A DNA stretch of 64,000 bases from Takakia lepidozioides (lineage: Eukaryota > Plantae > Bryophyta), in contig CM060732.1 in NCBI GenBank assembly GCA_030704615.1, positions 44,268,001 to 44,332,000 of the forward strand, read 5' to 3'. The translations under genes were made by a program, and so were the position numbers. The notes beneath the pieces were generated by a model. It ran no database searches and was not told the origin of the DNA. It was given only the letters and a program-made list of their open reading frames with translations. Shown in pieces: positions 1 through 64,000 of this stretch. Positions within the stretch are counted from its first letter, which is position 1, and every line of letters begins with the position of its first letter.

Positions 1-26
1 CTCACCTACCCTCTCTCACGGCTACG

Positions 27-347
27 ATGGAGCGTCTCGGAAGGCTGCTAGCAAGAGGTGAGAGTGGCTATGGCAGTCCGAGGATTTGTTGCATTGTCAC
101 AGACTTTACACAGCCAGCTCGGGTCTTTAGCACGGGGGTGGCAGCTCAAGGAAATTTGGATGGGGAGACAATCTCTGAAGGTAAAAAGGCCCCAGAAGAG
201 AACAGGAGCATTAAAACACCCTGGGTGTTGAAGCTGAATCCACTCACACGGCAACTGGCCGACAAAGTGGGCTCTCTGGTGACTACTCAGTACACTTCAG
301 ACGTCTTTGAAAGGAACGTGATTCCGAAGGCTTTCGCTGTTGTTCAG
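27..347 (+). CDS. First coding exon with mitochondrial-targeting-like N-terminus (shared leader exon)
   Basis: ATG at 27. MERLGRLLARG...PARVFST is Arg-rich at the start with an R-x-F-S cleavage-like motif. Donor CAG|GTTCGC at 347/348, phase 0 after 107 codons. Confidence 0.6.
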
Positions 348-1346
348 GTTCGCTCTCACTCCATACTTATTCGCCATGTTATGTGATGGTGTATCTCCTC
401 GGGGAGGGGGGTGGGAAGAGAAAGAGAGAGTGAGAAGGAGACGATTGTAGTCACCCGAAAACTGGGAGGTTGCCGGCCTTCCCCGCAATGCATGATGATA
501 TTTCGCTATCCGCTTTCTTTCATGATTTTCGTCTTCCTGTGTTCCGTTGCTGCATATCTCTCGGATGGAAGCATCTCAGCATGGGCAAATGGGAGGCATT
601 CAGCTTGCTGCGAGTGCAGATTTAAGGTGTCTAGAGTTGGCATGGACATTTGGAGGTGGGCTTAAAGGTTATGGACTAAGGCCCCAATGTTGAACTTCCC
701 ATAATTTGAACATCCTCATTTTGCTGTTCAGAATTCTTCGGGAAGGAACTGTGCTACAATTGTTCTATCCTCCCTTAAGGTGCACATGTTGGTGAAGTCA
801 ACCTTGACATGTGTTCCATCTGTCACTTGTCACAAGGCACATGCTTTTGTTGTGGGTATTTTGCAGAAGTGGATTTAGTTCTCTATGTGGGACTGATTTG
901 GGGCATCTGAAAATTCTCTGGGTGTACGATGCAGTGATGGCAATAGCATAGGAAGTGGGTTTTGACTGGGTGCAACACTTTTGTTGTCCTTTTGAAGAAT
1001 ACATTCTGACCACAGCTAACCAAATGGTCGTGAGTGCAGAAAGAGATTTGCTGCAGAATACTTATTTTAGTTGGGGTACTTAAAAACTGGTGACTGGTAT
1101 TGGGTGAGCCATGGTTGTAGCCAGATTATCTTGGCTCAACCAAAAAAGAAACTATTTACAGCTCTAGTAGAAGACTGCAAAAAATGGGACTGCAAAAGGA
1201 CAGACAGTGAATGTTGGTGTGAACTCTCTATGCAATCTGTTAGATCTTAAAAATGCTTCTCCTCCTTCTGTGGGGTGTCATGTGAGCATGTTTTTCTCGG
1301 TACATATAGAGGGTTTCTTTATTAGTGGAGAGGGTTTTGTATTCAG

Positions 1347-2447
1347 TTTATGGATACCGGCTGTCTAACAGGGGCACCTTGCATGCAGGACGATGGAAAC
1401 AGATGTGAAGCAGCCCTGGCAGAAGATGCTGAGCCACAACCAGACCCAGATGGGCACTGGAGCAGCTCCTTTGAGGCTCAGTCAATTGATCATGCAAAGT
1501 GCCTACATGCGCGAGTACTTGCCTTCCGCAGAATGAGTACTTGTACTATGTGGGATAGAGAAGGGGAACCCTGCATTGAAAAGCACACGGACTCCCTGCC
1601 CATGGAGGAGTCAGCCAATCTACAAACCAATAAAAATCCAGAGGGAACTCTTGATGGGGATCATAAACTGTTTGTGAGGCGAGGCTCCAATTTGTGTCCT
1701 CCCACTAGAACACATAAGGATGACCTTGGTGGTTTAGAGATGGATAGAAGTGAGGCTGGATTTGAGGCTGCGGTATGTCAAACAGGGAATATGCACCCGG
1801 ACGATGATGGAAAATATCGGAAGATTATGGAGGTAGTTGCTGACCCTTATGTGCTCATAGCAGCATATGAAAGAATAAAATCAGATATTGGGAAGACAGG
1901 CATACATGGAAATTGGTTTGAGAGTACGGCTGAACAGTTGCTCGCAGGAACATATTCATTCAAATCCCTGAGGAATGACAGCATCCCGAAACCAGGAGAA
2001 GCTAGGGACACCAGACACAGTCTTGTCATAAGCCCTGGGGACCAGATAGTACAAGAAGCGGTCAGAGCCGTTATAGCGAGGATATATGAGTCAACAGATG
2101 GAGAGGATCCAGAGGGGCTCGGGGCAGGCACCTCCTGCCATTCGGCACTAAGAACCATAAAGTCTACATGGAAAGGAATAAACTGGTTTGTTCAATTTGA
2201 GATTCAGAAGTCTGACCACACCTTAGTTCAGAAAAGGCTTATAGGCCTTCTTTCACGGAAGATAGCAGATCAACGCATTTTGGATCTGTTGGTGCAGATG
2301 TTCGATGCAGGTAAATTAAGTGTGGGAAGACCTCCAAACGATGAGATAGCACAAGGAAGTGTCCTGGCACCTCTTTTGGGCGACATCTACTTCCAGCAAT
2401 TGGATGAGGAAATAGACCGAATCAAAAGGGAGTTTGACAGAAACTAA
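1347..2447 (+). CDS. Nuclear-encoded group II intron maturase-like exon (RT0-RT4 only; no YADD, no domain X)
   Basis: Open 365-aa frame with LIAAYERIKS, IPKPG, DQIVQEAVRAVIARIYE, CHSALRTIK..W..INWF and QGSVLAPLLGDIYFQQLDEEI, typical of mitochondrial-lineage maturases (MatR/nMAT). Acceptor TTCAG|TTT at 1346/1347, phase 0. Confidence 0.8.
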   Translation, partial: FMDTGCLTGAPCMQDDGNRCEAALAEDAEPQPDPDGHWSSSFEAQSIDHAKCLHARVLAFRRMSTCTMWDREGEPCIEKHTDSLPMEESANLQTNKNPEGTLDGDHKLFVRRGSNLCPPTRTHKDDLGGLEMDRSEAGFEAAVCQTGNMHPDDDGKYRKIMEVVADPYVLIAAYERIKSDIGKTGIHGNWFESTAEQLLAGTYSFKSLRNDSIPKPGEARDTRHSLVISPGDQIVQEAVRAVIARIYESTDGEDPEGLGAGTSCHSALRTIKSTWKGINWFVQFEIQKSDHTLVQKRLIGLLSRKIADQRILDLLVQMFDAGKLSVGRPPNDEIAQGSVLAPLLGDIYFQQLDEEIDRIKREFDRN

Positions 2448-2548
2448 GAAAGGTCACAGAGTACAGTGTGAAATGGGCCAGTCTTGCATTTACAAGGCCG
2501 CTCTGCAAGCTTAATGCTTATGTGGTGACAGGAGTCATTCCCTATTAG

Positions 2549-2791
2549 GCAACCAACCATGACCAGTTGATAGCCGCCTTGGATAGGGTGCTGTTTGCAT
2601 TATTGCTGCTACAAATAGCCCTATTCATTTTCTTCTGGACACAAGTCCTTCGGAGAAGGATGCTTGACATCTTCGACATCAGTGAGGGGGAAGACAATTA
2701 CAGGCTGCTGGAGCTCATTCCTGTGGTGATTGTGGGCCTGACGAGTTGTGTTGGGAACCAGATAATGGCAAGATTGTGGTGGCTGGCTTAA
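2549..2791 (+). CDS. Putative terminal exon encoding two transmembrane helices (possible host-gene exon)
   Basis: Acceptor ATTAG|GCA at 2548/2549, phase 0. Encodes ATNHDQLIAALDRVLFALLLLQIALFIFFW...LIPVVIVGLTSCVG...WWLA*. No in-frame ATG precedes the first helix. Confidence 0.5.
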   Translation, partial: ATNHDQLIAALDRVLFALLLLQIALFIFFWTQVLRRRMLDIFDISEGEDNYRLLELIPVVIVGLTSCVGNQIMARLWWLA

Positions 2792-5182
2792 GAAGTAAGA
2801 TGGATTATCAGTTTTTGAGCTTGAAAGTTGTTCTTAATGGTGGAAGCTGCTGTGCAGGATTAAACTTCAGTGTTGAAACAAACACATTTTGAGGCATCTC
2901 TTTCAATTCCACACCAATACTCGGAATTTGCCTTTCGTTATAAGTACTTGCAAAGCACGTTCATTACATCGTTGAGTCAACATAGATTGGCAGTGCTTGC
3001 AAAGTCAAGGTTCTAGTTTAGAGATTGTAACTAGAATCTCCATACAACACGACCCTCAAGCGCCCCAGCGACGGGTTGAGGACGTTGGTCCCCCAATACC
3101 ACAGGCCACTCAGGCAAAATTCATGGGGGTGTAGGCATGTTCCAGGTGACCCCACCTAGGGCAGACCATTGGATCTGCCTGTAAATGAGCAGTACTCATG
3201 TGGCTAAGTGGAAACCTTCTGACCCTAACTCGGTGATCTTGCATCCCAGACATCCCTCACTGCACCCCTCAAAGATAAACTTGAGCCTCAGGGGGAGGTT
3301 ACTTCCAAAGAGGTTATTTTCTCCTCTCACTGTTGTTAAGGGGCCTAGTTTATGATCTCACAGGTATTTCCCTTTTTTAAGTAAAAACAAAGAAAAGGTA
3401 AAGTACATGTATGTGTGAATGGATGGAATAAGGAGAGAATATACTTGGGAAACGCAATGATAGGAACCAAGATTCGTGTGAGGCAGGTGGGGATATAGTT
3501 CACGGTACGGAAGATGGTACTGCTGTATGTGTTGCTGCAGCAGAGGACGCGGCTGGTGGTTGGTGGTTGCTCCGCTCTTGCAACCATCGCACCCTTCCGT
3601 GCTGCCCTCTCTCCCTGCGTGCAATCTCGCACCTCGATCCATCGATCCACCTGCGTTGGTGGGTTGCAAGTTATGGGAGGTCTCGGGCATCGTTGAGAGA
3701 CAGACCAGTTTGTGGGTGCTGCTGCATTATTTGCAGCTAATAGTGTTCTGTAGTGTGAAGAAACAGCGGGGCTTCTGTGATCCATTGGGGTACTTGGGCT
3801 GAGGGGGATTTTTCAATTGGGATCATGTGTGGTCTGTCCCTGGTAGGTGTGGTGGTGGATTGGACGTAAATTGTGCACAAGACGTGAAGTGCGCAGGTGG
3901 GCAGGGGTGACTCAACGGCAATCTCGGCAATCTCTTGGGGGCCTCGGACAGAAACATCTTTACGAGCGATGCAGCTGCAACTGAGTAGCGCCCACGTCGG
4001 TCAGCTTCCTCCTTATAGGACCATTCCATCCCTTTTCTTTGGTGGAGTCCGCACACATTCTGCAGTTGAGGATGCCAGGAGCTATTTCAGGAGCACGTTG
4101 CACCACCGTTCTACCCATGGCAATTGGAGGAGGCCACCCCCTCTTACGGCTCAGAGATCGCTGTCTCACACTGTACATTCAGTCTCTGAAACCTGAACTT
4201 TTTATATATGCTATGCAAATTCTCGGACAAGAACTTGTAGGATGATGTGCAGCAGGTTTGAATGAGATCTGTTTGCTGAAGGCTTTAATTCGCTGAGATC
4301 TTGGTAAGCACTGTACTTAGAGCTACAGTGCGGCATTGACCTTAAGTTGCAATGTTCTGTCTGAGATCTAAAATCGTTTACTTGCATGCATTCCACAACT
4401 TGTTGAAAGCTGGTTGGAAACTTACTTGATGAGAGTGCTTCTGAACTCGGACATACGATCTTGGCACTCAGGTGAAGGGTTGCAAAATAAAAGTGATAAC
4501 GAGAGGAAAAATGTCAGTTGAGCATACGTGTGCAGAAGCTTACAATTGTGTTTGATTGATTCGCCAGAGGAACTTCTTGAGGTATAAGAGGGAACGACAG
4601 TATAGAGATGAAAAGTGAGCAGGAAGTCAGAGACAAGCCCCATGAATTTCTTCTGGAGAGCGCTGGATTACTCCATTCTTTCCAAGTTAGTGACACAGAA
4701 ATTATCAGTCTATGTTGTAGCCAGACCTTCAGTAAAAATCCTTATAAGCCAACCAAACAGTCATGAAGAAGGTTTGGGTTGTTATTTATCAGGCTTTCCT
4801 TGCTTCTTGAAGGGGACAAGGCATCTACAATTTGTCATTTTGTCACTTTGGCTTTTACTTGAACTTTGCTCGATCTATTGCAAGGCATTATCACTTTTAC
4901 ACCTTGGAAGGGTTAGTTTTCTTCACAGCACAAATTGAGTTTCACAATAATGTTTATTCTAGCAACCTACTTGTTTGTTACTGGACTCACCAGAGAGGGG
5001 AGGAAGAGAAAGGAGATAATCAGTAAGCAGGGAATGACCTTGCCTCGTGGTTTGCTGCACTACATAACAACTTCTTGATTCAGAGTGCTGGGAATGTGTT
5101 TTACAGTTGGCCATAACAATTGAAGCAGGCAACTTAGAAGGTTTTGGACTAAGATACCTGTGGTGGTTGTGGGAGCATACAG

Positions 5183-8100
5183 GCTGGGTGCATAGAGACA
5201 GACACAAGGGGCGTGACAGGCCTGTTCAAGTTTCCTGATGAGGCAGTGCCAACAAGTTCTGGTTACCTACCAGTGAGCGATTCTAGCAGCTCTCGACTTT
5301 TTTATGTGTTCTATGAAGCAACCAACACCACTACTGGTCTACCTGACACACCCCTGTTGCTATGGCTGAATGGAGGCCCGGGTTGCTCAAGCCTAATAGG
5401 GTGCTTCTATGAGCTTGGCCCCTGGAGGATCAGCGAAGATGGAAAGCTCCAGCCTAATCAGGCAGCCTGGAATCGCAGGTTCACCTTCATCTACGGCTTG
5501 TTTTAATTAGAAGGCAGCCATATGAAAAATATGTTTGATGGTTTATGGTACAAGATTTCTCTACTGTGGTGCTACTTTGTTGTTCTACTGTGTCCCCATG
5601 GTTCCCCTGGTCCTCCCATGGATGGAGCAAATTCATTGACCTTCTCCTTTTCCTGGAGAAGTTTCTCTGAAGCTTGCACACACACTTTAAGTTGAGATTG
5701 TTTACTTTGAACCAGGGATGGGCTGTCCCTGATCCTTGCATATTTGTCTCTCTTCCTCTCTACCGCATTGCCCCATCCAGAAAGCTTTCTTTTCTCTCAA
5801 TTTATCCCCATGCCCTGCCCTCTTTGTGGCCGTGAAGAAAACTTGTGAGGCTTGCCTAGGACATGGATTTAGAAGGTGGAGGTAGAAATCTCGGCTGATG
5901 AAGATGGACCCCAATAAACAGGTGTGGAGTCTTATTTGTAGACAACCCAGTTGGAACAGGATTCAGTGTGGCAGTGTGCAATGAAGATGTACCTAAGGAC
6001 CAGCATACTGTGGCTGCCCATCTCTACCATGCGTTGCAATTCTTTCTTGCCCAAAACCCAAGCTTCAAGCTACGTCCCCTTTTCTTAGCAGGCGAGAGCT
6101 ATGCAGGAAAGTACATTCCGGCTTTGGCATATTATATTTTGAAGCAAGTCAGCTGCAGTGGTGAACATCCCCTGATCTCACAGTTGGCAGGGATTGCAGT
6201 GGGCAATGGCTTCACAGATCCTCGCATCCAGGTGCTGCAGTATGTTCCAATGTGCTCACTTGGTTCTTTCTTTACCCATGGCGTTGAGGATGCTATCTTC
6301 TATTTGATAACTCAGCCTCATGTGCATTGTATTCTGGAGTCTGTAGGATGGACTGTTTACTTGTCAGTACCAGGAAAAACCAACAACGTACTTCAGGAGA
6401 ATTTGAAAGAGATTCTTGTCCATGACTGAGGTCTAACTGGGTAGCAGCTACCTGCATAAGGCACTCCATCTCTATGGACTATTTGGGTTTGATTTGTTCC
6501 ACTGTGTCCAATGGGCCTTCTGCAGACTTAATGAACTTATCTACTCAATCCCTTTCCACTCTGAAATTAGGTTGTGGTTGATAAAGATAAACAGTGAACT
6601 GGATGGGTTCCACATGTTTCTATATATTGGAGCTGCAACCCATAGTCTCGTCCTTTCACAGTGTAGGCACTGTTATCAGACCCTTTGTATTTCATAATGT
6701 GGTATAACTATGTGCTGCTTTAAGTCTGCTTATGATGGTGACAGATAGTGGCTTTCTCTTCCCCTTCATGGGTGATGGACGAGCTCCCGACTCTGGTCTT
6801 TTTTGGAAAAGATTGTCCCTGTTTGTGGTTTTGTTCCGATGCAGTTATCCAGATGGTAGTAGCTGAATGGTTATGGTATCACGCCACATGTTGGAAACAG
6901 GTGCAGGCGCATGCGGAAGTTTCATACTCTCTGGGTCTTCTTGACAAGCAGCAGAGTGCTTGTGTCCAAGACATGGCTCGGGTTGTTGTTGATCTCATTG
7001 ATAAGTTAGTTTCTCTCGCCTTCATGAAATTTCAGACTCTTTGTTCCTATCTGTATATGTCACATTGCCTTAAGATAGGCTGCCGTTCCAAGGCCGACAT
7101 ATCTGGTGCCAATGGACGGTAGGGAGGAGTGGTTGAAAGCGCATGAGATAAGAACGAAGCTGTGTGGATGGATAGAGGAGACCAGTGGCGTTGCAACACT
7201 GCTAGACATACGCCGCTCTGCCAAGTACCACCATCGCGAGGTTTAATCCTTTTTCTTCTCAAGGTGTTTTTTTAGTTTTCAGTTATGGACTGAAGTTTGA
7301 AGTGGAGGGTCCAAACCCGGGCCTTTCTTCCAGACTGTTCCTCCCTCCTATCTGTTTTTAGACTCCAGCTTGTTGAATTGAGAGCTTGACTAACAAGGAG
7401 AGAATATGTGGCTCTATAGTATGAGGTGCCATAAACATGGTATGTGAGTCTGCGATAGAGTCTGTGCATCCTTAGTTCCAGCATGGCTGTGTAGGACAAG
7501 GAATGACATATTTGTGTTGCCAACATTAAAGGATGGCACTGAGTATTTGGCACCCTTCCTCAACTCGGCTAGTGTGAAAGCCACTCTCAAGGTGGATGAG
7601 GCTGCTGATGATTGGGTGAGCTGCCGCCCCTCCATTCGCAGCTTGTTGGCTCAGGTTGTCTCATCTCTCCTTATTGAATTATGTTTACACAGGCTCATCT
7701 CCCTTCATTAGGCCATATGGGGTACACCAGTTTGCTTCTCAGCTTCATATGCATAGCAAGCACAACAGCAATGCCTGAATTTGCTGAAAGTTTCTTCGTT
7801 ATGGATTAGAGTACTAGTGCCTAGTTCAGCTCATGTACTTCACACAAAGTATGCTGCACTAATAGAGCATGATGACAACCCCAGGTGTTTATCAATTTCC
7901 TGAGGCATCTTATATTGGTCCATATTCAAAGAAGATGAGTTGAAAGGGACACGATTGTGGTTGTGTTGAATGTTAAGGATACAATGAAAAGCAGCAAGTG
8001 GATGGTAGAGGCAGTGCTTAAGGGGGGTTACCCGGTGCTGCTGTACCAAGGCATCTATGATGCCAAAGATGGTGTTGCTGGCTCTGAAAACTGGATGCGC

Positions 8101-8488
8101 ACCCTTGAGTGGGACAATGCTGCCTCATTTTGGGAAGCAAAACGGGAAGTATGGAGGGTGAAGGGCAAGCCAGCAGGATATTGGCGACGGGATAAAAATC
8201 TTGCACACGTGGTGGTGCATGGTGCTGGCCATCAAGTGAGTTCATCTTTTTCTTTGTTACAGCTGGCATAAGAAAACCATTACATTTGGCCTTAATGGTT
8301 GGCAAGTCCTTGCTGTGGAGGTACATTAACATGTTAGTATGCACATTATAGGAGATGCAGTTGGATTGATGGCATATGTTGTGGTGTCTCAGGTGCCAGC
8401 AGATCAGCCAGTTATCTCACAGACCATGATTGAAACATGGATAGAGGAACAACTGAAAGGTGGCAACCATTGCAACAATGACCTTTGA
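5183..8488 (+). CDS. Serine carboxypeptidase-like protein (peptidase S10, SCPL50-like); 5' exon not resolved
   Basis: Exons ~5183-5478, 5922-6231, 6901-7003, ~7122-7239, ~7532-7654, 7978-8235, 8393-8488. Motifs WLNGGPGCSS, FVDNPVGTGFS, GESYAG (Ser), GIYDAKD (Asp), GAGHQVP (His). Confidence 0.92.
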
Positions 8489-8857
8489 CTATATCATAAC
8501 GAGCTTCTCCATGCTAATATCCATAACCATTGAATTGACGACTGTGATAATTTGAACCCCAATTTTGATAAAGTTTGAGAGCAACCATAAATGGCATCCA
8601 TGCTCCAGAAAATTCACTGCAATGACATCCTCAAGGGCTCCAAGTCTGTGCCTACATGACTTCAAAAATTGCAACGTAGCTCACAAAAAGGATCATGGTT
8701 TCCCGCTATCAGAGTGATCGGCGCAATTGAATTTAGTCTTGGTGGTGGTACATACATTCTCACACTGGCTCAACATACATGATAGTTGTTGTGGAACCTA
8801 ATACCTTGCATGGCTTAGCTTAAGCTGCCCATGTTCTAATGAAGCTGTTTTGAACCT

Positions 8858-11800
8858 CTATGATTGCCTGCGACGATAAAGGCCATCTCGAAACTCCAAC
8901 TTCTCTTCAGAAACCAGTCTTCCAAGGAAGCCTTGTAGCTGCTGCAGTGTCTTATCATACGGCGGATCCGATACAAACATCTGCAATCCTCACCCACAAA
9001 GAAAAGAAAGGAAAGGTTGGTGAAAAAGGTCATATTCCTGGCCACTCTTACAAAGGTGGAGGTACCTGCAGCCAGCAAGGCCTGCCCAGACATCTGCTAC
9101 GTAGTCAGACCTACCTAACCATTCAATGATTTCCAGGTGGAGCTCAGAGCTGTCTATGAGGAAAAGTATCACGTACTTTCAGCATATTGTGGATGCGGTC
9201 CAATGGCAAGGAGTCAAAGTTGGTCAACATGCCCACCACATATGACTGCAAACCCACCCACCAAGCTCAGTGTCCAGCTCACTTCATTTCCACTTGACAT
9301 TCTCACTAGAAGTCACAAAAGGAGTCAACAACCTGCTGTAGACAAGTGTCAGCTAACTGTCCAAGGGAAGGGCTGCTCAAGATAGTGATTTCAAGAGAAG
9401 ATGAGATGTAGCCTGATCACCACAGGCTAGTATGCACAGGAAGATGAGAGAGAAACCTCATAAACGTTCATCTCTTGCTGCCACTGGTCTTCCATAGATG
9501 CAACTGCACTCTCTCCTTCCTCCTCGCCCAGCAAAGGCAGGGCTGCATCAGTAGCAGGCAAAGCACCGCCTGCGCTTCGAGTTCCAGCATCACCCATGGT
9601 CTCCACTATGGTGTAAACTATTTCCCCATCTCTTATAGCATGTGACTCAAGAAGAACTCCCTGTAACAAAGACCACCTTTTCATCAACAAGCATTTACTG
9701 ACACAAGCGATAGATTGGCTGGTACTGTGCACAGTGTTTGGCCAATTGTCCAACCACTAAATGGTGCCCAGCCAAATGAAGGATACAGGCAGCTTCTCCA
9801 CACATTATGTACAATATTAGATTAGACTAGCGTATTCAACCCATCCCTTCCATTATGTAAATTGTGCACACGGCAGTTCAAGAACAATGAGCCTCATGGT
9901 CCACCTGCCACCTTCTGTAATTGATATACTGAGCTTTGCTTCATATCAAGGGAGTGCGAGAGAGAAACAGTCTACTAAAGGTGTGCACCTGGTTAACCCA
10001 AAGCATGATACGCCTGCGCAGGGTAGGCACCAGAACGCCAACTGCTTCGGCTAGCTGTGTTGCTGTCCACCTGCCATGCTTACCCCAATAAAAACCATGC
10101 CAATGCATTGTGGAGACCCCAAATATCCCATGGTCAGCTTGCTACAAGCATGCCCATCAAAACCTTGCAATGCACCTCGTAGTAGGAAGAGGTCTAGTTG
10201 AATACAGTAATTTTCTAGTCCTAATGTAAGAATCCACGTCACAGTTCCATTCAGAGTTCAACTAACAAGTGACAAGGTGCTGTCAAACCATTAGGTACCA
10301 GCCTTGTTTGCACAGACTGCATAGGATCCATGCCTAACAGCACAGGTGGTCTTATAGTCCCACCCAAAAGATGTCTCACTATATTTGGCATCGTATCTAC
10401 ATGATTCAACCCTAAGCCAAAACTAAGCAATGCTTGGCATGCCTTCTTCCATGAGGATACACTGTCACTCTATTCTGACCATCAGAGGGGTCAACTCTGA
10501 GGTTAAGAAAACCATGCTTTGTCGCGTTATTAGACCTGCCTTGGAGTACGGATCTGCTATATGGGTTGATAACTCCAACCAGGCTAAGTCTCTAGAATCC
10601 ATTCAAGTGGGGGTGCTTAAGGAGTGTATGTCAGCATGCTCCAAAACAGCCAATGTGGCTGTTCGGGGTGAGTTTGGCATTCCATCCTTAAGCTCCCGAC
10701 GAGATGAATTCAAGGTCAGATGGTGGGGTCAGCTGCAACATATGCCCAACACCAGATATCCTAAGTTAATCGACTCTATATCTTGGAAACAGGACCGCCC
10801 TGTCAAACAGGCTAAGTCCTGGCAGAAGAGAGTAGAAGAGATTCTCAAGGACGTGGACCTGGATCCGCAAGTCTTGACCCTGCTGGATAAATCTGACTTA
10901 AGAGGCTGTAGTGTCCAAAGCCATGTCTGTTGCCATGAGATTGTCTGATGACAATGAAGTTAGGCAGAAAACTTCCCTGAACTTGTTTCCAGTCAGTGAC
11001 ATGGGGGAGGACATCTTGGATGACCTCAAGGGTCTACCCACTCTCGGCACTAGACTAAAATTTAAACTCAGGGCAGGAAGCCTACCTTTGAACAGCAAAC
11101 AGAAGCAGAGAGGAAAGGGAGAGTGCAATTGCCCGTTGTGTGGGCAATCTGAAGACAGTATTCATTTTCTGATACACTGTCCGGGGTTCTCTCACCAAAG
11201 AGACGCTCTCTTCAACTCTATCAAGGGAATTGTGCCTGTACCCCTGTTTACCAATTTTGAAAGTCTCGAGGCTGAGCCAAAAGCCCAGGCCCTCCTGAGG
11301 CCTAGTTTTTGGGCAAATCACACACAGCAGATTGATTCTTGTGTGAAGGGATTTCTAGAGGATATCTGGAAAACCCGGATTAATTCTTTATATGAAGGTA
11401 AGTCTTACTACCAACGTCAGCCCCTGACAGAGGTAGGTTCTGTTCCTTTTGTTCCCGCTCAAACTGGGCACGGGGTCAATGGCCACAAGGCTACGGCAAA
11501 CAACGTCTTATGAGTACACTCTATTCTGACCATCGACAGGTATCCCACATGTGCCTGTATACCACGAGCTTTGCAAAGTGGTGTAAGACGGGATCCAGGG
11601 AAGAGGAGAAAGAGCACCTTGGCTGTTTTTCAAATTGCATAATTATAGCTGCATGTATCGGCGACACCACAAACTGGGCAGACCGATCCTCAAATTGCAG
11701 CTCCAACTGATGACCATCACAAGATGCATGTGAGCCAATGCGGCAAATCAGGACACCGGTACCAACTCCTCCAGCAACCACTCTCACTTCCTCCAGGCAC

Positions 11801-14800
11801 AGGTGTCCAGAGATAGAAAGGTAACACCAAAGCATACTATATAATGATATATGCGTAATTCAATTCATTAACGCTGTTGAAACTTTTAATGGGGTCGAAA
11901 TAGCAGGACTAGGCTGTAGGCAAAGTACCTTGACAGTGCCTAGATGTTTTCGCCACTGCAGCTTACGGGGTGCCTTCACGGCATGATAGCGCTGTGCGTA
12001 GTCCTCCAGCAGCTGCTCCACCACCTCTGGAACTCGCAAAGTCTCTGCCTGCACCACAGCCACAGCCACAGCCCTGTGATGGGAAAACATGAGCACTAAC
12101 AACACAAATTGGTGCATGTATGTTGGCATGCCTCCTGTGCTGAAAACTAGACCGGGATTTGTATATTTACCTGGAAAGGAGGCCAAAAGAGGGAAGAAAT
12201 AATTGTAGCATCGAGGACCTCCAAGGGCAGTTGCAGGTCTCCTCTACTGGAGGCTGGTCCAGTCAATGTCACATCAAATCCAGTGTGTGGTCTGAGAACA
12301 TGTGTGCTTGCCACGCGGGCACTGGGCTCACTGATTCCCAGTGACACACCAGGTGCTGGGCGCGTCAAGGCCACGTCAAATCCAGTGTGTGGTCTGAGAA
12401 CATGCATGCTTGCCGCATGGACACTGGGATCACTGATTCCTGGTGACACACCAGGTGCTGGAGGAACTGTTGGATTGGCTCCGGACCCTTGAAAGGCAAC
12501 ACTAGCAGTTGCAGGCCCTACGGGGATGGGCAAAGGCGGAGTGGCTGTGCCGCGCTGGTTGAGAGCAGCTGCAACCGAAGCCTTAATATTCGAATTAATC
12601 CGCTTGGAGTCAGCCACATCTTTCAGCATGATTTCGCAGCCATGCATGTTACTCTCACCGAACCGCAGCTAACCCAACAATGCCACAACCAAATTGCCTT
12701 CAGAAAAGCATGCACATAAAAAATCTTATCAGGCTTGATGGCCTTTCTGGAAGGACTTCATTGTTGCTGTCAGCATGGTCGTATTGGATTGAAATTATTG
12801 AAGTGACAGAGAGAAAACACAGCAAAGGTGATTAACAAACCTTGCAAAATAGATCTGATCCTTGAACAAGCTGTCTAAGCTCTAAGATGGTTTAGTACCA
12901 AACAGGAATAGGTAGAGGGTAACCTTCAAAAGTTCCAGGGTGCGAATATCACGATCAGTATCGTAATCTGACTTGTTCAGCAGTTTTTCAGCCAGCATGA
13001 CGCGGTATTCATTGACAAATACCTCCTTTGAACCATAGATGCCCACCAGCATGCTAATGATGTCCATCAATCTGCGACTCTTACTGGTGCGTGATGGGTC
13101 TGCCTCCACGGGATCGGGTTCCCACCTGTCAGTCAAAGAACCAATTCTGTGGAAGGGGGACAAATGGGCTGAAAGCAAGACAGACATAAGGAGAAGAGGA
13201 AGAAGAGGAGGAAGCAGAAGCTGAACAAGAGGAAGAAAGATGGATTTGTTGTACTTTGCGTGCAGTCACCAGCAGCTATAGACCCGGAAGCAAGGAGGGA
13301 AGTACAGACAGACAGAGGAACAGGCAATTGCCATCCCTGACACCTTTGAATGAGGTGGGACGTAGACCCAGTAAATGAGATCCTCTCACCTTCCAGATGT
13401 TTCCGAGGTTACTCAGGGTCTAATTGCTACAAGGATGTACAAAGACCAGTGTACTCGTTAGATAATGTTCAGGTAGCCTTTGGCCATAAATCTGTCTGGG
13501 GTGGAGGAGCAGAGGGGGGTAACAAAGGAAACGAGAAGGGGTCCCACTCTCAACACTAGCTCTTTAACATATGGTTGAACAAGATAATGAAGTACCCAAA
13601 TCGAGGAGTATCTAATCTAATGGTTCCAGTAATACAGTTCTGTACTCAACCAATGAGATCCATATTCTTCAGAACTAAAACACAGCATTCTAAGCTGAGC
13701 AGTGTGAGAGAATGGAAGGGGGAGGCAGAATGCAGGTTAAGGACAAAAGTATGTACAGCTTAGCAGCTGCCCAAGCCTCATCGCCATCACCGTCGGCGTC
13801 ATCATCACTGTCAGCATTCTCCAGAGCAGTCACGCCACGACTCAGCTCTTCAAAAAGACTTTCCCCCACCCCACCCAGTCCCGCAGACCCCCCAGCTCCC
13901 GTGTCATCAGTGAGCATGGTCACAATGCAGCGAATTGTATCTTTGCGACCACGAAGATACTCTTTAATAGGCTCTCCCACTGCCTCCAGGACCACGCCGG
14001 TGGGATCCATTGTGCGCAGTGCTTTGATGGTTGACACATATTGCAGCAAAATGTCTGTGGTTGCTGCTCCTGCTGTCAGCAACCTCTGCCGCAGTGCTGA
14101 GCGAAAAGAATCCACCAACTTGGCGTGCTGCCCTGTATTTACCAAGCACTGCTGCAAATCCTCTATTGCTGCCAGGCTGACTCCCACACACCCATAAATG
14201 TCTATCAGCCATGATTTGCAGATGGAGGTGAGCAGCCAACAGTATTGTGTGTTCTAAAGTTGCTTCCATGTGCTTTGACATCAGAGGAGATATACCCCAG
14301 GTCATAGTTTGCCAGCACTCCTAGCTTGGTATGAACTGGAGAAGTCACTAGAATGTGAAAGCAATGAAATGTATCATTCAGAAGTGGTTCATATCTCCAA
14401 ATAAGCAGGACCATCTAAGCAAAGTTCCTCCATGAGGTAATCAAGAGGGCTCACCTCTCCGGGTAGTCAACAATTATGTCAAAAAGCTCACTAATCCGGA
14501 AGTCTCCAAGTGTCTCATAGGCAAAAAACTGCAGCCGTAGCCGCCACCTGACAACCCTTTCTGTCACAGTTTCATCACTTCCAGCAGCAAGCAATGGTAG
14601 TGAAGTCAGGGGTGAAGGAAACGCAGACGGTGCTGTCTTGAGGCAAGCAGGTGGCGCTCCAGAAGACGCCAGCATAACACATACGAAGCGCAATGGAACT
14701 GCCTGTACACCATGCCCATTGCCTCACATTGAGCCCACTGCCTTTCAAAGCATGAGCATGACAGAGTCAAGAGAGACAACAGGGTGACCAGGTGTGGTGC

Positions 14801-17295
14801 ACAAAGAGGTGATGATGGTCTAGAAAACATATCAGTGACAGGAGTGTAAAGAACAAAAGCCTACCTCAATCCAGCGCCGAATTGGACCCAAGACAGGCTT
14901 TTCGTAGCGCTTGTTAGCTATCGCATGTATTTTGACCTGCACAATCCTTACAAGTATGAACAGAATGTGCCAGTTTGCATGGTCTTTGCTGACAGGATAA
15001 CCCAGCAAATAACAAACACTGCCTCTAAACGGGGCAACCTTTCGAAGTACAGCTCACCACATAGCTTCACCAAATATTCTGTCGTTCAAACATATGTTTA
15101 TTACACCTGGTGCTGGAAATCCAGGGTCCTTGCACTCCCAGTTACACAAGGACAATTAGGCCAGGAGAAAGACGTTAATGGCAGGAAGACACCCACTTTC
15201 AGAAGTGAGTAGATTGCAGAAGCATAGCCTTCCTCACTCATGGCAGCAAACCCAAGTTGGCGGAGGTTTCGGACCACGGAGCCCACACCAGCTACCCACT
15301 CCTCGCCAGCTACAGTCACCACCTCATGCAAGGTGGCTGCACCTGCTCCCAGCCTCAAATCACTACTGGCTACATAATCAATGCCCTCCATGTCCTGGAC
15401 TCCATCTGAGTCATCTACATTCCTTGGTTTGCGACTGTCATGTGAACTGCCATTGACCTCCATATCATCTGGCCAACCAGAAGTGCGGCGACTGCTGAGT
15501 ACACTCTCCATGTCATCATCTTCCTCACTGTGGTGCCCAGAGCTCACTGTGCTCCCATCTGCATTGTCATCACTCACACAACTACCATGTGGGCTGTGGC
15601 TGTGCTGTCTCACTGCTTTGCTGAACTCCTCCAGCCTAGCCTTGAAGTAGAGATTTAGCACCTCTGTCACACAACACATAAGCAGGCCATGATGAGAGGT
15701 GCAGAACAGCCACTGCTGCACCATGGAGAACTCCACATTGCATATATCTAGGCCTTTATCCAGCAGTTTGTATGGACAAGTCCCCAGTCTGGCAAACACT
15801 ATCTTAAAGTACCTGTGAGAGGGGTATGAACATAGCATTTTTATGATGAGACACTGCACTCTCCCGGCAGGGTATGGGAATCACTACAGTATCACCAAGA
15901 AATGTTATCTGAGATGCCCGCGCACAACTTGAAGAAGGACCAATTACCTGAGAAATGTTGTGGAACACTGGTAAGGAGCAGTGCACTGACAGTTGTGCGA
16001 TAGCGTGGAAGCAGACATCCAACGTCACTAGCACATCCACTGCCCCCAAATATGACACCAGCCAGTGTTGCCAAGCACTCCTCCTGTGAAAACTTCGCCT
16101 CACACACCTCCGCCAGCGCTTTGGGGAGGGTTGCTTGCACCCACTCATTCAGCTGCATCAGGTCACACACTGCCATCAATCTTCCCCAGTGGCATGTAGG
16201 GCCATACTGCTGAATGGGAGAGACCCTGCAACATGCAATGCCCATCCAGCATTCACATGAGATGCAGAAACACCACTGCCCCTCAAGTCTTGCCTCAACG
16301 AATCATACTGGTGTGACCAAGTGCAAACAATGAAATCTGTTAACTGCAGCAATTATATTTTCAGCCTCAACCTCAGCCTAACAACCTTGACGCAGTATGT
16401 ACAACTTAGATTCTCCATGCAAACTAAAGATCCCAAGCATTCTACCTACTAACCACATCCTGGACCACCCAAACTTAAATCGCATATTTACATCTTTAAG
16501 GCCACTGCCATCAGCAACACAGCCTGGAGTATATCAAAAACTACCTGGACTGATCACACATTCTGGAAACGGAGATTCAATATCAGGGACACATCAATAC
16601 ATTTCTCCACATTTGTGTTTGAAAAATACTTCCCAGAATCAATACAACGAGATGCAACACGAGATTTAAGCAAAGGAGAGAGACACGCAAAAGCGGGCTT
16701 CACTTGCCTTGGTCGGTCTTATCACTTTATCTTGTTTTAGGTTTAAAAACTCGTCGAATTGTTGCCACAACTTGGACACTTGGTGCTGTTTGAACGTCCT
16801 CTGCAACCCCCTCACAGTAGGAACAATGAATCAAGAGATATTTCTAGAGCTCAGGGTTGACCTCAATAAAATTCTAGGCATTGGTGGATGCAAACACACT
16901 ACTCCAATCTCCATCACAATACCTGATCAATCTCCCAAGTTAAGGGACGGTTTTTGGAGCCCGACAACCATCCCTAATTCGTCCCACAATGTGCATTGAT
17001 CCTTCCTATGAGGTTCAACCTCCTATGCCGCATTTTTTGAATTATGTCCGCCCATAGACTTACTAATTCAGAGAGAAAGTACCTCAAGAGCATCCAGAAA
17101 GTAGTTCACGACAAGATGGGCCAGGCCTTGGTCACACAGGGTTCGCACACTGCTAGCAAAATCCATGCTCTCCAACTGAGATCGCTTCTCGGGGCAAGAC
17201 GAAACGGATTCAAAGGATCGAAACAGACCCGCCGAGAGAAGAGAATATTCCTGCCATGCTTGTCTCACTAGTCCCAGCTTCTCCCTGGCCTCCAT
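8858..17295 (-). CDS. APC2: Anaphase-promoting complex subunit 2 (cullin-like), multi-exon
   Basis: Motifs RISELFDIIVDYPE, RLLTAGAATTDILLQYVSTIKALR, YLRGRKDTIRCIV, WEPDPVEADP, IYGSKEVFVNEYR, CEIMLKDVADSKRIN, LQWRKHLGTV. C-terminal GMLTNFDSLPLDRIHNMLKMF winged helix. Stop at 8858-8860. Confidence 0.95.
10484..11516 (+). mobile_element. 5'-truncated LINE (RT C-terminus + CCHC zinc finger) in APC2 intron, with 18-bp TSD
   Basis: IRPALEYGSAIW, AVRGEFGI and CPLCGQSEDSIHFLIHC motifs, with a frameshift near 10900. Identical CACTCTATTCTGACCATC at 10466-10483 and 11517-11534. Confidence 0.9.
12259..12461 (-). repeat. 102-bp (34-aa) in-frame tandem duplication inside an APC2 exon
   Basis: PAPGVSxGISxPSxxxASxHVLRPHTGFDVxLT occurs twice. 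CAGTGTGTGGTCTGAGAACA at 12281 and 12383. Confidence 0.9.
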
Positions 17296-18395
17296 AGCTC
17301 TCGACCTTCCAACAACACTGGCCCTCCCGCCCCGCTTCCATACGAACTAGCAAACGTCGATGAACGTTTATGCGTGTTCATCCATAAACTTGGCGTCCAG
17401 ATCGGGGAAACTAAATTTCCATGCTTCAACGACGTTTTTCATCCAGCTGTGTGGATCCTTATTTTTTTGTTTCTGTTTTCACAAGCTGGGAGATGGTGTC
17501 AGAGAGCGTGCTAGTCCAAAGTCTGTTGTGCTATGCGCTGGGAGATGGTGGGACTGAGTTTGCACACATTCATGACTTTGCTACCATGATGCAACAGTGC
17601 GCATCTGGAGCACTTGATTTTGGCAAGAGCTGTAGTATGATGGGGAAATTGACAAGAGACTGGTAAAAGAACACTGTCATCAGTTGAAGACAGAAGTGAC
17701 ACAGTTGGCTGTTATGGATCATGGATTTAAGCCTGATGGAAGGATCCAGAGCTAAAACAAGGAGGTAAATAGACCTGTTGGACATGCAAGCCACATTATC
17801 CCATCAATGCCAGAGGCATAAATCTAAGATGAAGCAAGAGCAAAGGCAACTGAGAGCTGAAGCAGAATTCTTACCAGTGTCCTCATGTAGTAGTGAAGAA
17901 AGCACACTGGTTTCAGATCAAGAGTGTCCTGGGTATGTACAAAGGCTGGGCAGGTGGTCATACTTTTCTAGAGATGATTGTAACAAGACTTGACTGTAAA
18001 GTTATCTTGAGATTTGACATAAGGGTCAGTGCCACTTGGTTTTCTTCATAGAGGACACATTCTATCACTGAGAGATGAACTCATTGACCAGTCCCTGTAG
18101 ATGTTAGCCAGACTACTCTGAAGGCATAGTCTATGAGATAAACCCCTGGACCCATTGTGGAGTTCCAGCCCACCAGGGTATATATGAGCATGGCTGAAGC
18201 ACATGGCCCTTAGCTGGAACCAGATGTAACAAATGTGATTTCTATGAATGTTGGACTGCCGGTCTATGATAAGGCTGTGTATCACAGTCGGATGAAAGAA
18301 AGATGCACCCCTTGACCCATTCAAATTGGGGCGGACAGATTGCAGGGAATGGTAGAGTTGGAAAACTTCCATGTGTCACTTTGTTCAACTCATTA

Positions 18396-20532
18396 TCACC
18401 AATAGTCTCCACATGAGCACACCCCATTTTTGAAGTGATGAAAGCGGTTGGCATCTCTTGCAACAATTTCTCGCCCCACAATCTTAGAGATGAATTTGGT
18501 GGCTGTGTGGCAGTCGCCACATACCCGAAGGTTCTTGATTATGCAGATACGCGTTCCAGGGGGAGTACTGATGAGGCCAAAAGCAATGGCCAGCTTCTCA
18601 CTGTGGTGGCAGAGTGCTTGTTCCTTCGTCTGCTGATCTGTATCAAGCAAGACATACCGTGCGTCAGGGACATATCCTGCCGCCTTTATCTGGAGGGTCA
18701 AATTCTCCAACTCTGCATAAATGTCCTCTGTCCGTGGGTGGGATCTATCTTCCACAAAAAATGTATGTACTCTCTTATCAACCATTATCCAGCTGTGCCC
18801 TGGCTCCTTTTTCACACCTCTCTCTTCCATAGCCTTTCTGACCTTTGCTACTTCGTCACACCTGCCAGCTGCAGCATAGATGTTCGAAAGCAGGACATAA
18901 CCTGCAGAATCTTGTGGTTCCAACTTAAGAACATGTTCTGCGGCACGTTCTGCCAGCTCCACATTGCCATGGATTCTGCAGGCGCCAAGCAAGGCACCCC
19001 ACACCTGAGCACCTGGTTTGAATGGCATTTTGTTGATAAAATCCTCTGCTTCATCCAAGCGCCCTGCACGGCCAAGAAGGTCAACCATGCACCCATAGTG
19101 CTTTCCAGTCGGAGTGATGCCGTACTCCCTCATGGAACGGAAGTACTGACCACCTTCATCTACTAGGCCCATGCGGCTACATGCAGAGATCACACCAATG
19201 AATGTGACCTCGTTTGGCGTCATGCCTTCCAATTGCATCTGCTCAAACAGTTGGAGGGCCTCCTCAATATGCCCATGCTGGGCATATGCTAAAATCATCG
19301 CATTCCAAGAGACCACGTCTCGTTGGAGAATTTTGTCAAACACTCTTAGTGCATTCTCTACACTCCCGCCCTTGGCATACATATCAATAAGGGCACACCC
19401 CACGGAGACATCGGACTGAAATCCAGACTTGATTATGTCGGCATGGACCCCCTTGCCTTCTTCCAGGGCTGCTAGGGTTGCGCATGCATTGAGAACACTA
19501 ATGAACGTGAGCTTGTCAGGCTTAATCCCTTGTATTTGCATCTGCCGAAATAGTTCGATAGCCTCCTCAGCATGACCATGCTGAGCAAATCCTGCAATCA
19601 TTGAAGTCCATAAGACCATGTCTCGCTTAGGCATTTTCTGGAACACTTGACGCGCATCCGCCACACTCCCGCACTTGCAATACATGGTGACAAGGGCAGT
19701 CGCCACCCGGACATCTGAGTCGAATCCAGCTTTGGTGATGCCGGCATGGAGTCGCTTGCCCTGGTACAGAGAAGTTGGGCTGACACACGCCTTGAGAACG
19801 GTCATGAAAGTGACTTTGTCAGCCTTCACGCCTTCTCGTTGCATTTGCCAAAAGAGTTCAAACGCCTCTGCGCTATTCCCTTCCTGAGCAAGTCCTGCAA
19901 TCATCGCCGTCCATGAGATCACATTCCGTTTAGGCATTTTGTCAAAAGCTTGGCGCGCATCCTTAACACTCCCGCACTTCACATACATGCTGACAAGCGT
20001 GTTTCCCAGAAAAATGTCTGGCTTAATTCCACTTTTGATGAGGTGAGCATGGACCTCCTTTCCATCTGCCAGGGCATTCGAGTTCGCACAAGCTTGTAAT
20101 AGAGAAGCATAGGTATCGGAATATACTCGAAAACCTCTTTGCTCCATGAGATCCAGAATGTGCACTGGCAGCTTCAACCGACTTTCCTTGCACAATGTGC
20201 TCAATTCCCCACTCATGTCAGACTCCCCCTTTGCTACTTGTCTTGGGTCTCCATGGGAAGCAGTGGTGATGGTGGACGTGGCAAGACTGATACCCGTGCC
20301 CCGGATTTGATGCCCAACAGCCAAATAGGTCTGATTCCATGCTTGAAATCTCACCGCCCTGCATGATAAGCATCCAACAGATCAATGTCGTAGTACCCCT
20401 CTGGCCCTCCCGCAGAATTGCCGTGAACCAGCTTTACTAAAAATTTACAGGTTGTTAGGTAAATCTGTTTACCGACGAAGGAGATGAAAGCGGGACGTAC
20501 CGAACACTCCAGCTTCGTCTCAAGAAGCCCAT
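18396..20532 (-). CDS. PLS-class PPR protein with E and DYW domains (C-to-U organellar RNA editing factor)
   Basis: PLS repeats, PG box PGHSWI, HSEKLA, NLRVCGDCH and terminal CSCGDYW. Probable short first exon 20532-20501 (MGFLRRSWSVR), spliced in phase 2 to 20358. Confidence 0.95.
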
Positions 20533-21359
20533 TGCAGGATACAAACTGCGAGATCTGGGGCATTGGGTGTCCCGAGTAGAGATGCATACGCTTCATCTTG
20601 TTCAAAAAGCACTTAGATATAAAGTAGACAAAGCATCAATGTCTGCTACATTGAGCTCGACCATGGAAATACCACTACAAGTACGGCGGTTCCTAAAACC
20701 TCAAATGTTCCTCAAATCCTTGTTGCTTCTCAAGCTTGCAGGCTAATGTGGGGAGCCAGAGTCCTATTGTGATGGAATTGTCTTCGAAGAGGGTGGAAGA
20801 TGACGTGCCGCTGGAATCTGATCTGAGAAGCGCCGGTTCCAATATAATCTGCGTGTCCTAGTCATTCTGACTATTTCATCCGTTATCATCGGATGTAAAT
20901 CCTTTTTCTATTCATTTTTGGTACCCGGGAAATACTTCACAAACTTCGCTGGAGAAGCAGGCGTGTTCGCGAACGCTGTTTTACCGCTGAAAGTCTCAGC
21001 CGTGGCCGATCTTCGTCCTCTTACAACAATTTCTTTTCTCATTGTACTTGTCAGGATAAATTCTCTGGTAAAATCTTACGATTAGTGATTTCCTCGTGCT
21101 ATTGGTTTTTCTTTTTCCCTTTGCAATTGTGAGCTACATATGAATGCACATCTACTGCCTTCTTTCATCTGGTACTTGATGTCACTGTTTCATTCTTTGT
21201 CTTGTGTCTTAAATATTATATTCATGTTTCAACGATCGTCTGTGGAGTTACTTAGAACTTGCTGTTCCGCAATTGTTTCCTTTCTGGCTTGTCAAACTGA
21301 TCCCTCTGGACGTAATACTAGACCTAATAAACATTCTTTCTTATATTGGTAAAGATACA
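20533..21359. promoter_or_regulatory. Divergent (bidirectional) promoter/5'UTR region between PPR-DYW and MSH5
   Basis: The inferred start codons on opposite strands are about 830 bp apart. Confidence 0.55.
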
Positions 21360-24300
21360 ATGCCAATTTCACAAGTGCAAACCAATGGAGGCCCAGAGGA
21401 ATATCAAGGAATTTCGCAGAGAGAGTTTGAATCTGAGGTACAGTTCAATATTTCTTCAATTCCATCTTTTTCGGCTGTTTCTCAGCTGTAAAGAACATAT
21501 TGCAGGGAATTTGATCTTGGATAGATATAACTAACGCCCCTTCGAACTTTCCACGTCTTTTATCTTTCCATCTCTTCAATTGCGAAGTTCCTAATAAAGC
21601 GACTGAGACATGCTTATCTTGACAGGTGTACATGGCATGTATAATGCAAGGTCGGAGGTAATCTAGGCTTCCTTCACCAATTTCCATCAATTCCAGGCTT
21701 ATAATTTGTTTCCTCGTCATTTTAAGGGTCAAAGTTATCAAAGTTCATTCTTCAAGATGAAGAACCGGCCTGAACTTACTCTCAGAGCTCTAAGACTTGA
21801 CATCCTTTCATAGGCTTGGGGTAGCATATTATGATGCCCGTACACGCGAGATGTCTGTGCTGGAAACTTGGGAGGATGGCAGTCAAGAATGCCCATCAGT
21901 GCAGCTCCGTAAGTAAACGTCATGAACCATCTGTGAGATTCTCCTGCTGGTTGCCTCAGCTTGTTTTCACATGATAGTTAGTATTGTGCAAAGACAACCC
22001 GCCTACTGTTATTTTATAGTAAACATAAACATTGTCCTGGAGGGAGGAGTCATCTCTCGTGGGTTGTTAGTTGCCAAACGTTTGTTAGAGAGCTAAGGTG
22101 AAGCTGCGACAGCAGGAATTGCATATCACTATGGAAAGTAACTCAATAGGTATTGCTCAATATTATTGTAATTCAAAGGTTTTATAGGGGCTAGGATATA
22201 ATCAAAACCAAAGTGTGGAGGCCAACTTTTTCTCTTTATTATCTATTTATTAACTTTTTCTCTTTATTCTTACTGCTGGACTGATGAACTGGCCTTTCTG
22301 TGAATAGTGAAATATCAGGTACAACCTATTGTCATTTATACAAGCACAAAAATGGACGACAGCTTTGTCTCAGTGCTTCAAAATAAAGGTGGCAAACTCA
22401 AGTAACTATCTTTTGTTGACACATTTCTAACTTCCATGGGCTTGTCTGTCACCAAAGTATCCGCCGGTGTTATGGATAGAGGACTGGTAAGAGGTGCTTA
22501 TGCTTCTGATTTGACTAGAACTCATTAGATGTTTACTATGATCCATGATAGAATCCTTAGACTACATCAAATAACTTCTTAGCAGAAGCTCTACTCTTCT
22601 TAGCCTACTAGCCTACAGAAGCTCTACTGTAGTGATTAATCTTCCTTACGGTAGAGTTTTCTCTTATGTGCAATTGTATCCTGTCTTCTTGCAGTTACAG
22701 AGGACTGTGAAGGATATGAAGTAAAGCTTGTGAAGAGCTCAATTTTCTGCTATCAGCAAGCGTGGCACAGGTATGCTCGAGCCACTGCATTGTGCACGCA
22801 TCTGAATATGTTCTGCAATCTCACAACAGAATGCTGCATCAATAAAGAATACCAAGGCCTAGCTATTTTAAAGTACACAGCAGTAGATTGTTTAAACTGC
22901 AGAAATGTTTGCCCCATTTTATATTTCTTGTATACATATGTCATGCTTTTGTAGGTTGTTGTCTTGCTGGATTTGTGGAGGTCAACATATGATAGTGGTG
23001 ACTTGTAGTGGCTTCCTTGTACAGTATGTGAGATGTGATTGCTGTGGGGAGAGGGTGTGGTTCTAAATTTGTATTTCTGAGGTGCTTCTAGATTGGCATA
23101 TCTCCGGGTCAGTGGCATGCAAGAAGACTTGACTGATAGTGAGAGGATGCATCTTGTAAGTTATCAAAGCATACAACCCTCACTAAGCCCCCCTTTCCCT
23201 CTCCTTATCCCCCTTTCCCCCGCCTGCAAAATAGGAGTTTAACGATTTTAAAGGAGATTATCTCATCTGAATTGTATAACTAATGGACAGTCTCAAGGTC
23301 TTGTGTTACCAAAAGGTGAACCACCATGCGTTTGCAATGCCCTACCAGATGTCACGAGAGTATGTTGTAGCTTATAGGCTTTCCTATGCTTCTCTGAGTC
23401 CATCCATGATAGTAGAGTTCTAACTGGTAGATTGGCATGCTGCTGTGGTACAGTTGAACTCAATGATGAGCCTAGACAGTGAGATGCAAGTCCGGGCTGC
23501 TGGAGGCCTCCTTGCTATTCTGCAGGTAGAAATGCTGATCGGTACTATGGACAAGAACAAAAAGAAGATGGTGCCTGTTCAAATTGAGAGTGTTTCTGAG
23601 CTTTCCCTGTATCCTCCATATTGCTGCTCTTATGTGCATGGAGTTGTAACTACAGTCTTCCTGTCAGCCAGTTGTTGTACTGTTCCCTGACAACTGATTC
23701 TCAAGGGCAAGATCCACCAAGATCTGGAGAAATATCCGTTTTAGTCCGTTGGGGGAGAACCTTCCAAATGTGCATAACAAACACGCTAGTGATCTTACAA
23801 CCAAGCATACTTACGCGGCAACCAGGCTTTGCCTACACTTTTCCTTCCATTGTCTTGCATTATTTCACTTGTACATTCAGGGATATCTCTTGAAACTGCC
23901 TGTGCTATCAAAAGCGTAGTCTCATGAGAATGTCGACATGGATTATGGTTACTTCTGCAGAGAAAGGATTGTCCTTGTCAGGAAAGATCTGAAAGGCTAC
24001 GAAAGATCTACCCATGTAAACTTCTCTTCTATGGATGTAAGCATCATTAGGGGATTTACCCCAGGCATGTTCCAATGGATAGAGTTCTGGCCCGGCATTG
24101 GAGCAGTCTTGCAGGGAAATACTGTCCATAGGTTTTGCAAAGGCCATGAGTTTGGAATGTCTCTTTGGGAAAATTCTCACAGCTACGATTCTGTTGGCCA
24201 CGAAGCAAATATCAAGATATATCGTTAGTTCCACAATGGCTTCCTAAAACCTACCCATCTTTCTTGGGCAACCCTTTGCAGTATCTCTTCGGGCCTGGGG

Positions 24301-27300
24301 GCTTTGAATCAGAGTTTGACAAAATTATAGCAGAGTGCAAAATTTGGAACTTATGAATCCACTCTCAGCAGCGGATATGGGGGTGCTTACTCCTAATATA
24401 ATTGGTTTAGAGATTGCTATACCTTGATTCACTAACAGGAATGGCTTTCTGAACATTGATGCTGCCACCCATCATGCACTACAAATTTTCCAGGTGGAAA
24501 AGCATGCCAGCTCGATGGGGATTGGGAAAGAAAAGGAAGGGTGAGATCTTACCCTTCAAATCGTCCCTTATCGCTGGAGGCATGTCTTGTTCAACTTGTG
24601 CTATTGAATGTTCTGAATGATACTGTGTACACTACTCAACAGGCTTGAATCCTCATCGAAGAGTCAATTTATTTTTCCTAGACAGCTCAAATTTTGACAT
24701 CCAGTTGTATGTACTTGTACCCTTTCTTGCAGGTTCTCCGTCTTTGGACTCCTGAACAAGGTATGCCACAAATACAAATTCCATGAACTGGTGCTTTTGT
24801 CTTTTGTCCTACACATCATCACATACATTGTTTTCCTGCCCAGTCCTCCCCCTTTTCTGTTCATACTCTTCTCTTTTCTTTGTACAATAAGCTCTTTGAG
24901 CTTCCGTGGATATTATAAAGTTCCATTATCTCTTTTTTCCTCTCTTTTCTTTCTCATTGTACTCTGTGGAAACCGTTTCTGTTAGTTTTGCACATTTAGT
25001 CATAATCTCCTATAAGTGCACAGTCAATTTACATCATCTGTTTGGGTGCACAGAGATAAACATACATACCATACAATTGGCAGTCTCTATTTCTAGCAAG
25101 AAGCCCTCCTCTTCGTAGAAGGCTTCAAGCTCATTGCACACAAATTCTAATATGGACACCTTTCAACTTTTGCCTTTGTTCAGTGTGTTACACTGATGGG
25201 CCGCAAGCTCTTGAGGTATGATAAGCAATAGCCCAGTTGGATATTAGTTCAGGTGCTCTTTCACATTTCATCCATGGGGAGCTTTTTCCATGATCTGTGC
25301 ATGCATTGTTCTTGATATGGGGAGGAGTCATCTAGTGGGTCTTGGACTGGACAGCTTGATGATGGCTTGCTATTTCTTCTAAGGCTATATTGTGCATGAC
25401 ATGTAGCCTGCACAGTTCCTCTATTGGCACCAGTTTCCTTTTGCAAAAGTTATGCATGGTTTGTTCTTGCTTTGACTAGTTTTCTAGTGGGTCTTGGATT
25501 GCTTGATGATTGCAGGCAATGGTTTCTGCGGCCAATCTTGGACCTCACTGTTCTCAATGATCGTCTTGACACAGTATCCTCTATGATGTTCCTCCGTTTT
25601 ATCTCTTCAAGTAATAGTAGACCAAGTTAGTCACAGGCCTGAACCCATTGTTGAAAGTTCATCCTTGAGACTCTGGTGCAAGATATCATTTTTCAAAAGC
25701 TCCCAAGATTTGGTGTCTGCATTACAGGATTCCCTGAAGAGTATCAAAGACATCCCCAATCTCCTAAAGGTATAAGCCTTAACATGGGACCCAGAAGATA
25801 TGGAAGCTGTCCTTGTTCAGTACTGATATTTGCAACGCGTACTATAGTTGAGATGGATGCAAATTTTGTTCGTCAGTTATCATCTTTCCCACCATGAAAA
25901 ATTCTACCATACGTCAGATGGTATGTACTGTATTTCACAAGCCAATGAAACAGACCTGGAGCTCTACATGCTCCATATGCCTACTTATGCTCCATATGCT
26001 TTTGTTTTTCATTTTTCTTAGCAGTCCCCAAACTTGTATATCTGGCTGTTGGGAACGGATCCCAGAAATTCAGCTGTCCCCGATCAGCATCCGTGGCCAA
26101 GGACTGGTTGATGTTCACCAAGGTACCGCTGGCACCCAAAGATTTTGCTTATGGCGGACTTTTTATACTGTCAAATTGCTATTTCGCGATCGTCCATGCC
26201 TCCATTTGCAAGTGACGATACAAATCTAACTGTGCTGCAGAGTATCAGTGCACTCATCCACATACGGGCCATTTTTGAGATTACTGCATCGCAGCAACGG
26301 CAAAGCCAAGTCTCACTGTTCGGCCTTCAGATTGTTGACAAGGTAAGTTTGATCTATCGCGGTTCTTGGCTTGTTCTACCTTTTTCTTTGGCCCTCTTGA
26401 CCATCTGTGGACATTTTCTTTTGGCTGCTTCTGGCGTCACCCTATCTTCTATTCTTTCTTGTTCTTGCTTTTCTTGTCCCATAAGCTCTTTGAGCTTTCT
26501 GCGGACGTTATAAAGTTCCATTTCATTTTAATTGTCTACTCCATGATACTCCATCTCTCACAGAGGTCTTCCATTACAAGGGTCAGAAATGCTTGGCATT
26601 GACTCTTAGACAATCCATTGAGCAATAGTTGCTTTTGGGCTGCGCCCCTCTCTCTTTCTTTCTTTCATTTCATTTCATTTTCCTCGTCCCACAAGCTCTT
26701 TGAGCTTCCTGCAGACGTTATAAAGTACCGTTTCATGTCACTTCATTTCTTTTCTTTTTCTCTTATTGCAGATAAAGCAGCTGGACCCAATAATAAGAAC
26801 TGTCTTCAAAGCAATAAAAAATGTCTGCAATAGAAATGCTAACCAAGCAGCAGAACTGTACAGATATGAAAATGTAATTCAGCTATAAGGCCCTCCTTAG
26901 AGTGTACTTAATGCTTTGGACATGCAGACTATCTTTAATCTCCTCTTGATTTTTAAATATGACTTTGTGTTTGAATTTGAGGCACTCAGGATACTGCTGG
27001 TTCCCCATCACTCTTCGCCAACTTCTGAACAACATGTTTTTTTTTTCAGGTTTTCTCTGCAGTCAATGAGGATCTTATCTATGTCAAGGATCTTGTGAGC
27101 TACGAGGCTCTTCTTATCCGTTGTATGCTTTAAGTAGTGAATTTGAGGGTCCAGTGATCTACTTGAGCCTATGTATTGTCTTTTTGGCTTCGATCGGTGT
27201 TGAAGCTTTATGATTCAGGAAGAGTCTTGTGCATTTTTCAGAACATTCTTCTTAGGTTTTAAGAGTAGGAGACCTTGACGTTTTGCTTGTACGTCTCTCG

Positions 27301-30300
27301 GATATACGAAGAAAGATCCTTTCCCTTTGCCATTCACAGAAGCAGTATTAGACACTGTGGCAGGCCATGAGATGTATTATGGTATCCCACTACTAGATTT
27401 GTGCTTGCAGTCATGCAGGCCTAACCAATTGAGATGCTATTTTGTTGTAGGCAGGTAACGGGGGTTATCGACTTTGATCAGACATGCGGAGAGAGATGTG
27501 AGACGATGGTTGTGTATGGACTCTGTGAGCAGGTGCAAGAGAACTATCTTTTGTTCCGTAGTCTTCAAAGTCAAAATACTAACCCACTAGGTTTGTACTT
27601 AGCAAACAAAATACCGTTTTTATTTCTGGGCCCATCCTTGCACTACAATTGGAAGGACTTTTTTGCTGAATGGTTTGGGGAAGTACAGCTTGGTCTTGTA
27701 GTCATTATTGTATATCCTGCTTGACTGTGGCGGGAGTGGGAATTAGCTTGACGAGCTCAAGAATATCTACGAGGGCCTGCCAGATTTTCTGCATCAGGTG
27801 AATGTACTATCAAGCTTCTGTAATGTCTATGTGATTTCATGCTGGTGGGCTCTAAGGTATCATGAATGACGAGGACATTGTATTGATATCCAAGCAGAAG
27901 ACAATACTTGGCAACAGAAGTTTGAGTGTGAAACTCTTTTTTTTTCTGGTGTTTCAAACTACCATTGAGACATAACTTCGAATAACCAGATAGACACCCC
28001 TAGTTCTCTACCCTGGCATTGGCATAATATTCCATGAAATGTCTTGTTTCTAGATAAAAGTCTGCTTGAAGTTTGAGTTGAATAGTTTTTAACGTAAGTC
28101 TCTCTCTATGCCTAGGTTGCGAGTGTTGAGTTGAATCGACTGCCACGGCAAGAAATAAGATGTGCTCAAGGATCAATAGTCTACATTCCTCAAATTGGTC
28201 AGTGATTCTCTCATTAGAGAATATGCCTGAACTACAGACTGGAAATATTGCATTGTTGTGTACAAGGGATGACAGATGTTTAACCTTGAAATTTAAAGGG
28301 TGTTATTTGTCCATAGGGTACCTTATGCGTTTTGGTGGAAAGAAGCTTCAGCAGGATGTTTTGGACCATCTCCCAGACTTCGAGTTTGCAGTATGTACTT
28401 TTTATAATCTCCTTTGTATATGCCACAACAAATGGGGACTTCGGTATTCTTCTTAAATGTGGTGTAACTTGAATATCAGAAAACCAAATTCTGTATATGT
28501 TGTGCTATCCTCATCTTGCTCTTGTTGGTACCTAAGGCATCATTTCAGGCCTTAGTAGCCTACAGGTAACCTCTTTAACTTTCAGGTAATCAAAGGACAA
28601 ACTAATGTCTATTTCCTTGAACAGTTTGAAGGAGGGATTGAAGGAGTTTTTTATCATACCTTAAAGACGCGGGAGCTTGATGAAGTTGTTGGGGATGTTT
28701 ACCACAGGATCTTGGGTAAGGTCAACCTTCTGCTTGGTTTGTACTAGCAATAACTAACCTAAGCATGGCAGGGAATGGCATAGGAAAGGTAAAGCTTGAG
28801 TCAATGTTTGTAAGTAGCAGACTAAAGGACAGCCTACACAGGATGAGTTTATCTGGATACTCGATGAGTACATAAAACATAAACATGGAGGAGTGTGAGA
28901 AAAACAGAATGGAGATGATAGTTTGACAACGGTACTCAGATGAATGTTAGACAGGGCATGGTGAGAAAGAGGAAATGAAATGATACTTTATAATGTCCAT
29001 GGAAAGCTCAAAGAGCCTATGGGACAAGAGAAAGCATGGAGCAAGGAAGAGAGTAACTTGATAGCGTCCACAGGGTGCCACAAGGGCCCAAGGGACATAG
29101 CGGAACAAAGAAATGACCGCTTCAGGATACGTCAATTGACACCCTAAGTTGAAGGGCCTCAAGCAGTTAGCCTGCAAGGCACTTCGGATCTTCAAAGCTG
29201 AAGGCCTCTACTATGGAATGGGAATCTCTAAGAAGATAGTAGTACACAGGAGAAATAGTGGTGCTCTGTTTCCTCTTCCTTGAACATACAGACTGGGCAG
29301 ATTGTAGCATCTTGTGTTTATCTCTAGACCATTTCCCTGTTTCAATCCAGAACCTTTGAAGGCCAACTCGGAATGCATCATGGGCTTGCATGAGGGCTGT
29401 AGAAATGATTTGAAATGAAATGAAATGAAATGGTGCTTTATAACGCTTTATGGTGCTTTTTGAAGAAAGAAGAGCTTATGGGAAAGAAATGTAGTGACAT
29501 GATACTTTTTATTGTCCATGGAGCGCTCAAAGAGCTTACGGGACAAAGGAACAGAAAAAACAGAACAAAAAAGTGGGGTGAGAGGAGAAGAACTTATTTT
29601 GATAATGTGCAGAGAGCCAATGGGGCAATGTCCGTGAGAGACGGAGAACTCAATACAGGTGGGATGTCGCGTTTTGGATGCAGGAGTGCTACTTGGAAAA
29701 AGTTATATTACCTTTTGGCATGACCAAGCCAATCTGTTGTTGGTGGTGAAAATGTGTCATGATAGATAAGAAAAATATCTTCCAAATTGATGACAGATCG
29801 ACTGTGTGTCACTCTGCAGACATGGAGCAGGCACTTTTGAGAGATTTGGAGAAGCGAGTAATAGCATATGCCTCGTCACTACAACAAGCAGCCAATGTTG
29901 CTGCAGAGATTGACTGGTTTGTAACTTTTGCCATGCTGAATGAAAGTGGGTTATTTTTAACCCACTCCCTTAGCAAATTCAGGGCATAATACTTCTGTCA
30001 AAGAACTGCTGGGACTGTGAGATTGTATTCAATTCAGATAGACTCTGAGGTTTCTTGAAGTGAATGCAATAAGCTAACTGCCCACTGGTTATAAGGTTCT
30101 CTATACCTGGTCTCTTCAGCTTGGCATGGATCTTGCAATGTATTGATCCCATATTTGTGAATGGCATTTTTGGTAGCCTGATCGCACTAAGTATTGTCGC
30201 CCATGACCAAAAGTATATGCGACCTCAGTTGACCGAGAAAAATGTCCTCATTATCAAGAACGGCAGGTAGAATCCTCTTCTTATCAATAGACATTTGTAC

Positions 30301-33300
30301 ACACCATCTTTTTTTGTTCCTTCACGACCCTTACGAAAGTGCGAAATCAGATTCTCAAAATACTAAGGGTCAAGGCTTCTGAACTGCATTAAAACCAAGG
30401 AAGGGGTCATCACTGTCTGCCAAAGACATCCCAAACCTTTTGGAGCAATAATAGACTGTAGACCTGGCCTCCCTGTAGAGTCCAAGACCCTCCCCAGTTG
30501 TACCTTGTGCTTGGAAGCTACATAGAGATGCTTGGTTTCAAGAGTGGCAGTCACAATTGTTTTAATGTTGATTGACCTCATTAGCAACGACAATGCAGGC
30601 ATCCACTACAGGAGTGTGTGGTGAACACATTTGTTCCAAATGATACAGACATTGGTCAGAAAGGTAAGGAGACAGGCTGGTTTCTTGTCTTACAATACTT
30701 GTGTCTTCTTTTAGTTGTTGTGATGTGTGAAAGTATGCTTAGCTTTTCTTCAACGTTCTGTCTACTTCATTGTTTCATCATGTGTCTTCAACACAAACAC
30801 ACCCATATGGATCCCCCAGGCCACAGCACATCCTAGAGTCTAATATGCCTATCATCAACAGCTCTCCCTTGCCCTGACGGACTGACCCTCTGGGACACCA
30901 ACACCACAACCTGACGGTCGATATATGGTCATGTAGACTATAAGGAGACTATTCACTTGTGAAGAGTGCTTGTGCTTACATTTTATTTGCTTAGTTAAAT
31001 TTGTGGAATTTTGCAGACCGCGTCAGTGTCATAACAGGTCCAAACTACTCAGGCAAGAGCATCTATGTGAAGCAGGTAGCATTCAAACACTACTTATTCC
31101 TTCTACACCTTTTGCCCATAACACTGGTACTCTTTCCCATTTGAATGTGTCAGAGTCGCTGTTCACCAGTCTGACCAACCTGCTTTCCTGTCAGTAGGTC
31201 ATTGAAGACCTCAAATGTTTCAGTGTGAGGTCAACAGTGACCTTTGAGTTGTCATCCATTGTCATCCATGATGGCACGGTGCATTTCCACAGCTGTCTTT
31301 CTACAAGGGTTTTTGTATTGAAGGTTAAAAGTCTTTGCAATGACCATTGCAATGAAGGAAACAATCTATTCTCGCAGGTTGCTCTTATTGTTTTTCTGGC
31401 ACATATTGGGAGCTTTGTTCCAGCTGAGACAGCAACTATTGGCCTCACAGATAGGTCTTTACTGACCTTCATGCACATCCTTTTCTTCGTAGTAGGTTCT
31501 CTCTATTGCAGAGCTCACGGATTGAGGTTAATTGCTGGACAAAGGAAAAAAACTGGAAAGGAAAACAGTGGCTATCATGGGGCAGTGAGAATTTGAACTA
31601 TCAACGATGAGGTGATACAGCTCTAGAGCCTAATTTCCTTGGATCGAACGCACCACAGGATCTTCACTAGAATTGTAAGTAAAGACACAATGGCTGTCCC
31701 ACGGTCAACCTTCATGATTGACCTTCACCAGATTGCTGTCATGCTGAGGTATGCCGACCACCCCTCCTTACTGAAGAAAGCATTCCTGTTGGACCAGTCA
31801 ATTTTCTTGTGCCCATGACATATAATCCAATGATTTGGAACATCCTAGGTAGACTTAGCATGCATAAAAATGAGATGCCTTGATGGGTATCAGGTGTTGG
31901 AACCTGGGCACGAGTTCTGAGTGCCACCAAGACTATACCCCTGCAGCAATGTCCCATCTGTCCATTGAGAATTTTTAAGTAGAGCCGCTGAAACTGGTGA
32001 ACATGGGAAAGCCCTAAATCAAGACATTGTCAAAATTAACTTGTCGGCCTGGGTTGGTTGTGTTAGGCATGCAACTCCACGATCCTTGTGCATAATTGAT
32101 GAGTTTGGGCAGGGCACCTTGAGCACAGGTTAAGACGGTCTTAATAGTTTGGTAGACAAACCAGATGATGCTTGTTAAGGATACCTAAGTTGCATTTTTG
32201 GCATGAAGTATAGCTCACTCCTTGGACTAGTTTCTTATCTGCTTTTCAAGAGGCCTTTTGAAGTCAGCCTTGTTTTGGCTTCAGAAAGGTGTGGTTCTGA
32301 TATTTCTGTTTAAGGCTTCCTTGAATGCTCTTCACAGCATTTGATTCATTGGTCAGCATTCTAGATCCACCCATGGTTACATTTAAGTGTCTTTCCTCTC
32401 ACTGAAATCTTGTGTCAAGTTGCCCATCTGTTTTGCAAAGCCAAGCAGTGGTCCAACAGTGCATATAGACATTAATGTGGAGACATTTGTCTCATATCAT
32501 CTTGCGACAGATGGCATTGGATTGCTATGTGCCACTTTGAAGCACTTTGCCTTCTGCACATCACCAGCCAAGGTAAGTTTCCATCACATCTCCATAAGCT
32601 CTTTGAGCTTTCATAGAGATCTCTTTCTTTCTGTGGAAGATTCAACTGTCTATTCCATGATACTCAATCTCTCATGGAGGTCTTCCATTACAAGGATCAG
32701 AAATGCTTGGCAGCGTACCTGCATGAAGCATTGGCTCTTAAACAATCCCTCGAGCTTTCGTTGCTTTTAGGCTGTTTGTGGCCCTCGTCTCTTTCTTGTT
32801 TCTTTCTTCCTCCTGTCCCATAACCTCTTTGAGCTTCCCGCGGATGTTATTAAGTACCATTTCATTGTTGGGCTGCTTGTGGAGGGTCCCTCTCTCTTGT
32901 TTCTTTGTTTTCTTTAAAGTACCATTTCATTTTGTCCTCTTGCCCCATAAGCTCTCTGAGCTTCCCGCAGACAAAGTACCATTTCATTTCATTTCTATCA
33001 CTTTCTTTCTTTTGGCTCTGGTTTTGTTTCCTCGCTCATGTTTTTTATTCAATTTTGTCCAAAGGCTCTTTGAGCTTTCCACGGACATTATAAAGTACCA
33101 ATTCTTTTGAAAATTCATTCCATTCCACTCCATTTCTTTTGAAGTTGAATCCTCGTTTTTTTGTTTGTTGGGGGCCCCACTTTTCTTGTTCTCTGCTTTG
33201 TCCCACAAGCTCGTTGAGCTTTCCACAGATGTAGAAAGTCTCTTTCGTCTGTTATCACTTACATCTTTTGTTTTCTCAGCCAGTAGTTGTCATTGAAATC

Positions 33301-35278
33301 CCCAGGGTTAGGAGAGGGGAAATATTTTCTTCATACTCCTCTACACTCCTTTGCCCTATCTGACTTTACTAAAGTGGGATCCTAGGGTAAAATAGCTCTT
33401 ATGTAATTCCCAAGAAGTGAAGTATACTCTTTTAAAGGATGTTGCAGTCAGTCTTATGGTGTATATATAAGAAAGTTTTGAAGTCCATTCTAGACCTTTG
33501 TGACAGGTTCTGGCCTGTACACACTTCAGTGAAGTGTTTGATGAAGCATATTTACCAAAGGTACCTTTAAAACCTTTTGCAAGAAAAGGCTGGCGATTTA
33601 TCTGTTTTTTCTCTTGAAAAATAGCTTGCATAAGCTGTAAGACTTCATTGCTCTCATGAGATTATGACACACTTTCTCCTGTTACATGAATTTCTTGCTC
33701 TGAGGCCCAATATCACTTCTCACTGTTAACATCCTTTGTCAACTTTCTTGTGTCCCATCTTGCGCAGTCTGAAAATATTGTTTTCCGTACAATGGACATC
33801 TTGGAGCCAGACAAGACTCTAGAAGTTTCTGACAGGCTCAATGATATAATCTTTCTATACCGGTATGCATGAAACATGATTACCAAGGAATTAGAAATCC
33901 AGTAGCTTATTTGCAGTTACTCTCCTCCAAATCCTATTACCCATTTGGTACATACATTAAGGCTTTGGGTAGGACCTGTTGAATTCACCAATAAAAGAGA
34001 AAATCCAGCATTAACAATGCTTGAACCATATGTTAAAATCATCTTGTGTGGGTTTGTAGACTTGTCCCTGGTCGTGCCGTCTCCAGCTATGGTGAGCCCT
34101 GGAACTTGGCCTGTATTTCTCGTATTTCTTGGCAGTCCTATTGCTTAGAAAGTTTGAAGTTCCAATTACTATGAGATCCATTAGTGACTGCCCACTGTCA
34201 AAATCAAATTGTGCTTTTAAAAGTTAAAATAGAAACAATCGATATAGGAAGTACCGGAAAGCACAGAACAATTTGAACATTCCAGAAACAGTCTGGTGGG
34301 TGGACCGCCAGCTTAGTCAATTGATACTACTAGTGAGAATTAGCCCATGTGAAAAAGGAACCCTTGGCAGCCACGGTTTCTGGTAATTGAAGGGAGAGGT
34401 TCCCAGAACAGGGGTCATGGGTATCTTTTGCATGGTTTGAATTGAAATATTTTTGCCTGGTTATGTTCTCAAAGTGCATGATTCTTGGCAGGGATGCACT
34501 GTGCTGAACTTGCTGGTAAGTAACACTTCTTTCTCTAAGTACTTTCCACCATTCAGCAAATCTGCATGTCAAGACACCTAGTTTGGAAGAAATTGGGAGA
34601 GAATCTGAAGGTTCGATATTCATTATGTTGCAGAAACTGCAATTGGTCAGAGGACCATGGTGATGAAGGGAAGGGTGATCAGAGAGACTAACTGATGCAC
34701 TGATTGCCGGCAAGACCAAGCCAGACAATCAGGAGTACAAAAGCAGAGAGGAGTGTTGTGATGATCCCTGTGAAATGTACAGATGTCCCTGCTGAGATTC
34801 TGGACCGGGCTGCTAAAATCCTGGAGTTGATCATTGCGGCCAAACCGTTTGAGCGACTTGATAGCCAACGCACAGCTGCAAAAGACCAGCTGTACAAGGT
34901 TGCCTCCCACATCCTTCAATGCTGCATATTATTTGAGTTCGAATTATACACTTGTATAAACACTTGCCTGGAGCTTGCTAAGGGATGCAAACTGGTGGCC
35001 ATTAGAATGTCACCACCGTGCCAGCAGACTCCATCTGCAGCAATCACAAAAATGCTGACACTGCAGACCATGTTTGTTAGTCCACTATTATCAGATTGGC
35101 AAGTGATAACTGCAGGAATGTCACAACCAGCTCAATGTGGTGCTAAGCATAGAAGAGTTTTTGTTGCTCCTGGCAGACCTTGGCGGAGAAGCTCTTGGGC
35201 TTTGACTGTGAAAAGGGGGATGTGAGTGCGATCTTGACAGAAATTTTCTCTCTTTGCAAGTCTGATCCGCAGCGTTGA
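21360..35278 (+). CDS. MSH5: MutS homolog 5 (meiotic MutS-gamma subunit), many short exons
   Basis: VYMACIMQGRR, KLVKSSIFCYQQAWHR, QVRAAGGLLAIL, ALQIFQVEKH, WFLRPILDL, Walker A [39 protein letters not shown], Walker B IIDEFGQGT. Last exon 35177-35278. Confidence 0.95.
23609..24438 (+). other. U12-type (minor spliceosome) GT-AG intron in MSH5
   Basis: 5' site GTATCCTCC. Branch-like ACCTTGAT at 24421-24428, about 11 nt before the AG. The join keeps frame (ELSL|NGFLNIDA). Confidence 0.8.
24885..33230. repeat. Dispersed and tandem LINE/SINE 3'-end family (AAGCTCTTTGAGCTT hairpin + (CATTT)n tail) in MSH5 introns
   Basis: About 10 copies at ~24889, 26483, 26692, 29003(-), 29521(-), 32596, 32821, 32948, 33062, 33206. 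The minus copy at ~28975-29390 is preceded by LINE C-terminal coding remnants (FRVGLQRFWIETGKW). Confidence 0.75.
25574..25682 (+). other. U12-type GT-AG intron in MSH5
   Basis: 5' site GTATCCTC. Branch-like TCCTTGAG at 25662-25669. The join gives RLDT|ISFF. Confidence 0.8.
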
Positions 35279-36827
35279 TCTCCAAGGTACCCAGTCCATT
35301 TGAGTTACACACACCCGCTTTGGTCCCTAGGATATCAATATCCAGCATTGGTCTCGAGGTTTCTTGGTCTTGATCCCTAGTCTAAGGTGGCCCTTAATTT
35401 TGGTAGTTGCAGCCTTCCTACATTGAGCCTGAAGAGCAGTTGGATGTATTGGCATTGTAGGTTTTCAACAAAATAGTTCCTTGTCTTGTCAGATTGAGTC
35501 GGGGATGCCATGTGCAGCCATTGCAATGTCTGGGTTATAGTCCCCAACTGGTATGTCCTTTTGATGTAAGGGGTCAAGGATTCTGTTTGATATTGTCCCA
35601 AGCATATCTTAGATGACATCTTGGATGAAGGTCAAGTCTTCCCAGTGTGAAGGCATGGATGTCTGTATTGAGTTGGATAATTTGAAGATGAGTTTTGAGT
35701 TAAGAAGGGATGGTTTCATTCCTTTTATTAACATTAATTTTTTGAAAGGTAACTGACCCTAAAGTGCATTGAAGAGAGTGGAAAAAATAACCACTTGGGG
35801 CTAGAGAGGGGACTCGCCCCCCATTTTTACAGTAACATTTGGGCAAAACATTTTTAGTATTCCAAATGCCACCGCCCCCTCCCCCAGCCAACTCTCCTCC
35901 TCAATGGGGTACAAAGAATCATACATATAATTTTCACTGCAATGAGGAAGATTGAACTTCTGTTGTACACCAGAGCATTTTGATGAAGCAGCTGGGTCAT
36001 TTTCTTGTTCTCCAATAATCCCATTTACTCCAACAATCTCATCACTGACAGCTGCAAACTGAAAAACGATTGGTGATTCACACTTGACTTTCCATTATGA
36101 TCACTAGGCAATTTCCCTATTGGGCTTCATGGCTGCCTTCACATCATGGGTATAGCTCCAAACAAACCCAGTCAACTTGGGATCTAGTACAAATGGACGG
36201 TTCCGCACCACTGGCTCAGAGATTCCACAACTCAAAGAATAGCAGGACTTCGGCAGCTTTGGCAGCTTACAACAATTGCTCATAATTACATCTTGAATAA
36301 GCAGCCATTAATTTGGCCAGACGGATGGACAGGCTGAAATGCCTCTCATTTTACAATAATTGGGACGTTATGGCGCACGCACGAGCTGACCGGTGGGCCC
36401 CGTGCACGGACGCCCGGCTCCCCCCACCCGGAACCCCCCCCCCCCCCCCCCCCCCCCTTCCGGTCGCCCAGCCACGCCCGCTGCTGCCACGGGCGCAGCA
36501 TCCGCGGCCTACCAGCCGCGCCCCCAGTCCGCTGTGCATGCCAGGCCGCTGTGCCAATACCCTCATGTCCACCCTGCCAGTCCGCTGCCCATGAGTCCGC
36601 TTTCCTCCAGTCCACTGATGATGCCATATCTGGACCGTCCGTTCGTAAATGCCATCTAAGCCCTCCATTTTTAGGGCATGAATTCAAACCTTATCCCTGC
36701 CGCTTGCCACTTGCCAGCAGCCGTGAACGTGCGCATTGATGCTTCTTGCACGTTGTCCATCGTGTCCAGTGTACTGCGGCGCGTTTCTTGCAGGTTCTGA
36801 AGCGTGTCCTCTGTACTGTACAGGGCA

Positions 36828-39800
36828 TGGACGTGGAAGCAGAAGGCGACGATATACTGAAAACGGGAAGCTGGATTATACGGCCTCTTCGACAAAGTTT
36901 GCAAACATGCAAACCACGACCCTTCAACACGAAGGACCTCCATTGGAAGAGAGACACGCAATATGGTTATATGGGTGCGCGAGTGAATGTTCAGAAGGCC
37001 TGCATACCATGGGATAGAGTTGACGACTTTCTCCTTGGAGATGAGAGTTTGGTGGACTACCCCACTCAGTTTTGGGTGAATGTCCATACTAAAGTGCAAC
37101 CCGGCATGCTAAAAGAGCCGAGAGCCAACAGTTTTCTGAACAGTATCATGTATGCACCATCCTCATCGTCCTTTTGTAGTCTAATTGCATGTCTATTGCC
37201 ATTTTTCGTACCCACGTACTGTTATTTCATGCTTCCAGAAGTCGATGGATATCGATTGTGATTTTTATGTCCAGGTATCAATGCTGCTACGGTCCATATG
37301 ACAGGCGCACCAACAATGCGATAGTGGAGGATCCCAAACTGAAACGTGGAGGACCTTTTGTGGGTGCTGAAACATCTCACCCTCATAAAGGCCCAAGGAG
37401 AAAGAAGTCGGAATATGGAGAGTCTTACAAGCATGGTTGCCAATGCTGTTTCAAGGTCCAGCAATGTTATCTCGCCCCCGACATTTGTGTCCTCACGTAC
37501 TACAACAACATGGAGCATACAAATGCGAAAGGGAACGCCTGTCATGGGAAGTCCGCTGAGTTCAGGAACACTCACCACGCCTATGCACCACACATTAGCG
37601 AGGAATTGAAAGCATGGGTCATGGAGTGTCTATGCCGAGGCCTGTCAGTCGCCCAAATCATGATGGAACATCAAGAGCACGTCATGAACAACACCGGGTT
37701 GGGGGATGCATGGACACGGGACGATTTTTTGTTGGAGCAGGATGTGCGCAACCTGACCGAGAAACGGGCGTGGCAAACGTTCAAAAAACATGCCAACGAT
37801 GTGGAGAGTGTCCGCATGTGGAAAGACCAGAACCTGAAATCGGTCTTCTTCTATCAAGAAGAGAAATTGGCGCCAACATTCAAGCACTACGATGGCGACT
37901 TAACATTCACAATCGGCATACAGACTGAGTGGCAGAAGAAGCAAATGCTTCAATTAGGCCATGCCCGTATCGTTGCATGCAATGCAACCTTCGGGACAAA
38001 TCACCACAAGGTACTCTTCATCCCTTTCACAATTTATCCGCTTGCACAACTAGTGGATGTGCGCACACTGGCAGCATCTGACATTGTGCATCTGAACAGT
38101 TCCCATTGAACACGTTGATGGTCTTTGACGAGTAGCTTAATGGTATACCAGTTGCATACATCATATCCGCGCAAGAGTGGACAACAGACCCGGTGCCGTG
38201 GATGGCAGCCTTGCGGGACTCACTCCTCGCAAAAATGTCGGACTGGCGACCCAATGTTTTATTGTGGACGATGTCGACGCCAAAATAAACGTCATTACGT
38301 AAGTTTCACATACCCTCTTGTGCACTCGCGTGGGGCCGGACTTGCATAAAGGACTGCGTTGTATGGCAGGGGATTTGCCAAAGAGACTGACAATGGACGC
38401 ACGCAGCGGACTCTGCAAGTCTGCTGGCAAACCAGTCCGCTGATAATATCCTCTGGCGAAGTCCGCTGGAAAACTCACTTACGCAAGTCTGCTGCAAGGT
38501 CAGTCTGGTCGGGTCTGCTACCAGCAAAGTATGGGTAAGTCTGCTACCGGCCTCCTAAGGGCAAGTCCGCATGCCAGTCCGCCGGAGCGGTCTGTTCGCA
38601 AGCAGTCCGTTGCAAGAATCACTTGCGCCAGTCTGCTCCAACGTCAGTCTGGTCCAGCAAGTCCGCTGGCAGGCGAGTCCGCCGGAGGAGACTGTTCGGA
38701 AGTCTGCTGGCAACACATGCCGCTTGGAATGCCCTCTGGCCAAGTCCGTCATAAGACTCACTTATGCAAGTCCGCTGCGAGGTCAACGTGGTCAGGTCTG
38801 CTGGCGGTGTCGTGTGGGCAAGACTCATAGCAGGTCAGAGAGGGCGAGTCTGCTGGCTGAATCCATTTGGCAAGTCCACTGGAATAGACGGGTAGACCAG
38901 TCCACCAGAAAGTCTACTGGGTTAGTGCCCAAGTCCACCGGCAAAGTCCTCTTTGAAGTCTTTCATGTGGGCAGTGTACTTTGCAGGGTTGTTTTTCGAG
39001 GAGTGCTCATTTTCCTGTGCCTTTGGCATATCCGGCGGGCTTGGGTGAAGCAATCATGCGCAAAAACCAAAGATCCTATCACTGCCGCAAACTTGCTGAA
39101 GGATATGGGAGACCTCATGTACTGTAGAGGTGGACCAAGCGATCCCAAAGAAGATCTTGCGTGGGTAGCAAAAATACTCCAAGGCATGAGAAAGAAATAT
39201 CTAAATGGGCATGAATTTTTGGACTACATCGATAAGGAATGACGCCCTAAAATAGCAATGTGGTGTACAGCCGCTCGCCATGTTCTGCATGCCAGTCAGG
39301 ACACAAACGCTAGCATCGAGGCATACCATGGAAACTTGAAGGCAAGACTGAGGATGGGGAAAGACAAAATGACTGGGCGTAGAGTGGATTGGCTTATATG
39401 GGAACTCACAGGCTCTGTGCTAATACACTACTGGTATGCAATTCACCTGAAGACGCATGGATTCATAAGGAATGACAAACAGGAGAAGTACATGTCCAGT
39501 TCTGTGCTTGCGGCACGCGACATACCAGCTTGCAATGTCACTCTTCCATTCCATTTTGGGCAACCAGCCTATGTTCTAAAGCACCAATAACCCAAACACA
39601 ACTTACATTGTTTACAACCCCGGATGCGAATGGGCTTCTTGCACTTGCCCATAGGCAATAAAGGGCAATTTGTGCAAGCATATGTTGCAATCATGGTCCT
39701 CCATGAAACCACATCATGTTGTGTCATATTGTCACCTGCCAGATGCGGCGTAGATGTTGGATAGCAGCACATAAGTTGCATGGTGGTTGGGATCGCACTT

Positions 39801-40539
39801 GAGAAGAGATTTTGCTGCATATTCTGCTACCTCCACATCCCCATGAATTCTGGTAGCAGCAAGCAAGGTCCCCCAAACCAGAGCATCTGGCAGCAGTAAC
39901 TTGTCAAAGTCACTCCTAACCACCACGGATCCACCCAGCAAGCTAACTTACAGAGTTCAATACGCATCTCAAGGCCGAATCTGATGAGAGGGTAAAACAG
40001 GCAGAAATAGGTTGAAGTTGCTTCATCCACACTTGCAGAATGAACTAATAGTGCGTGTTTGTGGCATGGCGCTGGGAACCATTCATGGAGGATTGCATAA
40101 TGTGTTCAGGATTCATGCAAGTGGCGGCGACGAAGACGGTTTGGCAAATGCAACAGACGGCCCTTCCACAGATGACTTCCCCTATGATGTGGAGCCTATC
40201 CTCGTACCATCCTCCATGGACGAAGAATTTGCAGACATACTTTACATTGTTGGTGAAGACAAATACCTGGAGAAACATGTGTTGTCTTCTCTTCGAATCT
40301 GTATGGGGCAGCTTGTTGATATTCTCACCAAGAGTGTTGCAGGAATGTTGCACCCTGCGGCAGCAAAGAGCTTCCGTCCTGTAATTGACAACAACAATAT
40401 GTCGCTGAAAAGGAAACAAGATTTCGTTGAGGCATGGACAACGCGACCCAGAATCTTGCGCAAAACAGGGGAGAGGGTTGGTGCCCCAACACCTGCATCA
40501 CACATATCCGGAGGGTTGCAGACCGTATACCAGTTGTAA
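36828..40539 (+). pseudogene. MULE transposase (zinc-finger DBD, DDE, CxxH, SWIM) with introns, stops and insertion
   Basis: GCQCCFKV, IGIQTEWQ, NATFGTN (first catalytic D changed to N), IVDD, LCLWH, TNASIEAYH (E), SWIM CTCP*..NLCKH. In-frame stops present. Confidence 0.88.
39678..39900 (-). pseudogene. Captured PPR gene fragments (E motif + PPR motif) inside the MULE
   Basis: PDALVWGTLLAATRIHGDVEVAEYAAKSLLKCDPNHHATYVLLSNIYAASGR, followed by DNMTQHDVVSWRTMIATYA. Confidence 0.85.
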
Positions 40540-42165
40540 AGTAGAGTTAAAAATGTAGGAAATGCTACGCGATCATTCCCCCGAGGAAATAAATAAAAAT
40601 TCTGCAGTACGATTGCATGTGCACAAGACTTTCAACTTGTCTCTAAACCAGTCTGCTGAACCACTCTTGTGACGTCTGAACTAGTCTGAAGGCGCCTGAA
40701 CCAATCTGCTGAACCAGTCTTGTGGCGTCTGAACCAGTCTGTTGTACCAGTCTCCAACCAGTCTTCTGAACCTGGCTTCTACTCAGTCTGCTGCCACTCT
40801 TCAAACCATTGTGCTCATAGGCTGATAAACAATATGATCTGTCCATCAGCAGGAAAACAAAGTATTCAGGGTGTGGAGTATCATGTCTCCTGAGCAGACC
40901 AGTCTCTTGGTTCTGAACTGGCCTGCACTCGGCTGACCAGTGACCCTCATGCGGTCTGCCCATCAGACTCGTCATTCTGAGTACGCTGGACCCTCACTTA
41001 CTCTGTTGACCAGACTTGACAGACTACTGGCCAATGCCATCCGCCTGTACTCTAGCACTCCGGTGATTCTCGGCAATCTGCTGAGCAGTGGACTCTCACC
41101 ACACATGTTGTTCAGACTAGGACTCATGGTTCCCAATCCCATCTGCCAGTCTGCCGGACTTTGCCAGGCTGGAGGACTCTCCTCAGTCTGTAGGACTCTC
41201 CTCTTCCAATGAGTCTTCCCAGCAGCCTGCTGTCAGTCTTCCCAGCCGTCTTACTGACGGTTTTGTAACCTGTCGGCTCAAACTAGAGTGTCCATTAGAA
41301 GACTGACATTGCAGGTGGATACATTCACATGTACTCTTCATATATTCTTTAGTCTTCAAAACAGCAGACTGACAGTGCAGTAACAATGCAGTGCCCCAAA
41401 GGCATCAACAATATTTATCATTCACCGAAACAATGCAGTGCCTAGAGACATCAACAATATTCATTATTCACCAATGGATGAGAAGCGAAGGCATAAGCAC
41501 TTTTTATTTCAGTACAAAAACTTCACATGACACGTACAAACACTACATCCGAGCCTCACAACTATCTACCAGCTTTCTCCAAACATTCCAAACCGTGCAC
41601 GATATATTTTGCACATTGCAGTCGCTGGCCAAGTGCAAACTTATAAGTAAACTAGGTCGTAGTGAAAGGCACTCCTCTCTCTGCCTTTTTACTCTTGTCA
41701 ACCTTTCCTCGCGATTTCACCCATTCATAAAAAACTTGAATGAATGCACAAGAAGTTGACGGCATGCGTGGAAACACCCTCCGCTATATCCGACAAGAAA
41801 GAGCCCTCATAAGAGAGAGGCTGGTTTTGGTGGCAAGGTTTAGATTTTCCCAGCCCTAAAAAAAGAGGGTTTGGATGGGTTTTGAATTGGACAGTCCAGA
41901 TCCGGCGTCGTCGGCGGACTAGATGGCCACGGACTGGCCTGGCGTGCACAGCGGACTGGCCGGCAGACTAGTGGTTTGGCGGACTGAGGGGAAGCGGTCT
42001 GGAGGGCATCGGATTGGCCGCGGTGGACCGCGGGCGCGGCTGGGCGGGCGGCGGTCGGGGGGGTTCCGGGTGGGGGGAGCCGGGTGTCCGTGCGCGGGGC
42101 CCACCGGTCAGCTCGCGCGTGCGCCATATTGTCCCAATTATTGTAAAATGAGAGGTGGCTGAAAT

Positions 42166-42660
42166 AGGCTCAATACCTTCACCCAATCCCTTGCCAGTTG
42201 CTACTGCTGCTTTGTGGGGACCACTACCATGCTCCACTCTTCTCCTTTTTTACTGCTCCCCTTGGCCCCCTCGGCCTCCCCTTCTAGCTCCAAACGGTGC
42301 CCGAAAGGACGTACTGGTGGTCAGGCCAGGGCCTGCTAGCCCTAGCATGAAGTGAGGAGGCCTGCCAACTATGATCATGATTGGCCCTCCTCCCCACATT
42401 ATAGGTTGGGGAGGTCCCATCATTCCAGGTCCATTCAGACCCATCATCATTCCATTGGGTGGTGGTGGTCTTCCAGCAAACCCCATCCCCAGCCCTGGGT
42501 CGGGGCCATCCATGGGCCCAAAATTCATACTCCCCCCAGGCCCCAAATTTGGAAACTAGGGGCCCAGAAATCCAGGGCCAGGTCCTCTAGGATGCCCAAA
42601 AGGAGGGAATCCCATGCCAGGCCCTGGAGCAGGTCCACCAAACACATCCCCGGAGCCCAT
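42166..42660 (-). pseudogene. Gly/Pro/Met-rich gene fragment, CPSF30-L C-terminus-like, interrupted by the MULE
   Basis: MGSGDVFGGPAPGPGMGFPPFG...GP*FPNLGPGGSMNFGPMDG...MGFAGRPPPPNGMMMG, with in-frame stops. Family assignment is by recalled resemblance only. Confidence 0.45.
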
Positions 42661-42699
42661 ATTGAGACAAAATGAGTGGAGGATGGACTAGATACTTAA

Positions 42700-43918
42700 C
42701 CCTTAAGTGCCAAAACTCATTTTGACCCTCTCGTGGAAAAACATGACTGTGGCCCACAAAAACTTTTTTATCTGGAGAATATATGTCCCCCTTAAAACTG
42801 ACCATTGGAATTACTTCCCACCTACCCTACCTCCTATCACAAAAAGTTTAATCCAAATCCAACTGCCAGATCTGAAGATTATGAAGTGTAGAGTGGGGAC
42901 AAAAACAAATCTCCACTAAGAAATAGGTGCCAAAAAGCAGTTTTTTGCTCGTATTTGGGCAGTTTAAACTTTTTTTTCTTTTTGAGAGTCTCATGAATGT
43001 TGTTCCATACCTGATAACACACATTCTCAGAAATTTTCAGTTTTTTCTGAAAATGTTCTCAAGTGAGCTCCTTTGTAGTGACAAATTGGGGGGGGTCAAA
43101 ATATGCCATTTTTTTTGGGCAGGCCAAAATCTCTCTTCCTAAAATTATACAAACAAATTCAGCTGATCAATCCCTAATCCCTCCTGTTGAAATGTCATGG
43201 GAATTCATATTAAGTCCCCGAAAAACTTTGGGACCAATCAGCCAATGTCACCGCATCTTTAGGTTCCCTGCCCCAAGACTTCAAATGGCACACCTATGTT
43301 ATAGCCTGCAGGCCTAGGATATTTGGAGCCGTAGCCCAGAAGGGCACGGGGTTTGGGAGCTCCTCTGGCTACCCGGCCCTGCTTTCATGGGGGCCCACTC
43401 CACCCTCAACCCCATCCCCTAGGTTTGGGCCACCCCTCATGGGAGTTTTCTGGAGCCGCGAGCTCTGCCGCCATCGCGGCTGCACTCCCTCCAGCCCGCC
43501 CTGCTATGAGCCCATGGTGTTGGCTGGAGCTGCCATCGCCGTCGATCTCAGGTTAGGACGCAGGCCTGGGAATACCCAGACCGCCATACCCCTGCCGGGC
43601 AATCAATGGGTTTGGGGAAGCGTGCCGCCTATCCCTTTATGGGGTATCATTCATTCACCCTACCCCGACCGCAGTTGCCATGTCAGCAACTTGGGCAGGT
43701 TAGGGGTGCCAAAATGGCCTCAAAAAGCTGAGTTAGCCCCCTTCCAATTGGTCCAGACCCCTACCCCTTCAGGCATTGATCAATTGGCCAATGCCATATG
43801 AAGGGGACCCGATTATATGTCAATTGAGCCCAAAGAAGGGCCAATCAGCCTTAAAGGAAGTTATGGCTGGTTAAGCTAACCCAACCGACCCAAAACGGGT
43901 CGGTTTGACACTTAAGGG
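42700..43918. mobile_element. piggyBac-type non-autonomous element 1
   Basis: TTAA|CCCTTAAGTGCCAAA at the left and TTTGACACTTAAGGG|CTAA at the right (14/15 TIR match, one mismatch in the TSD). Subterminal hairpin ACCGACCC-AAAAC-GGGTCGGT. Confidence 0.7.
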
Positions 43919-44229
43919 CTAATCCTCATACGTTGCTCTGGTTACGGTCGTTAAAAGGTGTTTATCTTCAAAAGGATAGCTGTTCAGGATGAATTGACAC
44001 AAGAGTTATTTACCTTTCCCTTTTTCTTATATGGCTAAATATTTTTCTATATTCTAAATTCTAGCCTATAAGAAATACAACATATATTTTTAAAATTACA
44101 CTTAATATAAATTCTAAATTGAGTTCTTACATTATTCCTATTGTTTTCCATTAGCGAGGATTGTTCATCTTGTATTTGTTTGCGCAAAATTTATAACACC
44201 CCAACTGCAAATAAATTATGTTAACCCAG

Positions 44230-46246
44230 CCAACCATAAGTGGGTCCATGCCGCATGGAATGTGAGGCCATTTTCGTCCCAGCAAAAAACAACATAGCTA
44301 ATGAAATACTTAAGGCATTGGACCCACACTTCCATCAATTAATTCGTCGCTTCTTTGTGATTTGCTATCAGCTCCATAGAATTCCCAAATGTTGGAAAAA
44401 CAGTCGCACAATACTAATTTACAAAAAAGATGACCCTACCCAATTATGCAGTAGACATATTTTTGCTATACATTGACTTTAAAAATGCATTGGGCTCAAT
44501 TGACCATGCGCGTCTACTAGCCGTCATAACTGATGGAACTAAGCTTACATAAATGTGCTATCACGGCGATCAACCATCATACCAAACACGACATACAAGC
44601 CCTATCAAGAATACTAAATAACACGGTGCTATACAATACCCAACCCTTCCCATATTTGGACCAAGATGACCCATACACATATTTGGGTATATAATTGACA
44701 CCCTCTCTTAAGTGGAGTACTCAAAAAGACATAACTTAGAAAAAACTCCTCTCACAAGCATCTGCCTTATTGAATTCGCCAGCCACAATGCGCCAAAGGT
44801 TATTTATTCTCGACACAGTACTCAGAACTTCTATAGAATATCCTTTTCATGCAGCGCCATTCTCTATCCCCGATATAAACACATTAGATAAAATCATTAT
44901 ACGCCTATCCAAACAAATATGTGGTCTCCCAAATAGCACCCCCAACGCACTAGTGCAGCTACCCAAGAGCCTCTATGGTATTGGTACTACAACTTTAGCT
45001 GAGGCCTACGCCAGAACGTTGGGAACGCAGTTGCAAGAAGCTCTAAACGATGTTGGTAAACTGGGGAATATTTATCAATGACTCCTTAAACATGTTGCCT
45101 CTAAATTTGGTGGCTTAGCAAATTTACCGGCTATCAACCCCATTGCATGCACCCACTCCCCAATCACCAAGACCCTCTTTATACTTAAACATATGCACAT
45201 TACTCTGGACACTGCTATGCCCACAATTCAACTTCATTATACATCCCTAGAAAATGCTTGGGACACAAGCCCACAAACTCATCCCTCTAATGTATGGGCG
45301 GGTGTTATGGGGAGTCTTGTGGGGTGAATAGCAAGACGTGGCGATGATATAGCAATTGGTTGGGGTGGTTGTGGCTGGGATATTTGAGGTTGTGTGGGGC
45401 GGGCGCTTGTTGGGTTTAGGACGGAGCCATGGAATAGTGATTGGATTTGGTTTTGTGCCGGTCTCGATGAGTATCGAGGGAGTAGCTCCCATGGATGATG
45501 GGGCGAAGAGTTACGTTGTCTTGGACATGTGTGTGTTAGGCATGCAGGAGTGAGAAAACATAGTAGTGTTTGGAGGTGTTGCAAATAAACATGTTGGGAG
45601 CGCGATGGTGGTTTGGGGTATTTTAGTCGAAAAGCCTGTGGATCAATAAGTCTGGTGCCATTAGCATATGTAACGGTTAACCCCATGGCTGCTATCGTGT
45701 ATATGCTCCCAAGGACACCCGTGCCTTTGTCTGGCAAGGCTATGCCCAGATATTTTGCTAGTCCAGGGACTTCATGTACTGGCATTGCCGCCGACAGGAC
45801 CGCTTCCATCTCTCGAAATACATTTTTTGGAATTCACATTCAGCCATGATCGAAATCCAGATCAATCACTTATGTACAAACACGAAAAATATGACAAATC
45901 ATACATGCCCTCCGTCAGCGATGCTGGAACACGACACCATTGACCGTCATCACTGTGGGTGTGAGGGGCGGTGCTCATACCCATAATATCCAAAGTTTGA
46001 AAGATAATCTCAACCTACCACCCAAATATACTACACCTCTACTAAGAACCTTGCATTTCACGGCCATTACATCACTCACATCCTTTATCCTCAATAAACG
46101 TAAGATTGAAAGTGCCAGCTAGCCGCTGTGTGACAGGTTACGGTGCGGATAGAGCCCACCCTTGAAAGGGGGCAGTACCCGCAAGGGGAAGAGGCTCTTA
46201 TTTATGCTAGCTTCGGTTGGCGTCATATATATATATATATATATAT
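44230..46246 (+). mobile_element. Degenerate RLE-type non-LTR retrotransposon (Dualen/RandI-like) with internal inversion and (TA)n 3' end
   Basis: RT remnants IPKCWKNSRTILIYKK, YIDFKNA, YTYLGI. RLE motif ARLCPDILL...IHFLEFTFSHDR...KHEKYD...ITVGVRG. Segment ~45290-45670 is inverted. Confidence 0.75.
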
Positions 46247-46964
46247 GCTAGAGGCTTTCTTCAGTTTCTTTCCGTAATTTAAGTCATACCCAGACTGGCC
46301 ACTTTGAACTTAGTAAACCATTGCCAGCTTCTTGGTTAGTTCAATACACAAAGTTTGAAACCCAAAGAACAAAGCTAAGTGGGGTTGATACAAGTTGTAC
46401 TCAGCTCCATCGCCGCTTGCAACCCTCAATAATGGTATCGCATGCAGTATGACAACTGCGACAACCCAGTCTAGTATGGTATCGATGAGCAAAACCTACT
46501 CAATATCCACCCCAGTAGGTTATGCACCTGGGTATAATGTACTTTCATACCAGTGGGGTATGGTTCTTCATACTATTACTCATACCCTTACTGAATACTC
46601 AGGTCTGACCATATATACTGGAACAACACTGGATTGAACCCAGGGTCACCTAGATTATGCATAGACAAGGCACAAATACCCAACCATTGGGCTGCCTGCT
46701 CAAGTTTAGGTCCACATTGGTATCGAAGAAGATAGACACTACTAGGGCTTCGCGTTGCTCTGCACGGGGATTGGGACGGCGTGAGCACAAATGGTGCAAG
46801 CACAAAAAAATTGTCCCGTGAGCAGGATCCACGGTTATAGGGGTAATATGTATGTCAGCGGAAATACATATAATAGACGGACATAGGGTCTTTATGCATC
46901 AATAGGGTCTCCATGGTGTCTAAATATGGGCTTCAACATAGAGAATGAGCTTGAAAGGGAAAAA

Positions 46965-47135
46965 CCTTAAAAGAAAAAAAACAAAACCAAAACCAAACCC
47001 CAATTTCGCCGACGAAACGAAGTTTTGCTGTCGAAAATCCAAGTTTCTTTGGCAAAACCCAAGTTTCGCTAGCAAAAATACAGGTTTCGTTGGCAAAAAC
47101 CATTTGCGTTTCGCTGGCGAAACTCGTTTTTCAGG
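46965..47135. repeat. Short element made of palindromic GTTTCGCyrrCGAAAC-like subrepeats
   Basis: About 5-6 degenerate palindromes (TTTCGCCGACGAAA, GTTTCGCTGGCGAAAC). Ends CCTTAAAA ... TTTTCAGGG. Confidence 0.5.
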
Positions 47136-47623
47136 GATGGTCTACACACAATGTTACCAAATGCCACATCGAGTTTTGGCAGATATATTTGTGGGTCTTT
47201 GTGCTCATGCAAGTTAAGGTTTGGACAATTAATTTCATGATTTTTTTCACGTGAGGTATTCAGATAGTCTCGTATTTCTTACCGCGTAAATCGCATATTC
47301 TCCAAAATCTTTTTGAAATATTTAGAATATGCCTTTGTCCTGCTCACATGCTACCACCCAACCTAGCTCCGCACTACTAGCGACGACTTCTGAGAACTAT
47401 ACGACTTCTGAGAACGATGTTCAAGTTTCATAGAAAGGGCTTGGTCATCCCCATGGTCTTACGTACATATATCCCGTATTTCATTGTTTTCATCTATTCC
47501 TGGATGGATAGGAGACCACGTAAATCATCCATGTGCTCATCGATTGTTGGATGATATGGTGAATACTTCCAGCCCTGCCCTATTGTAATTACGAATGGGC
47601 ACCTGAGTGGCACTTTAGGTTAA

Positions 47624-48633
47624 CCCCTAAAGGACGAGAGGTGTTTTTGGGTTTTTGGACAATTCCAGGACCCACCCTCACACGTCAGCGGCTACCTGCC
47701 CACCAATGTTCATCCAATTGGATGAACCGTACAAACTGCTTTCTACCTACTAGATGCACAAGCCCCCCAAATTTGGGGAGATTCCACCGTGTAGTTTGGG
47801 AGATTATAACATTTGAAGATGGTGCATTTTTTTGAAAATGGATAAAACAAAGCAAAAGTTCATGTTTGACCGAACAAATTATCCATGATCCCAAATTTTC
47901 CTGGGAGAAAAAGTGCTATATTCCTGTGAAGTGCACAATCCCAAACCCTCACACCAAATTTCACCCCAATCTGCCAAAATGAAAAGGGGGGTGCTTTGTG
48001 AATGGGGGTCCAAAAAGAGAATTTGCAAAGGAAATGGTATAGGCCCCATTGGGACCCCAAATTCTCCTTCATTTGGGAATTCCAACGGTCAGTCCCTCAT
48101 AGGCCAAGAACTACACAAGCCCGCCCAAGAATTTCCCAAAAATTCTCTAAATTGCATTTGGGATGTGGGATTTTGTGAAATTTCCGGCCTCCTTCAGGTC
48201 AGGCAATCGGTGGCCGGAATGTCGCCTGAATTCAGGGACATTTTCCGGGCCACGTCAAGGTTCCCCATTATTTGCCAGGGTCAGCTCATTCGAGCCGTCC
48301 CCTTGTTCGTCGGGTTTTTGGGGAGGGCCTCACAAGCCCCCCACTCCAACCCTTGCATTGCCCCCGCCGCAAAATCCCACCCGCATGGCCGCTGCCACCA
48401 GCCACGTCGACGGTCAACTGCCGTCCCCCCCCCCCCCCCCAAAAGCCCGCAATTTCCAAACTTCAAAAAATTCCTGACGGTGGAGTTTTTCTCTGTTGGG
48501 GGCGCCATAAAGACCTGCGTGTGCAACTCGTTCCGTCGCTACATTTTTTGTTCAAGCCGCTCGTTCATCGGACTTCATCCGTGCATGCTACGGATCGGGC
48601 GGACCCGATTGGGGTCCGCTCGTCGTTTAGGGG
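47624..48633. mobile_element. piggyBac-type non-autonomous element 2, directly upstream of RPS3
   Basis: Perfect TTAA TSDs at 47620-47623 and 48634-48637. TIRs CCCCTAAAGGACGAGAGG vs CCCCTAAACGACGAGCGG (16/18). Subterminal hairpin GCGGACCC-GATTG-GGGTCCGC. Confidence 0.85.
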
Positions 48634-48657
48634 TTAAAGTATAATCCACATGCAAAA

Positions 48658-48668
48658 TTAGGGTTAGG
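48658..48668. promoter_or_regulatory. Telo-box-like motif in RPS3 promoter
   Basis: TTAGGGTTAGG about 95 bp upstream of the ATG. Telo-boxes are typical of plant ribosomal protein promoters. Confidence 0.45.
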
Positions 48669-48759
48669 TTGTGGGTGTCACGCATTAAGGGGTTCGCTCT
48701 CGAGCGAAGCGTTCCTCTTTCTGTTTGCCTCTTGCGGCCTGGGCAAGCGGACAGCAGTC

Positions 48760-50354
<1,595 letters not shown>

Positions 50355-50719
50355 GGCAGACTTGCAATCCAAGGCTTGTCTTCGCTGTAAAATGTAAGAG
50401 GGCTGAGCCCTGCTTGTTCAAGTTCAAGTAAATTTTTGGAAGTCACCCATTTTGTCTCAAGTAGCTGATGATCTCATGATTGATCTTAAGTACTTGTATA
50501 AACATGTCAAATGTCTGGAGGCTGATCCATATTTTTGATGTTGTCTTTTGTAATGTACATTGCTGTAAGAAGTGAGGTAGTTTGTAGGAGAACTCATCTA
50601 AAGCCTCATCCATATCTTTGGAGACAACAAAAACTTTTAAGCTTGCAGAGAAGCTTCACAGGAGGACAATGCAATTATTCAGATGCACATGTGATTGGCC
50701 AAGATTTCTGACAGAGTAA

Positions 50720-50990
50720 GTCTGCATCAGATTCATCCAGGTGCTCTTAGTTCCCTCCGAGCAGCTCTTTTAACATTTGGATAGCGTAAAACCCTGGCCC
50801 TGTTGGGGTCTAATTTCTGGGCATCTCACATGCATCAGATTGATGCTTGTGTGAAGGGTTTCTAGAGGAAATCTGGAAGGCCCAATATCAAGATGAGTCT
50901 CACTACTGGAGTGAGTTCCTCACAAATCCCTCTTGTTCTGCCCAAACTGGGTGCACGGTCTATGGCCACGAGGTTTTGACAAACAGCCAG
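50720..50990 (+). mobile_element. Degenerate 3' end of the same LINE family as 10484-11516
   Basis: Aligns with ~11230-11505 (CAGATTGAT.CTTGTGTGAAGGG..TCTAGAGGA.ATCTGGAA; CAAACTGGG...GGTC.ATGGCCAC.AGG). Confidence 0.75.
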
Positions 50991-51289
50991 AGAATTTGTT
51001 TGAATAGAGCTTTTCATAATGCCCCCCTCATATGATTGACCTGCGAGAATAGATTTGTTTCCTTCATTGCAATGGTCATTGCAAAAACTTTTAACCTTCA
51101 ATACAAAAACCCTTGTAGAAAGACAGCTATGGATATGCACCGCGCCATCATGGATGACGATTCGAAGGTCACTGTTGACCTCACAAGAAACAATATACCT
51201 AGTAGGAAATGAACCATGTAGGAAGTTAAGGGAAGGGAACGTGTGAAAAAAAAGGGAAACGACGGAAAGAAAAAGATGGACGGAGCGTA

Positions 51290-52070
51290 CTTGGCATCCA
51301 ACCGATCAATAAATCCTCCCGCTGCTTGAGGCATTTATGAAATTGATCTAGGGCCGCTTCTCTGGCATCACGATTTGCTGTGGTCCCACACCACAGCGTA
51401 TGAAAGTGTTGGGGAAACGCAATTGCCATGTCCCCGACTGTTCTTATTCTGATGAGAGAAGTATTTGCGTGTATTTTCTGCGATGCGTACTTGTGGTGGG
51501 CTGGACTGTTTCTTGTGAGAACATCGACGATTTCGTCCAGCTCAGACTTGGCATGAATGGGGTATGGCATATTGCCAAACACGAAAGACCCCAAATTGAG
51601 CAGTATGGTAGCAGATGCTTGGACAACTCTGCGTCCAGATAGAGATTCAGATAGTATTTTAAGCATGTTTGTCAACGGGTTATCAAAAATGCTGGAAACA
51701 GGCAAAGTTCGTGTCCACTTGAAGCATCCACAGGATGTGGATCAATCTGATGATCATAGGGGATGTGGCTGGGTCGTTGGTGTTTGCTCCTCGCCTAGCC
51801 ACTGCCATGACGTCCAAGATATGTTTGCATCCTTCATCTAAATGATCCCAGCAGTAAGTGCTCAAACATGCCAGGCGGTGAGTGGTCAGTATTACCCATA
51901 TCGGGGACCAACCCTATTGTTTTTCTACTTCCACACAGACCCTCATTTGATCCCATTCCTCCAATTTTGACTTTACATACGTCTCCCTCAATCCAAATAG
52001 TTCTGTCTGTGCAACAAGGAACTTTTGGTCATGCGCTTGCATGCGTTCTCGAAAAGCATGCATGGTACCA
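51290..52070 (-). pseudogene. Pseudogene of unknown family (~260 codons, one stop, one frameshift)
   Basis: ORFs 51914-52135 and 51683-51865 are in the same frame across one stop, then frameshift into 51226-51705. Protein-like composition. Confidence 0.45.
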
Positions 52071-52322
52071 CTACAACAGATGAGCGTTTTTATGACTGTA
52101 AATATGACTATTTTTTCAGTCCTATATGCGTTCATGACTACATGACTCTGAAGTGAAAAAAACGGGGTGATAGCGACTAGACTTTAGGACTGCGTTTTGC
52201 AAGTCATAGCCGTGATTACGTGCGTGGCACTTGGAGTCATGCAGAGGAGAGTGATGTAGTCACAACAACATTACTAGAGTTCTGGTACTACTAGAACGAA
52301 GGACTCTATTTACAACTATCGA

Positions 52323-52452
52323 GTGCAATACTCCTTACAACTGCATTTGGCCAACAACTCCGAAACGAACTTGGTGGCAGTGTGGCAGTCACCACACATC
52401 CGAAGATTCTTCACGAGATGGAGAGACATCCCTGCAGCTCATCAGCCCAAAA
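52323..52452 (-). pseudogene. DYW-domain C-terminal remnant
   Basis: FGLMS../GMSLHLVKNLRMCGDCHTATKFVSELLAKCSCKEYC, with an internal deletion. Confidence 0.8.
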
Positions 52453-53724
52453 CCTCGATTGTCCCACCATTGATTGGGGTCAGAAAAGTTCCACAGCTTC
52501 TCCTCGTCTCTGTTACCTGTTTTTTGATACTTTCCTGTTGTCACGTTGGCAATTTCATGTCAAAGTCACTCCAAACTATCAAAGGTTCACTCAACCAACT
52601 AACTTGTAGAATTCATAATGAAAATTGAGGGCCGATTATGATAAGAGGGAAAAACAGGGTGAAATGTGTTGAAGAAGATACCTTGATTAACAGTGCTTGA
52701 TTTGATCAATTGTGTCACTGCTACTGCGGCTTCTAGTTGACCATCTATCTATGCAGGTTTCTTGTACCTATCCTTCCACAGCGAATCATAGGTAATCTGG
52801 AGCATGAAATTCGGCCCTCTTGGATGAATCTGGACCCACACTCTATCCCTGCTTCTTCAGCTATCCATGCCTCTGCACAAATCATGCATACATCCTCACT
52901 TTGCTGCTAGCAGCTGACAATGACAGCCTAAAATTGTTCCAGCAAACACCCCAACCCTACTTATCACACTAGTTCATATGCTCAATTGCATCTGCTACTC
53001 TCTATAATCCAACAGGCGTTCACCTTCTTGCCTCGATTGTCCCACCATTGACTGGGTTAGAAAAGTATTCATTCCACAGCTTCTCCTCGTCATTTGCCCC
53101 TAGGTCTCCAAAGCCTCCATCCCGCGCCCTTGCTGTGCATACCCTGCAATCATCACACTCCACGACACCACATGTCGTTCAGCCATACTGTCAAACACTC
53201 CCTTTGCATCCTCAATGCACCCACATTTGGCATACATGTCCACCAGGTAGTGTTCATCGCGTCTCAATCATCGCGTTCCATCCCTCGGCTACATGGTGCG
53301 GCGCAGGAGACAAAAAAACGCCAAATCCCAGCCCTCCTCTGTGTTCACGATTACCCTAATGGACAACCTTATTAGCAACTTTTTAACTTTTTAAAACCTA
53401 ATGGGCAACCTTATTAACAACTTTTTGACTTTTTAACCTTTTGCACTTTGATTCTTTCTAGGTCAGAGGCTAAAATCTTGCTACTAGGCTTGTCTAGAAA
53501 ACCAAAACACCACGTAGACAAACATTTGATAGTGGTAGTAAAATATATTACCATAGGGTTGGTTTGAACAGTTGTTAGTAAAGTTATAGTAGAAACATTC
53601 ACTTTGAGTTATTGAAATTGAAATATATATTATAAATTATATTTTCATAATTACAGGTGTCACTGTTTGACTTAGGGGTGGTAGAATAAAGGATTTTGTA
53701 GTGAAACTTTTGATAGTTGTAGTG

Positions 53725-56700
53725 ATTTTTATTTTTTTTATTTTTATTTTTTATTTTTTTCCAGAATCAGGGGGTTATATCCCTGATTTATTTATTATAA
53801 ATTATTTGATGGGGAAAAAAATTAAAACCCCGGTTACACCATGAGGTACACACATTGTGATCAGTGTAATAAGAACCAAACTCTTCGAACGGAGATTAAG
53901 TCCAGGATACAAAAATAATTCCTATCTGACTCTACAGTAAATGCAAAAAGAGCAAAGTTTGTTTCTACGAACCAAACAGCCTCCCTGTTGGCTAATCCAG
54001 GAGACCAAAAAACCGGGCACACTGCCCAAGACCTGAAACGAAGCTAAGGAGAGACGAGTGTTCTGTTGGATTTTCTAAGACTGTCTGAAAAGGCAGGGGA
54101 GTAGTGACGATGAGAGTAATTAGTCTTTTGACCTTCTCCAAAATAGAGATTGTGATCTATCTGTAGTGAAGCTTGGAAGTTGTCGAGGCGGGCTTCACTG
54201 TGCTTCCAGTTAATGTCCCTTTCAAATTCGGGGGAAAGAGTGTAGCTGCGAACGGAGATCTCGCCAGGCTGCTGGGGGGGAGGTCACTCCAGTAGCATCG
54301 GTCCTGCACAGGGCTGCTGCATACGATCCCATGTCTACCCCAAGTGTGCTGAAAGTTCCTGTGGATGGCCTCCGCGTTCGTGGCATCCCGCTGTATGACT
54401 GCACATATTTTGGCCCACGCCTTCCTAGTTTCAGTTTGTAAATCAAGAAATATAGTGGCCAGGAGGGCAAATATCGAAGTTGTATCTCCTAGAAAGGTAT
54501 TCTTGCATCTTAGTTTCCATAGATGCCACAAAGCTGATGCTCTTAAGGTTTAAAAAACAGGGCAGTTGATGGCTCTGTTTTTAGTGGTTGGATCATAGTT
54601 TAAGAGAATGATTGTGTCTGAAAGAGAAGAGGGGTTCCAGTTTTGATAGAAGGCTTTGATATAGGGCCAAATCTTTGCTGGGGCTTGGCAGGAAAGGAGG
54701 CAATGTTCTATCGATTCGATTACTGCAGTTGAACAGCAATCACTTAAAACGGAACCCTGAAACTGTAGCCATTCCCCAACTTTGAGAACCCTATTCACTA
54801 TCTGCCATAGGAAGGATGCAATCTTTGAAGTGCGGGATTTAATCCATACTGAACCCCAAATAGTCTTCCAGTTTTCATCACAGAAGTTGTACAATCCCCA
54901 TCTGGCTTCCCACTTCTTGTTCATAGGTTGAGACACAAATAAAGCTTTGTATCCTTTCTTGGTTGTGTAGGCAAATAAGGGTTTTGGAGCATTGTTGAAT
55001 TTCTAGGACCATTCTTGGGGGTCAATGTCCATCTCTGCAAGAGGTCTACCCAGAATCTAGACGAAGGTGTTAGAAAGAAACCATGACCTGGTTGTTGTAG
55101 TAAGGGGTGGTATAGGATCCATGGCTTTATCTGGGGCTGTCCAGCAGCAGATTCTCACCGGCGTTAGAGTCATGAGATTCAAGTGAATTGGGTTTGGGGA
55201 AGTAAGTGTAAGCCTAAGAGAGAAAGAGTCAATAGAGAAGGTGTATACTGACATATCATTCTGACTGAGTTCATCTAGAAACAGAATGGTAAGCTTGTTT
55301 TGCAGAATGACTAAAGCCCAAGAGTTGGGAGTTGGCTGCGGAGGGCCAAGTGCCAGGGTAGCCAGCCACTGTGGAAGGATTGTTTGAATAATATCCTGGT
55401 ATCCTTTGGATGCACGGGGCATCCCCACAAAACGGGCCATCGAATCTTGAGAGATAAGACTATCTCCCGACCATATGTTATGAATTTGTCTGACTCCGAG
55501 GCAGTCCCATTTGGACCATCTCATAGCCTGGTTTTTCTGAGGAGTAGTTAGAGGTATGTCATTGAGAAATAGGTGCTGTCTTTTGATCTCATAGAAGTTG
55601 CTTGGCTGGGCTTCTGTGAGCAGTTTTATGAGCCTACCCCATGTCAGCCAGATATTGGACCATAGAGAGGAGCTCACAGATTTAAGGTTGAAGCCTTGAG
55701 TGATCCAGCGCAATGAGGGGGTCCAAGGGGTGTTTTTGAGTGGTGAGGAATTGGCAATGTGGTCATAGACCAAAATTTTCCAGCATCCTCCTTTTGGTCC
55801 AAGAAAACGCGGTATCCATTTTCCAAGGAGGGCCACTATCTGTAACTCAGGATCCAGCATCCCCAGCCTTTTTTTTTTTTTGGTAAACAGATCTGTAACC
55901 AAGCTACTTGTGGTCTCTTGTTGTGATTGGAGCATTCTGCTCCCCATATGAAGTTCCGGAGGAGACGTCTGATTTCTTGCATCTGTTTAGAGTTCGAGCG
56001 CCATGAGGAGGCATAGTACCATAGACCAGCTGAATGAATTTGATTCACCACTAAGGCTCTACCAACGAGAGAGAGATGTTTTGACCCCCAGTAGGTCAAT
56101 TTTCTCTTTAGCTTGGTTAATGTAGAGGCAAAGATTTGTTGGTCTGTGAGGTTAATTCCAAAGGTATAACCTAACAAGGTGGTTGTTTCGCCAGGCTGGA
56201 GCCAACTGAGACCCTGATCCACCCCCCAAGAGGGTGGTGAGCCCATAGTGGATGCCGCTAGGTCACCAACGAGCAAGCCATAAGTTTTGTTCCAATTTAA
56301 TTTGAATCCCGAGGCTTTGCAAACGGTACGCAGAGTATGTCCTGCTTGGTCCAAGTTTTCTGACATCGCTTGCAGCATTAAAAAGGTGTCATCTACGAAC
56401 AAGAGTCAATCAGGTAGGTGTACTGGCCAGTGATATAGTTTGAGACCCTAAGGCCTTTTATGAATTGGTTTTGCTGCAACATATACCCTAGGGTATTTGC
56501 CACTACTAGATTCAGAAAGGGTGAGAGGGGACATCCCTGTCTAACCAATCGCTGAAGAGGGAAGGAAGAAGACAAGTGGCCATTTACAGTAACCCTACTG
56601 GTTGAAGAAGTAAGAAGAATCTTAACCTTGTTGCAAAAAGATTGAGGGAAGCCAAGTTTTACCAGGGCTGCAAGCAAGTAAGACCATTCCACCCGATCGA

Positions 56701-58004
56701 AAGCCTTAGAGAAGAAGGGCAATGGCTTGATTGGTCCTTAGGGCATAGTCTGGGTTTTCCTATGCAAAGAGGAGGTTGTCCAGAATATACCAGCCTTTAA
56801 TAAATCCTGTCTGGTTGGGCCGAATAATGGATGGTAGAAGAGGTTGAAGTCTAAAGGCGAGAGCCTTGGCTATGATTTTGTAGGCGACATTCAGAAGGGT
56901 TATAGGGCGGTAATTCGAAATATTCGTTCTATCCCCCTTTTTGTACAACAAAGTAATTACCCCTTGAGCCATTGAAGGTGACATCTGACCTTGCTAAAAC
57001 AGATGATTGGCCATAGCTGTAAAATCCCCTGAAATCTCTGGCCACAGTGCTTTATAAAACTCAACAGAAATGCCATCTATACCAGGCGATTTGTTGTTCT
57101 ACATCTTAGATAAAGCTTCTTCTAATTCCAATTCAGAGAAATCTCCCTCAAGCCGCGCGGCATATTCAGGAGAAAACATGGTAGGGGTGTGAATCAGACA
57201 GGTTGTTTGGTCATTAGAAGGATCTAGGGAGATGTTGTCACTGTGGAAAAGGTGCTGGAAATGGCCACCAGCAAGGGCCGCCATCGATTTAGGTGTTGTG
57301 TTTGAGATCCCGGATGGCTGGGCAACAAGTTCAGAGATGGTTTGAGAAGCTCTTCTCAATCTGGTTTTGTCGAAGAAGTATTTTGTCATCTTTTCCCCTT
57401 TTGTTGACCAGTTAACCCCCGCCTGTAACTTCCACTTTCTCTCCTGGATTTTGTGGTGAATGTCAAGATTGTTCCTGGCTTGGACATAAGTTTTGTAAGT
57501 ATCTTCATCGCACCGACTGGATTCCAATGCAGATTGGAATACTTTGAGGCATTTAGATAAGGCCCTAACCTTTTTCTTTCGAATGAGTGCTAATTCTCGG
57601 CTCATTTTTTGGCTTTCTGTATTGACCGCTTTTAGCCTGGCCAGGAAGAGCTCAGTTGGATTTAGGTCTGGGTTTCCAGCCTGAGACCAAGCCTGCAGGA
57701 GACCCTGTTTGAAGGAGGGTAATTTGAGGAGGAAATTATTCAGCTTGTAGAGGCCTCTGCCCCGTCGGCATGAATGAGGGATTGAGATAGAAAGGGTGAT
57801 TGGTGCATGGTCAAATCCCAAGAGAATGGGTTCCTGCGGGGCTCTTTTAGAGAATTGTACCAAATTGAGGGAAAGGTAAGCTCTGTCAAGTCGAGCCATA
57901 CTAAGGTCGGTGAGGGTTCTATTATTGGACCATGTAAAGGTGATGTTGGATGCTTGACCGAAAATAGGTGCTGCCTCCTTGAAAAAGTAATACCCGCCCA
58001 ACAC
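53725..58004 (-). mobile_element. 5'-truncated, frameshifted L1-clade LINE (APE, RT, zf-RVT) with A-rich tail
   Basis: FTWSNNR..ARLDRAY..FDHAPI (APE); NYRPITLLN, FSKAFDRVEW, RQGCPLSP, FVDDT (RT); ESIEHCLLSC. A-rich tail at ~53725-53760. Confidence 0.93.
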
Positions 58005-58008
58005 TGAT

Positions 58009-58084
58009 TTAGGGTTTAATGTTCATGTCCAGATTAAAATGTTCCAGATTTAGGGTTCAATGTTCCCAAGTGACTAAACCCTAA
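58009..58084. promoter_or_regulatory. Telo-box cluster upstream of the 58426 gene
   Basis: TTAGGGTTT at 58009-58017, TTAGGGTTC near 58049, AAACCCTAA at 58076-58084. Confidence 0.45.
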
Positions 58085-58425
58085 ACCCCTATAATTTGGT
58101 TGAAAGGGCGGACCGAGTGTGTTGTTTGTTCGGCAAGGAACACGAAGACATGGTGGAGGAAGACGAGGCTGTTGTCTAGTCAGCGTATGTCCAGTCAATG
58201 TGATGACGTTTCATTTCAGTAGGCTGAAACTACGTGCCAGCTCCGGTCTCACACACGTCTTCCGAATTCTTTCTTTCAACTCATATCCACTCTGCATGCG
58301 CGTACATTCTTGCATACAGAAGTCTTCGTGCGGTGTTTTAGGTCGTGGTGTGGAGAAGTACAAGTTCTGCAGTAGTTTGTGGCTTTCCAATTTTGATTGG
58401 ATTTGCCCAAGAGAAAGATTGTGCC

Positions 58426-60786
58426 ATGGATTTGTTGAAGAAGGCTGAAGAGATGATGAAGCTAAGTGGTCAAGGTGGATTTGGCCAACATGGAGGAAGC
58501 TCTGGAGGAGGCAGCCTGATGCACAGCGTTACGAACGTGCTATCTTCGCACAATAACTCGGGCAATTCCCAAGGTTCTGCGACCGGGCACGCGAATCGCA
58601 AACCGTCGTATAACGAGATGTACAGTGATGTGCAGGTAAGTGTGATGTTGGTTTCTTCGCTCGCAGTTTAGAGAAATCCTTGAAGCATTGTAACCTCTCA
58701 ACCTTCATCTGATTGTCAGTTGCGGTATGAAGATACTGTTACCATTGCAATGGCTTGATCAATGTCGCTTCTTTAGTGCAGCAGATGTCTTTAACTCAAC
58801 CGCTGCCCGTTAAGTTGATCGATTGCTGTAATGATATATATCGACAGTTCCCAAACATCTGCTTCCAATCCAATGCAACTAATATTTGCACGATCAGAAT
58901 TTTGATTGCGTAGGATCTTGATTTCATGTGATGCATATCTTTTGAATGAGTGCAATGGGTATGGATGCGCTACTAAGTATGTTCTCCGTGCAGATTTCTT
59001 CTACAAATTGAAATTTATCTGCCTTTCAATAGTCAGCTTGGATCAGTCTTGTTTACTGCATTGACGATCGTTTGAGTATTACATTTCAGTTGAAATGATG
59101 GTTTGGAATGGAGGACTTGTAGCGCTTGAGCCCTGTTAGTCGGTTATAGAAATGTACATGATAAGTTGTAGCGAGATCTTATCTATCTAAGTGGATTTTT
59201 ACCCAACCTTTGGAACCACAAGCCATTTTCAGAGGTCGCAGCTCTTCCTTCCGTCTTCGACTTTGAAAAGGGTTGCGTGGGGTTATCTATGGCAGCTCAA
59301 AGCTTAAGAGATAAGAGCAGTGCAAGGGAACAATCTGCTTATCTCACACACTTTCAACCTAAAAAGATCTAAGTCCGTACTGCACCTTACGTGGGACACT
59401 ACCCTACTTGAATATCACTGGAAACTATTGGGTTCATTACCCTCAACCACGGAACAGCTCTGAAAGCTTCTATGTGCAGGTGCTTTATGAGGCTGCAACA
59501 GGGAAGGGGAAAAATGAAAAGCCAATGGATACGGGCAAGCTTGCAGGTCCATCTGTTAAACAACATTATCTCCTGTATAATTATTTTAGCAATAGCCCTA
59601 GTGATCGATCCTGACACCCAGCTGCAGTACCAATTGACCTTGGAAGGCCACATTGGAGTGTTCTCTTGGGTGTCTCAGCTTGATATGACAGTTTGTGCTT
59701 TTTGTTCACCCAGGGTTGAATATAACAATTGCAGTAATTCTATCTTAGGTTTTTGCATAACCAACTCACTTATTGTTTGAATTACTCAACCTCCCAAGCA
59801 AGGGTGTAGTTGAATGTGTTATCCTGCAGTGAGGATCAAATGCGACCTCATTGCTGGAGCTTCACAACAGGAACAGGTGAGAGGTGAGAGGTCAAAGGCT
59901 CCATTTGGAACACTGCAGCAGGTTCTGTTGCAAACAGGGACTAGCCACTGAACAAATCCAATGTTTTCGGATGGATGTCAGATACCCGTAGTCTTGCGGT
60001 TTCAAACCAATTTGTCGAATGCACCTGAAAAATGTGGAGTAAAACTGTTTAGTTTACCCCACCTTTTCCCCTGCAAATTGCCTCAGCAACTTTGGTTAAC
60101 CAACAGAGCGGATACTTGCAGGTGCTGTGGGGGATCTGTTGGGAGGGATCTCTACAAATGGACATCTAGACCAGGGTCCATATGGCAAATATGTCGTCAA
60201 GGCAGAGGGATATCTCAATAGCTACGCCCAGAAGCATGGAAGCACTGCAGCAACAACTGCAGGGTATATTCCCGGGAGCCAGGCGACACCCTCTGCTCGG
60301 CCCTCATATCAGGGAGCACCTCCAGGTTATCCCCCTCAAGGTTATCCGGGCTATGAACCTCAGACGCAGCACGTTGGACGGCCCCAAGCTCAAGCATATG
60401 AGGGACAGGGCTATGAACCTCAGATGTATCATGGTGGAGGGCCCCAAGCATACCAGGGACAGGGGTACGAGCCACAAAGACACGAGTCTCTCGTTCAGGA
60501 TGGTGGAAGGCCCCAAGCATATCAGCCACAGGGGTACGAGCCACAAAGATACGAGCCTCTTGCTCAGCATGGTGGAAGGCTCCACGCTCCAGCATATGAG
60601 GGACAGGGCTATGAACCTCAGATGCGTCATGGTGGAAGGCCCCCAGCTCAAACCTACCCGGACCAGGGGTATGGGTCACAAAGTTATCAGACTCCTTACC
60701 CCCCTCAAGAATACCAGGCACCACAACAAAATTATCCACATCAAAATAACCAAGTACCTCCAGGATATCCACCTCAAGGTTATTGA
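58426..60786 (+). CDS. Nodulin-related protein (NRP1)-like protein with Q/G/Y/P-rich repeat C-terminus; 3 exons
   Basis: Exons 58426-58635, 59480-59546 and 60122-60786 join in frame. KPSYNEMYSDVQVLYEAA...KLAGAVGDLL...GHLD.GPYGKYVVKAEGYL resembles the NRP1 core. Confidence 0.75.
60345..60680 (+). repeat. Coding tandem repeats (GYEPQ...HGG.PQAY.GQ)
   Basis: About 5-6 units, e.g. GGCTATGAACCTCAGA and GGGTACGAGCCACAAAGA. Confidence 0.85.
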
Positions 60787-62020
60787 GTAGAGACTTAATT
60801 TCATTTTGGAGTTTCTCTATTCTCTTTGCTGGCACGGGCGCGACACCCTTTTTTGTTACGTGATGTGGTGGCATGTCCCAACAAGAACACAGCTTTACAA
60901 CAATTCACTGAAGATTTGTATACAACAGGAACCTGACCTCTTAGCAGCAATGCTTTCAGCAGTGCTTTCCTGCATCTATCTGAACACAGAAGCAAGCATG
61001 TCGATTGATGTACAGTGTTGACTATCACAAATAGAAGCTGTTTGCCACATGTTAGGCCTCAATCCAAACATATCTTGTTTGATTGAATTGTCAAAGCATG
61101 GTTTTGATGAGCCTAGTTGCCACAGGAATGTGGAAAGCCATATATCCGGCTTAGTTTGTAGTGCCCATGTATAGTTACATCTAGTCTAGTTAACTTAATC
61201 CTCTGATCAGACTAACGACGAACAGGATAGCAGCTTGGAGTGGGAATGTCCAGGATCAGTAAATTTCAACGTCAATCATCCCCACGCTGCCAGTGAGAAA
61301 TGAAGATGAACAGGAATGAAATGCACAACAGTTGGTCGATTGTGCTCATTCATTGCAGGGTGAATCGATGCCCAAGTTCGGGACAAGTTCCTCAGTTTGA
61401 ACTACCAGCCATGCAGCTTTTGTAAGCTTGGGAAACTTGTCATCTTCTATTAGTGAAATTCAAAAGGCATACATAGGAACCTCTTGTTTGGTACAAAAGA
61501 ACACCAGTAAGTACTTGCCTGTAACGAAAGGAAAGTAACCTTGTCATAGACTCATTTTGAAGGAAGGTGATTACCAGTAGCGAGCTAGACATGATCTGCG
61601 TGAAAAATTCTCTCTCATGAAACTGTAGCATGTCTGGTAGGGTCACCATCGGCTACATAAGATCTCTGACTGTCTTCAGGCATATTTTGCAACTTGCATG
61701 CATCAAATAAAACCAAAAACTTCAGGGAAAGCTGTGCACGAGACTGAATAATGTTAGAACTACCGGCCCAATTCGGTGATAGAGAATTGTTAGTGGGATA
61801 TCAAATGACTGTTCATGCTAATAACTTGGTGTAATATTTGAAGTCTCATTTGTACAGTTTGGAGTTTCAAAGTGTTGCAACACGCTGATGACATGAATCT
61901 CCACCAACTTTGACTATCCATCGTCACACAGAGGGGCATTGTCAGCACAAAGACCTATTCATTATCTAGGGGTAGCGCCTTTGGTCTCTCTCAAGAGCTA
62001 TATTATAAAGAAGGCGGTAT

Positions 62021-62042
62021 TCTCTCTCTCTCTCTCTCTCTC
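62021..62042. repeat. (CT)n microsatellite, 5'UTR/promoter-like context
   Basis: Run of TC dinucleotides downstream of TATTATAAAG. Confidence 0.8.
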
Positions 62043-63738
62043 ACAATTTCAAAGAAAAACCAACAAGACGGAGCTATTTTCTGCCCGTGCGGACAAACCC
62101 GCCCAAATCCCAAGGCCCTTGGCTTCCGTGTGGATAATAATCAAGCAGATTCCTGTACCACAATTGCTGAAACATGTCATTCATCAATTAGGGTTTAGCA
62201 GTTTATATGCAGTGGAGGTTGGGGGTGAGAGATTGCTTCCTGGACGAGGAGCTGTGCACTGATCGCATGTGGAATTCGAGACGGAAGAATCCAAAACCAG
62301 AGTGGAGACAACTGGGAGGCTTGTCCAGTTTCGGGTGGATACCCTGGGTTCCGGATGCTATCGCCGCTCCGACCCTTTCAGAATTGGACTGTGGAATTGG
62401 CGAGTTTTTCTCTGAACAGTTCTGAAACTAGAACAAGAGCTTAAGTAGTCTTTTACGACTTGCTACTTCCGGTTTGTTCTAGTAATATAGTTGCCCACAA
62501 ATTGGGACCTCGTATGGTCGATGGGCTTGAGAGGGAAGGAATGAGAGTGAGAGAGTGATGGATTGTTGAATATTCTGTGAACTCGTCGAGCCTCGAAGCT
62601 GCTGTTAGAAGCTTTTCAACTAACGTCGCTCATTAGTTGAATGTTACTTAAATGTTTTTGCTTCGATCTATTGTTTCGATCCAAAGCAGCAGTTGCTACC
62701 CTACCGGGACCTAATATATATTACTTGATGAATGTGATAATCAGCATGTTTTGGGCCGATCATGGTTTTGATGGTTGGTGTGAATCATCGGAAGCATAAG
62801 TGTGTGCGTGTGACTAGCTGGTTTCTGACCATTACTGCATGCCTGCAGGCATCTCTTTATTGACAAGAAAGGGCTTCTTACGATCCGCCTTTATCCGGAG
62901 CACTGCCGCACGCCAACCACCCATAGCTACTATTGTTAGAGGAAGTGACTGGCAATCGTTAACTTCAATTTGTGAGCAGGGACTTCAGATCACTTTCTCT
63001 GAATTGTCCTAAATGCCGTCCTAGCTACCCGTGTCTTTACGTACAAAGTGGCAGGGGAGGCGTGCACTGAACTAAGCAAGTGTTAGGGTGGTTCTTGGAC
63101 TAAAGCAGTCAGCGACGTGGCAGCGATGATTTTGTTTGGTCGGTGGAAACCACACTGTATTCAAAGTTTCTGATCGAGGTTGAGTTCCATCACCTCAAGC
63201 TTGCTTCGCCACAGGTAAGTGGACCATGCCACCCTTCTCCCTTTCTCTGATGGATGCTACTGCTTTGCTAGCAATCAAACAAGCTTTAGTCAACAATCTA
63301 CCTGAAGAAATCCACAGCCTTACAGTAAATGAATGCACTTGCACCAACTGACCGCTTAGGAACTACATGGAAGCTAATCCAGAGAACCCAACGTTTCAAT
63401 AGACTACACCCATTTGAGCTTATGAAGGATCTTAATGGTTGGGGCAGGCCCATCTCATGCTTATAAGGAAGGTCTAAGGGAGAGTCCAACGCATCTTGAT
63501 AGATTGACTCCCCCTAGCTACTTTGTCTAAGATGACTGCGTTGCATCCCAAAGCCCGGGACTATGTACCCCAATTCATTTGGCCAAGTGAACCTACTGAA
63601 ATTACAATTCTTTTAGCTTCGGATTCAGTTCGCTGTTTTCCCTTACGTTTATGCTCCTTTGGAGGTCCTGTATTGTTTGCCTCCAGGTTTTGTGTCCTTT
63701 TCATGGGTGTTGAGTGACATTGGAGGGAAGTGTGATAG

Positions 63739-63924
63739 TCATTGGGGAAGAGGCGAGTTTGTTGTGGGAATCGTGATCTTGTCCAGTGTCACTTGGATTC
63801 CTGAGAGTTTCTTTGCCAGAAGCTTACACTGTTGCTTGTTGATCTGCAAATCTTGGCTGGTGGACGTGAGGCACTGGACCGAATCGATAGTCTCTTTGCA
63901 TAAAGTCAGGGCATTTTCCGCCAT
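63739..63924 (-). pseudogene. Truncated N-terminal four-helix-bundle (MLKL/HeLo-like CC) fragment
   Basis: MAENALTLCKETIDSVQCL...LQINKQQCKLLAKKLSGIQVTL, then an early stop. Confidence 0.35.
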
Positions 63925-64000
63925 GGCGTCTGCTCTCAAGTGAAGTGAGCTGGACCTTGGGAATGCAGTTTTGGGTTTCAGTAATGTAGGAAGGACTGTC

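What the first reader, a model, noticed from the sequence alone, without database searches (positions are those of the whole stretch)
27..2791. Group II intron maturase exon nested in a nuclear gene and sharing its mitochondrial-targeting exon
Seen: exon 1 (27-347) ends in phase 0. Two downstream acceptors are both phase 0: 1347 opens a maturase RT exon, and 2549 opens a two-TM exon with no ATG before its first helix (joined reading: ...KAFAVVQ|ATNHDQLIAALDRVLF...). Known precedent: in grasses, rps14 inserted into an sdh2 intron and borrows its presequence by alternative splicing. Inference: an organellar maturase moved to the nucleus by landing in the intron of a gene for a mitochondrial membrane protein. 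One locus would then make two unrelated mitochondrial proteins (~473 aa and ~187 aa).
Basis: partly seen in the sequence, partly recalled or inferred. Interest (0 to 1): 0.85.

Follow-up and report, generated by a model that had tools for sequence, protein, structure and literature searches.

The report
Half-maturase gene with orphan membrane exon
A plant (probably the moss Takakia) carries in its nucleus the front half of a mitochondrial intron-splicing protein joined to an acquired import signal, and a second, unidentified membrane-protein exon just behind it may share that signal by alternative splicing, though no RNA evidence could be obtained.

Summary
Exon 2 (1347-2447) is a real group II intron maturase, but only its front half: RT0-RT4, stopping before the catalytic RT5, with no RT5-7/X match in the window. 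It is MatR-like (35% over 138 aa) and is cut where Pelargonium nmatRT is cut. Its own ATG gives an acidic start, so it needs exon 1, which looks like a mitochondrial presequence. Exon 3 (2549-2791) scores as coding by several tests, has two hydrophobic helices, no Met before the first, and third-position GC like exon 1 and unlike exon 2. So the nested, alternatively spliced reading is the best single one (about 0.45). But exon 3 has no homolog anywhere searched, so a 'host mitochondrial membrane gene' is unproven, its acceptor is middling, and a decayed host exon or a junction from 1772 also fit. Nuclear maturases in mosses, split matR and exon sharing (rps14/sdh2, rps7/trx-m3) are each known; their combination would be new. 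The scan has noted about eight other nuclear maturases in this genome, none described as nested.

The parts
1..26 (+). CT-rich leader, probably 5' UTR; promoter lies outside the window
   Evidence: no AG acceptor before the ATG (inference that it is UTR)
27..347 (+). Exon 1, 107 codons: Arg-containing amphipathic N-terminus, R-x-F-S-T cleavage-like motif at aa 32-36, then acidic stretch; no homolog found
   Evidence: hydrophobic moment highest at aa 1-11; 5 R/K vs 3 D/E in 35 aa; coding score; no homolog
348..1346 (+). Predicted spliceosomal intron 1 (999 nt), donor GTTCGC 97th percentile, acceptor 97th percentile
   Evidence: approximate plant matrix from memory, ranked against all GT/AG of the window; non-coding
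1347..1808 (+). Exon 2, N-terminal about 154 codons: acidic, Cys-rich linker, coding-like, no family match; GC3 same as the RT part
1773..1778 (+). Internal phase-0 donor GTATGT (98th percentile) just before RT0; basis of rival model b
1809..2447 (+). Maturase RT0-RT4, ending one helix after the RT4 motif; no YADD, RT5-7 or domain X
2448..2548 (+). 101-nt spacer: 3' UTR of the maturase form and end of the long intron of the skip form; branch-like TTAAT at 2511 and GTGAC at 2525; competing AG at 2530-2531
2549..2791 (+). Exon 3, 80 codons, two hydrophobic helices (about aa 11-29 and 56-74), no Met before helix 1, orphan
   Evidence: no homolog
2795..2800 (+). Donor-like GTAAGA 3 nt after the exon 3 stop (possible 3' UTR intron)
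2859..2864 (+). ATTAAA, the only poly(A)-like hexamer before 3400; none in the 2448-2548 spacer

Best explanation
One nuclear transcription unit with one targeting exon and two alternative 3' splice sites. Splicing 347->1347 gives a 473-aa mitochondrial precursor holding the RT0-RT4 half of a MatR-like group II intron maturase (exon 3 is then its 3' UTR). Splicing 347->2549 skips the insert and gives a 187-aa precursor with two C-terminal membrane helices. The maturase half came from an organellar group II intron ORF and landed between exon 1 and exon 3. It cannot polymerise (no RT5 YADD); it most likely binds intron RNA through RT0 and the fingers and helps mitochondrial intron splicing together with a separately encoded RT5-7/X half, as proposed for Pelargonium nmatRT/nmatRX. 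Shown: frames, phases, RT identity and truncation, coding signature of exon 3. Inferred: both junctions, targeting, direction of insertion, partner protein. The maturase part alone (exon 1 + exon 2) I put at about 0.8; the full two-product model at about 0.45.
For: Only acceptor 1347 opens the RT frame in phase with donor 347, both 97th percentile; the RT ORF's own ATG gives an acidic N-terminus. RT0-4 intact over 366 codons, folds like maturase RTs (Foldseek E 1e-7), yet DNA similarity to matR is barely detectable (61-65% over 88 nt), so it is old and kept open, not a fresh numt. matR scores 96 bits vs 68 for the best bacterial hit over the same stretch. Pelargonium nmatRT also holds RT up to IV (PMC5174742). 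Exon 3 coding tests; GC3 exon 3 0.60 and exon 1 0.51 vs exon 2 0.41, both halves of exon 2 alike. Neighbouring carboxypeptidase acceptors score 64-99th percentile, so 81 is in range. RT0 binds intron DIVa (PMC5678591).
Against: No RNA evidence. Exon 3 has no relative among 1.84 billion representatives, Pfam, NCBIfam, PDB or the ESM Atlas, whereas known hosts (sdh2, trx-m3) are conserved genes. A stronger AG at 2532 lies before 2549 and gives a 12-codon dead end in phase 0. Exon 3's frame stays open back to 2441 apart from one TAG and that gap scores weakly coding, which a decayed exon would also give. The presequence has 3 acidic residues in 35 and no targeting predictor was available. The partner gene is only an unchecked scan note.
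Confidence: 0.45

Rival explanations
1. Single-product gene: exon 1 + exon 2 make the targeted maturase half; exon 3 is the decaying remainder of the gene (perhaps a duplicate) whose first exon was captured, and now lies in the 3' UTR.
For: Exon 3's frame is open from 2441 to 2788 with one TAG at 2546, and the gap has frame-biased coding score; acceptor 2549 is middling and preceded by a better AG; no homolog. Scan notes describe several chimeric genes with borrowed targeting exons in this genome (unchecked).
Against: 80 codons with both helices and a strong codon signature are still intact while the insert has diverged almost beyond DNA recognition from matR; the gap signal rests on 35 codons and its chi2 is flat (p=0.82), GC3 0.44 like exon 2.
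Confidence: 0.27
2. Three-exon host: exon 1 + 1347-1772 + exon 3 (329 aa). Only RT0-4 is the insert, sitting in a 776-nt second intron and expressed when donor 1772 is not used.
For: Phase-0 donor GTATGT at the 98th percentile lies 36 nt before RT0; explains the non-maturase 142 codons.
Against: GC3 of 1347-1772 (0.40) matches the RT part (0.42, p=0.66) and differs from exons 1+3 (p=0.009); some bacterial maturase alignments run weakly across the site.
Confidence: 0.12
3. Exon 3 is a chance T-rich ORF in the 3' UTR of the maturase gene.
For: 217 stop-free stretches of 80 codons or more occur in the window's six frames, and three others reach a similar two-helix score; no homolog; low Atlas recognition; the ORF was picked after the fact.
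Against: T is concentrated at codon position 2 (0.46 vs 0.19, 0.19); 1 of 3000 shuffles; above nearly all non-coding windows in the local codon model.
Confidence: 0.08
4. The whole locus is a non-functional organellar insert or pseudogene, and exon 1 splices to something else (or the gene begins upstream of the window).
For: Maturase truncated, no catalytic motif; nothing upstream of position 1 can be read; no expression data.
Against: 366 open codons with conserved motifs and nuclear-type codon score; no group II intron RNA or nad1 exon nearby; truncation matches a transcribed precedent (PMC5174742).
Confidence: 0.08

Closest known systems
Pelargonium nmatRT (split nuclear matR; Grewe et al. 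2016, PMC5174742)
   Same: Nuclear, acquired targeting signal, RT ends after subdomain IV, RT5-7/X elsewhere.
   Different: Here RT0-RT1 are also present, the presequence is a separate spliced exon, the lineage is a non-seed plant (an independent event), and the partner gene is not verified.
Grass rps14 in the sdh2 intron (PMC1543663) and Passiflora rps7 in the trx-m3 intron (PMC7488351)
   Same: Organellar ORF between a targeting exon and a downstream exon, both acceptors in phase.
   Different: Those have cDNA or PCR-proven double splicing and a conserved host; here neither is shown, the 'host' is an orphan and the guest is half a maturase rather than a ribosomal protein.
Nuclear maturases of plants: nMAT1-4; 12 loci in Physcomitrella, 8 in Selaginella (Guo and Mower 2013 as cited in PMC3927076)
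   Same: Intron-free maturase ORF in the nucleus with N-terminal extension.
   Different: nMAT1-4 keep domain X and are described as self-standing ORFs; this one lacks X.
Mitochondrial MatR (mat-nad1i728g2, family F17, superfamily SF10-11-17-28; PMC10012718)
   Same: Best-scoring reference obtained: 35% identity over aa 227-364, nearly gap-free.
   Different: Only seed-plant matR was obtainable, and by a pattern aimed at it; sister maturases (mat-nad4i461, mat-cox1i44, nMAT3/4) were not sampled, so orthology is not shown.

Membership tests
Group II intron maturase/RT | RT0-RT4 sequence blocks and fold | tested here: met
Group II intron maturase/RT | RT5 (YADD), RT6-7 and domain X | tested here: not met
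   stop at 2445; no match in six frames of the window or in 2441-2800 read with X at stops
Group II intron maturase/RT | ORF inside a group II intron RNA | tested here: not met
   no Rfam intron match in 1-5200 at E<=5
MatR (mat-nad1i728g2) | Groups with matR to the exclusion of other plant maturases | tested here: inconclusive
   higher score to matR than to bacterial RTs; tree lacks other plant maturases and has long branches
Split nuclear maturase (nmatRT type) | RT ends after subdomain IV | tested here: met
   PMC5174742
Split nuclear maturase (nmatRT type) | Nuclear location with spliceosomal context | tested here: met
   intron-containing carboxypeptidase and PPR-DYW neighbours, GT-AG sites
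Split nuclear maturase (nmatRT type) | Mitochondrial targeting signal | tested here: inconclusive
   composition, amphipathy and cleavage-like motif fit; no predictor or experiment
Split nuclear maturase (nmatRT type) | Separate cognate RT5-7/X gene, and loss of the mitochondrial copy | not testable with these tools
Split nuclear maturase (nmatRT type) | Transcribed and spliced | not testable with these tools
Intron-nested transfer with shared targeting exon (rps14/sdh2 type) | Guest and downstream exon both in phase with the targeting exon | tested here: met
Intron-nested transfer with shared targeting exon (rps14/sdh2 type) | Both spliced mRNAs exist | not testable with these tools
   no reads
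Intron-nested transfer with shared targeting exon (rps14/sdh2 type) | Exon 1 + exon 3 form a pre-existing host gene with orthologs lacking the insert | tested here: inconclusive
   no homolog for either exon searched apart; exon 1 search limited to 59-187 aa proteins; this genome's proteins are absent from the collection

The most novel reading that the evidence does not exclude
A maturase was split on or after transfer to the nucleus at the same RT4/RT5 boundary as in Pelargonium, its front half sits inside the intron of an undescribed gene for a small two-helix mitochondrial membrane protein, and alternative 3' splice choice sets the ratio between a splicing factor and that membrane protein. 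It would be the first maturase I found expressed by the rps14/sdh2 route and an independent case of the same split.
Probability: 0.35. Interest if true: 0.72.

Novelty: new variant of a known kind. Interest (0 to 1): 0.5.

Why it matters
If both mRNAs exist, this extends exon sharing from ribosomal-protein genes to an intron-splicing factor, and exposes an unknown small mitochondrial membrane protein. Independently of exon 3, a second split after RT4 in a distant lineage suggests that the RT0-4 and RT5-X halves are natural modules that can work in trans, which can be tested because both would be nuclear genes. If only the maturase mRNA exists, it is one more nuclear maturase in a moss, a known and frequent thing.

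Tried and rejected
The message did not name any place as human-like, so searches by reference went on. Joined exon 1+2 and exon 1+3 proteins were not searched; each exon was searched apart. Exon 1 as first exon of mitochondrial ribosomal L21 (resemblance of its last 30 residues recalled from memory): no L21 second exon in the window, no match to Arabidopsis bL21m at E<=10 although that chain is in the PDB set; unsupported, not excluded. Exon 3 as nad1 last exon: shuffle p=0.28 local, 0.13 global; rejected. Exon 3 as SDH4/CybS, Nad3 or Nad4 piece: no Pfam, NCBIfam or PDB match; unsupported. Exon 3 or the spacer as degenerate RT5-7: not above shuffles; rejected. Fold search of exon 3: generic helical hairpin only. 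No paralog of any exon in the window. Viral contigs: nothing. Tree of window, matR and bacterial RTs is uninformative about orthology. The first codon-model run had two training pieces out of frame; one search is the corrected run. Literature searches for Takakia maturases gave nothing relevant.

Full report
Setting. The window is nuclear DNA of a non-seed land plant: an intron-rich serine carboxypeptidase follows at about 5.2-8.4 kb and a single-exon PPR-DYW lies at 18.4-20.2 kb. The scan holds 5085 windows for this genome, about 325 Mb, which matches the size I recall for the moss Takakia; two earlier follow-up notes guess the same. The species is not proven. None of ten window proteins is in the protein collection as an exact sequence, so relatives of this genome may be thinly covered and blanks weigh less.

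Observation. All coordinates hold. Exon 1 is 107 codons from an ATG in good context to CAG|GTTCGC. Acceptors at 1347 and 2549 both open long frames in phase 0 (366 and 80 codons). With an approximate plant splice matrix (frequencies from memory, used only to rank against all GT/AG in the window) donor 347 and acceptor 1347 are at the 97th percentile; acceptor 2549 is at the 81st, inside the range of the six acceptors I inferred in the neighbouring carboxypeptidase (64-99), but an AG at 2532 scores better (95th) and leads to a stop after 12 codons in phase 0.

Exon 2. It matches TIGR04416 (1.4e-19), RVT_1 and LtrA, and its model matches group II intron RT structures. Firm homology runs from about aa 155 (RT0) to the stop, which falls one helix after RT4. 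No YADD, RT5-7 or domain X match exists in any frame of the window, and no group II intron RNA is detected. A DNA pattern built on the window's HSALR motif fetched 23 seed-plant matR loci; they align at 33-37% over aa 227-364 with one gap and score up to 96 bits against 68 for the best bacterial hit. The pattern was aimed at matR and no other plant maturase was obtained, so the correct claim is 'MatR-like', not 'MatR ortholog'; the tree cannot decide. DNA similarity to matR is marginal, yet 366 codons are open and score as coding in the right frame: this fits an old, maintained gene rather than a fresh insert. The cut after RT4 is the cut reported for Pelargonium nmatRT, a transcribed nuclear half-gene whose partner nmatRX carries RT V-VII and X (PMC5174742). 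Unchecked scan notes list about eight other nuclear maturases in this genome, among them an RT-less X gene 31 Mb further on the same piece. Physcomitrella has 12 nuclear maturase loci (PMC3927076), so nuclear maturases in mosses are ordinary.

Exon 1. The first 11 residues have the highest helical moment in the exon, the first 35 hold five Arg/Lys and three Asp/Glu, and an R-x-F-S-T motif follows. This fits a mitochondrial presequence by established rules but was not run through a predictor. The RT frame's own ATG (1350) starts an acidic sequence and could not target it, so exon 1 is needed. No homolog was found; the main search saw only proteins of 59-187 aa. Its last residues reminded me of mitochondrial L21, but tests did not support that.

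Exon 3. T is piled on codon position 2 (0.46 against 0.19 and 0.19; chi2 p=5e-4; intron and 3' flank flat). Its two-helix hydropathy was reached by 1 of 3000 stop-free shuffles, though three other long frames among 217 in the window reach a similar value. A codon model trained on this window's own genes places it above 99.8% of non-coding windows, with frame asymmetry equal to exons 1 and 2. Synonymous GC3 is 0.60 for exon 3 and 0.51 for exon 1, against 0.41 for exon 2 (exons 1+3 vs exon 2 p=0.003; the two halves of exon 2 do not differ, p=0.66). The stop-to-stop frame begins exactly at 2549 and has no Met before helix 1, so it can be translated in full only through an upstream phase-0 exon. 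Against this, it is an orphan in every library, and it is not nad1's last exon or a maturase remainder.

Mechanism. Most likely one pre-mRNA, one donor (347) and two acceptors. No poly(A)-like hexamer lies in the 101-nt spacer and one lies at 2859, so both forms probably share a 3' end and exon 3 is the 3' UTR of the maturase form. The RT0-4 product cannot be a polymerase. RT0 and the finger insertions bind intron domain IVa in bacterial maturases (PMC5678591), so the half-protein probably serves as an RNA-binding partner of a separately encoded X half in splicing mitochondrial introns (inference). I give exon 1 + exon 2 about 0.8 and the full two-product model about 0.45. Rivals: exon 3 as a decayed remnant (its frame is open back to 2441 but for one TAG; 0.27); a three-exon host using a strong phase-0 donor at 1772, with the RT expressed by intron retention (0.12; GC3 argues against); chance ORF (0.08); dead locus (0.08).

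Comparison and novelty. It works like rps14-in-sdh2 (PMC1543663) and rps7-in-trx-m3 (PMC7488351) in layout, but the two defining features, two proven mRNAs and a conserved host, are untested or inconclusive, so I do not file it as a member. It meets the tested features of an nmatRT-type half-maturase. Each ingredient is known; I found no report of a maturase in this arrangement, in a library that lacks most subscription papers.

Limits. Nothing upstream of position 1 could be read.

Noticed in passing
window 181-300: A 120-nt stretch inside exon 1 lies between a very strong phase-1 donor (AAG|GTAAAA, 180) and an AG at 299-300 in the same phase; it could be spliced out in frame, shortening the region after the presequence.
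   Followed up: partly
window 2310-2532: The best-scoring donor of the region (CAG|GTAAAT, phase 1) lies inside the RT just before RT4; joined to AG 2532 it would give a product ending before RT4.
   Followed up: partly
window 2795: Donor-like GTAAGA 3 nt after the exon 3 stop. If used, the junction is about 350 nt past the maturase stop, which could expose only the maturase mRNA to nonsense-mediated decay.
   Followed up: no
window 5183-8420: Serine carboxypeptidase gene (Pfam S10) with at least six inferred introns; I found no in-frame Met or signal peptide before 5213, only a phase-0 acceptor at 5183, so its first exon is unplaced. A 20-nt 90% match between 2717-2736 and 5154-5173 is at chance level (E 0.64).
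   Followed up: partly
window 13690-15860 (-), 18396-20216 (-), about 32070 (+), 48680-49220 (+): Exons that I recognise from memory as APC2-like, a complete PPR-DYW, MSH5-like and cytosolic RPS3-like; gene-dense neighbourhood.
   Followed up: no
window 54160-58020 (-): Broken LINE-like element (endonuclease and RT pieces in several frames).
   Followed up: no
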